Virus record (IMG/VR): IMGVR_UViG_3300000510_000016
Location: 1-64,000 of that record
Reading direction: 5' to 3' (one strand)
DNA length: 64,000 nt
Origin: a virus
Lineage: Duplodnaviria > Caudoviricetes
This document shows positions 1 to 64,000 of the stretch, one piece after another; within the stretch, counting starts at the first letter, position 1; every line of letters starts with the position of its first letter. A program made the translations under genes and the position numbers. Under the pieces are notes generated by a model, which was given only the letters and a program-made list of their open reading frames with translations, had not been told where the DNA came from and did no database searches.

Positions 1-326
1 GCTGCATTTTCTGGTTGGTATTCACCTTTAACAAAAGACTCTCCGTTATAAGTATAGATACCATTCTTAGACGTATCTGAATCATTGGTGACAAACACAC
101 TAACGTTTTCAGATAGATTACTAGCATTAGCTGCCATTTCATCGTAAGTTTCATAAGACCTTTGAGAGTAAGATTTCATGTACTCTAAATAGTATTGGAG
201 ACTGTTAATATCGGAAGCTAACCTACGAGGTATCATTACGTTTTCAGGTTCATTAATAAAATCAGCTAAGCTAATAGCGTCTTCACTTGCATCTTTTAAT
301 TGTTGTATACTAATTGGCTCAGCCAT
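1..326 (-). CDS. Tail fibre/tailspike protein, N-terminal part (runs off the left edge)
   Basis: Not in the ORF track. I translated it from ATG at 326 (SD AGGA upstream): MAEPISIQQLKDASEDAISLADFINEPENVMIPRRLASDINSLQYY..., open to base 1. It follows the lysis genes in the tail operon and resembles fibre N-termini of Acinetobacter/Psychrobacter phages. Confidence 0.7.
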   Translation of the reverse strand, partial: MAEPISIQQLKDASEDAISLADFINEPENVMIPRRLASDINSLQYYLEYMKSYSQRSYETYDEMAANASNLSENVSVFVTNDSDTSKNGIYTYNGESFVKGEYQPENA

Positions 327-353
327 ATTTATTCCTAATATTTATTGTTTATA

Positions 354-1235
354 TCACAAGTGTTTTAAGCATTTCTCTAATGTTTGGCAGAAATCAACAT
401 AACCATTCAATCCGCCATTCACGGTTTTACGAACAAGCCTAGCACCATAATTCATTTCGTAATTGTTAGTTTCTTTGCCTTTAGAGTCTAAAGTATTAAG
501 AGTGTATCCATCAGAATAAGTATTAATCTTTTCAGCCATCTCATTAATACCCTTTAGCTTCCAATAAGCCATAGCTGCAATTACTGAGTTTTCTAAATCT
601 TCAATTAATGTTGGATTATCTCCAAAAGGAACACCTGTCATCACTTGAAGCTCATAGTAGTTGCTACGGAATGTGTTCTGAATAATTCCACCACCACGAT
701 AATCCCAACCATCATTTGTGTTAGGTCTATTACCATAGCGATTGCCATACAAGTGATTAGCTACCTCAGCCTGTCCTTTGGCTATCAAATTCCTTGCGAA
801 ATTCAAATTAGGTATCCTAGTAGGGAAAACAGCTAAGAGCCTTTCTGGACGATAATTAAAGCTCTCACGCTTAGCATTAAACCCATTAGACTCAATTAAG
901 CAAGTGGCAATAAATGCACACATCTGTTTCTTAGTGGTAATGTCGTACTTAGGGGCGTGTTTAAGGATAAGAGGAATTGCTTTAACATTCACATTATGGT
1001 ATACTTTCTTTAATGATTGCTCAGAAAGATTGTATTGGCGAGTAATACTCGGTTGTTCAGTAGGAGGTAAGTCCCACTTATTAATCTTAGCTAAACATTC
1101 TTGTAATACATCAGGTTTGACAACAGCTAATAATTCAGCTCCACCATCTACTTGAGTTTGTGTTAGCTTACCATTATCCTGTTTGGTCTTTAACCAATCA
1201 AAGAAGTCTTTATCGTCTAGAATCGCATTCTGCAT
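354..1235 (-). CDS. Endolysin, glycoside hydrolase family 19 (chitinase-like lysozyme)
   Basis: GH19 motifs FIATCLIESNGF..RESFNY, YGNR.GN..TNDGWDYRGGGIIQ.TFRSNY and VNGGLNG; directly follows a holin-like ORF. Confidence 0.9.
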   Translation of the reverse strand: MQNAILDDKDFFDWLKTKQDNGKLTQTQVDGGAELLAVVKPDVLQECLAKINKWDLPPTEQPSITRQYNLSEQSLKKVYHNVNVKAIPLILKHAPKYDITTKKQMCAFIATCLIESNGFNAKRESFNYRPERLLAVFPTRIPNLNFARNLIAKGQAEVANHLYGNRYGNRPNTNDGWDYRGGGIIQNTFRSNYYELQVMTGVPFGDNPTLIEDLENSVIAAMAYWKLKGINEMAEKINTYSDGYTLNTLDSKGKETNNYEMNYGARLVRKTVNGGLNGYVDFCQTLEKCLKHL

Positions 1236-1237
1236 GT

Positions 1238-1438
1238 TTACTCCCGTAAGCTAGGCTGCTTGATAATCCAACCTAATACACTTGTAACACCTACCACTAC
1301 AGGTAACATAGAAGTGGGGACTAGGTTTTGGGCTGTGTAATAGTCTGCTACAGCAATAATGATAGTAGCTAATAGTGGTAGTAATACAGCTAGTGATTTG
1401 TAGAATTTATACCAGTTGCTTGAGATTAGGTCTTTCAT
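1238..1438 (-). CDS. Holin (small two-TM protein)
   Basis: 66 aa, two hydrophobic segments, charged C-terminus, immediately upstream of the endolysin. Confidence 0.7.
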   Translation of the reverse strand: MKDLISSNWYKFYKSLAVLLPLLATIIIAVADYYTAQNLVPTSMLPVVVGVTSVLGWIIKQPSLRE

Positions 1439-1448
1439 GATATTCCTT

Positions 1449-2432
1449 TTATGCTATACGTTTCCAGAAGTAGACTACGATAGATGGCTGTACGTTGTTA
1501 TGAGGCTTGTCGCCTCCTGAAGGTTTTGAACGAGAGTAACTATCTGCTGCCGCTGTTTTGTCATCTCCAGAGGCGTAAAGTCTGTCCCCTGTGCCTGTTG
1601 GAATTGTACTGCCCTCTCCAACCTCATGTGTGTGCGAAGGCATTTGTTCTAGAGTTAGCGTTTCATTATAAGTTCCGAAAACCCTGCCGTTCATTTTAGT
1701 CCACTCAGGGATGCTAGCACTAATGTCTGTGCTTATACCTACTAAAGTTCTACCTTCTGCAAATCTTTCCCAAGTTCCGTAACCTAATCTTACAGATGGG
1801 TTTCCATCTGTAGTAGTAATATAGATATCACCGACTTTGAAAGTTTGTAAGAGGAAAGTTAATTGTTCATGGGTAACAACATCTTTAGGGTTTGTTCCAC
1901 CACTAAATTCTGCTGTAATACCTAATCCTTTACGAACTTTAGCTACACCATCTTGGAATAAAAATCCAGAGTCTCCGTCAGGGCTATTGTAAGATGGGGC
2001 TGATGCAGAACCCAGCATAACAGGGTTGGCTTTACTTACATACAAACCTAGATAACCTTCTTCAGACTCAATCTTATTAAGCTTATCTGAGTAATTATCA
2101 AAATCAGCTTGACTAACAAAAGCAATCTGCCAGATATTTGTATTAAGTGTGGGGTCTTTATCTGTACTAGGACTTGTAGCTTTATAGATAACACCTGAAC
2201 GAGCAGCATAAGCGTCTGAAGGATATTGTGTACGGCTATCCCATTCAGGAATGCCTCTCTCGTTGATGTATTGCAACATTCTGTCTTGACGATTCTGTAG
2301 CCAGTTCATTGTCTCGTTAAGCGGTTTCTCAATTACCCAACCCTCTTCGACTTTCTCACTAGAAGGGATTTCGATGTTACCACCCTCAGCCCAGACACCA
2401 TAGTTCATGTCTGGTTTATTTAAAATAGGCAT
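1449..2432 (-). CDS. Short tail fibre / baseplate fibre protein
   Basis: N-terminal WAEGG...EEGW..EKP..ETMNWLQN fibre-attachment motif; C-terminal GTWERFAEGRTLVG...TLTLEQMPSHTH...PHNNVQPSIVVYFWKR (T4 gp10/gp12 C-terminal-like). Confidence 0.8.
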   Translation of the reverse strand: MPILNKPDMNYGVWAEGGNIEIPSSEKVEEGWVIEKPLNETMNWLQNRQDRMLQYINERGIPEWDSRTQYPSDAYAARSGVIYKATSPSTDKDPTLNTNIWQIAFVSQADFDNYSDKLNKIESEEGYLGLYVSKANPVMLGSASAPSYNSPDGDSGFLFQDGVAKVRKGLGITAEFSGGTNPKDVVTHEQLTFLLQTFKVGDIYITTTDGNPSVRLGYGTWERFAEGRTLVGISTDISASIPEWTKMNGRVFGTYNETLTLEQMPSHTHEVGEGSTIPTGTGDRLYASGDDKTAAADSYSRSKPSGGDKPHNNVQPSIVVYFWKRIA

Positions 2433-2449
2433 TCATAATTCTCCGTATA

Positions 2450-3259
2450 TTATTCAATTATTCCAAGCCCAGAGGGTAGGTCTACGTTAACAAGTTTTTC
2501 TAATGAAGCTGTAACAGTAGGTAATTTATCTCCATAAAAAATTCTAGCCCCCGCCACAGGTAGGTCTACGTTAACAAGTTTCTCTAGTAGGTTTAAGAAC
2601 TCAGTCATTTCCTCACCGAAGTAATCTTCACCTTCAATATGACCTAAGTTTAACCTGACACCTGCTGCAACAGGTAATATGTTAGCTTTAGTGTCAATGT
2701 TGTCTACGAAGTATGAGAGCAAACCTGTCTTATCTTTAGACTTGACTGTTATAATACCTTGTTGTATTGTCTGAGTGGTATTATCTGTTCTATTGGTTAT
2801 TAGGTTTATTACTTCTAGTAAGTCATTAGGAGAACAATTAGAGTGGTTGGATATAATCCTAGCTTTAATGATTCTTCGGTACTCATCGTCACTTAAACGT
2901 CTAGCTGTAGCGGCATTAAAGTAACTTCGTGAGTTCCAATAGCCACCAACATAAGGTGCTCCTGACATTCCGAAAGTATCGCTTTTATAAGCACCCTCAA
3001 AGCCAAAATAAGTCTCAGCATTAAATCCCACTAAGAACCTATCTTGACCTACTAACTTACCGATGAAATCTAAATGAAAGTTCTCAGCAGCATCAATGTT
3101 TAGTATGTTATCTGAAAACCAAAGTAAGTCTATTTGTTGTTCATGATAAACAGAGAATATTGATTGAAATAACTTATGGAGGTTATCACTCTCTCTGAAT
3201 AGTGAAGGCTCTAAATCGTAGTAATCAGCTAGGTAATCTAGTGTCTTAATTATAACCAT
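2450..3259 (-). CDS. Baseplate wedge protein (DUF2612-like)
   Basis: LDFIGKLVGQDR and LSDDEYRRIIKARI motifs; lies directly after baseplate J. Confidence 0.75.
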   Translation of the reverse strand: MVIIKTLDYLADYYDLEPSLFRESDNLHKLFQSIFSVYHEQQIDLLWFSDNILNIDAAENFHLDFIGKLVGQDRFLVGFNAETYFGFEGAYKSDTFGMSGAPYVGGYWNSRSYFNAATARRLSDDEYRRIIKARIISNHSNCSPNDLLEVINLITNRTDNTTQTIQQGIITVKSKDKTGLLSYFVDNIDTKANILPVAAGVRLNLGHIEGEDYFGEEMTEFLNLLEKLVNVDLPVAGARIFYGDKLPTVTASLEKLVNVDLPSGLGIIE

Positions 3260-4710
3260 TAGTTACCTCCGATATTAATATCTTCAGCACTGATTGTGGC
3301 AATCTCATTATGACGGATAATCACATCTTCTAATCCTAATGTACCACCTCTATAACCAAACTTAAGGTTCTTAACAGCAAAACCTTCGATAGAGTTGATA
3401 GGGGCATATAGACGAGAGTAGTGAATATCCTCACCTACGTTCAGGTTATTAAACCACTCAACGATAGCTTGTTTGATGCGAGCGTTACCATTACTAGGGA
3501 AATCAGGGTAGGTGATTAATGACATAGAGATTTCTAAAGGTTTGATAACAGGTCTTGAGAATCTAACATCATGAGAGAATCCATTTATATCTTTGACTTT
3601 CTTCAGGATGTCACCATTAGTATAAATACCCTCTGAAACAGTGTTAAAGATAGCTAGTGCAATATCATCCTCATTACCACCCATTACAGTGATAGACACA
3701 CCATTATTAATAATACCAGAGTTTGTAGCATTGGTAGATGTGTTCTGTTGTACGTTCTCATACACAACCCCTCTCACGGACTTTATAGCCATCAAAATAG
3801 CCGTGTATTTGCCCATAGCAGGTTGTTGTAGTAGTTTGCCTCTAAAGCGGTAATCCTCGTCTGTTTCTACGCCTGTTGATGGGAAAATGTAGTAAGGATT
3901 GGTTACTCCTCGCCACCCTAATACAGGTGTCTTAATTGAGGTAACTTGACCTGCTTTACTCTCTTGAGAATCATAGGTAGTTGAGGTAACATATACAGGC
4001 ATATATGAACGAGGTATGTTGATTGAGCCTGACACACTAAAGTTTCCAATACGTGATTGGTCTACAATAACAACCTTTACTGAGTTGTCATTATTTCTAG
4101 TAGCATATAAATAACTAGATTGACTATTAACAGCATCTACAAGTCTGTCAGCTACTTGTCTAATTGTGGTATCAGATGAACTTGTTTCTACAATGACAGA
4201 TGGAGATTGTGATAAGAACCCATCAATATTATAACTAAGTGAGTAAGTACCGCCTACAGATGTCACTGCAATATCAACACCATTAGCATTGCTAGTCTTG
4301 AATGTAACATTACTATCTGTTTGATAAGTGTTACCTGTCAAGCTATTACCTACAGAACTACCTCTTGTGATGAAAGTACCTATGTCGCCATACAGAATAA
4401 CCATACCTGTTGCTTGAGATTCAGCCTTACGCTTAATACGATGTAATCCCCAAAGGATGTTATCTAGCTGTTGTCCTTCTGCACTATTAATATCAAATGC
4501 TTGTAGGATTAAAGGTAATATTTCAGCATTCTGTACTAATGGTTTAGACACAGTAGCAAATATTCTACCTAACATACTAGAGTCATCTACTCTTAATTCT
4601 TTGCCATCTAGCTTATCAGCAAATGCCACCTTAGCAGCATCAGACATATCCTTGCGGAAATTATCAATTCCTTGAATAATTACACCACGTTCATCAAACC
4701 TATTTGGCAT
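3259..4710 (-). CDS. Baseplate J-like protein
   Basis: AEGQQLDNI, GWRGVTNP..GVETDEDYRFR motifs; length and position. Confidence 0.85.
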   Translation of the reverse strand: MPNRFDERGVIIQGIDNFRKDMSDAAKVAFADKLDGKELRVDDSSMLGRIFATVSKPLVQNAEILPLILQAFDINSAEGQQLDNILWGLHRIKRKAESQATGMVILYGDIGTFITRGSSVGNSLTGNTYQTDSNVTFKTSNANGVDIAVTSVGGTYSLSYNIDGFLSQSPSVIVETSSSDTTIRQVADRLVDAVNSQSSYLYATRNNDNSVKVVIVDQSRIGNFSVSGSINIPRSYMPVYVTSTTYDSQESKAGQVTSIKTPVLGWRGVTNPYYIFPSTGVETDEDYRFRGKLLQQPAMGKYTAILMAIKSVRGVVYENVQQNTSTNATNSGIINNGVSITVMGGNEDDIALAIFNTVSEGIYTNGDILKKVKDINGFSHDVRFSRPVIKPLEISMSLITYPDFPSNGNARIKQAIVEWFNNLNVGEDIHYSRLYAPINSIEGFAVKNLKFGYRGGTLGLEDVIIRHNEIATISAEDINIGGN

Positions 4711-4732
4711 TTTTACCTCTTTTGTGTTTAGA

Positions 4733-5161
4733 TTAAATTGAAGCTGTTAACCTATTACCATCTTGGTCTGTGAGGATAACGCCGTTTTCGTTTGTTAGGA
4801 TGTAATAAGTTAATATAGTTGGTTCATCAATAACCTTAACTCTGAACTTACAAGCATAGGAGTAATTGAATATTTCAGATTCAAAATAATCAATACTCTC
4901 TACCATAGGTTCTTTATTGATTTCATTTCTTATGATAATGTCTACAGAGCTTTTAGGTCTATTCCTACCAAACACTGTATTAAGGTAATCAATACCATAA
5001 TTAATGTTCCAGAATAAATCTCTGGGGTAGGTCTTTAACCTTAAGAACAATCTTTGCATTAGGTCTTCAGCAGGAGATTGTGTGATAGCTAAATCAACCA
5101 ACCCATCTCCACCTTCCTCTAACACAATGTCAAATGTTTGTTGGTCGAATTTAATATCCAT
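4733..5161 (-). CDS. Baseplate wedge subunit (gp25/gpW-like)
   Basis: QRLFLRLKTY..DLFWNINYGIDY motif; lies between spike and baseplate J. Confidence 0.75.
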   Translation of the reverse strand: MDIKFDQQTFDIVLEEGGDGLVDLAITQSPAEDLMQRLFLRLKTYPRDLFWNINYGIDYLNTVFGRNRPKSSVDIIIRNEINKEPMVESIDYFESEIFNYSYACKFRVKVIDEPTILTYYILTNENGVILTDQDGNRLTASI

Positions 5162-5171
5162 TTAATAATCT

Positions 5172-5873
5172 CTAAATGTTTGGTGGAGAAGTAGGAGAGC
5201 CTTGGTTACCTATATGAGTGTGTTTAAGCATAAACTCATTAACACTCTTACCCTGTATCTCAACATCGCCTTGTGTAGTTATAGTGGCATTATTAGCATT
5301 AACACTATCAGCTATCACCTCAACTACTTTAGACTCAACAACCACCTTTGTAGGTGACTTCAACGAGATATCCCCGTCAGTGTTGATAGAAATAATAGCC
5401 TCATTATCAGTATTCTTATTATGTACGATATTGAGGTCTTGATTATTGAAGTCGTTAGTATAGTTGTTAGGATTGAAAGCTGATTGCTGATAAGGAGTAA
5501 AACCTACGATAGCTACTACGTTTGATAAGTTTCCCCAACCATTACCGAAAGGGTCGTGCGCCTCTTTCTCGCCATTAACAAAACTAAGTATATCTACTGA
5601 TTGGAATAACAGGTCTACAGTATCACCTTGTTTAATAGGAAAAACTATTGATGAACTTTTTGTAGATGGCATAAGAACTTGAACATTACGAATAGGTGGG
5701 TACTCAATAGTCTCACCTGTCACAGAGTTCATGTTGTTTACGAGAGGCTTTACATCAATAAACCCATCAACTAAGTTGTCTGTATTGACAACAATAGCAG
5801 GGAAGGATATATTTGATTTATGATTATTCAACTTAATCATGTGTTTTATAATTGACTCTAAACTTCCTCTCAT
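5172..5873 (-). CDS. Baseplate central spike (gpV/gp138-like)
   Basis: OB-fold-like N-terminus (FPIKQGDTVDLLF) and C-terminal HTH metal-binding apex (KHTHIGNQGSPTSPP). Confidence 0.8.
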   Translation of the reverse strand: MRGSLESIIKHMIKLNNHKSNISFPAIVVNTDNLVDGFIDVKPLVNNMNSVTGETIEYPPIRNVQVLMPSTKSSSIVFPIKQGDTVDLLFQSVDILSFVNGEKEAHDPFGNGWGNLSNVVAIVGFTPYQQSAFNPNNYTNDFNNQDLNIVHNKNTDNEAIISINTDGDISLKSPTKVVVESKVVEVIADSVNANNATITTQGDVEIQGKSVNEFMLKHTHIGNQGSPTSPPNI

Positions 5874-5897
5874 AATCCCTCTTTTTACTTCGTAATA

Positions 5898-7619
5898 TTA
5901 TTCCATTAAAGGAGCTATTTCTCTATTTGTTGGTTGTGAGCTAACTTTATATCCTGATACACTACTATTATCTGTATCTTCACAATACAATGTCATTAGC
6001 CAATCACCTTTTTTATTATTACCTGTGAACTTAGCATTCCTAACCCTGTGAGCTAATAATTCTTTAGTATACTTGTCCTCAGTAAAGATAAGTGATTGAG
6101 GTTTGACAGACGGGTTAAGTAAGGCAACGATACGGTTATATCTTCTGTTAACTTCTACAGGAGTACGTCCATACAATTCTTCTTGGTTTTGCTCAAACAA
6201 CCCTTTCTTTTGTTCGCTTTCTTCTAAATCAGATGTGGGGCTATTGTCTTGTTGAGAACCATCTTTTCCGTAAACGCTTATATGTAAGTGTGGGGCTGTT
6301 GCTCCAGTAGATGGAAAATTATATTCATCTAAGACTGTAACTCTATACCCGTTTTGCTGAGCTGCCTCAAGGATACGCTTCTTCTGGTTCTGAGCACCTG
6401 CGTGAGCACTCTTGATTGTTAAATCAAAAGCTTGTCCACTTGCATGACTACTAGAGCTTCCTGCATGGTGGTAATCATTAAACCCAGTGAATCTAATTAA
6501 GTCACTCCCAAGAACATTTGAAACTATCTTGGAGAAGTCGGATGTATAGCCTCTAACTTGACCACCACCAGTAGCTTGTCCACCAACACCACCTTTGATT
6601 ACTAGACCTTCTAGAGTGGAGTTACTAACATAGCCGTCTCCAGAGTCGTTATAAGAGCTAACGATATTCTCTGAACCACTTTTCTTTTTCTTCTCTTCTC
6701 TAGGGTTCATTCTCTTATATAAAGACTCTGCTGTCTCCCTCTCATTCCTACCTAACTCTTGGTCTAAGAAAGCTGTTACTAATTGATACTCTGCTTGTTG
6801 GCTTATTAAGCCTGTATCTTTAGTTAGAATAAAACCTTGACTGTTACTCTCGTCATCTGTTAATGTGCTGTAGAATATATTCTTTCCTGCAACCGTTTCT
6901 GGGTCTGTTGTATCAATAGCAGGGTATCCAGTTTGAATTGCTTTTAAAACCCTCTTGATACCAATGTCAGTAAAGGAGAATGCAGCAGAGTCTTTACCAT
7001 CAGCTAAAATTCTACCAAAGCTTAAGCCATAGTAATCAGTGACACCATCAAGGACAGTGTTAACATTACCAATGTTGTAGCTTGTAGTTTTAACTGTAGA
7101 TACAAATTTTAATACGTCTTGAGCGTGTTCTTTAGGTACATTATCTAACACAAAAATCATTTGAGGAAAGCCAATAGCTGTTGCTAAGTTTTCTAGTAAG
7201 TCATACAGGGGTAGTGGAGTTAAGCTATCAGAAACAGCATATCCTGAAAAGAAGTGGGTAAGAAGGTTGGCACTACATTCAATAGTGGTAGCTGTAATGT
7301 TGTTAGAGACCTCTGTATAAACCCTAGAGATATGAGCAATGAATAATGTATCTATTTCTGCATATACATATCCACAATCAAGCCATATCTCCCCACCTTC
7401 TTCTTCAAGTAAAGCTATAGTCTCATCGGATAAGCCGTAGATTGTAACTTTACCAGAATCATCTTCTTGGGTTTGGTCTACTGTCTTAAAGTATTCAAAC
7501 TCTATTTCAAAATCATTACCAATCACTGTCTTAACTTCTTTCTTGAAGTTCTTAATAGTAACGCTACAATGTCTTAGGTATTGCTTCTGAACACGAGGAA
7601 CATCGTTACTCTCCGACAT
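5898..7619 (-). CDS. Baseplate hub protein with an internal peptidase M15-like domain
   Basis: Position between the Dit-like genes and the spike; hub-like ends (LLNPSVKP...GDW). Internal SSHASGQAFDL...APHLHIS zinc-peptidase motifs. Confidence 0.7.
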   Translation of the reverse strand: MSESNDVPRVQKQYLRHCSVTIKNFKKEVKTVIGNDFEIEFEYFKTVDQTQEDDSGKVTIYGLSDETIALLEEEGGEIWLDCGYVYAEIDTLFIAHISRVYTEVSNNITATTIECSANLLTHFFSGYAVSDSLTPLPLYDLLENLATAIGFPQMIFVLDNVPKEHAQDVLKFVSTVKTTSYNIGNVNTVLDGVTDYYGLSFGRILADGKDSAAFSFTDIGIKRVLKAIQTGYPAIDTTDPETVAGKNIFYSTLTDDESNSQGFILTKDTGLISQQAEYQLVTAFLDQELGRNERETAESLYKRMNPREEKKKKSGSENIVSSYNDSGDGYVSNSTLEGLVIKGGVGGQATGGGQVRGYTSDFSKIVSNVLGSDLIRFTGFNDYHHAGSSSSHASGQAFDLTIKSAHAGAQNQKKRILEAAQQNGYRVTVLDEYNFPSTGATAPHLHISVYGKDGSQQDNSPTSDLEESEQKKGLFEQNQEELYGRTPVEVNRRYNRIVALLNPSVKPQSLIFTEDKYTKELLAHRVRNAKFTGNNKKGDWLMTLYCEDTDNSSVSGYKVSSQPTNREIAPLME

Positions 7620-8007
7620 ATACCGTTCTCCAGTTAATCTTAAACTTCTCTTCTGTTGTTTGTAATCTTCCTAAGAAGTATAAGTCGAAATCTTTAGACC
7701 AGTTTAGATAATCATAATCATCAGGAACAATCATGTCTTTTGATTTAGGTTTTAATGTGACAGTAAAGCTAATACCTTTTCTATTAGCATTAAAGTTAAA
7801 CTCGCATATCTTTTTATTCTTAAGAAATGTTTGTGTTAAAAGAGGCTTGTTGCCTTGGTCAGTAATCATAATCCAACGCATTTTATTTCTGGTGTTATAA
7901 CCACAGATAAGATTTAATGGACGTTGAAGAATATCTATCTTAGACACATAATGAAGTTTGTCACTAACTGGTACGGTGATAAAGGAATCTAGGTCTGTTA
8001 TAATCAA
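7606..8007 (-). CDS. Virion baseplate protein, uncharacterised
   Basis: Overlaps neighbours on both sides within the tail operon. Confidence 0.55.
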   Translation of the reverse strand: MIITDLDSFITVPVSDKLHYVSKIDILQRPLNLICGYNTRNKMRWIMITDQGNKPLLTQTFLKNKKICEFNFNANRKGISFTVTLKPKSKDMIVPDDYDYLNWSKDFDLYFLGRLQTTEEKFKINWRTVYVGE

Positions 8008-8882
8008 TCTGTAACCCCATCAATAGTCATTAAGGCAGCAGGATTGCGCCCTTGAATAACACGGTAGTTCTCACCTGCCTTAACTATGGTGTGTGTTTTA
8101 CCTGTACGCCACACTGCTTCTGCTGCCCTTTCTTTAGCCTTTAAGTAGTTTTCATCATCATTGATACCCAACTTCTCTCGCATGATTTTTTCCATTTCAT
8201 CACGATTCCCCTTCTCAATAGCAGGCACACTATCATCAGGTAGCCCAGTAGTAGGGTCGATAAGACCTTCTTCTGTTTTACTCTTACCCCCACTATAAGG
8301 TTCAAAATTAGTGGGGGCTTCTCTTAATAAGGCTCTTTTCTCACCCTCAGCTAATTCGGTAATAGCTACATTAGCCATAACTATTTTCTGAAGTTTTATC
8401 TCTGCGTGAATAGCGCCTGTACCAGTATCAGGGTGAGAAAATGATAAAGATGAAATAACACAGTCTTCAATCTCTTTGAAGTAGCCTGATTTAAGCTCTT
8501 CAACTTTGGCGATATCGTTAGCGTTTTCAGAGTTAACAGATGACTCTATTAAAGTTACAACCTTTCTATCAGAGAATACCCGAATCATTTGTTCTCTAAC
8601 TTCAATATGATAGTTAAGGTTAGGTTCTCCGCCTGAACTAAATTCTTCCCCATCCCAAACAATCTCTCTATCTTTTTTGAAAAGAGAGTAACTAGACAGT
8701 ACGGCACTAATATTATAAGTAGGAGCTTCAATGTTAGTGTTATCTGAAATGTTAAAGCCATACTCAACAGTTTGAGAAGTGACAGTGGCATTCCAAGATT
8801 CATCCATTGACGTAATAGAATCAAAAGATATAATTGCATCTATCTTACCATTATCATCTTTTCTAACTATCGTGTATATCAT
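8004..8882 (-). CDS. Distal tail / tube-initiator (Dit-like) protein
   Basis: Immediately after the tape measure; FDSITS..ESWNATVTSQTVEYG..ISD pattern is typical at this position. Confidence 0.6.
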   Translation of the reverse strand: MIYTIVRKDDNGKIDAIISFDSITSMDESWNATVTSQTVEYGFNISDNTNIEAPTYNISAVLSSYSLFKKDREIVWDGEEFSSGGEPNLNYHIEVREQMIRVFSDRKVVTLIESSVNSENANDIAKVEELKSGYFKEIEDCVISSLSFSHPDTGTGAIHAEIKLQKIVMANVAITELAEGEKRALLREAPTNFEPYSGGKSKTEEGLIDPTTGLPDDSVPAIEKGNRDEMEKIMREKLGINDDENYLKAKERAAEAVWRTGKTHTIVKAGENYRVIQGRNPAALMTIDGVTD

Positions 8883-8891
8883 TATAATGCC

Positions 8892-10925
8892 TTATCTTGG
8901 AAAGGTTGCAGGTAGCTCATGCTCTTCTGTACGCCTAATATTGCCTTTCTCATCAAAGAAGTTAAAAGTCATTTTAGTAGGTGTTTGGTTTTGGTTGTAA
9001 TAACTAGGGTTGCTTAGAGTAGGCGTTGATGCTAAACCGTTTTGATTGTTACCTAGTATTATGTCTCTAAGTGCCGCACCTGCATTGTAAGCATCTCCAT
9101 AAGAGGATTGCTTTCCTATGCTAGCTAATGTACTAGATGCACTAGAGAAAACAGAAGTAGATTTATTCTTAAACATCTCTGCTGTACCCATAAAACCTTC
9201 ATCAGCCATTGCACCACTTTTCATGAATGCCTCTAACCAACGAAGTTCAGCAACTAAAATCTTAACTTTCAACAGAGCTTTTTCTGCTAACAAAGCCATC
9301 GTATCAAATATAGTCCAATTGCCTTTTTCTTTCTCGTCTAGCTGTTTTCCTAGTTGACTAAGAGCTTTGATAACTAAATAAATAACAGTTAACCAACCAC
9401 CAAACCTAAGTATGATTGCTTTAAGTCTTTGTCCGAAAACACCTTTAAATAATTCACCTAAAGCCCTAGTGATTTTACCACCTGCTTGTAGTACAATGAA
9501 TGCCCGTTGAGCGCCTAGCTTGACAGCGTTAAATCTAAGTAGTAATAACGACAAGCCTAATATTAAAGCGCCATTACCCATTGTGAACTTGTCAATCTGC
9601 TTCTTAAGATTACCAATAGTGGTAACTAGATACTTAATTGATTTTGCAACATATCCAACTTCTTTAACAAGCTCTGTTAGTAGTCCAAATACTTTTCCTA
9701 GCCATTCATCAAGACCACTATCCATTATCTCTTTGGATGTTATGCTTAATTGGTTAAACATCTGCCCTTGCTTGACAATAGAAGATTCCATCATCTTAGC
9801 GTAAGCACCAGAATCGTGTGCTAAGTCTTGAACCATCTTAGCCATTACAGGTAATACACGGTTAGGGTCTAGCTTACCATCTTCCTGTAACTTCTTAATC
9901 TTAGCCATACTCTTTGTATCGTATGCTTTCATTGCAGCATCATATACTAGAGTAGCAGGGATACCTCGGTCTGATAACTGGTTAATCTCTTCTTGTAACA
10001 ATCTGTTGTTACTAAACATCTGGTTAAAAGCCCTGAATATACCTTTTTGGTCATCAGCACTTGTACCCATTGACATCATAAATTCAGAGAACCCAGTGAA
10101 CATCTCTTTCTTAGTGTCTTGGCTCAATCCTTTAGCAGACATATTAATCTGAGCATAAGACTTACCAAGCTCAACAGATGATAAGCCCAACTTAGCAGAT
10201 TCTTCACGAACATATTTAAGGGTGTTAGCATATTCAGCTTGACTCTTAGAAGTCATTAGGAGGGTAGATTCCATTCGTGTTTGGTCACGAGCTGCTTCCA
10301 CCGTAGCTTTAGCTGCAAAACCTGCACCACCTGCTAAACCTAATCCTGCCATAGGAACGATATTACGCATGAATGCTGCTGCACCCATACCTGCACCTAG
10401 ACCACCTAGTCCTCCATTACCGCCATTTCCTCCTGCACCGCCTCCACCATTACCGCCTTGGTTGCGGATACGAACATCAATACGTGCATTAGCTCTTAGA
10501 CGATTTAAATCACCATTTAGGTTAGCTAGTGTACGTCTTGTTTGTACGATACTTCTACGGTAGGCATTCCAATGAGTTAAACCTGCTATTACAGAAGCAG
10601 TAATCTTACCAATAGCTTTAGTAGTTCTAGGCTGGTTAGTGGCAATACTGTCTAGTGCATTTCTTACTTTCCAAACATCACCTGCGAGGTTTCTATAAGA
10701 GCCGCCAACAGCTCTATTACCACCAGCGTTCTTAATCTTGCCCATAGATGAGCTAAGTTTATCTACTTCACGTCTTAGGTTTCTAAACTGTCTAGTAGCA
10801 TTCTTACCTCCACGAGTGATGTTAGTCATCTCGCTGCGAGCATCTGAAAGGGCTTTTTTAAATGTAACTAATCCTGATGTATCAACCTGAAAACCAAGTG
10901 TGGCAAACATTTTTGCTATTTGCAT
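8892..10925 (-). CDS. Tape measure protein
   Basis: 677 aa, Ala/Gly-rich and helical; QIAKMFATLGFQVD start; DQKGIFRAFNQMFS...EEINQLSDRG tape-measure motif; follows the tail chaperones. Confidence 0.9.
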   Translation of the reverse strand: MQIAKMFATLGFQVDTSGLVTFKKALSDARSEMTNITRGGKNATRQFRNLRREVDKLSSSMGKIKNAGGNRAVGGSYRNLAGDVWKVRNALDSIATNQPRTTKAIGKITASVIAGLTHWNAYRRSIVQTRRTLANLNGDLNRLRANARIDVRIRNQGGNGGGGAGGNGGNGGLGGLGAGMGAAAFMRNIVPMAGLGLAGGAGFAAKATVEAARDQTRMESTLLMTSKSQAEYANTLKYVREESAKLGLSSVELGKSYAQINMSAKGLSQDTKKEMFTGFSEFMMSMGTSADDQKGIFRAFNQMFSNNRLLQEEINQLSDRGIPATLVYDAAMKAYDTKSMAKIKKLQEDGKLDPNRVLPVMAKMVQDLAHDSGAYAKMMESSIVKQGQMFNQLSITSKEIMDSGLDEWLGKVFGLLTELVKEVGYVAKSIKYLVTTIGNLKKQIDKFTMGNGALILGLSLLLLRFNAVKLGAQRAFIVLQAGGKITRALGELFKGVFGQRLKAIILRFGGWLTVIYLVIKALSQLGKQLDEKEKGNWTIFDTMALLAEKALLKVKILVAELRWLEAFMKSGAMADEGFMGTAEMFKNKSTSVFSSASSTLASIGKQSSYGDAYNAGAALRDIILGNNQNGLASTPTLSNPSYYNQNQTPTKMTFNFFDEKGNIRRTEEHELPATFPR

Positions 10926-10973
10926 ATCTCTTATACCTTATTATTTAACCACAGTTTGAGTGTGTTGATGCAC

Positions 10974-11258
10974 CTACCTGTCACCCTTAGCCTTTTCTCT
11001 CTGATATTGCTCGTAACTAATAAAGTCTTCATAGTTTTGATATTCAATTAAGTCATGAACATCAGCTATGGTCATTTCATATTTAAGCTTTAATAACAAA
11101 GATGGCTTATCTTTAGTGCTGGGGTGAGCCATTACATTAAGCCACTCAATAGGCATAGAGTAGTTATCAATTAACTTCTTTTCTTCTTCTGTGTTTACCC
11201 TCGAAGACGAATCACCTGTTATTCTTTTGGTAAATTCGTAACGAGTCGTTGAAAAGAT
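10974..11258 (-). CDS. Tail assembly chaperone, C-terminal (GT-type) frame
   Basis: The track ORF 10974-11156 is open 34 codons further upstream (to 11258) in the -1 frame, overlapping the end of the upstream chaperone. Confidence 0.6.
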   Translation of the reverse strand: MFSTTRYEFTKRITGDSSSRVNTEEEKKLIDNYSMPIEWLNVMAHPSTKDKPSLLLKLKYEMTIADVHDLIEYQNYEDFISYEQYQREKAKGDR

Positions 11259-11611
11259 TCAAGGTAGTTTAATTTAATAACTTCAACAAATAATAAGATA
11301 AGAGAGTCATAGTTTTGAGCAAACTCATTATCGAAATCAATACGTGAGTTGTTTACTTGAACATCAGCTACCATATCAATGATAAGCTGTTCTACTTCTT
11401 TGGCATTCTCACCAGTTAATAGTTTAACTAATTGCTCTACTACTTCTTCATCGCCTTTACCTTCGTTAAGCATAAAACCAATAAAAGGAAATACATACTT
11501 AGTTAGGCGAGGTAAGTAAGACCATCCTGTTAAACCCTTAAAGGCGTTAATCATATATGCTTTGTCATTAAGACGAACTACTTTTTGACTTTGTACTTTT
11601 GTATCACTCAT
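11219..11611 (-). CDS. Tail assembly chaperone (G-type)
   Basis: 130 aa, just upstream of the tape measure; RIDFDNEFAQNYDSL..LFVEVIKLNY motif. Confidence 0.75.
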   Translation of the reverse strand: MSDTKVQSQKVVRLNDKAYMINAFKGLTGWSYLPRLTKYVFPFIGFMLNEGKGDEEVVEQLVKLLTGENAKEVEQLIIDMVADVQVNNSRIDFDNEFAQNYDSLILLFVEVIKLNYLESFQRLVTNLPKE

Positions 11612-11625
11612 TTCTATTCCTAAAA

Positions 11626-12300
11626 TTAATTACTATCTTGTGGAGGTAAGGGTTCTAAAGGTAATCCACCACTAACATCGAAATCATCTAAGCTATTAGA
11701 ATTGATATTTCTACTTGGTGTAATGATAGTACCTGTTTCTTCATTGATTGTTGATGTCTTATTACTTCCTGCATCTTGAGGTCGTGCACCATATTTACTG
11801 TGTATTTGGTTTTCATAATCTGTTGGTTGGTCTATAGAACGAACACCTGAGAACATAGGTTTAATACCAAACACCACTTCCCTATCACCTGCTTCTTGTT
11901 GCATACTTATTTCAGGTAAGCTTATAATCCAAGCTCTATATACACTAACAATCCTTTCATTCTCATGCACAGATAGATTAAACCAACCTCTACTCAATTG
12001 CTGCTTAAACGCTAAGTTTCTTAATACACTTAAACTTTTAGCTGTAGGGAGAAAGGTAACAGTTAATGTTCTTTGTTCTATTGAGTGATAGTATGTTGTA
12101 TAGTAGTAGTCAATACCTGTCTCTTGCCTTGTGATAACGTCAGCATTCAACGAAGATGATACAACGCCATCTAATGTTAATCCTGCAACAATAATAGCAT
12201 TCTTAGACGCATTGTATGTCTGTGTTTGTCTAACAGCGTATGGTTCTGATACGTTAAGAAGCTCTTTTGCCTTCTCTTTAATTTCCATTAATATACTCAA
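11626..12300 (-). CDS. Tail tube-fold paralogue (DUF3277-like)
   Basis: TYNASKNAIIVAGLTLDG...TLTVTFLPT aligns by eye with the tube protein. Confidence 0.6.
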   Translation of the reverse strand: MSILMEIKEKAKELLNVSEPYAVRQTQTYNASKNAIIVAGLTLDGVVSSSLNADVITRQETGIDYYYTTYYHSIEQRTLTVTFLPTAKSLSVLRNLAFKQQLSRGWFNLSVHENERIVSVYRAWIISLPEISMQQEAGDREVVFGIKPMFSGVRSIDQPTDYENQIHSKYGARPQDAGSNKTSTINEETGTIITPSRNINSNSLDDFDVSGGLPLEPLPPQDSN

Positions 12301-12318
12301 GACAGAACTCCTTACGTC

Positions 12319-12894
12319 CTAGAATAACTCTTTAAGTTTTTGTTCTGCTTGATTAATACCATCTTCTATCATTGTTTCTACATTAGTCAAGTCAATACCT
12401 GCTAACTCTGATAGTTCAATCAATCTTATAGTAGCTCTTAGCGAGGCTGTTAGCCATGTTGTCTTATTAGTCCCTCTTACTTGGAAACTAGCTCCATGAC
12501 AAATGAAAGACCATTGCCTAGCTGTTGATTCACTAAGAAACTCTGTGTTTGGTTCGGTGTCAAAGAAACACTCAGTAGCTTGGAATTGAGTACCACCATA
12601 GCTAGTTTCTTCTGATACACTGATAGGTATCTTTAGGTTAGAACCAGAACGCTCGTGTAGCTTCATAACAGTGTGTAGGAAGTCGTTAGATTGACTAACT
12701 TGTTCTATATTGAACGTAACTCTATAACTGCCATAACTATCAACGAAAGCTGTTTGCGAGCCATCCTGAGCCTTTCTAAAGGTGTTAATGCTTTCTAACC
12801 TTTCTATTGTAACGATAGTGTCTTTAGATAGTCCAACAAGCTCTACCCCAAAGACACGACATTTAACTGCTGATGGAACGTAGGAGTAGAGCAT
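12319..12894 (-). CDS. Tail tube-fold paralogue (DUF3277-like)
   Basis: SYVPSAV...GLSKDTIVTIE...RVTFNIEQVSQSNDFL aligns with the tube protein. Confidence 0.65.
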   Translation of the reverse strand: MLYSYVPSAVKCRVFGVELVGLSKDTIVTIERLESINTFRKAQDGSQTAFVDSYGSYRVTFNIEQVSQSNDFLHTVMKLHERSGSNLKIPISVSEETSYGGTQFQATECFFDTEPNTEFLSESTARQWSFICHGASFQVRGTNKTTWLTASLRATIRLIELSELAGIDLTNVETMIEDGINQAEQKLKELF

Positions 12895-12942
12895 GTTATC
12901 CCTTTATCTAGTTATGCAATATTTGCATGTTGGTATTATTTA

Positions 12943-13473
12943 TTATACCGTCTTCCACTTATCATCAATCTCAACACCTAACATTTCAAGTGACGCTTGT
13001 AGGTCAGGGTCTAATCTACCACTACCACCTAAGTATTGGTCAGCATTGGTGAGGACGATAATCCAATCACGTACAGAGGTATCAGCACCAAACTCATAAG
13101 ACATTGGGCGCTTAACAAAACACTCAGCACTGTATGCAAATGTACGGCTTGATTTATCTGCAAATGTACAAGTGAAAATACCCTCTAATCCGCTAGGGTC
13201 TTTATCGTCAAATAAAGCAATAGCAGAAAGGTAATCATTACTTGCTGAGGTTTGGTCTAAGTGAACAGTCATACGTAAGGTATTATCTTTACTGTGTGTA
13301 CGTACTGTCTCACCATTATTCAATGTCTTCTCTGACCATACTGCCTCTGGATACTCAATACTTACTAGGCTATCTTTAGCAAGACCACCAACGATATGTG
13401 AAGTATTTGATTCAGGGTGTGTAATAGCAATGACGATTGATGATGGTTTGTAACTTGCTAATTGACTAGCCAT
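12943..13473 (-). CDS. Tail tube protein
   Basis: Directly after the sheath; SYKPSSI...GLAKDSLVSIE...TVHLDQTSASNDYL. Confidence 0.8.
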   Translation of the reverse strand: MASQLASYKPSSIVIAITHPESNTSHIVGGLAKDSLVSIEYPEAVWSEKTLNNGETVRTHSKDNTLRMTVHLDQTSASNDYLSAIALFDDKDPSGLEGIFTCTFADKSSRTFAYSAECFVKRPMSYEFGADTSVRDWIIVLTNADQYLGGSGRLDPDLQASLEMLGVEIDDKWKTV

Positions 13474-13522
13474 TTATATTCCTTATTGTTTAAATATTTA
13501 AGATTGTTTTAAGGCTAATCGT

Positions 13523-14569
13523 TTAGGTGTAAACCGTACCTTCGATTGCATCTACGAATAAGATAGCACCTGCAAGACGGGCACGGAATGTAATCTTACG
13601 AAGGTATCCGCTAGCACGTTCTTGTGAGGTAAGTTTATTAGCGTCAGGAACTTGAATACTGAAACCATCGTCATTAGTGAGTATGTTGTTGTTGACAGCT
13701 TCATTAAGAACACTTACAATCTCAGCACGGAATAGCTCGATACTAGAGTTGGTGTAGTTTAGACGGTCTTTGGTATATAAGACGTTCCATACTCGTTCTG
13801 ATAGACGTACTTCTAACCAGATAGCACCTAAGATAACATGAATCTTTTCACCCCCTAATGTATTAGCATTACCCTCAATAGATGGGTCTTGTCCTACTTT
13901 CGTATAGAAGTGAGCATTCTTAGATTTAAGAACAGACATCTCAGTACGGGTGAAGGCTTCAGGAACTAAGCTAGTAAGTGATTTATGAATCCAAGTGTTA
14001 CTTCCAATGATTGCACTAGCAAAACGTCCTACCCAAGCTGCTTCAGGAGCTACAACATCAGGGTCTTTAGTGTGCATACCAATAGACTTGACAAAACCCT
14101 TAGCTTGAATCTTAGAGAAGATATCGGTTTCAGTAGCTTGTAGTAGTGCATCAGCTTTGTTGTTAGAGAACACATAAACTGCTGTTTCTGCTTCAATGTA
14201 AGTAGCAATAGCTTCTTTATCAGTGTCATCTTCAGCATCAGTGATAAGGAAGAACCAGTTATTATTAGCTGATTGTAGTTTAGCAATCTCAGCAGGGTAG
14301 TCTACACCAACACCTTCTGTAATCTTACCAACTACTACACTACGTACTTGTGGATTCTGACTAAAGACTCGTTGAGCAGCTACATAGGCATAATCAGTGG
14401 TTAGGAAACCATCTGTAATCATATCAGTGGCAGAGGTGTATTCACGGTACATTTCACTACCGAAGTTAGCGTGAACTGATAGGATAGCGATTGTCTGTAA
14501 ATCACGAATAGTCTTACTTGATGTTTCTCGATTAATGATTACATTGACAATATCTTTAATTTCTAGCAT
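13523..14569 (-). CDS. Tail sheath protein (DUF3383-type), main copy
   Basis: IVNVIINRET, AAQRVFSQNP, PEAAWVG and WLEVRLSERV...ITFRARLAGAI motifs; strong SD. Confidence 0.85.
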   Translation of the reverse strand: MLEIKDIVNVIINRETSSKTIRDLQTIAILSVHANFGSEMYREYTSATDMITDGFLTTDYAYVAAQRVFSQNPQVRSVVVGKITEGVGVDYPAEIAKLQSANNNWFFLITDAEDDTDKEAIATYIEAETAVYVFSNNKADALLQATETDIFSKIQAKGFVKSIGMHTKDPDVVAPEAAWVGRFASAIIGSNTWIHKSLTSLVPEAFTRTEMSVLKSKNAHFYTKVGQDPSIEGNANTLGGEKIHVILGAIWLEVRLSERVWNVLYTKDRLNYTNSSIELFRAEIVSVLNEAVNNNILTNDDGFSIQVPDANKLTSQERASGYLRKITFRARLAGAILFVDAIEGTVYT

Positions 14570-14620
14570 ATATTTACCTTTTGATGGTATTGGTTGTGGA
14601 GGGTATTTCTTTATTACCTG

Positions 14621-15670
14621 TTAATATTTCAATGAACCATTAACTTCTACTTCTAGGATTGTGTGTGTGAGGTTAGCTGTGAACTTAACTTGCAGGTTGT
14701 TAGTATTTCTATCTAACTTAGTTTCACCTATTTTATACTGAGTGAATATGCCTTGTTCTACAGCTATATCTAAGATATACTTAATCTCGTTAACCACTAA
14801 GTCAATACCACCTTGAGTAGCATTAATCTTATTTTGAGTGTATAGTGTTTTCCACACTCTTTGACTAATAGCCCACTTAACCCAGTCAATAGATACTTGC
14901 TCATAGATTGGTAGGTTTTGATTAGTCTTTCCAGAACCTACAACAGCCTTGTCTTTGATTACAATAGAGCTTGTATTACTTAGAGCAGGAATATCTTTTT
15001 CAAAAACAATATCTGTCTTGGCTAGATACTTATAAAGCCACTGAACGCTACTAGGAAATTTATTTCCACATAAAGCAATCCAAGCTGCTTCAGGATAGGC
15101 AAGCCTAGTCATTTGTAATTGAGAAGCTGTTGCCTTGTCTAAGTCTATAACCTCATATCCTAGCTTATAAGCACTGTTTATATATAAGTTGTCTAAGGTG
15201 ATTTTGTTGTCTGTTACAGAATCAGTAGGTATCGTACTTTGATAATAATGAACAGTCTTAGTGTTTACTGATGAGCTAGTAGGTGATGAATAAAACAAGA
15301 GTTTATAAGGTTCAAATGCTATGTGATTAGCAAAGGTATTTATAATAGTCTCATCTTTACTATCAATGACAATGAAGTAGTAACTGTTGTTATCTGCTGC
15401 ATCAAAAGCTTGCTGATAGGTTTCGTTACTTCTCTTAGCTCTAATAGTAATAGATTGAATACCCTCTTGAGAGAATACCCCAACACAGAAGTTATAAGCT
15501 AAGCTAGTTCGGGAGTAATTATTATCTAGTAAATCTTTTAGTTTACTTACAACAATTTCTCTAGGGGCTTCATCGTTTTCAGTTATGAAACATAGGTTGT
15601 AGAAAGCTTCACGTTCTAAACCTAACATCTCAATCGAAATATCTACATTTACAGGTGTTAAGTTTAAAAT
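14621..15670 (-). CDS. Second tail sheath-like paralogue (probable ATT start at 15670; first ATG at 15628)
   Basis: Shares PEAAW, DW....SQRVW..LYT..KIN.T..GI.L...EI...L..AV and NN.YF motifs with the 13523-14569 protein. The frame is open up to the TAG at 15680-15682. Confidence 0.75.
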   Translation of the reverse strand: MLNLTPVNVDISIEMLGLEREAFYNLCFITENDEAPREIVVSKLKDLLDNNYSRTSLAYNFCVGVFSQEGIQSITIRAKRSNETYQQAFDAADNNSYYFIVIDSKDETIINTFANHIAFEPYKLLFYSSPTSSSVNTKTVHYYQSTIPTDSVTDNKITLDNLYINSAYKLGYEVIDLDKATASQLQMTRLAYPEAAWIALCGNKFPSSVQWLYKYLAKTDIVFEKDIPALSNTSSIVIKDKAVVGSGKTNQNLPIYEQVSIDWVKWAISQRVWKTLYTQNKINATQGGIDLVVNEIKYILDIAVEQGIFTQYKIGETKLDRNTNNLQVKFTANLTHTILEVEVNGSLKY

Positions 15671-15679
15671 GATATTCTC

Positions 15680-16771
15680 CTACATTATCTTTGCAACAGT
15701 GACTTCAATGTTATAAATACTAATCTCTCGTTCAAACGTCTTTAGCCTGATTGTCAAACCATTGCTTGATAGAGCTGTATCACCATAAATCATAGCATTG
15801 AAAATAACCTCTTGAATCTTACTGTCACCACGTAAGGTCTTGTCTTCACTAAATGGAGTGTCTGTTGTAGCTTTACTCATACTGAGGTTGATTGTACCTG
15901 CTTTTGCTGAGGCAATAACTTTAAATCTAACACGGACGTTGTAATACCCATTGCTATCTGTCAGTAAGTATTTCTGCAATACAGGGTCATAAAACTTAGT
16001 GATACCTGTAGGCAAGTTTTCTAGCTTGATAGTAGCGTTATTAGGTAATACTTGCTCTGTATTTATAGCTACATTCATAGGTGAGATGTCAGTATATTGA
16101 CCATCTTTATATGTTCCCCAACCTTGTTTCTTAGGTGGCAAGGACGATGTTACAGTAGAGGCATCAGTGTTAGTAACTAAGATAGACAAGTCTTCGTTAT
16201 AGCTAATGCTACTTATCTTATTAGCTGAGTCACCAGAAGCGCCTGTTTCTCCCTTAATACCTTGTATACCTTGTAGTCCACGGATGTTAGTAGCATTTAG
16301 GATATTAGCAACAATACCTGTTCCACTTAGATAACCTGTGGTTGTGGGTTTAGTACCTGTTCCGCCAATCCACTCAAATAAGTGCAATACAGAATCTTCA
16401 CCTCTAGCCACTATCCTAAAGTTAGGAGACCAACCATTACTGCCGTTAATCCCGACATCACCTTTAGCACCTTTTAATGAGGTAATCCATTGAGGCTGTG
16501 TTCCAACAAATCCGTTCTGAACAGCTACTTGGTAAGCACTTAAACCGTCATTACCATTTGCACCATTAATTCCATTAGTGCCGTTCTTGCCGTCATTACC
16601 TGCAACACCTTGTTCGCCTCTTTCACCTTTAACGTTTGTAGTTAGCCAAGATTGGAAAACAAGCTTAGTCATAGCTCTAGCTTTACCATCATCAACTATA
16701 ACAAACCTATCGTTGTCGGTAAAGTCTACTTCATTCATAACAGGTAGGTCGTTTAACTTTAACTCTGCCAT
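15680..16771 (-). CDS. Collagen-like (Gly-X-Y) structural protein, possible neck/whisker fibre
   Basis: GERGEQGVAGNDGKNGTNGINGANGNDG and GLQGIQGIKGETG repeats; GLSAYQVAVQNGFVGT motif. Confidence 0.7.
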   Translation of the reverse strand: MAELKLNDLPVMNEVDFTDNDRFVIVDDGKARAMTKLVFQSWLTTNVKGERGEQGVAGNDGKNGTNGINGANGNDGLSAYQVAVQNGFVGTQPQWITSLKGAKGDVGINGSNGWSPNFRIVARGEDSVLHLFEWIGGTGTKPTTTGYLSGTGIVANILNATNIRGLQGIQGIKGETGASGDSANKISSISYNEDLSILVTNTDASTVTSSLPPKKQGWGTYKDGQYTDISPMNVAINTEQVLPNNATIKLENLPTGITKFYDPVLQKYLLTDSNGYYNVRVRFKVIASAKAGTINLSMSKATTDTPFSEDKTLRGDSKIQEVIFNAMIYGDTALSSNGLTIRLKTFEREISIYNIEVTVAKIM

Positions 16772-16780
16772 ATCTATACC

Positions 16781-17344
16781 TTATTTTGCCTGTTTATCAA
16801 TCACGATATTACCTGAATCAACACCTTCTGTTGTACTGGTGCTACCTGTTATGTTAACTCTATCTACTGAGAATACTTTATAATCTTCTTCTACTTCAAC
16901 ACGTAAAGTTAAGTCGATAATAGCTCTTTTGTATGGAACACCACTAATGGGTTGGAACTGGTGTAGTATATCTGTTGCTGAAACTAATGATAGACCTTGG
17001 TTAGTAAAAGCCCAATCAATCAAGTCGCTATGAATCCCATTCTCAAAATGTCTAAACCATTCTTGTGCAGGGTCATCTTTCTCAGCATGTAGTGTTAAGC
17101 TAAGTGTATATTCCTTTACTTGAAAGATATGCTCTTTTATATTATCTTTATTGTGTATTATACTCTTATATGGTAAGCCAATCTTTCTGTGACTAACTAC
17201 ATTAAATAATAAGTAAGGTGCACGAGGTTCTGTTTGCTTAAGCGTTGCAATAACAAATGTAAGACCATCAGGTCTTGTAATTTTGTCGTAAATAGGGCAG
17301 TCTGTGTCTCTAAGGGCGTATATAACTAATTTCTCAATGTTCAT
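16781..17344 (-). CDS. Tail terminator / neck protein
   Basis: Position after the head-closure gene; RAIIDLTLRVE C-terminal motif. Confidence 0.6.
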   Translation of the reverse strand: MNIEKLVIYALRDTDCPIYDKITRPDGLTFVIATLKQTEPRAPYLLFNVVSHRKIGLPYKSIIHNKDNIKEHIFQVKEYTLSLTLHAEKDDPAQEWFRHFENGIHSDLIDWAFTNQGLSLVSATDILHQFQPISGVPYKRAIIDLTLRVEVEEDYKVFSVDRVNITGSTSTTEGVDSGNIVIDKQAK

Positions 17345-17352
17345 ATAATCCC

Positions 17353-17751
17353 TTATGTTATGTTCTCAATATCACCACCAATACGGGGTATATTGGAATC
17401 ATTGTATTTAATTGCTAAAGACTCGCAATGTTCCCCAAAGTTACCGTATGGTCTTGAAACAACAACCTCCCACAAACCACCTCGATAGATAACAACATCC
17501 GCTTTTAGGGGCATACCTACTCCGCTTCTGGCAGTGTATAACCAGTCATTACTAAAGATTGTAATAGCCTCTTTATTTCTATCACCCTCTGGTAATAGTT
17601 GTGTTCTGTATGATGCCATACTAGGTTGTATATTAGCTTTGATGATAATAACCTCGCTAGGAGATTCTATGTATTCACCATCAATGTAGTCACCTTCACT
17701 ACTAACCCTTATAACTCTGTGAAGCTTCTTTCCTAACGTTGTAAACGACAT
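17353..17751 (-). CDS. Head closure / head-tail adaptor
   Basis: ANIQPS..LLPEGDRNKEAITIFS..L...ADVVIYRG..WEV. Confidence 0.65.
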   Translation of the reverse strand: MSFTTLGKKLHRVIRVSSEGDYIDGEYIESPSEVIIIKANIQPSMASYRTQLLPEGDRNKEAITIFSNDWLYTARSGVGMPLKADVVIYRGGLWEVVVSRPYGNFGEHCESLAIKYNDSNIPRIGGDIENIT

Positions 17752-17755
17752 TCTA

Positions 17756-18262
17756 TTACCTCACAGTGTTCATGCTTGTTCTATATACTTTAGATTTAAA
17801 GTTCTCAATCATAATGCCACTATCATCCATTTGATAACTGTGTCCTTTCTTAAGAACAGTGTAGCCGCTAAGAGACTCGAAGTTCTGTCGTAAGACACTC
17901 TCGCTATAATCTTTGACGAGTTCTACAGCTAGTTTATTTAAGTTGGTAATCGGATTTCTATTATGAACAACATCAGAAAATATAGTAGAAAGGTTGGTAG
18001 TGTAGTTATTTTTAGTCATTGCAATAGATTGTCTGAAGTAAGGACGAGATGGTATTGGTGGTGTTTGAGGCGTACCTGCCTTACCATACTCTTGCCAATG
18101 AGCTACTTGAGCAATTGGAATACCTTTATTATCACTAGAGGCAGGATAAATCTTACCGTCAATCCAGCCATATCTAATGTGTTTCTTAGTGATACCTTTA
18201 CAGGATTTCTCTAGTTGTTTTAAACCACTTATATCAAGTTTGACATCAACAGTGAATCCCAT
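17756..18262 (-). CDS. Tail completion / neck protein (HK97 gp10-like)
   Basis: IAQVAHWQEYG...IPSRPYFR motif. Confidence 0.65.
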   Translation of the reverse strand: MGFTVDVKLDISGLKQLEKSCKGITKKHIRYGWIDGKIYPASSDNKGIPIAQVAHWQEYGKAGTPQTPPIPSRPYFRQSIAMTKNNYTTNLSTIFSDVVHNRNPITNLNKLAVELVKDYSESVLRQNFESLSGYTVLKKGHSYQMDDSGIMIENFKSKVYRTSMNTVR

Positions 18263-18277
18263 AAGTATCTCTTTAGA

Positions 18278-18769
18278 TTATTTGATAATTCTGTTCATAT
18301 TTCTTTTGTATAACCATTCAGGACGTTCGCTATGTTGTCCTCTAAAGAATACAGAATCAACTAATTCAGGATTGTTCTCATAGTAATCAACAGCTTCTAT
18401 GAACACGCCACCAACATATACAACAGGTGCTCTACCAAGTAGAGATGGGTTACTAATACGTTGTTTAAGCCAATCTAGGTAGTTCTTATACCTTTCACCT
18501 AAGTAAGCTTCCTCTTGCCCTACACGTTGCCTGAAGCCATCTCTAGCAAACTTAGCTAGGATAGCCATACCAATATTCTTACTAGCTACATCAGGTTTAT
18601 CAGGAAACTTATTAATGAAGTATTGATAACTCTCATCACTTAGTATAAAATCATATTCGTCCATATCACCATACTCTAAACGGTAGGCATGGATAGGATT
18701 GTTAGCAGGGTCAAAGTCTGTAATACCCATATTATTTAATGGCGTATTATACATTTGTGTTATATCCAT
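18278..18769 (-). CDS. Head-tail connector protein
   Basis: First gene after the major capsid; RLEYGD....ILSDE motif. Confidence 0.6.
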   Translation of the reverse strand: MDITQMYNTPLNNMGITDFDPANNPIHAYRLEYGDMDEYDFILSDESYQYFINKFPDKPDVASKNIGMAILAKFARDGFRQRVGQEEAYLGERYKNYLDWLKQRISNPSLLGRAPVVYVGGVFIEAVDYYENNPELVDSVFFRGQHSERPEWLYKRNMNRIIK

Positions 18770-18856
18770 ATCTTCCCTTAGAGGTGTGTCAGATAACTGT
18801 GTTATTATATATTTACATTTATTAATAATCTTTAATCTAAATCACTAATAGATGTA

Positions 18857-18878
18857 AAGGGGAAATTACTCTCCCCAA
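18857..18878 (-). terminator. Hairpin after the major capsid gene (probable terminator)
   Basis: GGGGA...TCCCC stem about 20 nt past the stop codon; short T tail. Confidence 0.45.
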
Positions 18879-18898
18879 TACACTTACTTAATTACTAT

Positions 18899-19975
18899 CT
18901 ATGCAGTAGTGACAGTGATGTCAATAGCCATTTCTGGACGTTGCATGAATGGAATCAAGTGAGTTTCTAGAGTGATGTCAGTGTGAGTGTCATCAACAAT
19001 ACCAGTGCTGCGAGCCAACCACTTAGTACCTGCCTGATTGAAAGTAGATACGTAAGGTGCAGGGCAATACTTAACTTGATACAAGCCAGTAACACCGTGT
19101 ACGATAGTCCAACCTTTATTGGCAGCTACGATATCTACCATTGAGTTATCCCAACGGCGGAACTTCTGTGGGTAGGTTACGAATAGGAAGTTGTCCCAAC
19201 GGAACTCACGGCGATAACCATACTGTGTACGTTGGTTGATACCCATAGAACCATTCAGAAGTGGTTGTTGTAGAGCTTGTTGACCTAGACCAGTAAATGC
19301 TAACTGATATAGAGCAGCAAAGTCAGGGTGATTAACAATAGAATTAAAGCCTGTTTCACCTAACACTACTTCGATAGTACCAACGTTACCATTGTAACCG
19401 TTAAGCTCAGAAATCTGATTAGCTAGAGTAGCAATAGATGCTTTAATATCAGCAGTAGGAGCAGCAGTGATAGTAGCAGTTGCTTGGCTAGTACCAGTGT
19501 TAGCGTATTGGTCAATAGCTACAGAACCATCACGAGGGTCTAATACCTTACCTTGAGTAGCGGTAGTCAATAGATACTCTTTGTTAGCAGCACCTACGTT
19601 AGCTAGACGGGTAAGAACACGTACAGTCTCTTCTTGATAGGTAGGAGAGTCTAGAGAGAACAAACCATTACTAACACCAATCAGGTCTTCTACATGAACA
19701 CTGCCAACCTCTTTAAGGGTGATACTGCCCATAGTGACTAGCTTGTCACGACCTTTATCAAGAGCCATTGCCTCACGACCTACACGAGAGGTTAGTTCTG
19801 TCATCTTAGTATTGCCGTTATCTACCACTTTGTACATGTGGGTATTAGCAACAATGCCTTGCTCTGTGAACAAACCACTTTCTGCATACTGACCATACTG
19901 AGGTTGGATAACTTCAAGAGCAGGTGATAAGTCGATAACGGTGTTCTGATTTACTGGGTTGCGAATTGTCGCCAT
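18899..19975 (-). CDS. Major capsid protein (HK97 fold, capsid-E type)
   Basis: 358 aa after protease and decoration genes; EYLLTTATQGKVLDP and ETHLIPFMQRPE motifs. Confidence 0.88.
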   Translation of the reverse strand: MATIRNPVNQNTVIDLSPALEVIQPQYGQYAESGLFTEQGIVANTHMYKVVDNGNTKMTELTSRVGREAMALDKGRDKLVTMGSITLKEVGSVHVEDLIGVSNGLFSLDSPTYQEETVRVLTRLANVGAANKEYLLTTATQGKVLDPRDGSVAIDQYANTGTSQATATITAAPTADIKASIATLANQISELNGYNGNVGTIEVVLGETGFNSIVNHPDFAALYQLAFTGLGQQALQQPLLNGSMGINQRTQYGYRREFRWDNFLFVTYPQKFRRWDNSMVDIVAANKGWTIVHGVTGLYQVKYCPAPYVSTFNQAGTKWLARSTGIVDDTHTDITLETHLIPFMQRPEMAIDITVTTA

Positions 19976-20004
19976 TTATAGTATTCCTTTATTATTGTTA
20001 TTTA

Positions 20005-20487
20005 TTAAGCAGGGGTATGTTGTTGGTCTAAGACTTTGAAACGGTTTTCTGTAGTGAACTTAGCGAATAAAGCTGTTTGAGCTTCTTCTGCCAAGTCGTA
20101 GAAAGCTGTTCCTGCAAAATCTAAATAACCTTTCTTAAGAACACCACGACCATCGCCACGAACGATTGCAACACCAACACCATTAGCTGTCATTGATAGT
20201 CGGTCGAAGTCTTGTAGAGTTGCTGGATTGGTAGGGGTATCTCGACCTACAAACACTGCTAGTTCACCTAGAGCATCGACACCTGCTTTATCGGCAGGAG
20301 CAGCGATAGCGGTAGCTGTCTTAGTAACGTAATCTACTTGTAGAACAGTACCTACACGAACTACGGTAGCAGGTGAAACTGTGATAGTGAATACTTCACG
20401 ACCATAACCTACATCAGTATTAACTTCATAACCGAAAACGTCTGAAGGAACAATCTGAGTGTTTAAAACACCATTGATAACTGCCAT
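20005..20487 (-). CDS. Head decoration protein
   Basis: 160 aa between protease and capsid; PSDVFGYE..GYGREVFT. Confidence 0.7.
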   Translation of the reverse strand: MAVINGVLNTQIVPSDVFGYEVNTDVGYGREVFTITVSPATVVRVGTVLQVDYVTKTATAIAAPADKAGVDALGELAVFVGRDTPTNPATLQDFDRLSMTANGVGVAIVRGDGRGVLKKGYLDFAGTAFYDLAEEAQTALFAKFTTENRFKVLDQQHTPA

Positions 20488-20509
20488 ATACTTTTTCCTT
20501 TAATGTATT

Positions 20510-21979
20510 TTAGTGAGCTTTACGATTCATCGTTTCGGCTGTTTTTTTAATCTGGTCTGCAATACTAAGTTGTAGATTAGATTCCTGACCCTCGCCACCT
20601 AACTCTGCAAGTTGTTGATTCATCTTGTCTTGAGAAGTAGCTAAGCTAGTAGCAATAATCTCAAACTGCTCATCTGATAAACTCTCAGTGGTGCTAAGCA
20701 ATGATTCAACTTTATCGCTGTCTTTACCTAGTGCATCCTCTAGAGCCATTTTACGACTTGCTAGACGTTGACTAAGTTCTGCCTCTTGCATAGTAGCCAT
20801 AAGCTCAGCATACTCACTGTCTTTAGCTTCTAGTTTGGCAGACATCTCTGCTAGTTGAGTTGATAGGGCTTTATTGTCTAGCTCCATCTTCTCTAGCTGA
20901 GCAGTCATAGTAGCCGTTAGGTCAAGGCTTTGGGTGTCGTTAGCTTCAATGACAGTTTTATCTTTTTCACTATTATTCATAGTTTCCTCTTTCGTTGTTT
21001 TACCGTTAAGAACGGAGTCTTGTTTTTCTTCTACACTTAATCCGTAACGATTGACAAAACTGTCAGATTGAGACTTGGAATTAAGACTTGGGAGGTAGGT
21101 ATTGTAAAATTCTGATTTAGTCATAATCTTATCAATGAACCCTACAGCTAAAGCTTCTTCACTATCAAACACTTCTGCTTGTGTGTTTAAGACAGACTGA
21201 ACGGAAAGGTTACGGTTAGCAGCAATGAAGTTACTAAACTCTTTACCTGTCTTATCTACTTTCTTTTGAATACTAGAAATGAACTGTGGGGAAAACTCAC
21301 CATTCTCTGCAAAGGGAACTTTCTGTTCTCCATGACATACAAATTGTCGAGTAATACCAATATTTTCTAGCATCTTACTATTGTTAATTAGTTGGACAAC
21401 AACACCAACAGAGCCTACTTCGCTATCTGGACGAGCAATGATTTCATCTGCAATAGAAGTCCAAGCATAGGCAGCACTAGCAGATAATCCGTCAACATAG
21501 GCATAAATCTTAATGTCTTTTTCTACAGCTAATTTCTTAACCTCAGTAGCCATCTCGAAACATGAAAATGCTGAACCTCCGCCACTATCTACATGGAGGA
21601 CAAGTTCTTCAATACCCTCATTGACTTGTTGTAGGAACGTACTATGCAACTTCTCGTAAGAGGTTAGCTCCATACAGTCAGCATCAATACTTCCTGCTTT
21701 AGGTACTAGAGTTCCTGTGACATTAAGATTGCCACGTTTGCCGTCATTGGTAATACCTAGTTGACGATACTTACGTTCTAGTTGTTCTTCTTCAGATAAA
21801 GGTTGTCGTAATTCTGTTTCAACCTCAACATCTTCAAACGACTCTAAGTCCATCTCAATACCATTAGCTCGATTAACGAGGTATTGTGCAATGTTCTGTA
21901 AGTCATCTGCTAGAATCAACTGAGGTGTATTAAACACTTGGCGAGCTAACGTCAAGCTACCTCTTTTAAATTTAGCCAT
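20510..21979 (-). CDS. Prohead protease (peptidase S49) with C-terminal scaffold
   Basis: LHVDSGGG, YVDGLSASAAY and VGSVGV S49 motifs; coiled-coil C-terminal third. Confidence 0.88.
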   Translation of the reverse strand: MAKFKRGSLTLARQVFNTPQLILADDLQNIAQYLVNRANGIEMDLESFEDVEVETELRQPLSEEEQLERKYRQLGITNDGKRGNLNVTGTLVPKAGSIDADCMELTSYEKLHSTFLQQVNEGIEELVLHVDSGGGSAFSCFEMATEVKKLAVEKDIKIYAYVDGLSASAAYAWTSIADEIIARPDSEVGSVGVVVQLINNSKMLENIGITRQFVCHGEQKVPFAENGEFSPQFISSIQKKVDKTGKEFSNFIAANRNLSVQSVLNTQAEVFDSEEALAVGFIDKIMTKSEFYNTYLPSLNSKSQSDSFVNRYGLSVEEKQDSVLNGKTTKEETMNNSEKDKTVIEANDTQSLDLTATMTAQLEKMELDNKALSTQLAEMSAKLEAKDSEYAELMATMQEAELSQRLASRKMALEDALGKDSDKVESLLSTTESLSDEQFEIIATSLATSQDKMNQQLAELGGEGQESNLQLSIADQIKKTAETMNRKAH

Positions 21980-21993
21980 TAATTATTATTCCT

Positions 21994-23484
21994 TTATTTG
22001 TTTGCGAGGTTATCCGCAGAATTGTCCTTGCTACTAGCACTGTTACTCTGACCATTGAGTCCTCCAGTATCGCTTGAATAGCCTGAGCCAGACTTAGATT
22101 GAATATCATCTTCAACTCCAAGCAACTTCTTAAGCTCTTCTGGTTCAATATCTTCTGATACTCTATCTGGCAATCCTAATTCCTCTGAGATATAGTTAAT
22201 ATTCTTAGGAGTGATTGGGAATGAGTTAGTAGCTCTAGTTTGCTGAATAGCTTTAGCGAAAGCCTCAAAAGGAATTTCACGTAATTTACCATAGCGGATA
22301 CGAGGTGTCTTAGTTTCGTCCCAACCATTTAATCTAAACAGGTGAGGGATTAAGTCATTGTTTAGGACAGTGAAAATCTCTTTAATACGATTCTCTACTA
22401 ACATATTTAACATAGAGGTTTTCGTACTATCAACACCCTCTGCTATTTCCCCTGCAAACAAACATAAAAGCATCTCTTGCTTTAGACGTTCAATGATTGA
22501 GGTAATAGCTGTAATGTTAGATGATGATGCAGACATAAGGGTAAAGTCGAATAACTTGCCTCCTTGTCCTGTTTGGTCTTCTCTATCTGATGGTAATAGT
22601 AAAGAGGATTGTTGACCAATAGCAATCTTAGAGATACCTGTTCTAACAACACTATATAAACTGTTAGGGTCTGCTGCTGCTTCTGGTGTCATATACTCAT
22701 TAGGAAGCCATGCAACAGGTAAGCCATTAAGGTTCTTACTAGCTGCAATACCCTCTAAGTCTTTATAACGTTGATAATCACGCCATGTATTGTATACATA
22801 AGCTAGTGGGGAAACACCCTCTGATTTACCATTGTTAGTTTCAGCTTTGAATAACAGGATATTACTCTTAGGAATAAGTAAGTCACCCTCAAACTTAGCA
22901 CTTGTAGCCTCAGCGAGTTTACGTAGTGCAAATGTTCTGCTACCTGATTGTCTTTGAACAACACCAATCATTTCACGACCATCTTTATCATATTCAAAAC
23001 GCTCTAAGCTGTTCTGAGGTCTGATAGGTAATCGCTTAATACCTACTTTACCATCATCGTATTTACTACCATTCTTATTACGTCTGATGTAAAATACTTT
23101 CTCATGGACAGAGAATCCATAGGTATTCATTGTAAGAGCTTCACGTAGAAACTCATCAAATGATTGTGTCATGTCATTACTATCTGTGGTAATACCTAAG
23201 CATTGCTCTACAAACTCTGCACGTTTCTTATGAGTAGGCGATTCATTGTATGGCTCTATATATCTAGGAACACGTACAGCGATAGTTTGTACAGCAGTGA
23301 GTGCAGCAGCAAGGGTAGTATCTCTACTCATCTTACGATATGTCTGAACACTATAGGGGAATTTTAAATCCTCTTCTTCATCGAATAGAGTGTAGGAGTA
23401 GTCGTAAATAGAACTTTCTGCGACTTTAGCCCCTATCTCTTTAGGAATAATTGGCGTTCTCTTTTTGACAGGGGCTTTAGCCAT
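21994..23484 (-). CDS. Portal protein (DUF935-like)
   Basis: Between terL and protease; YGFSVHEKV, GVSPLAYVYNTW and LIPHLFRLNGW motifs. Confidence 0.85.
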   Translation of the reverse strand: MAKAPVKKRTPIIPKEIGAKVAESSIYDYSYTLFDEEEDLKFPYSVQTYRKMSRDTTLAAALTAVQTIAVRVPRYIEPYNESPTHKKRAEFVEQCLGITTDSNDMTQSFDEFLREALTMNTYGFSVHEKVFYIRRNKNGSKYDDGKVGIKRLPIRPQNSLERFEYDKDGREMIGVVQRQSGSRTFALRKLAEATSAKFEGDLLIPKSNILLFKAETNNGKSEGVSPLAYVYNTWRDYQRYKDLEGIAASKNLNGLPVAWLPNEYMTPEAAADPNSLYSVVRTGISKIAIGQQSSLLLPSDREDQTGQGGKLFDFTLMSASSSNITAITSIIERLKQEMLLCLFAGEIAEGVDSTKTSMLNMLVENRIKEIFTVLNNDLIPHLFRLNGWDETKTPRIRYGKLREIPFEAFAKAIQQTRATNSFPITPKNINYISEELGLPDRVSEDIEPEELKKLLGVEDDIQSKSGSGYSSDTGGLNGQSNSASSKDNSADNLANK

Positions 23485-23509
23485 ATTTATTTAGCCTTAA
23501 ATTTATTGT

Positions 23510-25039
23510 TTACATTCTTAGTAGGGCTGCATTCACGGAAGGTAATTCTTTAGTTGTAGCGATAAGATTGAAAGCATCTGCTGTAGCATCCACTATATCA
23601 TCGTGATTTTTAGAACGAGTGCCTGTGAAGGCTTCTAGTTCATGGAAAAACTTATTATTCCAATCACCTTTACTTACAATTACAAGTTCATTTTCAGATA
23701 CGGATGCGAAAGGTAGAAACCTATCAAGTTTAGATTTATTAGAGCCTACTTTAAAGAATTTAATGGGTGTGCGTTCTTCAGCAAATACTCTTGAGAAGTG
23801 GTGTTTCTGAACCTTACCTGCGGATGCTGGCTCAGTTGGAAGATACCCTAGACAGTTATATCCATACATTTCAATATCTTTTCTAGTCTGCTCAACAAGC
23901 ATGTGCTCTAACTCACCTGCTCTCCACCTACCATGAACTACATCTTCTATGATATATCTTCCTGACTTGGTTCTAGCAACAAGAACTCCTGCTGTGTAGT
24001 CTGGGTCTGGGTACGCCTCTGATGGAAGTGTTGAGGCTAAATCCCAAGCTCTAACTCGCTTGACAATCTCATCATTCTTAAGGTAGTCTCTGATATTTAC
24101 TACAGGAGTCCAATCTCTTTTGAAGTAGCCGCTACTTTCCTCTCTTGCAAACCAATTGCCTTTTAGCAACCTTTCCATTTTAATACGTGGAGCAGAGGCT
24201 AGCTGTGCAACATAGTTGGGGTTCTTTTTCATCATTAGTGGGTTGTCTAATACTGTAGCTCCAATGAAACAAAAAGATTGAGGTCTACAGGTAGATACAC
24301 CGTCTTCATCGACTGGGTAGAGGTATTTATGACTTTCATAAAGTTCTTCGTATGTATCAGACCAACGCATTTCATTACCAACACGTAAGAAGTACCTAGT
24401 GTTACCATTACGTTCTGGAATAGGTCTTCCCTCTACTAGCTCGTCACCTTCCATGCTACCAATAGGGTACAGATAATAGTCAGACAACCAATCACAAAGG
24501 AAGCTTTCTGGGTCAGGGTTGCACGTTAGCCATATACAAGGTTCAATACCATCTGATGTAGCACGTAGTCGAGTGATTAGCCACATAATCTCTTCTTCAG
24601 ACAAATGGGTGGCTTCATCGACCATCGCACAAGTTATCTGAATACCCTGTACAGAGTCCATGCCGCTAGAGCCATCTAAACCAATAAAGTTTATCGTAGC
24701 GCCACTAGAGAAGTTTATCTGCATAGGTTGTTTGGTGTAGGTCATTCCACTATCGTATGCTTTAAACATACGAATAGCTTCTTCAAAAGCACCACCACCT
24801 TTTTTAAAGTCTGTAGCATTCTTACGTACAACATATCCAGAAAATAATGGGTCATCTACATACAGAAGAAACCTCATTAATCCTTGGAAAGTCTTACCAC
24901 TCATAGCTGCGCCGCCGAAGCAAGTTATAAATGCTTTTGACTGAATGAACTGCTCTTGCTTTTTAGATGACGGTCTAAACAAAACACCATCTGAAACTTC
25001 TTCTTGATGATGTTTTTTGTTCTTATTCCTTTTACTCAT
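23510..25039 (-). CDS. terL: Terminase large subunit
   Basis: Walker A GGAAMSGKT, Walker B MVDEATH, TCNPD, and nuclease motifs RAWDLAS and HDDIVDATADAF. Confidence 0.95.
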   Translation of the reverse strand: MSKRNKNKKHHQEEVSDGVLFRPSSKKQEQFIQSKAFITCFGGAAMSGKTFQGLMRFLLYVDDPLFSGYVVRKNATDFKKGGGAFEEAIRMFKAYDSGMTYTKQPMQINFSSGATINFIGLDGSSGMDSVQGIQITCAMVDEATHLSEEEIMWLITRLRATSDGIEPCIWLTCNPDPESFLCDWLSDYYLYPIGSMEGDELVEGRPIPERNGNTRYFLRVGNEMRWSDTYEELYESHKYLYPVDEDGVSTCRPQSFCFIGATVLDNPLMMKKNPNYVAQLASAPRIKMERLLKGNWFAREESSGYFKRDWTPVVNIRDYLKNDEIVKRVRAWDLASTLPSEAYPDPDYTAGVLVARTKSGRYIIEDVVHGRWRAGELEHMLVEQTRKDIEMYGYNCLGYLPTEPASAGKVQKHHFSRVFAEERTPIKFFKVGSNKSKLDRFLPFASVSENELVIVSKGDWNNKFFHELEAFTGTRSKNHDDIVDATADAFNLIATTKELPSVNAALLRM

Positions 25040-25078
25040 TGCTAAGAAATCCTTAATAGAATTAACCTAGCAAAAGCT

Positions 25079-25822
25079 TTACCAAGAGTAATCTTTACTT
25101 ATCGCTAGGTAAGTTTTCCGTAGTTTTATATCCTGAACAGCAGTCCTGCTCACATCTAACAGTTTATAGATTGACATAATCGTCTCTTTATTTTGTAGCC
25201 GTTCACAAATTTCTAGAACTTGCTCTTGTGTCAACTTCTTCATTGTAGGTATTCTAGAAAAATCATACTGCTCAGCGATGTGATTGTAATTAGGGTGGGT
25301 TGCACTTTTAAACCTTGTAAAAGTTTTTCTGTTGATTCCCATTAAGACTTGTATATCACAAGCTCGATAACCCTGTTCCATATACTTACAATATTGGTGA
25401 GCTTCTTCTTCTGTTATCTTGTACCTACCAGTAGTGCGAGAACCGAATTTACCATTTTGGGTAATATTCATAGATTGGTCTTCTAAGAATTGTCCTTTTC
25501 TGACATTCTCCATAGAGTGCGTATTATTCTCAGTGGGTGTGCACCATTCTAGATTATCTACGTGGTTATTATAGATATCACCGTCAATATGATTAACATG
25601 GTCTTTGCCAAAAGGTTTCTCTAAGAAAGCACAAGCCACTAATCTGTGAACCTTAGTAACCTTCACTTTTTTATCGTAATTACTAAGAGAGACTCTAAAG
25701 TATTTATCATGGTGTTTTTTATTACTGTAATTGGTTAAAAACCTATTACTTGTATGAGACCAAACCTTCCCACAAGATGTTACTGCATATCTCTCAAAAC
25801 CTAAAAAATCTAAACTTTGCAT
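25079..25822 (-). CDS. NUMOD4-HNH homing endonuclease
   Basis: RYAVTSCGKVWS N-terminus; VHRLVACAFL...VNHIDGDIYNNHVDNLEWCTPTEN; inserted between terS and terL. Confidence 0.9.
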   Translation of the reverse strand: MQSLDFLGFERYAVTSCGKVWSHTSNRFLTNYSNKKHHDKYFRVSLSNYDKKVKVTKVHRLVACAFLEKPFGKDHVNHIDGDIYNNHVDNLEWCTPTENNTHSMENVRKGQFLEDQSMNITQNGKFGSRTTGRYKITEEEAHQYCKYMEQGYRACDIQVLMGINRKTFTRFKSATHPNYNHIAEQYDFSRIPTMKKLTQEQVLEICERLQNKETIMSIYKLLDVSRTAVQDIKLRKTYLAISKDYSW

Positions 25823-25879
25823 ACTTCACTCCTTTATTAATTGAGTGAGTATTATATACCAAGTAGGTTAAACTTACAA
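25823..25879 (-). promoter_or_regulatory. Sigma70-like promoter plus SD-sequestering hairpin of the HNH gene
   Basis: TTGTAA-17-TATAAT (25879-25851), followed by ACTCACTC...GAGTGAAGT covering AAGGAG. Confidence 0.6.
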
Positions 25880-25899
25880 AGGCGTGTTGAGTATTTACT

Positions 25900-26244
25900 T
25901 CAACTAATAGACATATTCGGGTCAAACCTACTTTGCATTATAGCTGAAGGAATCTTACCATCGTTACTATCTCTACTCTCAATCTCTGCTACCTCATGCT
26001 GCTTAATCAAGGTAACTAGCTTACGTTGTTTCATAACCTCTCTCTTTTCTGTCTCTTGAGAGATTTCATTAACAAGTCGCATATACATACCAAGATAATC
26101 TTGTGTAGCTTTTAACTTATCTTTAGGCTTGGTATCTTCGTCTTCACAAATAGCTACCAATGATAAATTCATCTGCTCAATAGCATATTGAACATTATTA
26201 TTCATCTTAGCTTTCATAGAGCTAAATGTTTCTGGAAATGCCAT
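25900..26244 (-). CDS. Probable terminase small subunit
   Basis: 114 aa helical protein upstream of terL; assignment is positional. Confidence 0.5.
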   Translation of the reverse strand: MAFPETFSSMKAKMNNNVQYAIEQMNLSLVAICEDEDTKPKDKLKATQDYLGMYMRLVNEISQETEKREVMKQRKLVTLIKQHEVAEIESRDSNDGKIPSAIMQSRFDPNMSIS

Positions 26245-26246
26245 GT

Positions 26247-26456
26247 CTATTCCTCACAACTAGATTGTCTACCTAAAGTATAAGCTTTCAATATATTGTT
26301 TTGTGTTTGCTCAAGATACTTTGTTCTCTCTACTTCTTTTTGAATTAACACATCGTTGTCAGCTTTAATCTTATTAAGATTGCTATCAACTGTTTCTAAA
26401 TAAAGTATTGCACAAAGACCTACGCCTGCTACTAACAACATCTTATCATCAATCAT
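26247..26456 (-). CDS. Small protein with N-terminal membrane anchor
   Basis: Hydrophobic N-terminus followed by a coiled-coil-like segment; coupled to neighbours. Confidence 0.5.
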   Translation of the reverse strand: MIDDKMLLVAGVGLCAILYLETVDSNLNKIKADNDVLIQKEVERTKYLEQTQNNILKAYTLGRQSSCEE

Positions 26457-26807
26457 TTAATGTAACACCTTGATATCTACTTTAACTAATCCCTGTTTGA
26501 TGTCAGCTATCTTAGCAAAGGCAGCTTTAGATAAGTCTAGTGTTCTACCGTATTTACTAAATCCACCAGTATCATTAACTTTAACTACAACACTCTTGCC
26601 TGTCTCTCTATTGGTAACTCTTAATTTAGTTCCAAGTTTATGAGTGTTACTAGCACAAGTCATTTTATTCATATCGAATATTTCACCTGATGCTGTACGC
26701 TTTAAGTGGAATCGTTCCCCGTAGAAAGATGCTGTAGCTGCTTGTGTATTAATTGAAGCTAGTAGGAAAGGAATTGTTAGTGTTGATGTAATTAATCGAA
26801 TAAGCAA
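26457..26807 (-). CDS. rlpA: RlpA-family (DPBB) lytic transglycosylase with signal peptide; probable TTG start at 26807
   Basis: ASFYG..FH.KRTASGE.FDMN.MTCAS..KLGT.LRVTN..GKSVVVKVND.G...R.LDLSKAAF. The TTG has AGGT upstream and gives MLIRLITSTLTIPFLLASINTQA/A. Confidence 0.85.
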   Translation of the reverse strand: MLIRLITSTLTIPFLLASINTQAATASFYGERFHLKRTASGEIFDMNKMTCASNTHKLGTKLRVTNRETGKSVVVKVNDTGGFSKYGRTLDLSKAAFAKIADIKQGLVKVDIKVLH

Positions 26808-26981
26808 ATTAGAACCTATATATTTAAAATGGAGACACTTCATTCGCTTACATGGTAGAAGTGAGAACTGCACGATTTAATCCCCAACCATACTTCACTG
26901 TAAGCTGGGGTAATAAAAGCAACAAGGCAACTGGGTACTCCCTGTCCGACACTGTATAACAATGCTTAACCTTGTTGTGTC

Positions 26982-27056
26982 TGGGGTATCTGCTGAGGGT
27001 CGAACTCAGAATCGGCAAATTATGAATTTGTTGCTTTACCTTTAAGCTACAGATAC
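26982..27056 (-). tRNA. tRNA with CAT anticodon (elongator Met or Ile2), CCA encoded
   Basis: Folded by hand: acceptor GTATCTG/CAGATAC, D arm GCTT/AAGC, anticodon loop TTCATAA, T arm CTGAG-TTCGACC-CTCAG, C73, then CCA. Confidence 0.85.
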
Positions 27057-27251
27057 TAATATAAAGTAGCTTAGTTATACAGCAAGCTAGAATCTGTAGG
27101 ACACGAGTATGTTAACTCTATAACAAATTAGTTATGTGCCTTATTATATGTTCCTACTTAGTTATGCAGCAAGTAGGTAATCTGCTGTCTGATAAGGTAC
27201 ATGTTGTAAGTTAACATGCAGCGTCTTATCAGCTAATCTTATTTGGCTTAG

Positions 27252-27554
27252 CTACTTACTAATACCAACAATCTCACTCTCTAGCATAGAGATATATTTA
27301 ACACCATCTACTACTAATGTAGCGCCTGCATACTTACCGAAGTATACTTTATTACCTTCTGCATATTTACTGTCTTTATGAAACTTCTCTACAATACCAT
27401 TATAGACAATCTCACCTAGACGAGCTTTATTATCAGGGTCACTTGTTTCAGTAAGTATAATGCCACCTGCTGATTTATTCTCTACCTCAATCTCTTTAAC
27501 TAAGATACGCCCATTAGGTGTAATTACGTTTAAAGCATTATCACTCATATACAA
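27252..27554 (-). CDS. groES: Co-chaperonin GroES (Cpn10)
   Basis: P.NGRILVK...KSAGGIILT mobile loop; G.KVYFGKYAG..L.VDG..Y...ESEIVG. Confidence 0.9.
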   Translation of the reverse strand: MYMSDNALNVITPNGRILVKEIEVENKSAGGIILTETSDPDNKARLGEIVYNGIVEKFHKDSKYAEGNKVYFGKYAGATLVVDGVKYISMLESEIVGISK

Positions 27555-28529
27555 GTCCTTTTTAATATGTGTTATATTATATCAATTAATATATTTAGAC
27601 AATAAAAAAACACCAACACCACATCTGTAATTGAATACATCAAACATATTATTAATTTTGTATTATATATATTTGAGATGGGTGTTGATGCTAGGAGAAA
27701 TTGTCTAAGAAATACATAATGTAAATACACATTATATACTATTACTCATTGATATTACTTACTGTTTATGTCTTATTGATTTATACACTATATCATTGAT
27801 ATTTGGTTTGTCAATAGATATTATTACTATATTTGTATAGTTTGTGTAAAGATACTAATGTATTTATAAAAGACACTGTTGCATAATAGAGGTTATTATA
27901 TTAATAGTGTTGTTGATGTTATTTATGTGTGTTTGTAATACTTTACACACTATCTAGCACGATACATTGGTACGTAGATTCAATAGTTATACCATATTGA
28001 TATGTTTGTACCTTATTAGTGCTACAACCTATTAGAAATCATTTTATAAGGACTTAGCACATAACAACAATGATGTTTATAAAGAAACTATGATTAGTAA
28101 AATAGTATTGTTTATTGATAATGATTTATATTATTGAAGTATGTATTTGTAAGATTTCTTTAAAGATAACTGATGCACATAAATGATTAAAAGAAAAAAA
28201 GATATTTATTATTATTTTATTGTTAAAGTAATATTGTTTCTTGTCAGTGGTTTTGGTGAGAGTTTTGTCTGGCTGTCTTGTCTGGATATCTGTTAGAATG
28301 TCTTATTATTAAGTGCTAATACTAATTAATTAATATTTAAAATACTAAGTAATAAAGAATAAACAGGTGGAGAGTTGTATAAGAGCATCTGCCTGTAACC
28401 CTTATGCAGCAAAGGTTTAAAACAATTTTGTAAATACTATTTTTAGAGATTTAGTAAATATTAATTTATAGTAAAAATAACACTTGACAACCTTTATAAA
28501 TATGTTATACTTAAATTTTACAATGAGAG
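27555..28529. promoter_or_regulatory. About 1 kb very AT-rich divergent control region; sigma70 promoter TTGACA-16-TATACT at about 28484-28511
   Basis: No ORF of 60 aa or more; separates leftward structural genes from the rightward block. Confidence 0.7.
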
Positions 28530-29822
28530 GTGTTTATGACAAAAGTAGTAGAAGTATTAGATGCAATCATGGGTAGCGGTAAGTCTACTGAGATTTTTAA
28601 ATGGATAGACTCTAACACCGATATGAGTTTTATTTACGTAAGCCCTAATCTTACTGAAGTAGACGTAGATGGTAGGATTCACAAAGAGGTTAAAAATGTA
28701 AAGTTTTATAGCCCTAATAACGATGATTCAGAAACTAAAGCTGAAAGTATGAATAAGTTACTTAAGGATAAAAAATCTGTTGCTTGTACTCATAAGCTGT
28801 ACCTAGCTATGGATAATTACAGTATGGACTTAGTTTCTAGAGGGAATTACTGTGTTATATTTGATGAAGAGATTAATGTAATGTCAGAGTTTACAGGATA
28901 TAGTTTTGAAGATATCCTGTGGTTGATGCAAGAGGGATATATTACTCGCAATGAAGATAATGGCTCTGTTGTGTGGGTAAAAGAAGATGATTTATTAGAT
29001 TCAAACAAACACTGTTATTCTTATTTTAAGAACTTGTGTGATAAAGGTTCTTTATATATTACTAGGTTTGATAAGGATAGTGATAGTGCTAAGAAGGTAA
29101 TGATGATTTCTCAAGTGCCTGTTAAGTTGTTAGAATGTGCTAGTCGTGTTATTGCTATTACTTATATGTTTAAGGGTAGCATGTTAGATTCTTTCCTGAA
29201 ACTGAAAGGTTTTGAGTCTAAGCCCTTTACTGATGTACAGGTTACTATGAGAAAACCTAGTTACTATAAGAATCTCATCACTTTAATTCCACCTGATAGT
29301 AAGACAAAATCTATGTCACTATCATCATCTTGGTGGTTCAATAAAGCTACAGGAGAAGATGTAGTTGCTGTTAAGAATTACATACTTAGAAATGCAAGAA
29401 AGTATGCAGGAACACCTGATAATCTACTATTCACTTTACCAAAAGATAGAGTTAAAGACCTAAATAAGCATAAGTCAACAAAGACTGTTAATCCTATTGG
29501 TTTCGTGTATCATAAGAATGAAGAAGGAGAAAAGGTTCATAATTGGCTTGCTGCTCAAACTCGTGCAACAAATGATTATGGAGAAAAGAGTACAATGATT
29601 CATTGCTACAACAGATTTCCAATACATACTGTAACTTGTTATTTGCAAGACTATAAGCAACCTATGGATAAAGATGTTTTTGCTCTATCAGAGCTGTTGC
29701 AGTGGTCTTTCAGAGGTTGTGTGAGGAATGACAAACCTATGGTATTGTGTTGCGCTAGTCAAAGAATGTATGATTTGATGCAGTCTTGGTTAAACGATGA
29801 GTTTATTATTGAGGAAGTATAA
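28530..29822 (+). CDS. SF2 helicase-like / origin-binding-like P-loop protein
   Basis: Walker A DAIMGSGKST, Walker B VIFDEE, ITYMF, QTRATNDY and ELLQWSFRGCVR motifs. Confidence 0.7.
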   Translation: MFMTKVVEVLDAIMGSGKSTEIFKWIDSNTDMSFIYVSPNLTEVDVDGRIHKEVKNVKFYSPNNDDSETKAESMNKLLKDKKSVACTHKLYLAMDNYSMDLVSRGNYCVIFDEEINVMSEFTGYSFEDILWLMQEGYITRNEDNGSVVWVKEDDLLDSNKHCYSYFKNLCDKGSLYITRFDKDSDSAKKVMMISQVPVKLLECASRVIAITYMFKGSMLDSFLKLKGFESKPFTDVQVTMRKPSYYKNLITLIPPDSKTKSMSLSSSWWFNKATGEDVVAVKNYILRNARKYAGTPDNLLFTLPKDRVKDLNKHKSTKTVNPIGFVYHKNEEGEKVHNWLAAQTRATNDYGEKSTMIHCYNRFPIHTVTCYLQDYKQPMDKDVFALSELLQWSFRGCVRNDKPMVLCCASQRMYDLMQSWLNDEFIIEEV

Positions 29823-29999
29823 TGGGTAATTTCAGTGGGGATTTAAGTTTTGGACAAGTTTGGATTGACGAATACAATAATGAATTGAAAATAATTAGTG
29901 TTAATGATTCGGAAGTAAAGTTAATAATGTCTGACGGATTTATTGTGACTAGAGATATTTATTATTTAATGTGTGCATGTGAGTATAAAGGAGAATTTA

Positions 30000-30740
30000 A
30001 TGAGTAAGATTGAATTATACAGTGGCGATTGTTTGGAGGTTATGGACAAGCTGATTGAGCAAGGAGTGACAGTAGATGCAATTATTACAGACCCTCCTTA
30101 TGGAACAACAGCTTGTAAGTGGGACAGTGTTATTCCGTTTGATGAGATGTGGACAAGGATTAGTAAGTTAATAAAACCTAATGGTGCTATTGTATTATTT
30201 GGAAGTGAGCCTTTTAGTAGTGCTTTGAGAATGAGTAATATTAAAAACTATAAGTATGAACTTATTTGGAAGAAGTCTAAATGCGGTAGCCCATTCACAG
30301 CAAAGTATAAACCGTTAACTAAACATGAAAATATTTCAATATTTGAAAAGAGTGGTAAAAAAACTACATACAACCCACAAATGGTACAAGGTGAGCCATA
30401 TAGCAGAACTTCTAAAGTTGGAAAAAATAATAGTATGGGTTTTGGTGCAAAAGAAGACTTTACTTATGGTTCTAAAGATGGGCTAAGACACCCAGATTGC
30501 ATATTAGAATTTCAGCAAAAATGGAGGAGACAAGACCAGATACACCCAACACAAAAACCTGTGGCTCTTATGGAGTACCTAATAAAGACCTATACTAACG
30601 AATCTGAAATAGTGTTGGATTTCACAATGGGGAGTGGCTCTACAGGAGTAGCTTGCAAAAACCTCAATCGTAAATTCATCGGTATTGAACTAGATGAATC
30701 CTACTTCAACATTGCCAAAGAACGGATAAATAACACATAA
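30000..30740 (+). CDS. DNA N6-adenine/N4-cytosine methyltransferase (beta class); start corrected to ATG 30000
   Basis: TDPPYG, HPTQKPVALMEYLI and VLDFTMGSGSTGVA motifs; SD AAGGAG upstream. Confidence 0.93.
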   Translation: MSKIELYSGDCLEVMDKLIEQGVTVDAIITDPPYGTTACKWDSVIPFDEMWTRISKLIKPNGAIVLFGSEPFSSALRMSNIKNYKYELIWKKSKCGSPFTAKYKPLTKHENISIFEKSGKKTTYNPQMVQGEPYSRTSKVGKNNSMGFGAKEDFTYGSKDGLRHPDCILEFQQKWRRQDQIHPTQKPVALMEYLIKTYTNESEIVLDFTMGSGSTGVACKNLNRKFIGIELDESYFNIAKERINNT

Positions 30741-30942
30741 GGGATATTATGAACAAAGTAACAAATAAAAGCCTAGACTACGCTGCAAAAGTACATTATA
30801 ATAAGCACATAAAGTTAAAACATACTAAAGACAGATATATGGAAAACAGGAGTAGTAGGAACTTTGATGAAGTAAAGAGGATGAGTGAAGATTTTGATAG
30901 GTTTAATGAAATTTATATGAGTAGACTAGAGAGGTTTTATAA

Positions 30943-31449
30943 ATGAGTAATTTTAATGAAATTAGAGAGAGGGAGCTTACGCTTTCAAAGTCTAGAGTAG
31001 TTTTTCAAAGAGGCTCTTTTGATGATTATTGTGTTTATGTTATTAGTTCATTAACAAAGGTTGCACCACTAGATTTAGATTACTTTAAATTTATGAAATA
31101 CATAGCAGATAAGGTTGGCAGTACAACAGTATATAATTACTTTGTAGATGTTTACGATAAGACCTCCAAAATAGTTGTTTCAGAGGTTTTAGATTTGATT
31201 GTAAAGCAAGCAAAATCTCTGTGCGTATCAGAAAGAGATGCTATGATTTATGAAGGGTATATGACGGTTATATATTTCGCAATGGTGGCAGAAGAAAATA
31301 AAGCCAACACTAAATTAGGAAAAAGGATTAAAAGGCTGGGTATGTATGAACTAATTATGTTGGAAAAGCCTCCTCATATTGCTGCTAATAGTAGTCGAGG
31401 TGTTAGATGGAGAGATTTAGATAAAAAGATGGTTGAGTACGGATTTTAG
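30943..31449 (+). CDS. Conserved hypothetical protein of a family seen in bacteria
   Basis: GSFDDYCVY and AMVAEENKANTKLGKRIKRLG...WRDLD..M..YGF recalled as a conserved family of unknown function. Confidence 0.5.
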   Translation: MSNFNEIRERELTLSKSRVVFQRGSFDDYCVYVISSLTKVAPLDLDYFKFMKYIADKVGSTTVYNYFVDVYDKTSKIVVSEVLDLIVKQAKSLCVSERDAMIYEGYMTVIYFAMVAEENKANTKLGKRIKRLGMYELIMLEKPPHIAANSSRGVRWRDLDKKMVEYGF

Positions 31450-33975
31450 TGCTTTTAATGAGGAAGTACATTTGTAATAGAAAACAAAGGAGTTATAATG
31501 TTTCTAGAGATAAGAGAGATAGAGATTGGTGAGAACTGGTTCAACAGGGACAGTGAGAATGTAGTTGTAGTTGATGATGTGTTTATAGAGAAAGGTATTG
31601 TGCGAGTTGAATATTATTATTTAGAAGGCGATGAGGAGTATCCATATTGTGTAGCAGACCTAGAATACTTTATAAAAGAATATATAAGAATGCCATATAA
31701 TGTTAATGAGGGACGAGGTTATGAGTAACAAAGTACATTTTAAAGGGGATAGTATATGAAAAAGGTTTTTACTAAAAGTGAGCTATTGTGTACAGGGTTG
31801 CCTGAGTCAGCAGTTAAAAATGTAGTTTATGACGGCTGTAGTGTTTTCAATATACACGAGATTGTGTTTAATTATGAAGGGAAATATTATAAAACAAATT
31901 ACAAAAGTAAGAAACAAGGTTTGATGTCTCCTTGGCTACACAATAGCACTATCGAGTGTGTAGAGGTTAAGCCAGTAGTTGTAACAACTACAAAATGGGT
32001 AGAGGTTTAAGATGAGTAACAAAGTTCATTTTGAAGGAGCACCCGATTGGGTTGCTAGTGGAGCTATTGATAAAGATGGGAGTCTTAACTGGTATAACGC
32101 TTATGCCTGTCAATTAGTGATTAATGAGTGTGGGGGAGAACATGGGATTAATGCTTATGTTGAAGACTTGCCAAATTATCCTGACTGCTTAGATAGATAT
32201 ATGTTTGTAGGTATGGGGCATAACACAGATGATTGGCGTGATAGTGCAGTTGACAGAGGATGCGAGGATTTCTAATGAATATTTATACAATGATTGGAGT
32301 ATTAGGATTAATTGTAGTAGTGCTAATAATCTGTCTATTCTTATATCCGCTTTGGCTACTACTAATCAGCTTGCTAGATACATTTGTAAACAACAGATTA
32401 GTAGAGCTTAATAAGCAGAAAGACCAACTGTGGTTAGCTGTTGAGGATTTATATGAAGCCACAGATGACTTAAAAGAAAGAACGTGGGATTATGACGATA
32501 ACAGAAAACAAGTTAGAAAGTTGACTAAGGAGTTATCGGAGCTAGAGGAATATGTGCTTAATGGTGATGACGAAGACAGTAAATCAATCTTTGCAAAAGC
32601 TGTCATTAATGAGAGTAAATATTGATAAATAAACATTGACAACAAATAAGGCTAGTGGGATAATGGTGTCAACAAATACTAGCTTTAAATTATTAGGAGA
32701 GAGTTGTGAATAGTACACTAAGAAATGAAAGTGATTTAGGTAATGCCTATACAGAGTGGTTGAAATTTAAAGGGTGGGGTAACGGTAATGAGTATATTAG
32801 ATTTGGGCAGTTTATATTCAATAATTATGATTATGAATACGAAAATAGTTATAATATAAAAAGCGAGATAGATGCTTATAATTTAATCTTAAAAGGTTTG
32901 ATGGAGGAATATAATGAAAGCAAGTGAGTTTATTATTCATCTACAACAGATGATTGAGGAACATGGAGATTTACCATTAGCTTTGATGGAGATTAGTCCT
33001 TCAGGTTACGACCACCACTTTGTAGAGATAGATGGTGTTGAAGCTATTATTGAACTACAACCTTATGAGAAGTTGTTTGATGGTAGTGATAAGTTATCTA
33101 CTGAACGTAAAGTATTTTTAATTGATTGAGGAATTGTAATGGCAGACTTCTTGTATAGCTTTACAGGTGATGGTGTGTATGTGCTTCAAGTCACAGGAAT
33201 AGACAAGAACAAGTTAAAAGAAAGACAAAGATTTAGTGTAGTGAATGGAGCTTGGGATGGTTTTTACCAAGATGGTATTGTCACTTATCCAGTAGGAGAT
33301 TGGAGACACAAAACAAGTAGAAATATGGAGGTGTACTTAGGGTTTACATTTGAAGGACAGCTTGAAAAATTTGAATATAGGTATTATAATTATGTAATAT
33401 ACAGGTTTGAGAAAGATATTCTAGGACTATACAAGGAAGCAAAATGAGTGATATATTTGTAAACATGCACAGAGCAGAGGTTTTCCAAAGTTTTATCTTA
33501 CAAGACTGTTTTAAGTGGGATTTCGGAAGACCTGCTGACGTAGAGAGGCTTAAGCAGTGGGAGGAGATATTTATCACGGCTTACGATGATGTTATTAACA
33601 AAAAGGTTGGTGGGGATAATTGTGATAGCTATATTAAGTGCAGAGAATATGTCTGTAAAAACTGGTAAGTAATTTAGGAGGTAATATGAGTAAATCAGTA
33701 GAAAGAAGTAGAAACAAATTGTTATACGATTCAGTGGTGAGGGGTATTCTAGAAACAGAATATAACCTAGCTTATGATAATAAGAAAATATACCTAGTAG
33801 TATTATCTGTATGGGTTTATGAGTGTATTACAGAACACCTAAAAGATACAGTGTTTAGTGTTAGTGATAAATCGTTAGAACAGGGAGTTACTATTGCAGG
33901 ATATGAGGTAAAGGTTATTGAGGACTTAAGTTATTCAGAACCAATACAATATATTATTAATTAATTAAAAAACTG

Positions 33976-34004
33976 TTGACACCACTATCTATATTACTTA
34001 TAAT
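33976..34004 (+). promoter_or_regulatory. Consensus sigma70 promoter
   Basis: TTGACA-17-TATAAT. Confidence 0.8.
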
Positions 34005-34027
34005 TAGGCATAACAAGGAGAAACAAT

Positions 34028-34330
34028 ATGGCTGGTGAAATTACAAGTAAACCTAAAGTGGTGTCAGTGTTAGATAAGTTATTCAACATACTAAACCTAA
34101 TCAATACCTCAGAGATAGCTCTAAGCTCTTATGATGTAGCAGAAATTACAGGTTATAATCAAAGGACGGTGCTGAGGTATTTATCAAGGTTAGTGCAAGA
34201 GGGTTTGATTGACTTTGGTGTAAGAATGGAAACTGTAACTTATGACTATAATCGTAAAGAGGACAACCAAGTATTTGAATCTAAAAGACCAAGCAGCACT
34301 TATGAATATTATAGGTTAGGGAGTAGGTGA
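34028..34330 (+). CDS. Winged helix-turn-helix DNA-binding protein
   Basis: LSSYDVAEITGYNQRTVLRYLSRLVQEGLI. Confidence 0.75.
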   Translation: MAGEITSKPKVVSVLDKLFNILNLINTSEIALSSYDVAEITGYNQRTVLRYLSRLVQEGLIDFGVRMETVTYDYNRKEDNQVFESKRPSSTYEYYRLGSR

Positions 34331-34588
34331 TGAATGTAATAGTTGACTTCGAGTATGGTAAACCTGTTATAATGACAGCACATAAATACGGTAAACAATT
34401 TATGAAGTCTGAGTTAGCAGTGAGGATACCTGCTAGACCTCATTACGATAAAGGAACTAAATATAGTTGCACAGAGTTACAGTATAACAAGTGGTTAGAT
34501 AAAACATTTAATAAGATTGAGAGAGCCATTCTAGCTAGTTTTAAAGAAGGCTTGTATGGCACAATTAACATTGAGATAAGAGGGTTGT

Positions 34589-34729
34589 ATGATGATTGAA
34601 ATGAATGTAGATAGTATTGTTGATATGTTGGACTATGAGAATGAAGATTATCTAGAGGATATTGACGACTTAGAGAGTTTTGATGAGTGGATTTCTAAGT
34701 GGGATGAAGATGACGAGGATATGTTATGA
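34589..34729 (+). CDS. 46-aa ultra-acidic peptide (not in track)
   Basis: MMIEMNVDSIVDMLDYENEDYLEDIDDLESFDEWISKWDEDDEDML; GAGGG SD; ATGA-coupled to the deaminase. Confidence 0.65.
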   Translation: MMIEMNVDSIVDMLDYENEDYLEDIDDLESFDEWISKWDEDDEDML

Positions 34730-35202
34730 GTTGGAACTCCTTATCAGATAAATGGCAACAATACTTTATAGACCAATTACATCGTACCGCCAGTATGTCA
34801 GAAGATGCTAATACAAAGGTAGCAGCAATGATTATAGACACTGAGGATAAGGTTGTAGTATCTGTTGGATATAATTGCCTACCTAGAGGTGTTAAGCACT
34901 CACAGGAACGTTCTGAACGCCCAAAAAAATATCACTACGTATCTCACGCAGAGGTGTCTTGTCTTACTAACGCATTGAGACTTAATGTAGCAGTAAAGGG
35001 ATTGACGATGCTAGTTAATTTAGGCTGCTGCCCTAGTTGCACATGTTCTATTATTAATAGTGGTATTAAAGAGGTAGTAACACCTGAATTAGATTATGAG
35101 CATATTAGCTGTGGTGGCGTATACCAACATAGTGTTGCAATGATGCAAGAGGCAGGTGTTAATTGGATATTCGATAACAAACTAAGGAATAAACATGAGT
35201 GA
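34726..35202 (+). CDS. dCMP (deoxycytidylate) deaminase family
   Basis: TKVAAMI...VGYN.LPRG, HAE and CCPSC zinc motifs. Confidence 0.88.
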   Translation: MSWNSLSDKWQQYFIDQLHRTASMSEDANTKVAAMIIDTEDKVVVSVGYNCLPRGVKHSQERSERPKKYHYVSHAEVSCLTNALRLNVAVKGLTMLVNLGCCPSCTCSIINSGIKEVVTPELDYEHISCGGVYQHSVAMMQEAGVNWIFDNKLRNKHE

Positions 35203-35301
35203 TGATTTAGTAGGTTTTATGTTCTTTATGGGGTGTATAACAACAGTAATTTTATATGGAATGTATTTGTGGGGTAAGGATTAAATAAAACAAAATAGTC
35301 G

Positions 35302-35329
35302 TTGACAACCTAAATATATAAGCTATAAT
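35302..35329 (+). promoter_or_regulatory. Sigma70 promoter
   Basis: TTGACA-16-TATAAT. Confidence 0.7.
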
Positions 35330-35421
35330 AACCAGACAACATAACGTTGTATCAAGACAGAGCGTATGATACGTTTTGTACCAAAGACATATAATATGTC
35401 ATAACAATCAAAGAGGTAATA

Positions 35422-35766
35422 ATGAGCGACAATACTGAGAACAAAGGTAAGTTAGAGCAATTTCATTTACGTGGTCGTAACTATGACGCTGTAGTACGTC
35501 AGCTAGTAGAGAAGTACAATGCCAGTGAGGGTTGGGCTGTAGTACGAGTTGTTCCATCTATCTTATCACTAGATGTTTATCTAGAGCGTAATGCGGAGCA
35601 AGGTAATAGTAAAGCAGCAGCTAAACCTACTGCAACCAAACCTGCTGAACCTAAAGTAGAAACTAAAGATAAAGCTAAAGTTGATGTGGAGGTTGTTGAT
35701 GAGAAAGAGAAACAGACAGTCGCTAAGAAAGCAGCAACAACGAACAAGACGGCAACGAAGAAATAA
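35422..35766 (+). CDS. Hypothetical protein with Lys/Ala/Glu-rich low-complexity tail
   Basis: Strong SD GAGG behind a promoter; AAAKPTATKPAEPK...AKKAATTNKTATKK. Confidence 0.6.
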   Translation: MSDNTENKGKLEQFHLRGRNYDAVVRQLVEKYNASEGWAVVRVVPSILSLDVYLERNAEQGNSKAAAKPTATKPAEPKVETKDKAKVDVEVVDEKEKQTVAKKAATTNKTATKK

Positions 35767-36070
35767 CGTATTCTATAGAGTATAAGTTATTCAACATAAG
35801 CAAATAGTAAAACATAAGAGTGTTGCTTAGATAGGACGCTCTTATTTAAAGGAGATATGTTGTGACTATTTTAGATAAAGCTGTAAACGAACAACCTAGT
35901 AAGATTGCACGAGTGATTAATGGCGTATCATATATGATGAGTAACTACCATACGCAAGCACAGAAAGATGAATTAGCACAGATTGTTAAAGATAATAAGC
36001 AAGCAATGAATGACTTGTGGAAAGAACGTTACGGAAAAGATTTAGAAATGAACTTTTATGAAGGAGATGA

Positions 36071-36823
36071 GTGATGAAAATTGAAGTTGGAAGTACGTGG
36101 GTAAATAAAAATGATTTAGATAATACTGTTACTGTAGATACAGTAGGTGCTTTTGCCGTAACAGGTCATAGTGATAAAGATGGTTTGTATATGGCTAATA
36201 TTAATGACTTCTTACATTATTTTAAACCACTACCAGATTCACAACATGAACCGTTGAGTGAGCTGTCGGAACAAGAGTTTGAGAATATTATTGATGAAGC
36301 TTTTGAAGAGGGTTACGCACAAGCATATAGTGAGTTACAAACAAAGACTGAACGAGAACGAGCATTGCAAGAGAAAGCATGGGACGAAGGTTATGACCAA
36401 GCTATTGATGACTTGATTGAAGCAGGTGTTATCGGAGAGGAAGAATACCCAGATGAGGGTTTTTCTGACGAATGTTACTCAGAATACGAGTTTGGTGATG
36501 TAGAGGATGATGAGGAAGAGTATTGTTTCTCTAAAGAGTTAGATAGGATTTTGAATGGTGAGTTTAATTTAAATAATAAATCTACTAGAAACAATAAAGA
36601 AGATTTAGTAAACAACCCAAGCCATTATAATTCAGACCCTAGTGGCGTAAAGTGTATTGAAATTACACGACATCGTAATAATAATATTGGCAACGTTATT
36701 AAGTATGTATGGCGAAACGGTTTAAAAGATGGTAATAGCGATATTCAAGACTTAGAGAAAGCTGCTTGGTATTTGAATGACGAGATTCAACGCCTAAAAG
36801 GACTCGAAAATGGCTTGGAATAA
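36071..36823 (+). CDS. DUF3310 (T7 gp1.7-like nucleotide kinase family) with acidic N-terminal extension
   Basis: DLVNNPSHY...CIEI...GNVIKYVWR...K...QDLEKAAWYL. Confidence 0.8.
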   Translation: MMKIEVGSTWVNKNDLDNTVTVDTVGAFAVTGHSDKDGLYMANINDFLHYFKPLPDSQHEPLSELSEQEFENIIDEAFEEGYAQAYSELQTKTERERALQEKAWDEGYDQAIDDLIEAGVIGEEEYPDEGFSDECYSEYEFGDVEDDEEEYCFSKELDRILNGEFNLNNKSTRNNKEDLVNNPSHYNSDPSGVKCIEITRHRNNNIGNVIKYVWRNGLKDGNSDIQDLEKAAWYLNDEIQRLKGLENGLE

Positions 36824-37553
36824 ACCTAATGTCGGAGAGATTTTTAAAAGTAATTTTGGAACAGAGTACGAGGTTTTGGAATACCTAGATTGTTATAATG
36901 TGAAAATAAAATTCCTAGATTCTTTTGGTTACGAAGGTTGGTTTCAGGCAGATGCAGTCCGAAGAGGTGGTGTGTCCAACCCTTATGATAAAACTGTACA
37001 TGGTGTGGGCTATACAGGGGTTGGTGATTCTGCAACTGTGCTGAACAAAACAAGGCTAGTGGAAAGGGAGGCTTGGTTTGCTATGATGGCTAGGGGTTAT
37101 TGCCCTAAACTAAAAGCCAAGCACCCTAAATATGCAGATTGTACTGTATCGGAAGACTGGCACTGTTACCAGAACTTTGCAAACTGGATGAAAAATCAAA
37201 GGTTTTATGGTCTTGGTTATCAGTTAGATAAAGACTTACTTGTAAAAGACAATAAAATATACAGTCCTGAAACTTGTATCTTATTGCCATCTTACATAAA
37301 CCAGTTGATACAAAGAGATATAAAAAAGATAGGCACTCTACCTAAAGGCGTTGACCAAGTGTCAAAAAATAACTTTCGTGCTGTCTTAAAAACTTTGGGT
37401 GATACCACTAGGGTATCTGGTTTTGGAAGCCCAGAAGATGCTTATGTGAAGTATAAAGAAATGAAAGAGGAGTATGTGAAATCGGTTGCAGATTTGTGGT
37501 TTGGAAACATAGACGCAAGAGCGTATAAGGCTCTTTATGAATGGGAGTTGTAA
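36810..37553 (+). CDS. HNH-type homing endonuclease with C-terminal AP2-like domain
   Basis: YADCTVSEDWHCYQNFANW, LDKDLL..NKIYSPETC and LPKGV...F..PEDAY..YK..KE. Confidence 0.8.
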   Translation: MAWNKPNVGEIFKSNFGTEYEVLEYLDCYNVKIKFLDSFGYEGWFQADAVRRGGVSNPYDKTVHGVGYTGVGDSATVLNKTRLVEREAWFAMMARGYCPKLKAKHPKYADCTVSEDWHCYQNFANWMKNQRFYGLGYQLDKDLLVKDNKIYSPETCILLPSYINQLIQRDIKKIGTLPKGVDQVSKNNFRAVLKTLGDTTRVSGFGSPEDAYVKYKEMKEEYVKSVADLWFGNIDARAYKALYEWEL

Positions 37554-37942
37554 ATGGAAAGGTTATTAACATTAAACCGTTACCTACAGATTGAAGGTAT
37601 CGAGTGATGAAGAAACGCAATTGGATATTAGTTGCTGATTTAATCTTGACATTCATTCTAGAAAGACGTAAGCTTAAAGTTCAAGAGAAGTTAGATGAGA
37701 AACAATCGGCAGCTAAAGATACAAAATGGAAGGAGGAATAGTGGTGTGACAGAATTAGAGATTATGTTGTCAGGTATGTCTGAAGAACGTAAGCAACGTA
37801 TTCTAGATAAAGCTGACAGATTAGAAGTATTCTTTAAAGATGAGGTGGTGTATATGAAAGATAAAGACGAAGGTTGGGAATTACTGTTACCTAATGGTGA
37901 TGGTATTATTGTAGACGAAACAACAAACAACAAAGGAAATAA

Positions 37943-38398
37943 GTGATGAAAAGTATTAATGCAGTAGTATTTGGTTTATTCGCAGCAGTATTGACCCTAG
38001 CTGGATGTCAACGTGCAGAGGCGGTAGATTTCAGCTTAGGTTATCAAGACAACCAAGTTATTGATAAAGAGGGTGTTGTAGCAAGTATTGGTACGCAAAC
38101 AAAGAATGGTACACGAGTAGGTGTTAATACATTTAGCACAGAAGATAAGTTAGAGACCTATGGTGTGTATGTAGCCTCACCTATCCGTCTAGAGGGTTCT
38201 AAAGTGTTTATCACACCTCAATCGCAGTTAGACCACTATCGTGATACAGACAGCGTAGTAGGCAGTTTAGGTGCAGGTGTAGAGTATCACTTCACTAAAA
38301 CATTACGATTTGAGGGTGTTGCACTAGCTCATAAGGGTTTTAATGATACAGATGTGAAAGGTGAAACTTACACTGTAAAACTTACTAAGACGTTTTAA
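37943..38398 (+). CDS. Outer-membrane beta-barrel protein (OmpA/Ail/Lom-like)
   Basis: Signal peptide, alternating amphipathic strands, GSLGAGVEYHFT motif, C-terminal Phe (YTVKLTKTF). Confidence 0.75.
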   Translation: MMKSINAVVFGLFAAVLTLAGCQRAEAVDFSLGYQDNQVIDKEGVVASIGTQTKNGTRVGVNTFSTEDKLETYGVYVASPIRLEGSKVFITPQSQLDHYRDTDSVVGSLGAGVEYHFTKTLRFEGVALAHKGFNDTDVKGETYTVKLTKTF

Positions 38399-38433
38399 AT
38401 AGCCTAGACAGTCTAAATATAACAGCTAAAGCA

Positions 38434-38466
38434 AGGTCGTGATGCTTAGGCATTGCGGTCTTTTTT
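38434..38466 (+). terminator. Rho-independent terminator
   Basis: AGGTCGTGATGC-TTAG-GCATTGCGGTCT followed by a T run. Confidence 0.8.
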
Positions 38467-38494
38467 ATTACCTAAATTTAATGGAGAGAACATA

Positions 38495-38902
38495 ATGAAT
38501 ACTTTTAAAGGTCAAAACGCTGTTTACACTAAAGAAGATGTTGTAGAGTCATTGAAGATGCTGGCGGATGTATGCTACAGTGCAAGTGAACGAGGTAATT
38601 GGTGGCACGATATTGAGACAGGAGAGGCTTTAGAACGTAACAAGTTAGAAATGCTTATGTTGATTGTATCAGAGGTGTCAGAGGCTTGTGAAGGAGTTCG
38701 TAAAGGTATTAACGATGACCATTTGCCTCAATATCGAATGGAAGATGTAGAGATTGCTGATGCACTCATTCGTTGCTTTGATTATATTGGAGGGCATGGT
38801 TTGAAATCAGCAGAGGCATTTGCAGACAAGCTTATTTATAACGCTAATCGAGCAGACCACAAAGTAAGTAATCGTTTAAAAGAGGGAGGCAAGAAATGCT
38901 AG
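38495..38902 (+). CDS. MazG-like nucleotide pyrophosphohydrolase (start corrected to ATG 38495)
   Basis: LMLIVSEVSEACEG.RK...EDVEIADALIR.FD (ExxE...ExxD). Confidence 0.8.
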   Translation: MNTFKGQNAVYTKEDVVESLKMLADVCYSASERGNWWHDIETGEALERNKLEMLMLIVSEVSEACEGVRKGINDDHLPQYRMEDVEIADALIRCFDYIGGHGLKSAEAFADKLIYNANRADHKVSNRLKEGGKKC

Positions 38903-39228
38903 ATACTAAAACAAGTAGAGACTTAGTTATTCTAGGTCTATTGAAGCTAGTTGCATTGACATTGATTAGTGCATTGAATACAGGTTTATCGTTAAGCATG
39001 TCGTGGAACTTATTCATGCCACAATACTTCCACCTACCTAAGCTGTCTGTGTTGATTGCTATATGCGTTAGTTCTCTGTTGTCATTACTGACTGTGGGTT
39101 TAATTGTTGTACAACGAGACAGTGAAGGGCTTCCCTTACCTGTTCAAGAAGATGTAATCGTAGCTAAGCTTATTTATCCTTGGCTTATGTTTTTAGTTAT
39201 CTGGATTGCCACTAGCATTTACTATTAA
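38896..39228 (+). CDS. Small integral membrane protein (3 TM)
   Basis: Three long hydrophobic segments. Confidence 0.6.
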   Translation: MLDTKTSRDLVILGLLKLVALTLISALNTGLSLSMSWNLFMPQYFHLPKLSVLIAICVSSLLSLLTVGLIVVQRDSEGLPLPVQEDVIVAKLIYPWLMFLVIWIATSIYY

Positions 39229-39270
39229 CTATAAAACACTTATTGGATAATAGATATTGCATGATATTTG

Positions 39271-39305
39271 CCTCCATTGTATACTTATGCAGTGGGGGTT
39301 TTTTT
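39271..39305 (+). terminator. Rho-independent terminator
   Basis: CCTCCATTGTAT-ACTT-ATGCAGTGGGGG followed by a T run. Confidence 0.8.
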
Positions 39306-41205
39306 ATATCTAAATTTAACTAACAAGGAAATGTAATGTCTGATGATTTTGAGTTATGTTGGCAAGAGTCTGTAGATGGTAGAGGTTGTTACTTAGGAGT
39401 GTATTTACACAATGGTAAGCCTATAGTGGATTTCTATCTAGAGAACTTATATAGTGATGGTGGGGTTAATGTCTTAACTGAATTGTCTTATGAGGAGTTA
39501 CTTAGTTTGAACAATACAACAAAGGAAATGTTGAAAGAGTTTAAATAATGAAATAATTGTAATTACTTCCAGATACCACTTGCAATCACCTTAGTAATTT
39601 TATATACTGTCCCTACACCAACCAATTAAGAGAAAGATAATGTTTAATCTAAGTGTTCAAGAAATAGAAGAGCTTTGTAATAGTAATTCATTTAGAGTTC
39701 CTGATAATCTATCATCAGAGCAGTTCCTATATTGGGTTTCGTTATCAGAACAAGCTTGTGAGGAAATCAGTTGCATGAATGACCCTAAAGCTAAAGAGGA
39801 AATCAAGAGACAAATGATTGTTAAAAAGGTGTGGGATGATGAGCTTCTAAATATTGGTGGTATATCCTACTACTACCCTACAGATGAAATGAAAGTTAGA
39901 ACGCCAACACTTAAAGATAGGTATAGAGTAGCACTAACATTATCCCCTACATCATCAATTAGACGTAAAGCTATTTTAGAGGGTAAAGAGGATATGTCAT
40001 TGCTAAAACCATTGAAGTTTAAGATTAAAGATGCAAGTGGTAATATATTCAGTGTGGCTAGTAAGACTTGTGGTGAGGGTCAGGCGATTGTAGATAGTTT
40101 ATATGGCAAAGGACATTATAAAGTGTCGCAGATGATTTTATAGGAGTAGCATAATGAAATACGATAAGATATTAGCAGTATTGAACAAACATCTACAAGA
40201 TACAAATAGTGATAAAGAGTATCATGTTAGACCTAAGTTCAAGTTTAATTTAGGCGACAGAGTTTGTAGTGTATCTATTCAGGCTAGTGAGTTTGCTTAT
40301 AGCTTCCCCAGATTAGGGAATATGTATAGATACAACGAAGTAGAATTAGGTTTTCCTAACTTTGATTTTACAGATAATTTTATTAGTAACTATGCAGAGT
40401 GTAAGGTGACACCAAGAGAGACAGTTTATCCTTATGTACCACTTGAAGAGTTAGCTAAGCAATTATGGGTGTTAGGGTTTATGCGAGGTGATGAATAATG
40501 AGAGAGTATTCTAAGGTTAAATTAGTTGTCCATGACAATACAATATTTATAATAGATGTTAAAGATGGAGATTGTATAGCTATTCACCCTGAAGCATGGG
40601 AACACATTAAATATAACATTGACCAACAGATTACAGATGGTTATTTAGACTACAAGGATGAGGATTATGAACGGTGACTTCAAACTTCTATACATTAAAG
40701 GTAGTAGTAATAAACGTAACCTATTTGTAGAGTATTTAATAAATATCGGTGTTAATGTAGAAGTTGTTAAGCACACTAAAGAGATTAGAGGTATGAAAGC
40801 GGAATATATAATCGTAGATGAATGGGTAAAGGATGGCAGAGATGGACACTAACAGTAATTACGTAAACATATCTCCTGAAGAGCTTATCAGAGTGGTTGA
40901 TGTGTGTTTGGATAATATTAAGAGGCGCAGAGACAATAGAAACACCTATCAAAAGAAAGTATGGAGCTGGAGAAAGATGAGATATGTGTGGACAGATTAT
41001 CTAGTGTATAAGAGTTGGGCTGCACATGATTGTGGAATTGTCACTAGGTTAAAAGAGTTAAGACGTATTGCTGTATCAGTTATGTTTGATAATGGTGTAT
41101 TAGATAGGGATATTAAGCTGTCATTTATTACACACGATAACTTGTATAAGTGCTATAATAAAGACGATACATTTGAACCTTATGTATTTGGATTAGGATA
41201 TTGAT

Positions 41206-41364
41206 ATGGATTATGAAGATGATTACCTAGATGGCGATTACATGAGTGATGAGTATTATGACGGACACTACTGTAGCTATTGTGGACTAGAGATGACTTT
41301 AGGAGAATACTTAGAACATGACTTAGATGTTTGCATGGAGGATTACTATGAAGATGACTTATAA
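41206..41364 (+). CDS. 52-aa acidic peptide with CxxC..H..C putative zinc site (not in track)
   Basis: MDYEDDYLDGDYMSDEYYDGHYCSYCGLEMTLGEYLEHDLDVCMEDYYEDDL; AGGA SD. Confidence 0.6.
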   Translation: MDYEDDYLDGDYMSDEYYDGHYCSYCGLEMTLGEYLEHDLDVCMEDYYEDDL

Positions 41365-43013
41365 CACAGATTTAAAAGTATGGATAGACGATTACATTAC
41401 ACAGATGGAGTTTGAACAAGATGATGAGGCATCACTAGAAGAACAGGAATGTAAGGGGTATTTAGAAGACCCTTATGATTACTATAACTTAGGTGTAGAA
41501 CATGGTGGTGTAGAAGCTATATTAGAAACATTAAAACTTGTAAGGAGTAGATTGTGAACAGCAATAAACTAAAGAATTATGTAGAAACTAAAATTGCATT
41601 ATATCAGTATGAAGAAAGGATATCGGGTATGGACTTTTATAATATGGGAGTATCTATTTTAAAACACGGTGAAGACATAAGCAGTAATATGACATATTAT
41701 GATGAAGGTTTTGATTGTGGTAAGTGTCAGGGTGAGTTAGATGCTTTAATGATGGTGTATGCTTTGATGGATAAACAGGAGTAGATTGTGAATAATTATA
41801 ATATTACATTTCGTTCCCCTAAAGTGGTATATACTATGAGAGCCAATTCTTCGGGAGATATTATTGAACTATTAACCCCTATATTTAAGAATAAATACGG
41901 AGGTGTTCTTGATAATCCTTCTATTGATTATCTAGGAAACATTTTTGATGTAGTGTATAATTTATTAAAACTAGGAGTTTATGCCAAAATTATTGAAGGT
42001 GATAAGTTTACCGCTAGTAAAGACGGTATTGATATAGAGGTAGAATTGATTGACGGTGAAACGAAGGTAAAGAACGTGTCTAATCAAATTTTGTTTTTAC
42101 TAAAAGAGACCAGAATAGAGCAAGAACGAATTTTTGAAAAGACAGTTAAATACAATATTGAACGTATGGGTAATTATTAGGAGCAGATTATGAAATACAT
42201 TCTTATGCAATTAACGGCTTATGATTGTGGTCAGGAATATGAAATAGATGATTATAGCGTCTTATTAGAAATTGATAGTGATGGTGGTGGTAATGATGAA
42301 CATGCTAGGAATGTTATCTCTGATTACTTAAAGGGTTTCTACGAGATTGATGAGCTACCTGAAAGTGTTGTTGACAATATAAAAAAGTATAGATTATCAG
42401 ATGAGAGTGTCTCAATATTTGATGTAGATAGTGAGCACCATGAATTAGAGTATATGGAAATGGTACATGTAGAAGTAGAGTGGCAATATATTGATGTTTA
42501 TAAAGGAGAGGATAGATGATACACAAACACATGAGTATTCCAGAGTTTCTTAACGAGCTTGATTTAGAGCAATTAAGAATGGTGATAAAGATGTCTAAAG
42601 ATAAAATAGAAAAGATAACAGACCAAGAGAAGGTGGTGGTTTGGGTGTTCAGCTCTGGTGTGGTTAATGAGGGATTCTACAGTACAGAGGAAGATGCAGT
42701 ACAAGCACTAAAGGATTATGTTATTTCAAAAGAGTATTCAGTACATGACACACTAAGAATATTTAAGACTTTTGAGTATCCAGAAGAAGCTAAGAGGCTT
42801 TTAGAGGAATAAAGCTATCAAATACAAATTGAATATTAAAGATATGGCATTTATAATATCCGTGATGGTGGCTATGATGCTTATATTGATGGGTTTAGAT
42901 TATTTAGGTGTAGATTTATCAGTACCAATAGAGCTACCTAGCTCAGATGAGAATACAAGTATGTCACTATCAGGTGCTATGTCAGGCACAATTAATTAAA
43001 CAAAGGAATAATT

Positions 43014-43265
43014 ATGAGCAATACAGACAAACGCACAGCAGCTTTAAAAGAGTATCAAGAGAAAGTAAAGAGTGGTGAGATTGAACGTACAGTCCCTAAG
43101 AACCCTCTAGAGAAATGGGAGGAGGATAAGAAGTCATTACGTAAATCAGTAAATGCTCAATGCTTTAATTGCATGGGAGGTGTAGACGGAGATAATGTAA
43201 TTGGTGAGATACGTAAGTGTTCCTCTAGGGTTTGTACATTGTGGCATGTTCGTCCTTATAAATAG
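43014..43265 (+). CDS. Small Cys-rich (zinc-binding) phage protein
   Basis: VNAQCFNCMG...IRKCSSRVCTLW.VRPY; strong SD. Confidence 0.6.
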   Translation: MSNTDKRTAALKEYQEKVKSGEIERTVPKNPLEKWEEDKKSLRKSVNAQCFNCMGGVDGDNVIGEIRKCSSRVCTLWHVRPYK

Positions 43266-44196
43266 ATTGTAAACAAGTACCTCAGCTAACACAATAGCAT
43301 CTATATAGCCTCTTTACACCAACCCCTATGCACTTACTAGGGAAACATATTTAAGGGGCTATTTAGGTGGGTTTTATAGTCGTGAGGTAATAGCAAATAA
43401 CATTAAAGGTGGCGAGTATGAAAAGAGTAAGTTATATCAAAGATAAGTTATTGCTAACAGGTGAAGAGCTAGATGAAATCTTATTAAACAAAAGCAGTAA
43501 GAGTCTGTTTGGAATATACATGACAGTTACAAACTTCGATGATTATGGATACAATATATTTACAGAGCATGGTATGAATATGCACACAACACTTCCTGAC
43601 GACAGAGAAGTTAGTGATTGTAAATGCCTGTACGATGTATTATTAAGAAATCCTTTTAGACTTAGAGAAGACGGCAACCTATTTTCTTTTATTAAGAACA
43701 GTCTAATATCAAGTAGGGATTTAAAAGAGGGAGAATTATTGTGAACGACATTATAACTTTAAGTTTCAATGCAGCAGAATTATGTGGTTTAGTGACAGCA
43801 CTCCTATCAATAGGGGTGATTGTTTGGTTAAGAGTTAGGGAGTATATTACCGATTCTAGAATGAGGTTACTTACAGAGATTAACGATGATTTAGAAAGAT
43901 TACAGAATAACACAAATACGGGTAAGAATTTCTCTATTAGTGCAAAAGATGCAAAAGGGTTTGTTGAGGCTTGTGCAACTGGTGAAGAAATAGATAAGAT
44001 ACTAGACCCAGTTTTCGATAAGATATACAAGGCATCAATTAAAGGAGACAGTGAGGTTTATGTACATGGTAGAGATTGGTATTACAGAGATAACATTAAA
44101 TACAAAGAAGCAGCAGAGAGGTTGGAATCACTTGGATATAGTATTTGGAGAGGAGGTAAGACTTTAGGTGTGATTATTAAGTGGGGTGAATAGACA

Positions 44197-44625
44197 ATGA
44201 AAGACAAGTATAATGAGATTCTAAAATCAGCTAAAGAGCTATTATACAATATGGACACAGATGAATTTCTAGATAAGTTTCTAAAGATACAAGAGAGTAA
44301 TAAGGAGAAGGATATGTTCGTAATAGATATAGCAAAAGATTTTAGTCAGTTACCTCAAGGTAGATATCACAGTGATAATCCTGATAATGCAGAGGCATTG
44401 TTTATCCTTATTCAAGATGTATTAGATTACGAGGATAGTGTGGAGCTTAGGTTTAATGATACGCAGATAGCAGCAGTAGGTAGTAGCTTCTTAGACCAAC
44501 TTGCTAGAATGGTTGTTACTTGGAGTTATCAAGATATTGTAATGGTGACAAGTGATAACGATTGGGTAGTAAGTAGATATGAGAAATATTTAAGTCATTG
44601 GGAACAACAAGGGGATAGCAAATGA
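44197..44625 (+). CDS. STAS-like domain protein (DUF4325-like)
   Basis: IDIAKDFSQLPQGRY..D and AVGSSFLDQ motifs; second in-frame SD+ATG at 44314. Confidence 0.6.
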   Translation: MKDKYNEILKSAKELLYNMDTDEFLDKFLKIQESNKEKDMFVIDIAKDFSQLPQGRYHSDNPDNAEALFILIQDVLDYEDSVELRFNDTQIAAVGSSFLDQLARMVVTWSYQDIVMVTSDNDWVVSRYEKYLSHWEQQGDSK

Positions 44626-45632
44626 GAACTAGAATTTATGAAGGCGATAGTGTAATAAAACTAAAAGAGTTGTTAGATAATTGCGCTGTTGATTACTTCC
44701 TATTAGAATATGAATATGGAGGGCTATTGTGGAAAGGCGATGAGAATAGATTCTTACTTCCCTATACATCGAAGACAGCTGTCAGCAACGGTTTCTTAGG
44801 GTTATTTAAGAAGTATAAATATGAGGTAGACACTAGAAAATTAATTGAACAATACTTAACAGGCGAGCCTTGTGACTTTTACGGTAAAGGAGATATTGAG
44901 ATAGTTAGAGATTTATATAAAGCTATTAAGTTTGTTAGGGTATTAGGTGGAGAAATTGAGTTAAGTGTTAGAGAATTTGCAGTAGTGAGAGATATAATTA
45001 TTTGGAAAGAAAGTGGTAATGGTAGGATTACTAAATAGGTGTTTTAAATAGTTTGAAAAATAATTTTGGCAGGTGTTTATAGGGGTGGGGGTTCTGTGGA
45101 ATAGTTAGGTGGAATATCTGGTGGGGTTTAGGTGGGAGGTTGTGGTAGAGGTTTAGGTTTGAAAGTCCTCAGCTATTTCTAGCAGTGTCGAACAAGACCG
45201 TAGGTCGGGCATATTTAACCCCACTTGTCAATCAAAATATCACATATCTTTACCATACTTAACATATACATTTATATAATATCGAATAATATCTTATACC
45301 ACCCCCACCCCTTGCCAAGCTTTGAGCTATACCAATTCGACATAATAATCAATAGATAATTACGTATCATTACATTATTATTTAGTCCTTAGACCTTGCT
45401 TTAGCTATCAAGATTTTTATATGGATACCGCTAGATAACTATTTTGCCATTCATTCATTCAAGTGTAGATGAGAACAGACAGACAGACAAGCATAGAATG
45501 GCGTGAGACAGTGTTGTAATAACATCCCTATGCGATAGTAGCTGAATGAATTAGAACGCCATACAGAGCAATACAGAGCTATATAGGATATTATACGATA
45601 TATGATAATGTAGAGTGATTCATCAGACACAA

Positions 45633-45660
45633 AAAAGCCCATCAATTAAGATAGGCTATT
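45633..45660 (-). terminator. Terminator of the leftward early block
   Basis: AGCCTATC-TTAATT-GATGGGCT followed by TTTTT on the minus strand. Confidence 0.8.
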
Positions 45661-46844
45661 GTGGCAGGACTTGTTAGGGGTTAATACTCTTCATCTACTG
45701 CATTGGCATGGTCTAATTTATGTATAATTAACATCGTTTCACTACTTTGATATACTGCATCATATTGCTTGGTAGTTTGAACCAGTGAATAGAATACTAG
45801 CCCTACTAATAACGCTGCTATAGTTACTGCCATTATAAAGTGATTCATATTAATAAGCCTCAATAGTGTAATGTGTTGGAATGTTATAAATCGGTTGGTC
45901 TTGTATTAACTCATATAAAACATCCCTTAAATCACTATTGCCATTGTCATCATAATTTACGTAATAACTACCATTGGGTAAACCTGCTATATTGTTAATA
46001 TAAACACTTTCATCGTCTGCACCCGTTTGCATATCATCAATAGTTACTAACCCATCGTTAACACTGACTAGGCATTCAGTAGTAAACGACAAGCAAGCAT
46101 CATCTACTAAGCTGTGGTATTGTATAGTCATTTCTGCTAGGTATAAGTTTAGGTCACTATCTTCCCCCATCATGTCGCCAAGGTTTGCATCATAGTTTAC
46201 TGCTAAGATAAAAACTGGTCTAATTTGTAATGCTTGTTTAATAGTTAACATTGTATTGTCCTTTATATTATATTACTAGGTTATACCTTGCTTGTTAGTT
46301 AAGTCCTGACCGCGCATATCAAAGTCGCAATGCTAAGTATTTGTGGTATTTTATAAGGATAGTTTAATCTAACATCTTGCTTGGTATGTGTTTATTATAT
46401 AGCCATTCGTATTTGATGTAAAGCATTATTATCATTTATTTTATAATTAATTATCACAGCTTAGTAAAGACTTTATATCATCATATTGTATATTATAGCT
46501 GTCGTTATCTATAACATACGTTCTACCAATATCACTAGGTAATGAGAACAACAATACATTATTATCAGTGAACATAACACTAAATAACTTACCATCATTA
46601 TACATTGATAAATACAAGCCAATGTTACTTTGAGATAACTTAATATCACTTGTTTTATCATCGTTAATAGTGTTAATCAATTCTATTATTACGTTAAAAT
46701 CTTCTATAGACTTATTATAAACACACTGGTTCAATATGGTTAATAGTTTGTTTTTCATGTTATGGTATCCTTATTTGATGTTTAAGTCGCTTATTAATGA
46801 TAGCACCTATGCAAGCTTACTACCATTATAAATAATCTATCTGT

Positions 46845-47438
46845 TTATTGATAGTCGATGTTTAAGCAATTTATAATGTCGCTCAGTTGGCTATAATCAT
46901 ATCCACTAATAAAATCCATTATTTCTTCTATTAAGCTTGTTTCGTAGTCTGCACCTAACAAAGATGACTTTTCTATATCGTATCCTATGTTTAAATAATC
47001 CATAAAACTATGCAACATATTTTCATCATCTGTTATATTATCTTCAATGCTGGCAAGCATATCCTCAAGTGTAGCCACTGTTATGTCATACTCTGCTAGT
47101 TTATCTTCACTGATTAACCATTCTGCAAGCTCGCTAATGTCTATTGGGCTATTATCGCTTAGTCTATAATCAAAACTAACAGCATGACCATACCCGTTAA
47201 ATGTAAAGTAATTCTCATGGTCTTTATAATCTTTATTGTTGGTCTGTCTAATTGCATCGTAAGGGGTTAAAAATAAATCATTAATAGTATGCTCATCATT
47301 ATTGAATATTAATTCGTATCCATTATTATTAGCATAATCATTATATATTGATATAGTATCTTCATTATCCATATCAGTAATGACTTCAATAACTTGGTTT
47401 AATTGAATGGCTGCTAAGTCTTTATTTAGTGTAGTCAT
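46845..47438 (-). CDS. Acidic early protein, candidate DNA-mimic anti-restriction factor
   Basis: Very D/E-rich; YFTFNGYGHAVSF and IDISELAEWL motifs of a widespread phage family. Function is inferred. Confidence 0.5.
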   Translation of the reverse strand: MTTLNKDLAAIQLNQVIEVITDMDNEDTISIYNDYANNNGYELIFNNDEHTINDLFLTPYDAIRQTNNKDYKDHENYFTFNGYGHAVSFDYRLSDNSPIDISELAEWLISEDKLAEYDITVATLEDMLASIEDNITDDENMLHSFMDYLNIGYDIEKSSLLGADYETSLIEEIMDFISGYDYSQLSDIINCLNIDYQ

Positions 47439-48429
47439 AATAATGTTACCTTATATTGTATTATTGATTAATTGGTGTGTTTAATACTTATTAATACTTG
47501 TTTATTCTGCCAAGGTCTCCAGCTCTGCTAATATCAAATATTACCACATGCTTGTAATGCCTAAATAAGATGATATCATCTGCCCCCATTTTACTATAGC
47601 TTTTGATAATAGTTAATCCGTGTTCGCTATCTACTATCACTTCATGCGCTTGTATTGAGACAGCTTTTTCTAAGTTAGGGCTTGTATAACGGTTAATGAT
47701 TAGTAGGTTATTAGTGTTTGTCATTTTGTATTGTCCTATTGTTTGGTTTATTGGTTAGTATTTTAATGTGTTTAAGTCGATTATATCTAATACTTTAATT
47801 GTATTTTCTAATGAAGTATAACAGTAAAGCTCAATATCATTCATATATACGCCATAATCATATTTATCATCTGTACTAACTTGAATATTCAGTTTGTTAG
47901 TAATGCTTTTTAACAAGTATGGCTCTGCATTGTCTAAGTATTTCATAGTGGTTTTTACAAGGTCGTTATTTAGTTTATATAGCATTGGTTTATGTCCTAT
48001 TGTTTGTTTGATAAAGGTTAGTAATAACAGTCTTTGATGCATTGGGTATACTCAAAAGCATATAATTCATTCTCTGCTATTTCTTGCTGTTCTTCAGTTA
48101 GTCTATATTCGTCTTCATAATCATCTGCATCATAATAGTAATATAAAGAAATACTATCAAAAAAGCCTATTATTTCATCTAATGTGAAGCTGTCTTTATA
48201 TTCACTTACTATCTGCTCAATAACACATTCGTAACTGTAGGCGCTATCTAATTCTAGGGCGTGGCAATAGTGCCCGTTACGCTCTGTTATGATATGGTCT
48301 ATTAATCTATTCATGGTCTTATATCCTATTGTTAGGGGGCTATCAGCTAAGCTGTTAGGCTAGCATATTAGCTTAGCTATGTTAGCCCCGTGTTATGTTT
48401 AAGTAGCTGCTGCTGGCTTGTATGGCTTG

Positions 48430-48795
48430 TTAAAACGCTTGGTATACAAAGTAAGTAACACCGTTATCATCTTCGTATTGTCCGCATACGTAAGTATTAT
48501 CTTGTAAGTAATACTCTACAGTTTCAATTTTCTCATCAACACTATCGCAGTCTGTCATATCAATATCATAGTTGTTAATGATATCAGCTATTGATTCTTC
48601 ACTATATTCACAACATAAAGCAATAACATCCATTTCTATATTAATTCCGCAATCAATAGCTGTCTGTTCTAATGATTCAAACAAGATACGTAAGCCTTTA
48701 TAGCTAAAGTTATCCATGCGATTATAGGCTTTAAATTCGTTAATGAAGTCATTTTCATCAAATGTTTTTACGATACCAAAGTTAGTGTTAGTCAT
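48430..48795 (-). CDS. Acidic early protein of a widespread phage family
   Basis: DNFSYKGLRILFESLE...IEMDVIALCCEYSE motif; D/E-rich. Confidence 0.55.
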   Translation of the reverse strand: MTNTNFGIVKTFDENDFINEFKAYNRMDNFSYKGLRILFESLEQTAIDCGINIEMDVIALCCEYSEESIADIINNYDIDMTDCDSVDEKIETVEYYLQDNTYVCGQYEDDNGVTYFVYQAF

Positions 48796-49212
48796 AATAT
48801 TTCTCTTTTGAGTAGTGTATCATTATTGATACGTGGGTTAAAATTGCTTAGCTGTGTGTTACCTATTTTAGCATAACACATATTAAACAACTTATTTAAA
48901 TATACTATACTAATTCTAAAATAAGTTTTTCTAATTGTTTAATACTTTTAGCATATTGATTCATATACTTTTCATGCAATTCTTCCTGCATAAATGAAGG
49001 GTATTTATTACAATTTTTATATTCTTCTGTCTCAAATCTTGCTTGCATATTTTGCATATTTACTTTAGTTTCAGCGATTTGTGATTTGTATAAAGCTACT
49101 AATGATTTGTTTGACATGGTGGTATTCCTTATTTATTAATCTTGCTGTGTATGTCTGCTATTATATAGATGTTACATAATACTGTCAACACTTATTTTAA
49201 TATTTATTACGT

Positions 49213-49653
49213 TTATTTACTCATACGCTTGCATAACATAAAATCTATATATTTTTGAGCCTTATCATATTCGTTAAAAGTAGCTTGCAACTTATTATCA
49301 CTTATTACTCTATAACGTGATAGTGTATCTGGCTCTGATATTTCAATTTCAAAACTAGGCATGATATATTTCTCGTGTTGATATAATATACGTTTACTTT
49401 TTACGTCTACTATTTTTAAGATGCAATGGTCTAAGATTGAACCACCACCAGTAGAACGCGAGTTTCTAATAAGCAAAGGTATTTGTTTTGCACCAGTAGA
49501 ACGCCCAATATTTCCTATCACATCATATTCTTCTAACCAGTCTTTGCCAGTGGTAGTATCTCCATATACTAAGCGAATACGTTGCTGAGACATACTAAGG
49601 TTATTTAACAAGGTAGCTACACGGCTTGGGGTTTTTTCATTTAAAGTAAACAT
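49213..49653 (-). CDS. Conserved phage protein of unknown function
   Basis: RIRLVYGD..TGKDWLEEYDVIG.IGRSTG..QIPLLI.NSRS.GGG.ILDHCILKI. Confidence 0.6.
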   Translation of the reverse strand: MFTLNEKTPSRVATLLNNLSMSQQRIRLVYGDTTTGKDWLEEYDVIGNIGRSTGAKQIPLLIRNSRSTGGGSILDHCILKIVDVKSKRILYQHEKYIMPSFEIEISEPDTLSRYRVISDNKLQATFNEYDKAQKYIDFMLCKRMSK

Positions 49654-50792
49654 TTCATTAAATCCTATTTAAGTAAATTTAAGTTTCTAAGTAAGTAACG
49701 CCTATTCTATAGATTATAATTAATAAAGTAAAGCATTATTTTAATATATTTTAGAATGTAGCAGTAAAGATAAGCGCAATAAAGATTAATTGCATAACTA
49801 ACAAGCATAATAAAAAAGTATTGTTTTTGGCATAATTGCCTATCATCTTGGCTATATAAAAATGGTCACTATATACGCCGTATTCGCTATATACGGTCTT
49901 ATTCAATGTTAGTGGTAACGATAGGCTATAGCTAGTTTTATCATGTGTTAGGATAGGTATGTAAGCCACTGATTGATTGATATTAGTAATGCCAAGCTGA
50001 TTAGTCGCAGCAGTCTTTAAAAATACAAGCCACTGACCAAATTTATAACGGTATGTTTCAGTTGGTTTAATAGTTAGCTTAGTCATTTTATGAGCCTCAG
50101 TGAATAGGGTTGAATTGTTCATTTTGGTTTATCCTTATGCGTTAATATCTTGAATGTAATATTGAGATGTACAGCTTAAGTAATTATCTACTTTGAGTAA
50201 TTGCACGTTATCAACAATAAAATAAGCCTTACTGCCATGTTCTAAGTTTACTACTTTTGAGCATTTAACATCAATACTTACTATCATGTTAAAGACATTT
50301 CTTGTTATTTCAGCATACATAATATTAATCCTTATATAAATTTATTGAGTAGATAAAAAGTGATAATGGCAATAATGATAAAACAGATTATCCCTTTAAA
50401 GATATCTCCAAACGATAATGGCTTGGCTGTCTCAATATAACCTTGGCTGCCTTTATAATCATTATAGCTATCATAACCTTGTTTTAAAGACTTGTTAGCG
50501 TATTTGTTACGTTGCTTGTTTTGCATGGTTATCCTTTATTTTGGATACACTACCTCCCTGCTCCAGTTTGGTAGTGTGTTAGCTAAGATATTAACCATTG
50601 CAATTGTTAGCAAATTCGATAGCGTCTGCTAGGTTGCTGCTATATACCATCTCATTATTATATATGCAAAAAACTCTTCCATCGGCGTGGACAATAAAAT
50701 CACCACCTTGAGCAAATGTTTTAAAGTTTTCTACTGTTAGTACGTTATTTAAAGTTTTCATAATGTTAGCCTTTTGATTAGTTGTTGTTGCT

Positions 50793-50845
50793 TGGTATGT
50801 GTCTATTATAAGTATTAACCAATAGGCTGTCAACACTTATTTTAA
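50793..50845 (-). repeat. About 50-bp promoter repeat, copy 1 (TTGACA-17-TATAAT + CATACCAAGCA leader)
   Basis: TGCTTGGTATG...CTATTATAAGTATTAACCAATAGGCTGTCAACACTTATT is nearly identical to 52150-52203. Confidence 0.85.
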
Positions 50846-52149
50846 TAATAATTATAATTATTTTATAGTTTACTAACCACCAACTATAGCTAAGTAAATA
50901 CCGTTATAAAGCATTAATGAAAAAGGGTTAAAAAAGATTGCACCAAAAAACAATGTAGGCTCTACCAAGTCTTTTAAGAACTCTACCACTTTAATAACAG
51001 ATATTACGATAATAGCCAATACAACAAAGTTAACGTTATTGACAGTAGCTTGCTCGATATCAGCTTTAATAGCTTTTAAACAAGCGCCAAAAGTAGTTTG
51101 GTAATTATCACCAGTTTTAATAACTTGCTTAGTCATGGCATGTGCTTGTTTGAATAATTGTGAGTTTGTCATGGCGGTTAATCCTATTAAGTGTTGTTTG
51201 CTTGGTATGGCTGTTATTGTATACACTTATTAACTACTTGTAAAGTGTTTAATCTGTTTTAATAGCAAATTAATGTTTTTATTATCTTCAAACGGTTGCC
51301 CAACTTCTAAGACTGATTTTACACTTCTTAGCCTAACCCACTCAAAGACCTTGTTATCTGTTACCATTATCATTGGTAGATATTCGCTACCACAGTCCCC
51401 CTTGCTATAATCTACCACCTGCAAGGGCGTATTGTTTGGCATAACATGACAATGCTTTAACAACACTACAGCGCCGATAACATTAGTTTTATCTAGCATA
51501 TTATTACCCCTATTTAAGCTTGTTTGCTATATTCAAAAAATGACTTCTAACAGCTTGCATTACTTCTTTATCATCATGTTTTATTGTAGTTATATAGCTA
51601 AGTAATTCAGCTCTATTAAACGGCACATAATAACTATTAATGTTATATTGCACAGCCTCAATAACTTCTATAACTTCTTTGTTATCTACCTTTACTGGTT
51701 TTTCAAAAACATTGATAAAGTGGGTTATTACGATATCACTTACTTGTGAATCCTGCTTATTAAAACTATACTTATTTTCTCTTATATGTGCTGCAATAGC
51801 TATAAGGGTATTATCAATAACATCATTTTTTACTAGGTTATTAATATCATCTATTGCCTTATTAACTAATAATGCTAGTTTGCTTGGCTCTGCTAAGTTT
51901 ACGCTGTTATTACTAGCAACCTGCTCTTCTAGCTTACGCTCACGAATAATAAGCTCAATTTTATATTCAGCAACAGTTTTTAAATGCTCTTCTACCTTAG
52001 CAGAATCAGCACCAAAGTTGCGAATAAAAGCAGGGGTCTTGTTTTCTAATAACTCTAAAAAATTAGCTTGTGAACGTACTGCTTCTTGAAGCTCAATAGT
52101 AAAATGGCACATAATAAAATCCTTAAATAGATTAATCAATAAGCTTGTT

Positions 52150-52203
52150 TGCTTGGTATGGCTGCTATTATAAGTATTAACCAATAGGCTGTCAACACTT
52201 ATT
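52150..52203 (-). repeat. About 50-bp promoter repeat, copy 2
   Basis: Near-identical to 50793-50845. Confidence 0.85.
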
Positions 52204-52209
52204 ATCATT

Positions 52210-53800
52210 TATATTAATATTATTTATTATAACATTTTAATGGGTTAACGCTGAAATAGACAGCCAAAATAAATACCGCCATAATCTACCACGTAAACAA
52301 GATTAATAACATTTAGACTTATTTACACAAAGAAACATTAAAAAGGTTGACTATATATTTTTAGGTTGCCTAACAAACTAGGTATATTTTACCTAACTGT
52401 TATATAAGGAACGCGCACACGAATAAACTAATCTGACTTACTTGTCAACACATTTCAACCAAAGTTACATAATAAATTTTATTTTGTAATTAGCTGATTT
52501 TTAGCTTGACTTTGACCAAACTTTTATGGTAGTTATTAATAAGTATCATATTCTAGGTATCACTGTCAATAGCATTTACAAAACTTTATTTATTTTTTGT
52601 AATTATCAATAAATCGGGTTGACAAGTGGTTATCAAATATGCTAGGGGTTATGACCCCCCTATCACATGCTGGGGGTAATTGTCAAGTTTGTAACTAAAG
52701 AAATAACATTTGCAGTACAATCGACAAGTTACAATGTAACATCACGTAAGTTTACAATGTAACTGAATTGTACGGTATATAAGGCTTTACCCCATATATC
52801 AAAAGCTAGCTAGCCCTAAAAATTTTCCTAGATTTTAAATCTTAGCTCGCCCCAAAATTCTAATACACTATATATAATATATAGATAGCCTTTATATAAT
52901 ATAATACTAGCTAGCCTTTTAGAGAGAAAGATAGAGAGAGAGGTCTCCCTTATACATATAGCACCATATCATGTATAGCCTATTGTGTATAGGTGTGTAG
53001 AGGGTTATGTCGGTAGGGGATATTGTGTGGGAGGGTGTTATTTGGACATTAGCAAACCAGATGCCCTGTGCAATATTTATATGTTGGAATACCTCTGTGA
53101 GAAAATGCTCTATGCTCAACTGCCGCGATTTGGTTTTTCCTTCGTAAAATATCTGGTAGTATAATATTATTTTATTAAGTAAATCATTACCCAATCTGGA
53201 CATCCAACCTAGATATACAGACAACACCATCTATAAAGATAGCACTATTACACAATGAAACCTTTATTCTATAAGGGATTAGCACCATCAACAATTACTG
53301 TTATCTATGAATATAGTATCAATATTATCCTCTTTACATTACAGTTACATTATATTTAATACTTTATGTATATATTAATAATTCATTTTCTAATTATAAT
53401 AATAACTTTTAATATTTAATATGTAATTGTTAATGTTTATTTATTAATGTGATGATTATAAATAAGAGTTATTGAGGGTGTATTGGGCAGGATTCTTATA
53501 CGAATCTGTGAATATATCCATAAGTATTTATTATTTTATTATAGTTATTGATAGTAAAAGTTGTGTTCTTGTTAGATGTATGTGCTGGATATTGTGTTAG
53601 GTTGTTCTGTTAGCAAGCCACACTACGAGAGCTAGACGCTCTCTTGTCTGTCTTTATATGATTTATTAAAGTGTAATTTTTTATAATATATAATCTATTT
53701 TTGTGATAAGTGCTAAGATATAATAGAACAATTTTACCGCTACCTATTGCATAACCATCTAATTAGGTGTATAATGCTCAGTATCAGTGTCAGATTTCAT
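52210..53800. promoter_or_regulatory. About 1.6 kb non-coding divergent region (candidate genome end and/or origin)
   Basis: No credible ORF; clustered TTGAC/GTCAA hexamers, palindromes and an AT-rich tract at 53300-53470; promoter TTGCAT-17-TATAAT at 53747-53775. Confidence 0.7.
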
Positions 53801-53839
53801 GCAGATATAAACCTTAGCATTTTTCACAGGGGAATACAA

Positions 53840-55660
53840 ATGAGTTTAGTAATAGAGAATACAATAACAGTTAAACATCCACATACATATCTTGGGGAGG
53901 TTATGTCTGACCTTCCTGACAACACTTACTTGTGTAAAGGCATTACAGGTTGTGGTGCTACGTCTTTAGCCTTAACCAATAATGTACCTTATATTGTTAT
54001 AGTGCCGTACATTAGTGCCATTGATAATAAGACAGAACAGGCAGAGAACAGTCATGTTAAGGGTGTTAAAGGGGGTGTCACCGTAGATGATATTGTAGAG
54101 CATGTAATAAGTATGAAAGATAAAGGAGAAAGGTTAAAGTTAATGACAACCTATGACTCATTCTTTAAATGTTATGAGGCTCTAGATAGGCTGGGTATGG
54201 TACAGGACTTTAAGTTATGTATAGATGAGGCTCATGTATTAGTATCATTAGCTAAGATTAAGGGTATATGTTTTAATTATCTGTATAAACATTTTAGATT
54301 GTTTAAATCTTATGTATTTATTACAGCTACTCCTAACGATAAGAGTTTGTTACCTAGTGCTATTCAAGATGTAGATTTTGTAAGAGTTGTTTGGGAAGCT
54401 GCTGAGAAAGTAGAGATAACAGAACAAAGAGTTAAGAGTGTTAGAGAGTGCAACAAGGTGGTAGTAGAGATATGTGTATCACACCTACTAGGAGAGGTTG
54501 ATGGTAATGCTTACATATTCTATAACAGTGTTAGTGAGATTATTGCTGTTATCAAGAAACTTAAGAACTTGGAGGATTTTACTTCCGATAATGTAAATAT
54601 CTTTTGTGCCAACAACCCTTATAATGAGAAGCGTCTTAATGCACAGCTGGGCAAGGAGTTCGGAGGTGGCAGTTTTAATGATTGCAAGAAGATTAACTTT
54701 CTAACCAGTGGTCATTATGAGAGCTGTGATATCAATGATATGGAAGGAAAGAGTTATATTATTGTTAGCTCTAAGAGGAACAGTACCGCACTAACCAATC
54801 ATATATGTGTAACTCAGATTGTGGGCAGGTTAAGAAAGAGTGAATATAAGAATGAAGCTGTAATGATTATTGCAGGGTTCGAGGAAGATGTTTATCAACA
54901 ACCACTTAATGATTTTAAGAATACATTAGATAAGATGGAGAGTGAGGCACAGTACCAGATAGATAGGGCTAACAAGGCTAAAGAAGATGGTTTTGAATCC
55001 ACTTATTTACAAGATTTAGACTCTTTCTCTACCAATCCTTTTGTTATTGTCAACACAGATGGCACACTAGAGATTAACTCAGGGGCTAGGTTATCTGAAC
55101 TACAAACTCACCAAGCATTTAATTCTTATATGGTTACTGTACCCAGAGATGTACAGAACAGTACAGTGAGGGTTGTAGATAATAATAAGATTGAGGTTTC
55201 TGACTTAGCTAGGTTATTAGTAGATGAAAAGGTTGACTTCTCTAGAATGATGAATGAGTATATTAAATCTATTGAGGAAGATGACTTAGGAACAACTGAA
55301 ATGATAGAGCAAAAGAGTAATTTACACAAGGAGTATGTTGATGTATTAGGTATTGATAGAATTAAATCACTAGGTAGCAATAAGACAAAGCTGACTAATG
55401 CTTATAACCTAGCAATAAAGTTTAGTGATAATAACTTAGAGATTAAGAGTAGGTTATCAAGCTTAAGGGTTGGCAAGAAGTATACATCTACAGATATTGT
55501 TAATCTATTGCAGAGTTGCTATGATGATTTAAACATTGATAGGAAAGCTGTTAGTAATGATATTAAGAACTACTTTATAGTTAGTAAAACTCAAGTGGTT
55601 AGTGAGATAGATGGTAAGAGGAAACAAGGGTTTAAAATAGTGTCGGATTTATATAAATAA
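53840..55660 (+). CDS. SF2 helicase-like / origin-binding-like protein with degenerate Walker A (start corrected to ATG 53840)
   Basis: GITGCGATSLAL, CIDEAH, FITATP and QIVGRLR motifs; SD AGGGG before MSLVIE. Confidence 0.7.
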   Translation: MSLVIENTITVKHPHTYLGEVMSDLPDNTYLCKGITGCGATSLALTNNVPYIVIVPYISAIDNKTEQAENSHVKGVKGGVTVDDIVEHVISMKDKGERLKLMTTYDSFFKCYEALDRLGMVQDFKLCIDEAHVLVSLAKIKGICFNYLYKHFRLFKSYVFITATPNDKSLLPSAIQDVDFVRVVWEAAEKVEITEQRVKSVRECNKVVVEICVSHLLGEVDGNAYIFYNSVSEIIAVIKKLKNLEDFTSDNVNIFCANNPYNEKRLNAQLGKEFGGGSFNDCKKINFLTSGHYESCDINDMEGKSYIIVSSKRNSTALTNHICVTQIVGRLRKSEYKNEAVMIIAGFEEDVYQQPLNDFKNTLDKMESEAQYQIDRANKAKEDGFESTYLQDLDSFSTNPFVIVNTDGTLEINSGARLSELQTHQAFNSYMVTVPRDVQNSTVRVVDNNKIEVSDLARLLVDEKVDFSRMMNEYIKSIEEDDLGTTEMIEQKSNLHKEYVDVLGIDRIKSLGSNKTKLTNAYNLAIKFSDNNLEIKSRLSSLRVGKKYTSTDIVNLLQSCYDDLNIDRKAVSNDIKNYFIVSKTQVVSEIDGKRKQGFKIVSDLYK

Positions 55661-55735
55661 TTAAAACAACCCTTGCACAATACAGCCAATATGTTATTAT
55701 AAGCATTCAAACACACACACCAACAGGGAATAAAT

Positions 55736-56455
55736 ATGAAATACATGGGTAGCAAGAATAGGTTTGCTAAAGAACTTTTACCAATCATTCTCAAAGACAG
55801 AGTAGATGGGCAATATTATGTAGAACCATTTGCAGGTGGTATGAACATGATTGATAAGGTGACAGGTAATCGTATTGCCAATGACTTTAATGAACAGCTA
55901 ATATCAATGTGGAAAGAGCTAATTAATAACAAGTGGACTCCTAAAGAATATTACACTAAAGATGAATATAAAGATATTATGCAGAACAAAGACAAATACC
56001 CTACTCATGTGCTAGGCTGGGTTGGTTTCAACTGTAGTTATTCTGGAAAGTATTTTGGTGGATTTGCAGGTAAAGTTACGACTAAAACTGGTGTTGAAAG
56101 AAATTATCAAGATGAAGCCTTTAGAAACACAATTAAACAAGTTCCTAATTTAGTAGGAGTTAATTTTGTTTGTGGCAGTTATGATGAAATAGAAATACCT
56201 GAACAATCAATTATTTATTGCGACCCTCCTTATCAGTCTACTACAGGGTACAGTAACGACATAGACCATGATAAGTTCTGGCAATGGGTAAGAGAAATGA
56301 CAGATAAAGGACACAAGGTATTTGTTAGCGAGTATAATGCTCCTGATGATTTTGAATGTGTTTGGGAGAAACAAACCAAAAGTAGTTTATCAGCTAACGG
56401 TGTTTCAGGTGGTAGCAAGGTATCTACAGAGAAATTATTTACACTAAACAAATAG
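55736..56455 (+). CDS. DNA adenine methyltransferase, Dam/D12 class
   Basis: KYMGSKN, YVEPFAGG, IANDFN, YCDPPY and VFVSEY motifs. Confidence 0.92.
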   Translation: MKYMGSKNRFAKELLPIILKDRVDGQYYVEPFAGGMNMIDKVTGNRIANDFNEQLISMWKELINNKWTPKEYYTKDEYKDIMQNKDKYPTHVLGWVGFNCSYSGKYFGGFAGKVTTKTGVERNYQDEAFRNTIKQVPNLVGVNFVCGSYDEIEIPEQSIIYCDPPYQSTTGYSNDIDHDKFWQWVREMTDKGHKVFVSEYNAPDDFECVWEKQTKSSLSANGVSGGSKVSTEKLFTLNK

Positions 56456-56468
56456 GATTATTATTATT

Positions 56469-57182
56469 ATGAAAGAATTTATGGACAACCAGACAGTAAA
56501 ACTACTACAAGGTGATTGCCTTGAGTTAATGAAAACTATTCCTAATGGAAGTGTAGATTTAGTATTGACAGACCCTCCTTACAACATTGCAAGAGATAAT
56601 AATTTTCACACAATGGGTAGAGCAGGAATTGATTTTGGTGAGTGGGATAAGGGCGCAGATATCTTGTCTTATATAGATGAGGTGTATCGTGTCCTTGACA
56701 AAAATGGAAGTTTCATTGTATTTAACGATTGGAAAAACTTAGGGGATATTGTCAAGTATGCTGAAAAACTAGGTTTTGTCACTAAGGATATGTTGAGGTT
56801 AGAGAAATCAAACCCAATGCCTAGAAACAGAGATAGACGTTACATTACAGATTATGAATGTGCAATCTGGTTCACTATGCCAAAAGCTAAGTGGATATTT
56901 AACAGACAAGATGAGAAATACCAAAGACCTAAGTTTGTGCATTCTATTGATAAAGGCTTTCATCCAACTCAAAAGAGTTTAGGATTAATGACTGACCTCG
57001 TTAAGATACATAGCAATGAAGGACAAGTTATCTTAGATTGTTTTGCAGGAAGTGGAACAACAGGGGTAGCTTGTATCAACACGGACAGAAAATTCATTGG
57101 TATCGAACTTGACGAAACCTACTTTAAAATCGCTAAAGAACGTATTGAGGATGCACAAATAAAACTAGGTGGTGGAATGTGA
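56469..57182 (+). CDS. DNA N6-adenine/N4-cytosine methyltransferase (beta class)
   Basis: TDPPYN, HPTQKS and ILDCFAGSGTTGVA motifs. Confidence 0.93.
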   Translation: MKEFMDNQTVKLLQGDCLELMKTIPNGSVDLVLTDPPYNIARDNNFHTMGRAGIDFGEWDKGADILSYIDEVYRVLDKNGSFIVFNDWKNLGDIVKYAEKLGFVTKDMLRLEKSNPMPRNRDRRYITDYECAIWFTMPKAKWIFNRQDEKYQRPKFVHSIDKGFHPTQKSLGLMTDLVKIHSNEGQVILDCFAGSGTTGVACINTDRKFIGIELDETYFKIAKERIEDAQIKLGGGM

Positions 57183-57768
57183 CTAAAGGTGATATTTATG
57201 TAGCACATGATTGCGGATGGAGGGTTGTGGTTACAAAAGTCACTACTACTAAGGTTACGTACTTTGCAGGATATGCTACAATAACAGAAAGTATAGATAA
57301 GTTTAACAGTGAGTTCTATAAAGAGGTTTAACCCACAAAAACACTTGCTAATAATCTAGTGAGTGTTATAATAACCATACACAAACAAGGATAATACAAA
57401 TGAGTATTTTATATAAAGCTACAACTGAAAGTGATTGTGAAGGAAGACGACCAAGAAAGGTATTAGGGGTATTCAAAGCTAACAGTAAGTTACAGGTTAT
57501 TGAATACTTAGTGGCTAACAATATCAAACCATATTACGGTTACATGGTTGAAGAAATAGATGTCTTAGACATATCAGATACAAAAGTTACATACGTAGCA
57601 GACATTATAGAAGAGAGTTATGGTACAATCAAGGTTGTGCTAAATGCAGAACGACAAGCAGAGCTAGAGAAACAACAACTTATTAAATCTGCTCTAGGCA
57701 AATTAACAGATAAAGAAATCTTAGCTTTGAAAGGTTATGACACTAAATATAAATAACAGGAGAACAAC

Positions 57769-58122
57769 ATGAGAGATATTAAATTCAGATGTTACGTTAA
57801 GTTCTTGGGTGAAATGCACGAAGTAAGAGAGCTGGTTCTTGATAGAGGCTCTGTAATGATTGAGGCATACCCTTATGGACTAGATAGAGATGATGCACCT
57901 GTAATGCAATATATAGGCATGAAAGATAAGAATGGCGTAGATATTTACGAAGGGGATGTTGTTCATTTCAATGTAAGAGGAGATAAACTCATACCTGAAT
58001 CCTTACCTTATTACAATGAAAAAGGAGCTGTAGAGATTTCTTTTGGTAGTGTAGGGTTTGGTGGGTGGGATTCAGCATATTGTACAGATATAGTAGTTGT
58101 TGGAAATATTTATCAAGCTTAA
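57769..58122 (+). CDS. YopX-family protein
   Basis: MRDIKFR...VMQYIGMKDKNGVDIYEGDVV...VVGNIY. Confidence 0.85.
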   Translation: MRDIKFRCYVKFLGEMHEVRELVLDRGSVMIEAYPYGLDRDDAPVMQYIGMKDKNGVDIYEGDVVHFNVRGDKLIPESLPYYNEKGAVEISFGSVGFGGWDSAYCTDIVVVGNIYQA

Positions 58123-58863
58123 CTTAGGAGAGCAATGTGAACAATTACGAAGAAGTAAAAGAAGTAGTAAATACCTTAATCAAAGACACTAACATACCAG
58201 AGAGCCAACAAAACACTGTAGCTGAGTACATCACTGAAGAACTAATCAGAAAGATAGATTTCTATACTAGGAAGTTCTATATGATTGTTACTAAAGATAG
58301 GAGATTCATTCGGTATAGTACAACATCAAGTGGCAGCAAGGGGGTATTTATTGGTATGTCACCATCAAGTGCTACAGTTTTTAATGATATTGTCAGTTGT
58401 AATGAGGTATTAAGTAAGTGTAAAAGTAAATACCCTAGCGAAGTTTTCTTAATAAAATCTTTTGAATATTAATATAAAATAACCCTTGTTATATATTTAA
58501 GCAGGGGTTATAATGTTTGTACCAACTCAGGAGAACACCAATGAACACACAACAGACATTCACCAAAGGTAATATCATCGTATCAGACATAGAATACGAT
58601 GCTTCAGCATCGGGGGACGGGGTTATATTCCTCCACCTAGAAAACGGAAGTATTGAGATTGATGTAGAAAGTTATTTTGGACAAACAGAGTACGCTAACT
58701 ATTGTTTTGTTAGTAATATTGTAGACGATAAGTGTTATTACCAATATCTAGATGATGAGAGCATTGAAGTAGTGGATAAATACTTAATTGAGAATAATAT
58801 CAAAGCTAAGTATATGGAAGAAGTTTCAGAAGCAGCTAGTCAAACATTTTAAGGGGAGATGAT

Positions 58864-59604
58864 ATGAGCTTAGATAGTAGAGTGGGTCAGGTTTTTAGTA
58901 CAAACGGTGGGACAGATTGTGTTATTACTGAGTACAAGGGTACATATAAGGTTAAAATCAAATTCTTAGATGAACATGGGTACGAAAATGAAGTTGCAAT
59001 GAAAGAGTTGAGGAACGGGGAAGTTAAAAACCCTTACTCCAAGAGTCTTCATGGTGTAGGATTTCTAGGAGAGGGTGTGTTCAAAACTTCTGTAAATAAG
59101 ATTCTGACTCCAGAGTACAAATACTGGAGTGATATGCTTATGAGATGCTATTACAAGACTTCCTTAATGAAAAATCCTAGTTATATTAACTGTATAGTCT
59201 GTGATGAGTGGCACAACTTCCAAATATTTGCTGACTGGATAACAAAACACGAATATTTTGGTCTAGGTTATGAGTTAGATAAAGATTTATTACTTAAAGG
59301 AAATAAATTGTACAGCCCAGATACCTGCTCTTTAATCCCCAAAGAGGTTAATATGGCGATAAATGGGGCTTACTTATCAAAAGGCAAGTGTAAGCAAGGT
59401 GTTACATTAAGAAAAAATGGTAAGTTTCAAGCTCAAATTTCTTACTTTGGAGAGAGTAAATATTTAGGTTGTTTTGAAACAGAAGAAGAAGCTTATAATG
59501 CCTATAAAGAAAGCAAAGAGTTTTACATAAAAAGTATTGCGGATAAGTGGAGTAAAAGAATTTCTAAAAAGTCTTATGATGCACTAATGTCATGGAGTAT
59601 TTAG
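58864..59604 (+). CDS. HNH-type homing endonuclease with AP2-like domain (paralogue of 36810-37553)
   Basis: YINCIVCDEWHNFQIFADW, LDKDLL..NKLYSPDTC and YLGCFETEEEAYNAYKESKE. Confidence 0.8.
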   Translation: MSLDSRVGQVFSTNGGTDCVITEYKGTYKVKIKFLDEHGYENEVAMKELRNGEVKNPYSKSLHGVGFLGEGVFKTSVNKILTPEYKYWSDMLMRCYYKTSLMKNPSYINCIVCDEWHNFQIFADWITKHEYFGLGYELDKDLLLKGNKLYSPDTCSLIPKEVNMAINGAYLSKGKCKQGVTLRKNGKFQAQISYFGESKYLGCFETEEEAYNAYKESKEFYIKSIADKWSKRISKKSYDALMSWSI

Positions 59605-60277
59605 TAATTATGAGCGTATTATCTGGGGCTTTAAAACCTTACGGTGATGTCTATTATGACTTCAATGATTGTGATGATGAATATTTTATTAAACTGTAAT
59701 TAGGAGAGAAATATGAATAAATTCAAAGTAGGTGATAAGGTGGTACGTGTATCAGAAACTTATGGTAAGGCTATTAAAGGAGGTGTATACGAGGTTAGTG
59801 GGGTATCCGACAATGAATGGGCTGGCAGTTGTGGAATCAATCTAAAAGGACATGAGGGCGTAAGTGGTAAGTTTAATTATGAATCAAGTTGTTTTGATTT
59901 ATATGTAGACGATGTTCTGTCACCACTAGAAGCTGCTGAAGCATTGATGAGTAAAGATAATCTACAAGTATTCGATAGTGATGCTAACAAGTGGTATGGA
60001 TTTCATAATGAACTTAGAAATATTACACTAGAAGATTTAAAACACATTAAACTTAGACACAAGCCTAAGACTGTGATTATTAATGGTGTGGAAGTAGTAG
60101 CTCCTGCCAAGAAAGATGATATTGAACAGTATTTTTATACAGTTAATTTTAGTGAAAACACTGTACACACTATTGATAAGGTATATATTGATAAAGGTTT
60201 CAATTATTATTGGGCTACAAAAGAAGATGCACAGAAAGCTTTAGATGCCATGTTAATTCCGTTTAAGGGGGGCGACA

Positions 60278-60484
60278 ATGAGTAAAGTTGAGTACCATTG
60301 TGTAGGCAGTTGCAATAAATGTAAAGGAAGTAATTCTGTGGAGATAACAGACACTTTAGATGGGCATACAATGTTAGAGGCTAAAACAGTTTGTAGTGTT
60401 TGTGGGTTCGAGGATTATTGGGCTTATGGGTGGTTTGAATCTGGGCAGGTTATGATAAGTAATTGTGAAAAGTACAGTTATTAA
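60278..60484 (+). CDS. Small zinc-ribbon protein
   Basis: CNKC...CSVC. Confidence 0.55.
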   Translation: MSKVEYHCVGSCNKCKGSNSVEITDTLDGHTMLEAKTVCSVCGFEDYWAYGWFESGQVMISNCEKYSY

Positions 60485-61582
60485 ATGGAAACTTATAAAA
60501 TACAACAGTGACATTTAGGTGTTGCTGTTTTTTATTGTCTTAGGTATAATAATCAAACACTAATTTCAGTGTATTCAGGATAGCAATTATGGTATTTAAT
60601 AAAGAGTTAAGCTTAGACAATAAAGAGTATTACAAATATGTCTTAGAGGCTAATAGCTTTGAAAGGTTAGAATTATATAAACAACATGGCGCTGCATCAG
60701 TAGATAATACAAGCAGATTAGTTCATGTTGGAAATATAGGAGGCATGGAACAGTACCCTGTTTGGGTTCAAGTCAGTGTAGACCACTACGAAAACTACAA
60801 GTACATCTCTATAGAGGCAACAGGCGTATATGCTGATTGGAATTTAATTAAGAGGTGGATAACTTTTCATTTTACAGATGCTAAACTAATAGACTGTAGT
60901 GATTTTAACCAGATAATTAATAGCTCTAGAGGAATATAATATGAACAAAGACACCCTAGTCCTAGAGAAGATAACAGACAAGAGTACCAAGCTGATTAAA
61001 AGTAAGATAGAGCTATATGCTAACAATGATGGTAAGGTGTACTTATCACTCCCTACAGTAACACATGAGCTTATGTATAATGAGGTAATAACATTTGATT
61101 CAAGAGGTTTTTTATATTGCTGTATAGATAAAGATAGTAAGAGTAAGGTGTTATTCCCACTATCAGATAGCCAAGTAGGTAAGGCAGAGGATTTCTTTGG
61201 CTATTGGACAGACAAGAGGTTGTTAGAGCTTAAGCAAGCTAAGTGGAATAGTTTCTGTGAGTATTGGCAGATAGTGTTTAAGTTTGTTGAGGATAATATT
61301 GACTTAGCTAATAATGTCACTTATGAATATCACTTTAGTCACTTTGATTACGGAGACGGTGATGTATTTAATCACTTTGACATACGTTTAGGAGAAAATT
61401 ACTTTGGTAGCAAAGATGAGATGGGAATCGAATATTATAATCCATATTTTGAATTAAACGATGAGTTAGAAGAGCTTCTTATTGACAGATACTTGAAGGA
61501 CGATGAAGGTCTAAGATGGTTTAGTGGAATACACGTACAATTCAAACCATAAATATAATTAGCAATACAGTATAATAACAAC

Positions 61583-61614
61583 AGCTCTCATACTAAGTGT
61601 ATTGAGGGCTTTTT
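61583..61614 (+). terminator. Rho-independent terminator ending the rightward block
   Basis: GCTCTCA...TGAGGGC followed by TTTTT. Confidence 0.7.
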
Positions 61615-61887
61615 CATGTCTTGAGTAAAGTAACAGTGATAGTAGTAGATATAATAGAAATACCATAGTCGTGAGCTAATAGAATACCACCTAGAAACGA
61701 TTGTAATACATTTCTGACCCAAGTATAGCTGAACACATTACGTAAGGTTTAAACGGTAACATACAAGAATATAACAATAAGCATAGAATTGATTATGTTC
61801 GAGGTAAACTGCATTATATTGATTATTACAGATAACAAAAAACACACAAAACCGTTAAGTAATGTGTGTTTGGTAAGGATATAAAGG

Positions 61888-63280
61888 TTATTCTACGTAA
61901 GTGATAACTGCTAAGTGATTTTCTAACCCCTCTAACCTCTCTTGGAATATTGGAATCAAATCTCTAGTTCCAGACTTTCTAATAGTTTCTTTTAATTCAG
62001 TAATAGCATCCTCTAAAGCTCTTGTAGTGTATCCTGATGTAGCGATATAGGATTTCAATACTTTTTCATCGTTATGGTCATTCATAAACTTCTTCCTTTT
62101 TAATCGTCATTACCAATAATATATAAACATTCATCAAGTTTTTCTAGGCGCTTGTTTAGCATATCCAGCAAACCACTATCCTTAGTTTTCTCAATATCTT
62201 TTCTTAAACAATCTCTGGCTTCTATTATTGCATCTATAGTGTAGCAAGACACCTCTCTATAAGCTTGTAGTGTATCCTCTGTTGAATGTAACATATCAAT
62301 ACCCTCTGCTTTTCTTGATAAATTGATTCGCATATTTAGCTTGTCTTTCCTTGACCATTTGAACATGCTCTTTAGTGTACCCTGTCTCATCCAAAGGAAA
62401 CCACTCGTTAGAGGTCAGGTATTCCCCATCCACTACGATTACCTTATAAGCCTTGTTGTCGTGGATTTGGTACACGTTTCCTTTGGCTGTTCTGTAGTCT
62501 GGCACATCAAAAGCAGCTTGCGTAGATGTTGTAGATAATAATACAGTAGCTAACAATAACATTAAACGATTCATATCTAATCCCTTATTCATGGTCTGCA
62601 ATGTAAGCTTTAGCCATCTCATTCTCAACACTACCAAATGTATTAAAGTGTTCACAGATATCAATAATCATGTTCTCCACTTCAACAATATCAAACTCTA
62701 GCACGTTATCATCTTGGTCATAGTAATCTACATGGAAAGCATCAATCTCTACAGTGTCAGTACGGTTATTCCAAGACATATCAACATCTAATTCCATGTA
62801 ACTCTCATCTTTAAAGTATACAGTCATACTAGCATCATATTGACTGAAAGATGGTTTTGATACTTCGTAAGATTCTGTGATTAAGTTTTTCATAGTGGTA
62901 TTCCTTATTAAGAGTATTTGTTGTTTCGATATGAGTATAATAGCAAAGGGGTATAAGATTGTCAAACACTATTTTAAAATAGATTAGATATAATTTAGGC
63001 AAAAGAAATCCCCTACCAACATTACGTCAGTAGGGGTTAATATATTAAAAATACTTTATTCAGATTCTAATTCAAGTTCATCTTCTTTAAACCACACCCA
63101 AACATCATCAAACTCTCCAATCTGGTATCCTAGCTTACCTTTATACCACACCTCACCTAAAGCCATAGCTGTATGAGTGATAGTGATAACCTCTCCGAAG
63201 TAATTAGAATTATAATTGATTACCTCAGCAGAAGTGTAAGGGGTTAATTCCACCTCTTGTTTACTTAGATTATTTTTCAT
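61888..63280 (-). other. Five small leftward ORFs, including a secreted protein (real start 62574) and an acidic protein (real start 62893)
   Basis: SD-preceded ATGs; MNRLMLLLATVLLSTTSTQA/A signal peptide. Confidence 0.65.
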
Positions 63281-63288
63281 GTTATTCC

Positions 63289-64000
63289 TTAAAATGATTT
63301 CATACGATTATTGTAGTCAAAGTTATTGCAAGTGTTATTGTTTAGCAAGTGACGGTATTGAATCCAACCAGTGAAGTTGCCACTACATAACTCACCACTA
63401 CGTTTCATGTGAGTGACTCCATCTTCCCAAGTTACAGGTGATTGTTCATTTACCATCATACCTTTATTGGTATAGTGAGTGGGTTTAGCTACGTGTTCAA
63501 ATGGGCTACTATGTAAGTTCTCTGCATTAATCAGCATATCAAAAATCTTATCTGCTTTATCTAGGGTCATGTTTTCAGTACGATAACTAACAGCAGCACA
63601 TGAAGCTACAGAAATCTTGATAGCATCTTCTAGTGTAATACCATCGCCCTCTGTATATTCAATACTATCTACATAGGGTAAATGCCATTGACCTGCTTTG
63701 AGAGTCTTAGGTGAACTGTCTTGCATAGCATTAAACATCTTATCAGCTAACATCACTAGCTCTGGTTGGGCATCTTTATCAATACGTAAGTTAAAGAAGT
63801 TATCCCATTCAGTAGCAGTAACCACCACTTTCATCATTTGGTAAGGTTCAGTAAGACGGTTAGCAATCTGTTTATGTAAGCCCAACTTAGTTAAAAGATT
63901 TACAGTTGATTTAACTCCTATAAAGCTATTTTTCCAAAACCTCAAAGCAGGTTCTTTATCTTCAATCTCCTCTACAGCTTGCATACCACTTTTATTACGA
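63289..64000 (-). CDS. ThyX-like (FAD-dependent thymidylate synthase family) protein, 5'-truncated by the window edge
   Basis: Frame open to 64000 (..RNKSGMQA..); LHKQIANRLTEPY, ATEWDNFFNLR..DAQPE, SCAAVSY and HSSPFEH motifs. Confidence 0.75.
   Translation of the reverse strand, partial: RNKSGMQAVEEIEDKEPALRFWKNSFIGVKSTVNLLTKLGLHKQIANRLTEPYQMMKVVVTATEWDNFFNLRIDKDAQPELVMLADKMFNAMQDSSPKTLKAGQWHLPYVDSIEYTEGDGITLEDAIKISVASCAAVSYRTENMTLDKADKIFDMLINAENLHSSPFEHVAKPTHYTNKGMMVNEQSPVTWEDGVTHMKRSGELCSGNFTGWIQYRHLLNNNTCNNFDYNNRMKSF

Follow-up and report, generated by a model that had tools for sequence, protein, structure and literature searches.

The tail module of a Caudoviricetes virus (IMG/VR record IMGVR_UViG_3300000510_000016; a virus genome record of 87,525 bases, of which positions 1 to 64,000 make up the 64,000-nucleotide stretch analysed here, hereafter the window) encodes two full-length sheath-fold genes in tandem on the minus strand, with a diverged copy (sheath I) upstream of the main copy (sheath II). 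On the basis of homology, sheath II is most likely the bulk sheath subunit, and sheath I is most likely a specialised minority sheath ring or display platform; to its being a minority component that forms one or a few rings at one sheath end, we assign a probability of about one half. We propose that sheath I would enter the handshake lattice of sheath II as a working second subunit, that specialisation would have confined it to a single ring, or a small number of rings, at one sheath end, and that in many relatives it would additionally bear accessory surface modules. Solved phage tails have, to our knowledge, one sheath protein, with rare exceptions, and we know of structurally characterised differentiated sheaths from extracellular contractile injection systems (eCIS) only. 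A defined ring with binding modules would give a contractile tail a new site for recognising host or environment and would be a natural display scaffold; an ordinary mixed sheath would be a second independent case beside PaBG, for which Kurochkina and colleagues reportedly described a two-component tail sheath in 2018. The clade has phages of Acinetobacter baumannii under study for therapy and a harmless Psychrobacter phage from cheese rind and, because it includes cultured phages, cryo-EM and proteomics can address the sheath question directly.

All genes of the examined region lie on the minus strand, and the features used below are as follows.

4733..5161, minus strand: gp25-like baseplate protein, the conventional sheath-docking adaptor (phrog_120, baseplate wedge, 6.6e-15)
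11626..12300, minus strand: tube III, a tube-fold paralogue and positional counterpart of P7-1 tube-C (224 aa, TTG start; phrog_280, 1.3e-09)
12319..12894, minus strand: tube II, a tube-fold paralogue and positional counterpart of P7-1 tube-B (191 aa; phrog_280, 1.4e-20)
12943..13473, minus strand: tube I, the main tail tube protein (176 aa; phrog_280, 5.2e-24)
13523..14569, minus strand: sheath II, the main tail sheath protein (348 aa; phrog_205, 2e-71; DUF3383, 70.4 bits)
14621..15670, minus strand: sheath I (335 aa from ATG 15628, 349 aa from ATT 15670 or 350 aa from ATC 15673)
15629..15673, minus strand: N-arm codons of sheath I, fifteen in-frame codons before the ATG, with no ATG, GTG or TTG among them
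15677..15681, minus strand: AGGAG ribosome-binding site, spaced 6 nt from ATT 15670 and 3 nt from ATC 15673
15680..16771, minus strand: collagen-repeat fibre gene between terminator and sheath I (363 aa; Pfam Collagen, 5.3e-07; phrog_33244, tail fibre)
16781..17344, minus strand: tail (sheath) terminator (PF23961, 9.1e-14; phrog_7975)

The original prediction took the open reading frame upstream of the main sheath to be a full-length sheath paralogue, and this is borne out by sequence and fold. The two proteins share 25% identity over 283 columns (BLASTP, E 2e-13), and alignment of their family profiles (hhalign, 40 versus 35 sequences) gives a probability of 98.9% and an E value of 3.4e-17 over 314 columns that run from N-arm to C-arm; the motif pairs quoted in support of the prediction are found in both translations. 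Both match the PHROGs tail-sheath family phrog_205 (sheath II, 2e-71; sheath I, 3.6e-15), and both belong by sequence and fold to the DUF3383/phrog_205 sheath type, with sheath I, at 19.6 bits, under the Pfam DUF3383 cut-off of 34.9 bits. AlphaFold2 models of sheath I and sheath II have mean pLDDT values of 75.1 and 76.1, and the Foldseek comparison proposed with the prediction returned for each model, among the PDB matches listed, sheath proteins throughout (Bas63, Sf14, PhiTE, Pam3, pyocin, PVC and AFP), so that each has the sheath fold. The best match of both is 9mt4_Q of phage Bas63 (sheath I, E 2.8e-13, TM 0.66; sheath II, E 5.3e-21, TM 0.77), and sheath II reaches TM values of 0.77–0.83 to phage sheaths.

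The pair lies in the order terminator, fibre, sheath I, sheath II, tube, and portal, protease, major capsid and head–tail connector genes precede the tail genes. Between 11000 and 19200, the numbers of promoter-like sites (27, versus 29.8 ± 5.4 in shuffles) and terminator-like sites (2, versus 3.7 ± 2.2) are those of shuffled sequence, and neither kind of site lies between the sheath genes. The gp25-like protein scores 14.4 bits against Pfam Sheath_initiator, below the cut-off of 32.9. The N-terminal region of the fibre is conserved across relatives, tblastn matches in TaPaz and in loci L008 and L012 spanning residues 1–180/184 only. Docking of this neighbouring collagen-like fibre on sheath I was considered and dropped, because an orthologous fibre (36% identity, 180 aa) occupies the same position in the single-sheath phage vB_AciJM_313.

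The original prediction linked three downstream tube-fold genes with a possible heteropolymeric sheath or dedicated initiator/terminator ring. The genes are there, all three matching the tube-type family phrog_280/KPP10_Orf10, but they do not carry that meaning. Tube I, which matches P7-1 gp78 and the tube proteins solved for Sf14 and Bas63, is the first of the three, like gp77 of P7-1; the best tblastn matches of tube II are the second tube genes of KPP10 and vB_AciJM_313, and those of tube III, which has no match among PDB sequences, are the third tube genes of vB_AciJM_313 and KIL3. In the cryo-EM structure of the Pakpunavirus P7-1 (PDB 9ZD7, 9ZD8 and 9ZDK; PMC13338283), 204 copies of gp77 form the tube, and tube-B (gp78) and tube-C (gp79) are each a single hexameric baseplate ring. 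One tube plus two single baseplate rings thus explains the triplet, which is also present in the single-sheath phages KPP10, phiMK and vB_AciJM_313.

One sheath gene is the norm, as the original prediction had it: the main-sheath query found 797 places in 788 phage records, and an orthologue of the second copy is present in only 13 of 50,697, intact and at the same position in each. These 13 GenBank phages are Acinetobacter phages of the Saclayvirus type, Vibrio VH-8, Edwardsiella ET-ABTNL-9 and Psychrobacter D'Alembert, and their sheath I proteins are 42–60% identical to the window copy. Sheath I was also found in all ten IMG/VR loci, intact where the whole gene is covered except in two split loci, and its orthologues form at least 120 clusters at 90% identity. 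The survey of relatives that the prediction called for therefore finds the duplication conserved, not eroding. An earlier description of the duplication as standard for its clade was named with the prediction as something that would speak against it, and this is half the case. Sheath I is named as a tail sheath in 9 of the 13 records (and as XkdK-like in one), and in cultured TaPaz (MZ043613) the annotation reads "tail sheath protein I/II, tail tube protein I/II/III". In those parts of the literature on paired sheath proteins, TaPaz, Saclayvirus/B9/BS46/Phab24, D'Alembert and DUF285 sheaths that our search covered, the second sheath of the clade is not discussed, nor is it in the covered passages of the TaPaz and D'Alembert papers; the word 'sheath' is absent from the Saclayvirus P1 paper. 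The same search returned no virion proteome or structure for any phage of the sheath I/II clade, and the matches to 'two sheath proteins' for phiCD508 and FV3 were phrases of unrelated meaning. As an arrangement, the gene pair is thus already known, if only from annotation labels; what is new is the approximately 2.4-fold rate of sheath I, its kept arms and the modelled docking of its C-arm, its missing ATG in the window and, in relatives, its one-sided insertions and splits.

Both families keep the N- and C-terminal strand-exchange arms, which align between sheath I and sheath II, and the best-conserved block between the two is a pair of long inner-domain helices. Across 40 sheath I sequences, 53 columns are invariant, arm residues included (P7, E15, I339 and G346, with Y350 nearly so), placing the arms among the conserved parts of the protein. 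A predicted heterodimer of sheath II and sheath I scores 0.63, versus 0.00 for the best of three controls. This score passes a mark that 116 of 157 solved complexes also attain, compared with 2 of 215 mismatched pairs; both counts hold only roughly, because analysis-built alignments were used. At least 86% of its contacts are common to three runs, and partner pLDDT is at least 83. In the modelled interface, which is canonical, the sheath I C-arm (334–350) lies on strands 318–334 of sheath II together with the sheath II N-arm (4–15). As solved sheath–sheath complexes exist, what the pass shows is resemblance, and it may reflect memorised structures. Sheath I is, on this modelling, most likely able to join the same handshake lattice as sheath II.

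The model also bears on where in the lattice sheath I might sit. In the available part of the phi92 account, the arms are directed to the baseplate, and the last ring has its acceptor capped by the terminator; with this polarity, and with sheath I as the modelled arm donor, sheath I would be on the capsid side of sheath II. The argument hangs on one model's choice of orientation, and we lean weakly towards a capsid-proximal position at the terminator end. The signs that bear on confinement to a defined ring, or on alternation with the main subunit, are indirect ones from evolutionary rates, the start codon and the polarity of the model.

In the window, sheath I has its N-arm only when ATC or ATT serves as the start codon. 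The codons concerned (15629..15673) align with the conserved N-terminal strand-exchange arm of the orthologues, in which P7 and E15 are invariant across the 40 sequences, and a variant contig carries seven changes in this stretch, four at third, three at first and none at second codon positions. The AGGAG shares letters with the fibre gene's stop codon, and its spacing is like that of neighbouring genes. Contigs of four runs from four studies have the same letters in the start region, with no variant listed at 15648–15694, and a JGI metagenome scan for close relatives gave 87 pattern matches, none of them confirmed. D'Alembert, TaPaz, VH-8 and ET-ABTNL-9 start sheath I at an ordinary ATG behind a good ribosome site; the ATG before the N-arm has been lost in the window's lineage. 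Residue 16 is now Met in that lineage, so that, judging from the letters, a short form lacking the N-arm may be made alongside the long form or instead of it. Near-cognate start codons are weak initiators, and weak initiation at ATC or ATT would fit a low output of sheath I; the ordinary ATG in the four relatives means that this is not a clade-wide feature.

The evolutionary rate of sheath I is about 2.4 times that of sheath II, with a median ratio of patristic distances of 2.35 (range 1.52–3.76, 36 genome pairs) and tree lengths of 5.29 versus 2.23. Identity to the window across relatives' matched loci is 57–81% for sheath II, which ranks with the best-conserved module proteins, and 43–89% for tube I; it is 35–67% for sheath I, 35–68% for tube II, 35–61% for tube III and 30–59% for the terminator, so that the divergence of sheath I appears to resemble that of the presumed single-ring proteins tube II, tube III and terminator. 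The stem branch of sheath I is long (3.23 substitutions per site), and the tree gives the duplication and the split from vB_AciJM_313 as a three-way branching, the branch enclosing the three groups having 86/76 support. The duplication arose within the DUF3383 phage sheath family, independently of that in eCIS.

Among the relatives listed, only sheath I of the two paralogues appears to take large inserts or splits; the window's own copy is unsplit and without insert. Profile searches recovered sheath I orthologues of 890 and 637 aa with both halves around an insert (inserts extend to about 540 aa), as well as proteins made of the N-half plus a module. DUF285/BspA-like repeats were detected in inserts (9.5e-59, 6.6e-24, 4.9e-15 and 4.6e-134), and an Ig-like insert module matches Hoc-like decoration at 1.4e-4; Pfam found nothing in the modules of P0265, P0272, P0292 and P0266, the middle ORF of L010 or the repeat extension of L011. 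Four diverged ORFs of 161–195 aa are complete C-halves with a Met directly before the conserved AYPEAAW motif, and 2 of the 10 IMG/VR loci (L010 and L011) have a split sheath I in an intact context. The best 120 sheath II relatives have an almost constant length of 303–359 aa.

The same lattice compatibility would serve a sheath in which I and II co-polymerise along the whole tail, whether alternating like Pvc2 and Pvc3 or as in PaBG. We regard this as unlikely, if well precedented by the alternating Pvc2/Pvc3 layers of PlPVC1 and the two PaBG sheath proteins (38% identical), as far as the covered parts of those accounts go. A 1:1 partner should match the constraint on sheath II, and the rates are unequal (median ratio 2.35); the conservation of both sheath I arms and the heterodimer score (0.63, best control 0.00, with the reservations given above) do favour co-polymerisation, but only sheath I tolerates splits and inserts as long as about 540 aa. 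Relative to a reference of major capsid and decoration proteins, codon adaptation is 0.602 for sheath I, near the 0.624 of the bulk tube protein tube I and above tube II (0.506), tube III (0.504) and the terminator (0.537), and hence bears no mark of a rare protein; relatives' sheath I has a normal ATG and ribosome site, whereas the window's lineage has lost the ATG. The sister phage vB_AciJM_313, moreover, manages with a single sheath gene for its tail, next to the same three tube genes.

A role outside the lattice, as a collar or neck ornament, a non-virion assembly factor or a redundant duplicate being lost, seems to us improbable. The split forms are readable as decay, but their halves are complete, adjacent and conserved in at least four lineages, each at most 50% identical to the others; the long stem branch and the DUF3383 score of 19.6 bits (cut-off 34.9) fit such a protein, yet the 53 columns invariant in 40 sequences include arm residues, and the gene is intact at the same position in 13 of 13 phage records and present in 10 of 10 IMG/VR loci. 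The presence of sheath I in virions, as well as its sub-stoichiometry and end position, is something we infer, which gives a non-lattice role some room; against it, the handshake interface is confidently predicted.

Within the preferred reading of a minority sheath component, it is possible, and we suggest it tentatively, that a division of labour in the sheath like that of eCIS has arisen independently in ordinary-sized cultured myoviruses, with a dedicated sheath I ring as a docking or display platform. In relatives, sheath I bears BspA-like repeats or Ig-like adhesion modules or is encoded as two polypeptides, and a display ring would place binding modules on the contractile sheath itself.

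The closest solved sheath is that of P7-1, whose gp76 is matched by the sheath II profile at 1.3e-52 and whose three-tube-gene layout is the same; unlike the window, P7-1 has one sheath gene, encoding a three-domain protein of 428 aa, and the Pakpunavirus phiMK and KPP10 have no fibre gene between terminator and sheath. Nearer still, TaPaz, B9, BS46, phiAB441, VH-8, ET-ABTNL-9 and D'Alembert share the gene order of the window, followed by three tubes, chaperone and tape measure, with the GenBank relatives D'Alembert, TaPaz, VH-8 and ET-ABTNL-9 differing in the ATG start of sheath I; sister phage vB_AciJM_313 has the same three tube genes beside one sheath gene. In type VI secretion systems, the sheath protomer consists of two polypeptides, TssB and TssC. 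Some relatives' sheath I is likewise two adjacent ORFs, one with N-arm, outer domain and module and the other with inner domain and C-arm, and by analogy such a protomer would be assembled from two chains; the likeness drawn here is in the two-chain layout, and the window's sheath I is unsplit. PaBG, in the part of its account covered, has two sheath genes from a duplication, with 38% identity (PMC7412058), but belongs to an unrelated jumbo phage group, and the window copies are 25% identical, with unequal rates and one of them tolerant of inserts. The comparison with eCIS drawn in the original prediction proves apt. In the covered part of the PlPVC1 account (PMC12546770), Pvc4 is a one-ring sheath paralogue, layers of Pvc2 and Pvc3 alternate, and Pvc3 has an extra knob thought to dock fibres. 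The Pvc4 ring lies by the baseplate rather than by the capsid, a one-ring precedent that runs counter to a capsid-end position (PMC12546770, same part). Like eCIS (Pvc2/Pvc3/Pvc4, Afp2–4), the window encodes several sheath-fold beside several tube-fold paralogues, two and three, respectively, in one block, and both of its sheaths match Pvc and Afp sheaths by Foldseek; unlike these tail-only systems, it belongs to a complete phage, which has genes for portal, capsid and terminator.

The virus record is 87.5 kb long and is rated 96% complete; its first 64 kb, the window, contain a myovirus morphogenesis block of standard type, occupying the minus strand between about 23.5 and 0.3 kb and including two sheath genes in tandem, here sheath I (upstream) and sheath II:

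Within the 23.5–0.3 kb block, minus strand: portal, protease, decoration protein, major capsid protein and three connector proteins
16781–17344, minus strand: terminator (PF23961)
15680–16771, minus strand: collagen-repeat fibre
14621–15628 or to 15670, minus strand: sheath I, the upstream sheath-like gene
13523–14569, minus strand: sheath II, the main sheath
12943–13473, 12319–12894 and 11626–12300, minus strand: tube-fold genes I, II and III
Same block, minus strand: chaperone, tape measure and baseplate genes
4733–5161, minus strand: gp25-like baseplate protein

Window GC skew changes sign near 28, 46, 54 and 62 kb, and a single tRNA-Met gene (anticodon CAT; 26982–27056, minus strand) lies near the first of these four strand-composition switches.

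The upstream ORF is a sheath paralogue, as the original prediction had proposed. The two proteins are 25% identical across 283 columns (BLASTP, E = 2e-13), and profiles of 40 and 35 relatives can be aligned over their full length (probability 98.9%, E = 3.4e-17, 314 columns). Both match the phrog_205 ‘tail sheath’ family (sheath I, 3.6e-15; sheath II, 2e-71), with the Pfam DUF3383 cut-off of 34.9 bits passed only by sheath II (70.4; sheath I, 19.6). The sheath fold of the second protein is also present in AlphaFold2 models (mean pLDDT of 75.1 for sheath I and 76.1 for sheath II): the PDB matches that Foldseek listed for both are sheath proteins only, from phages, pyocin or diffocin, and eCIS, headed in each case by Bas63 9mt4_Q (E = 2.8e-13 and 5.3e-21, respectively).

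Three lines of evidence point to sheath II as the main sheath. The solved sheath of Pakpunavirus P7-1, gp76, matches the sheath II profile at 1.3e-52 versus only 2.7e-10 for that of sheath I; the sheath II family spans 788 phage records (Pakpunavirus, Felixounavirus and others); and sheath II, with tube I, is among the best-conserved proteins of the module. As the family occupies 797 places in total, almost every record holds one copy, which agrees with the earlier premise that myoviruses normally have one sheath gene.

Sheath I orthologues covering at least 80% of its length occur in 13 of 50,697 phage records, comprising ten from Acinetobacter (TaPaz, BS46, B9, Phab24, Ab3/5/7, phiAB441 and MD-2021a twice) and Vibrio VH-8, Edwardsiella ET-ABTNL-9 and Psychrobacter D'Alembert. 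Two weaker matches in that search were rejected as the single sheaths of other phages. The protein database holds at least 120 sheath I clusters at 90% identity, all with E < 1e-86. D'Alembert, TaPaz, VH-8 and ET-ABTNL-9 share the order terminator–fibre–sheath I–sheath II–tube I–III–chaperone–tape measure, which is followed in IMG/VR loci as far as the tape measure (L005, L008 and L011), the chaperone (L006) or tube II (L003). The gene is named tail sheath in 9 of the 13 records, as ‘tail sheath protein I’ in TaPaz and phiAB441, and ‘XkdK-like’ in D'Alembert; the TaPaz record annotates the full set (‘tail sheath protein I/II, tail tube protein I/II/III’). The duplication is thus already described for the clade in GenBank annotation, although our literature searches found no treatment of it, and the available portions of the TaPaz and D'Alembert papers do not discuss a second sheath. 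The second sheath gene is real, conserved and already annotated though unstudied, and the window adds a member to a known arrangement.

In the fibre between terminator and sheath I, the N-terminal region preceding the collagen repeats is conserved, and the C-terminal part is not shared by three of the relatives. An orthologue occupies the same place in the single-sheath Acinetobacter phage vB_AciJM_313 (L019:3404–4981), and the fibre is therefore independent of sheath I. In some relatives extra genes separate the two (L012:3270–5523; D'Alembert, L001:4764–6963, a tail protein with a depolymerase domain plus a small ORF), and the gap appears to be a spot that accepts receptor-binding cargo. In Pseudomonas phage KIL3 (L020), annotated endonuclease and homing endonuclease genes (5564–6280 and 7930–8280) lie between sheath and tube genes and amid the tube genes; its sheath match is in two pieces, the annotated CDS starting about 200 bases within the first.

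The three tube-fold genes, previously taken as a sign of an unusual sheath, do not bear that weight: KPP10, Pakpunavirus phiMK and vB_AciJM_313 combine three tube-type genes with one sheath gene, and their second and third tube genes are the best matches of tube II and tube III. Felix O1-like Sf17 carries a single sheath gene and a single tube-type gene. A trio of tube genes is ordinary in the wider phage group. In the available text of the P7-1 cryo-EM study, gp77 is the tube (204 copies), and gp78 and gp79 (tube-B and tube-C) form single hexameric rings extending it within the baseplate (PMC13338283). Both are shorter than the P7-1 main tube protein, in contrast to tube III of the window, which has a TTG start and a last 30–75 residues without match in relatives (tblastn ends at 146–195 of 224).

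Gene callers start sheath I at an internal ATG (15628; 335 aa). The 15 in-frame codons upstream encode the conserved N-terminal arm and contain no ATG, GTG or TTG; AGGAG (15681–15677) stands 6 nt before ATT 15670, the spacing of neighbouring genes (order AGGAG, ATC, ATT; 15668–15681, minus strand), and the internal ATG has no comparable ribosome site. The ATC/ATT region is fixed in contigs from four runs of four studies, with no listed variant at 15648–15694 (record 3, 15558–15694; records 20 and 30, 15582–15700; record 15, 15582–15760, with two differing letters). In a diverged variant contig ATC-ATT is retained and the arm codons show seven changes (four in third positions, three in first, none in second), which on our reading give three synonymous codons plus the substitutions V>I, D>N and I>V. 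An ATG stands at the arm start in close relatives 350 aa long, and orthologues that begin at the internal Met extend to about 70% identity. At residue 16 the ATG-bearing forms have Ser and the window has Met, so a shorter, arm-less form may also be made.

The strand-exchange arms of sheath I are conserved (P7, E15, I339 and G346 invariant, Y350 nearly so), align with those of sheath II in the profile–profile comparison and, like them, are disordered in the monomer models, as expected if they fold upon assembly. Sheath I thus looks able to enter a sheath lattice. The predicted sheath II–sheath I complex scored 0.63, against 0.00 for the best of three controls; among solved complexes 116 of 157 attain the score mark, as do 2 of 215 mismatched pairs, counts that are only rough here as our own alignments were used. 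At least 86% of contacts agree between runs (partner pLDDT of at least 83), placing the sheath I C-arm (334–350) on sheath II strands 318–334 beside the sheath II N-arm. Because sheath lattices have already been solved, the score expresses likeness, not proof. In phi92, as far as the available text describes it, each ring attaches by its arms to the ring or initiator beneath, and the terminator caps the acceptor of the last ring; with this polarity, the model gives a weak hint that sheath I would lie capsid-proximal to sheath II.

Sheath I appears to evolve in the manner of a single-ring part. Identity to the window in matching loci is 35–67% for sheath I, 35–68% for tube II, 35–61% for tube III, 30–59% for the terminator and 57–81% for sheath II, and the sheath I/II patristic distance ratio has a median of 2.35 (36 genome pairs). 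Inserts, judging by the proteins compared, are tolerated by sheath I only: sheath II lengths are 303–359 aa (best 120 relatives), and a sheath I profile search of 1.84 billion representatives (47 matches at E ≤ 1e-30) returned inserts of up to about 540 aa (P0241, P0242, P0254 and P0270). Full-length forms of 890 and 637 aa carry theirs near profile position 175. The inserts include DUF285/BspA-like repeats (E down to 4.6e-134) and an Ig-like module resembling Hoc-like decoration (1.4e-4); tandem repeats of about 30 aa also occur among them. Many N-half proteins have modules appended, and complete C-half ORFs are 161–195 aa long. The gene is split in IMG/VR loci L010 (3–2507) and L011 (4907–6396), in otherwise intact context, into adjacent ORFs for N-arm, outer domain and module, and for inner domain and C-arm; in L011 the second begins 3 nt past the first stop. 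Such a split protomer recalls TssB/TssC of the T6SS. The sheath I of the window is the minimal, insert-free form.

We consider it about an even bet (roughly 0.5) that sheath I is a minority subunit with a specialised role, making up one ring or a few at a sheath end and serving, in relatives, as a platform for surface modules. Model polarity and gene order would lean towards the terminator end; by analogy, the eCIS protein Pvc4, which in the available text forms a single ring surrounding the tube paralogue Pvc5 (PMC12546770), would lean towards the baseplate end. Evidence against a rare protein comes from codon adaptation (sheath I, 0.602; sheath II, 0.690; tube I, 0.624; tube II, tube III and terminator, 0.504–0.537; reference, major capsid and decoration proteins), from the normal ATG and ribosome site on sheath I in relatives, and from the intergenic sequence: no promoter-like or terminator-like site was found between the sheath genes, and the region is not enriched in either kind relative to shuffled sequence. 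A mixed sheath over the full tail length, as in Pvc2/Pvc3 or PaBG, is about half as probable to us; that sheath I lies outside the lattice, or is a decaying duplicate, seems improbable beside its conserved arms, its divergence and split forms notwithstanding. Cultured relatives make the position and cargo of sheath I directly testable.

The jumbo phage PaBG has two sheath proteins, 38% identical, that arose by duplication, according to the available text (PMC7412058). Maximum-likelihood analysis of 24 sheath sequences recovers the nine from sheath I as a clade (support 100/100) whose stem is very long (3.23 substitutions per site), and the eleven from sheath II as another (100/100; stem 0.75). 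These two clades and the single sheath of vB_AciJM_313 come out as a three-way branching, and the branch that encloses it has support of only 86/76. This placement puts the duplication within the DUF3383 phage sheath family, separate from those of PaBG and eCIS. PaBG is the known phage precedent for two sheath proteins, reportedly set out by Kurochkina et al. in 2018.
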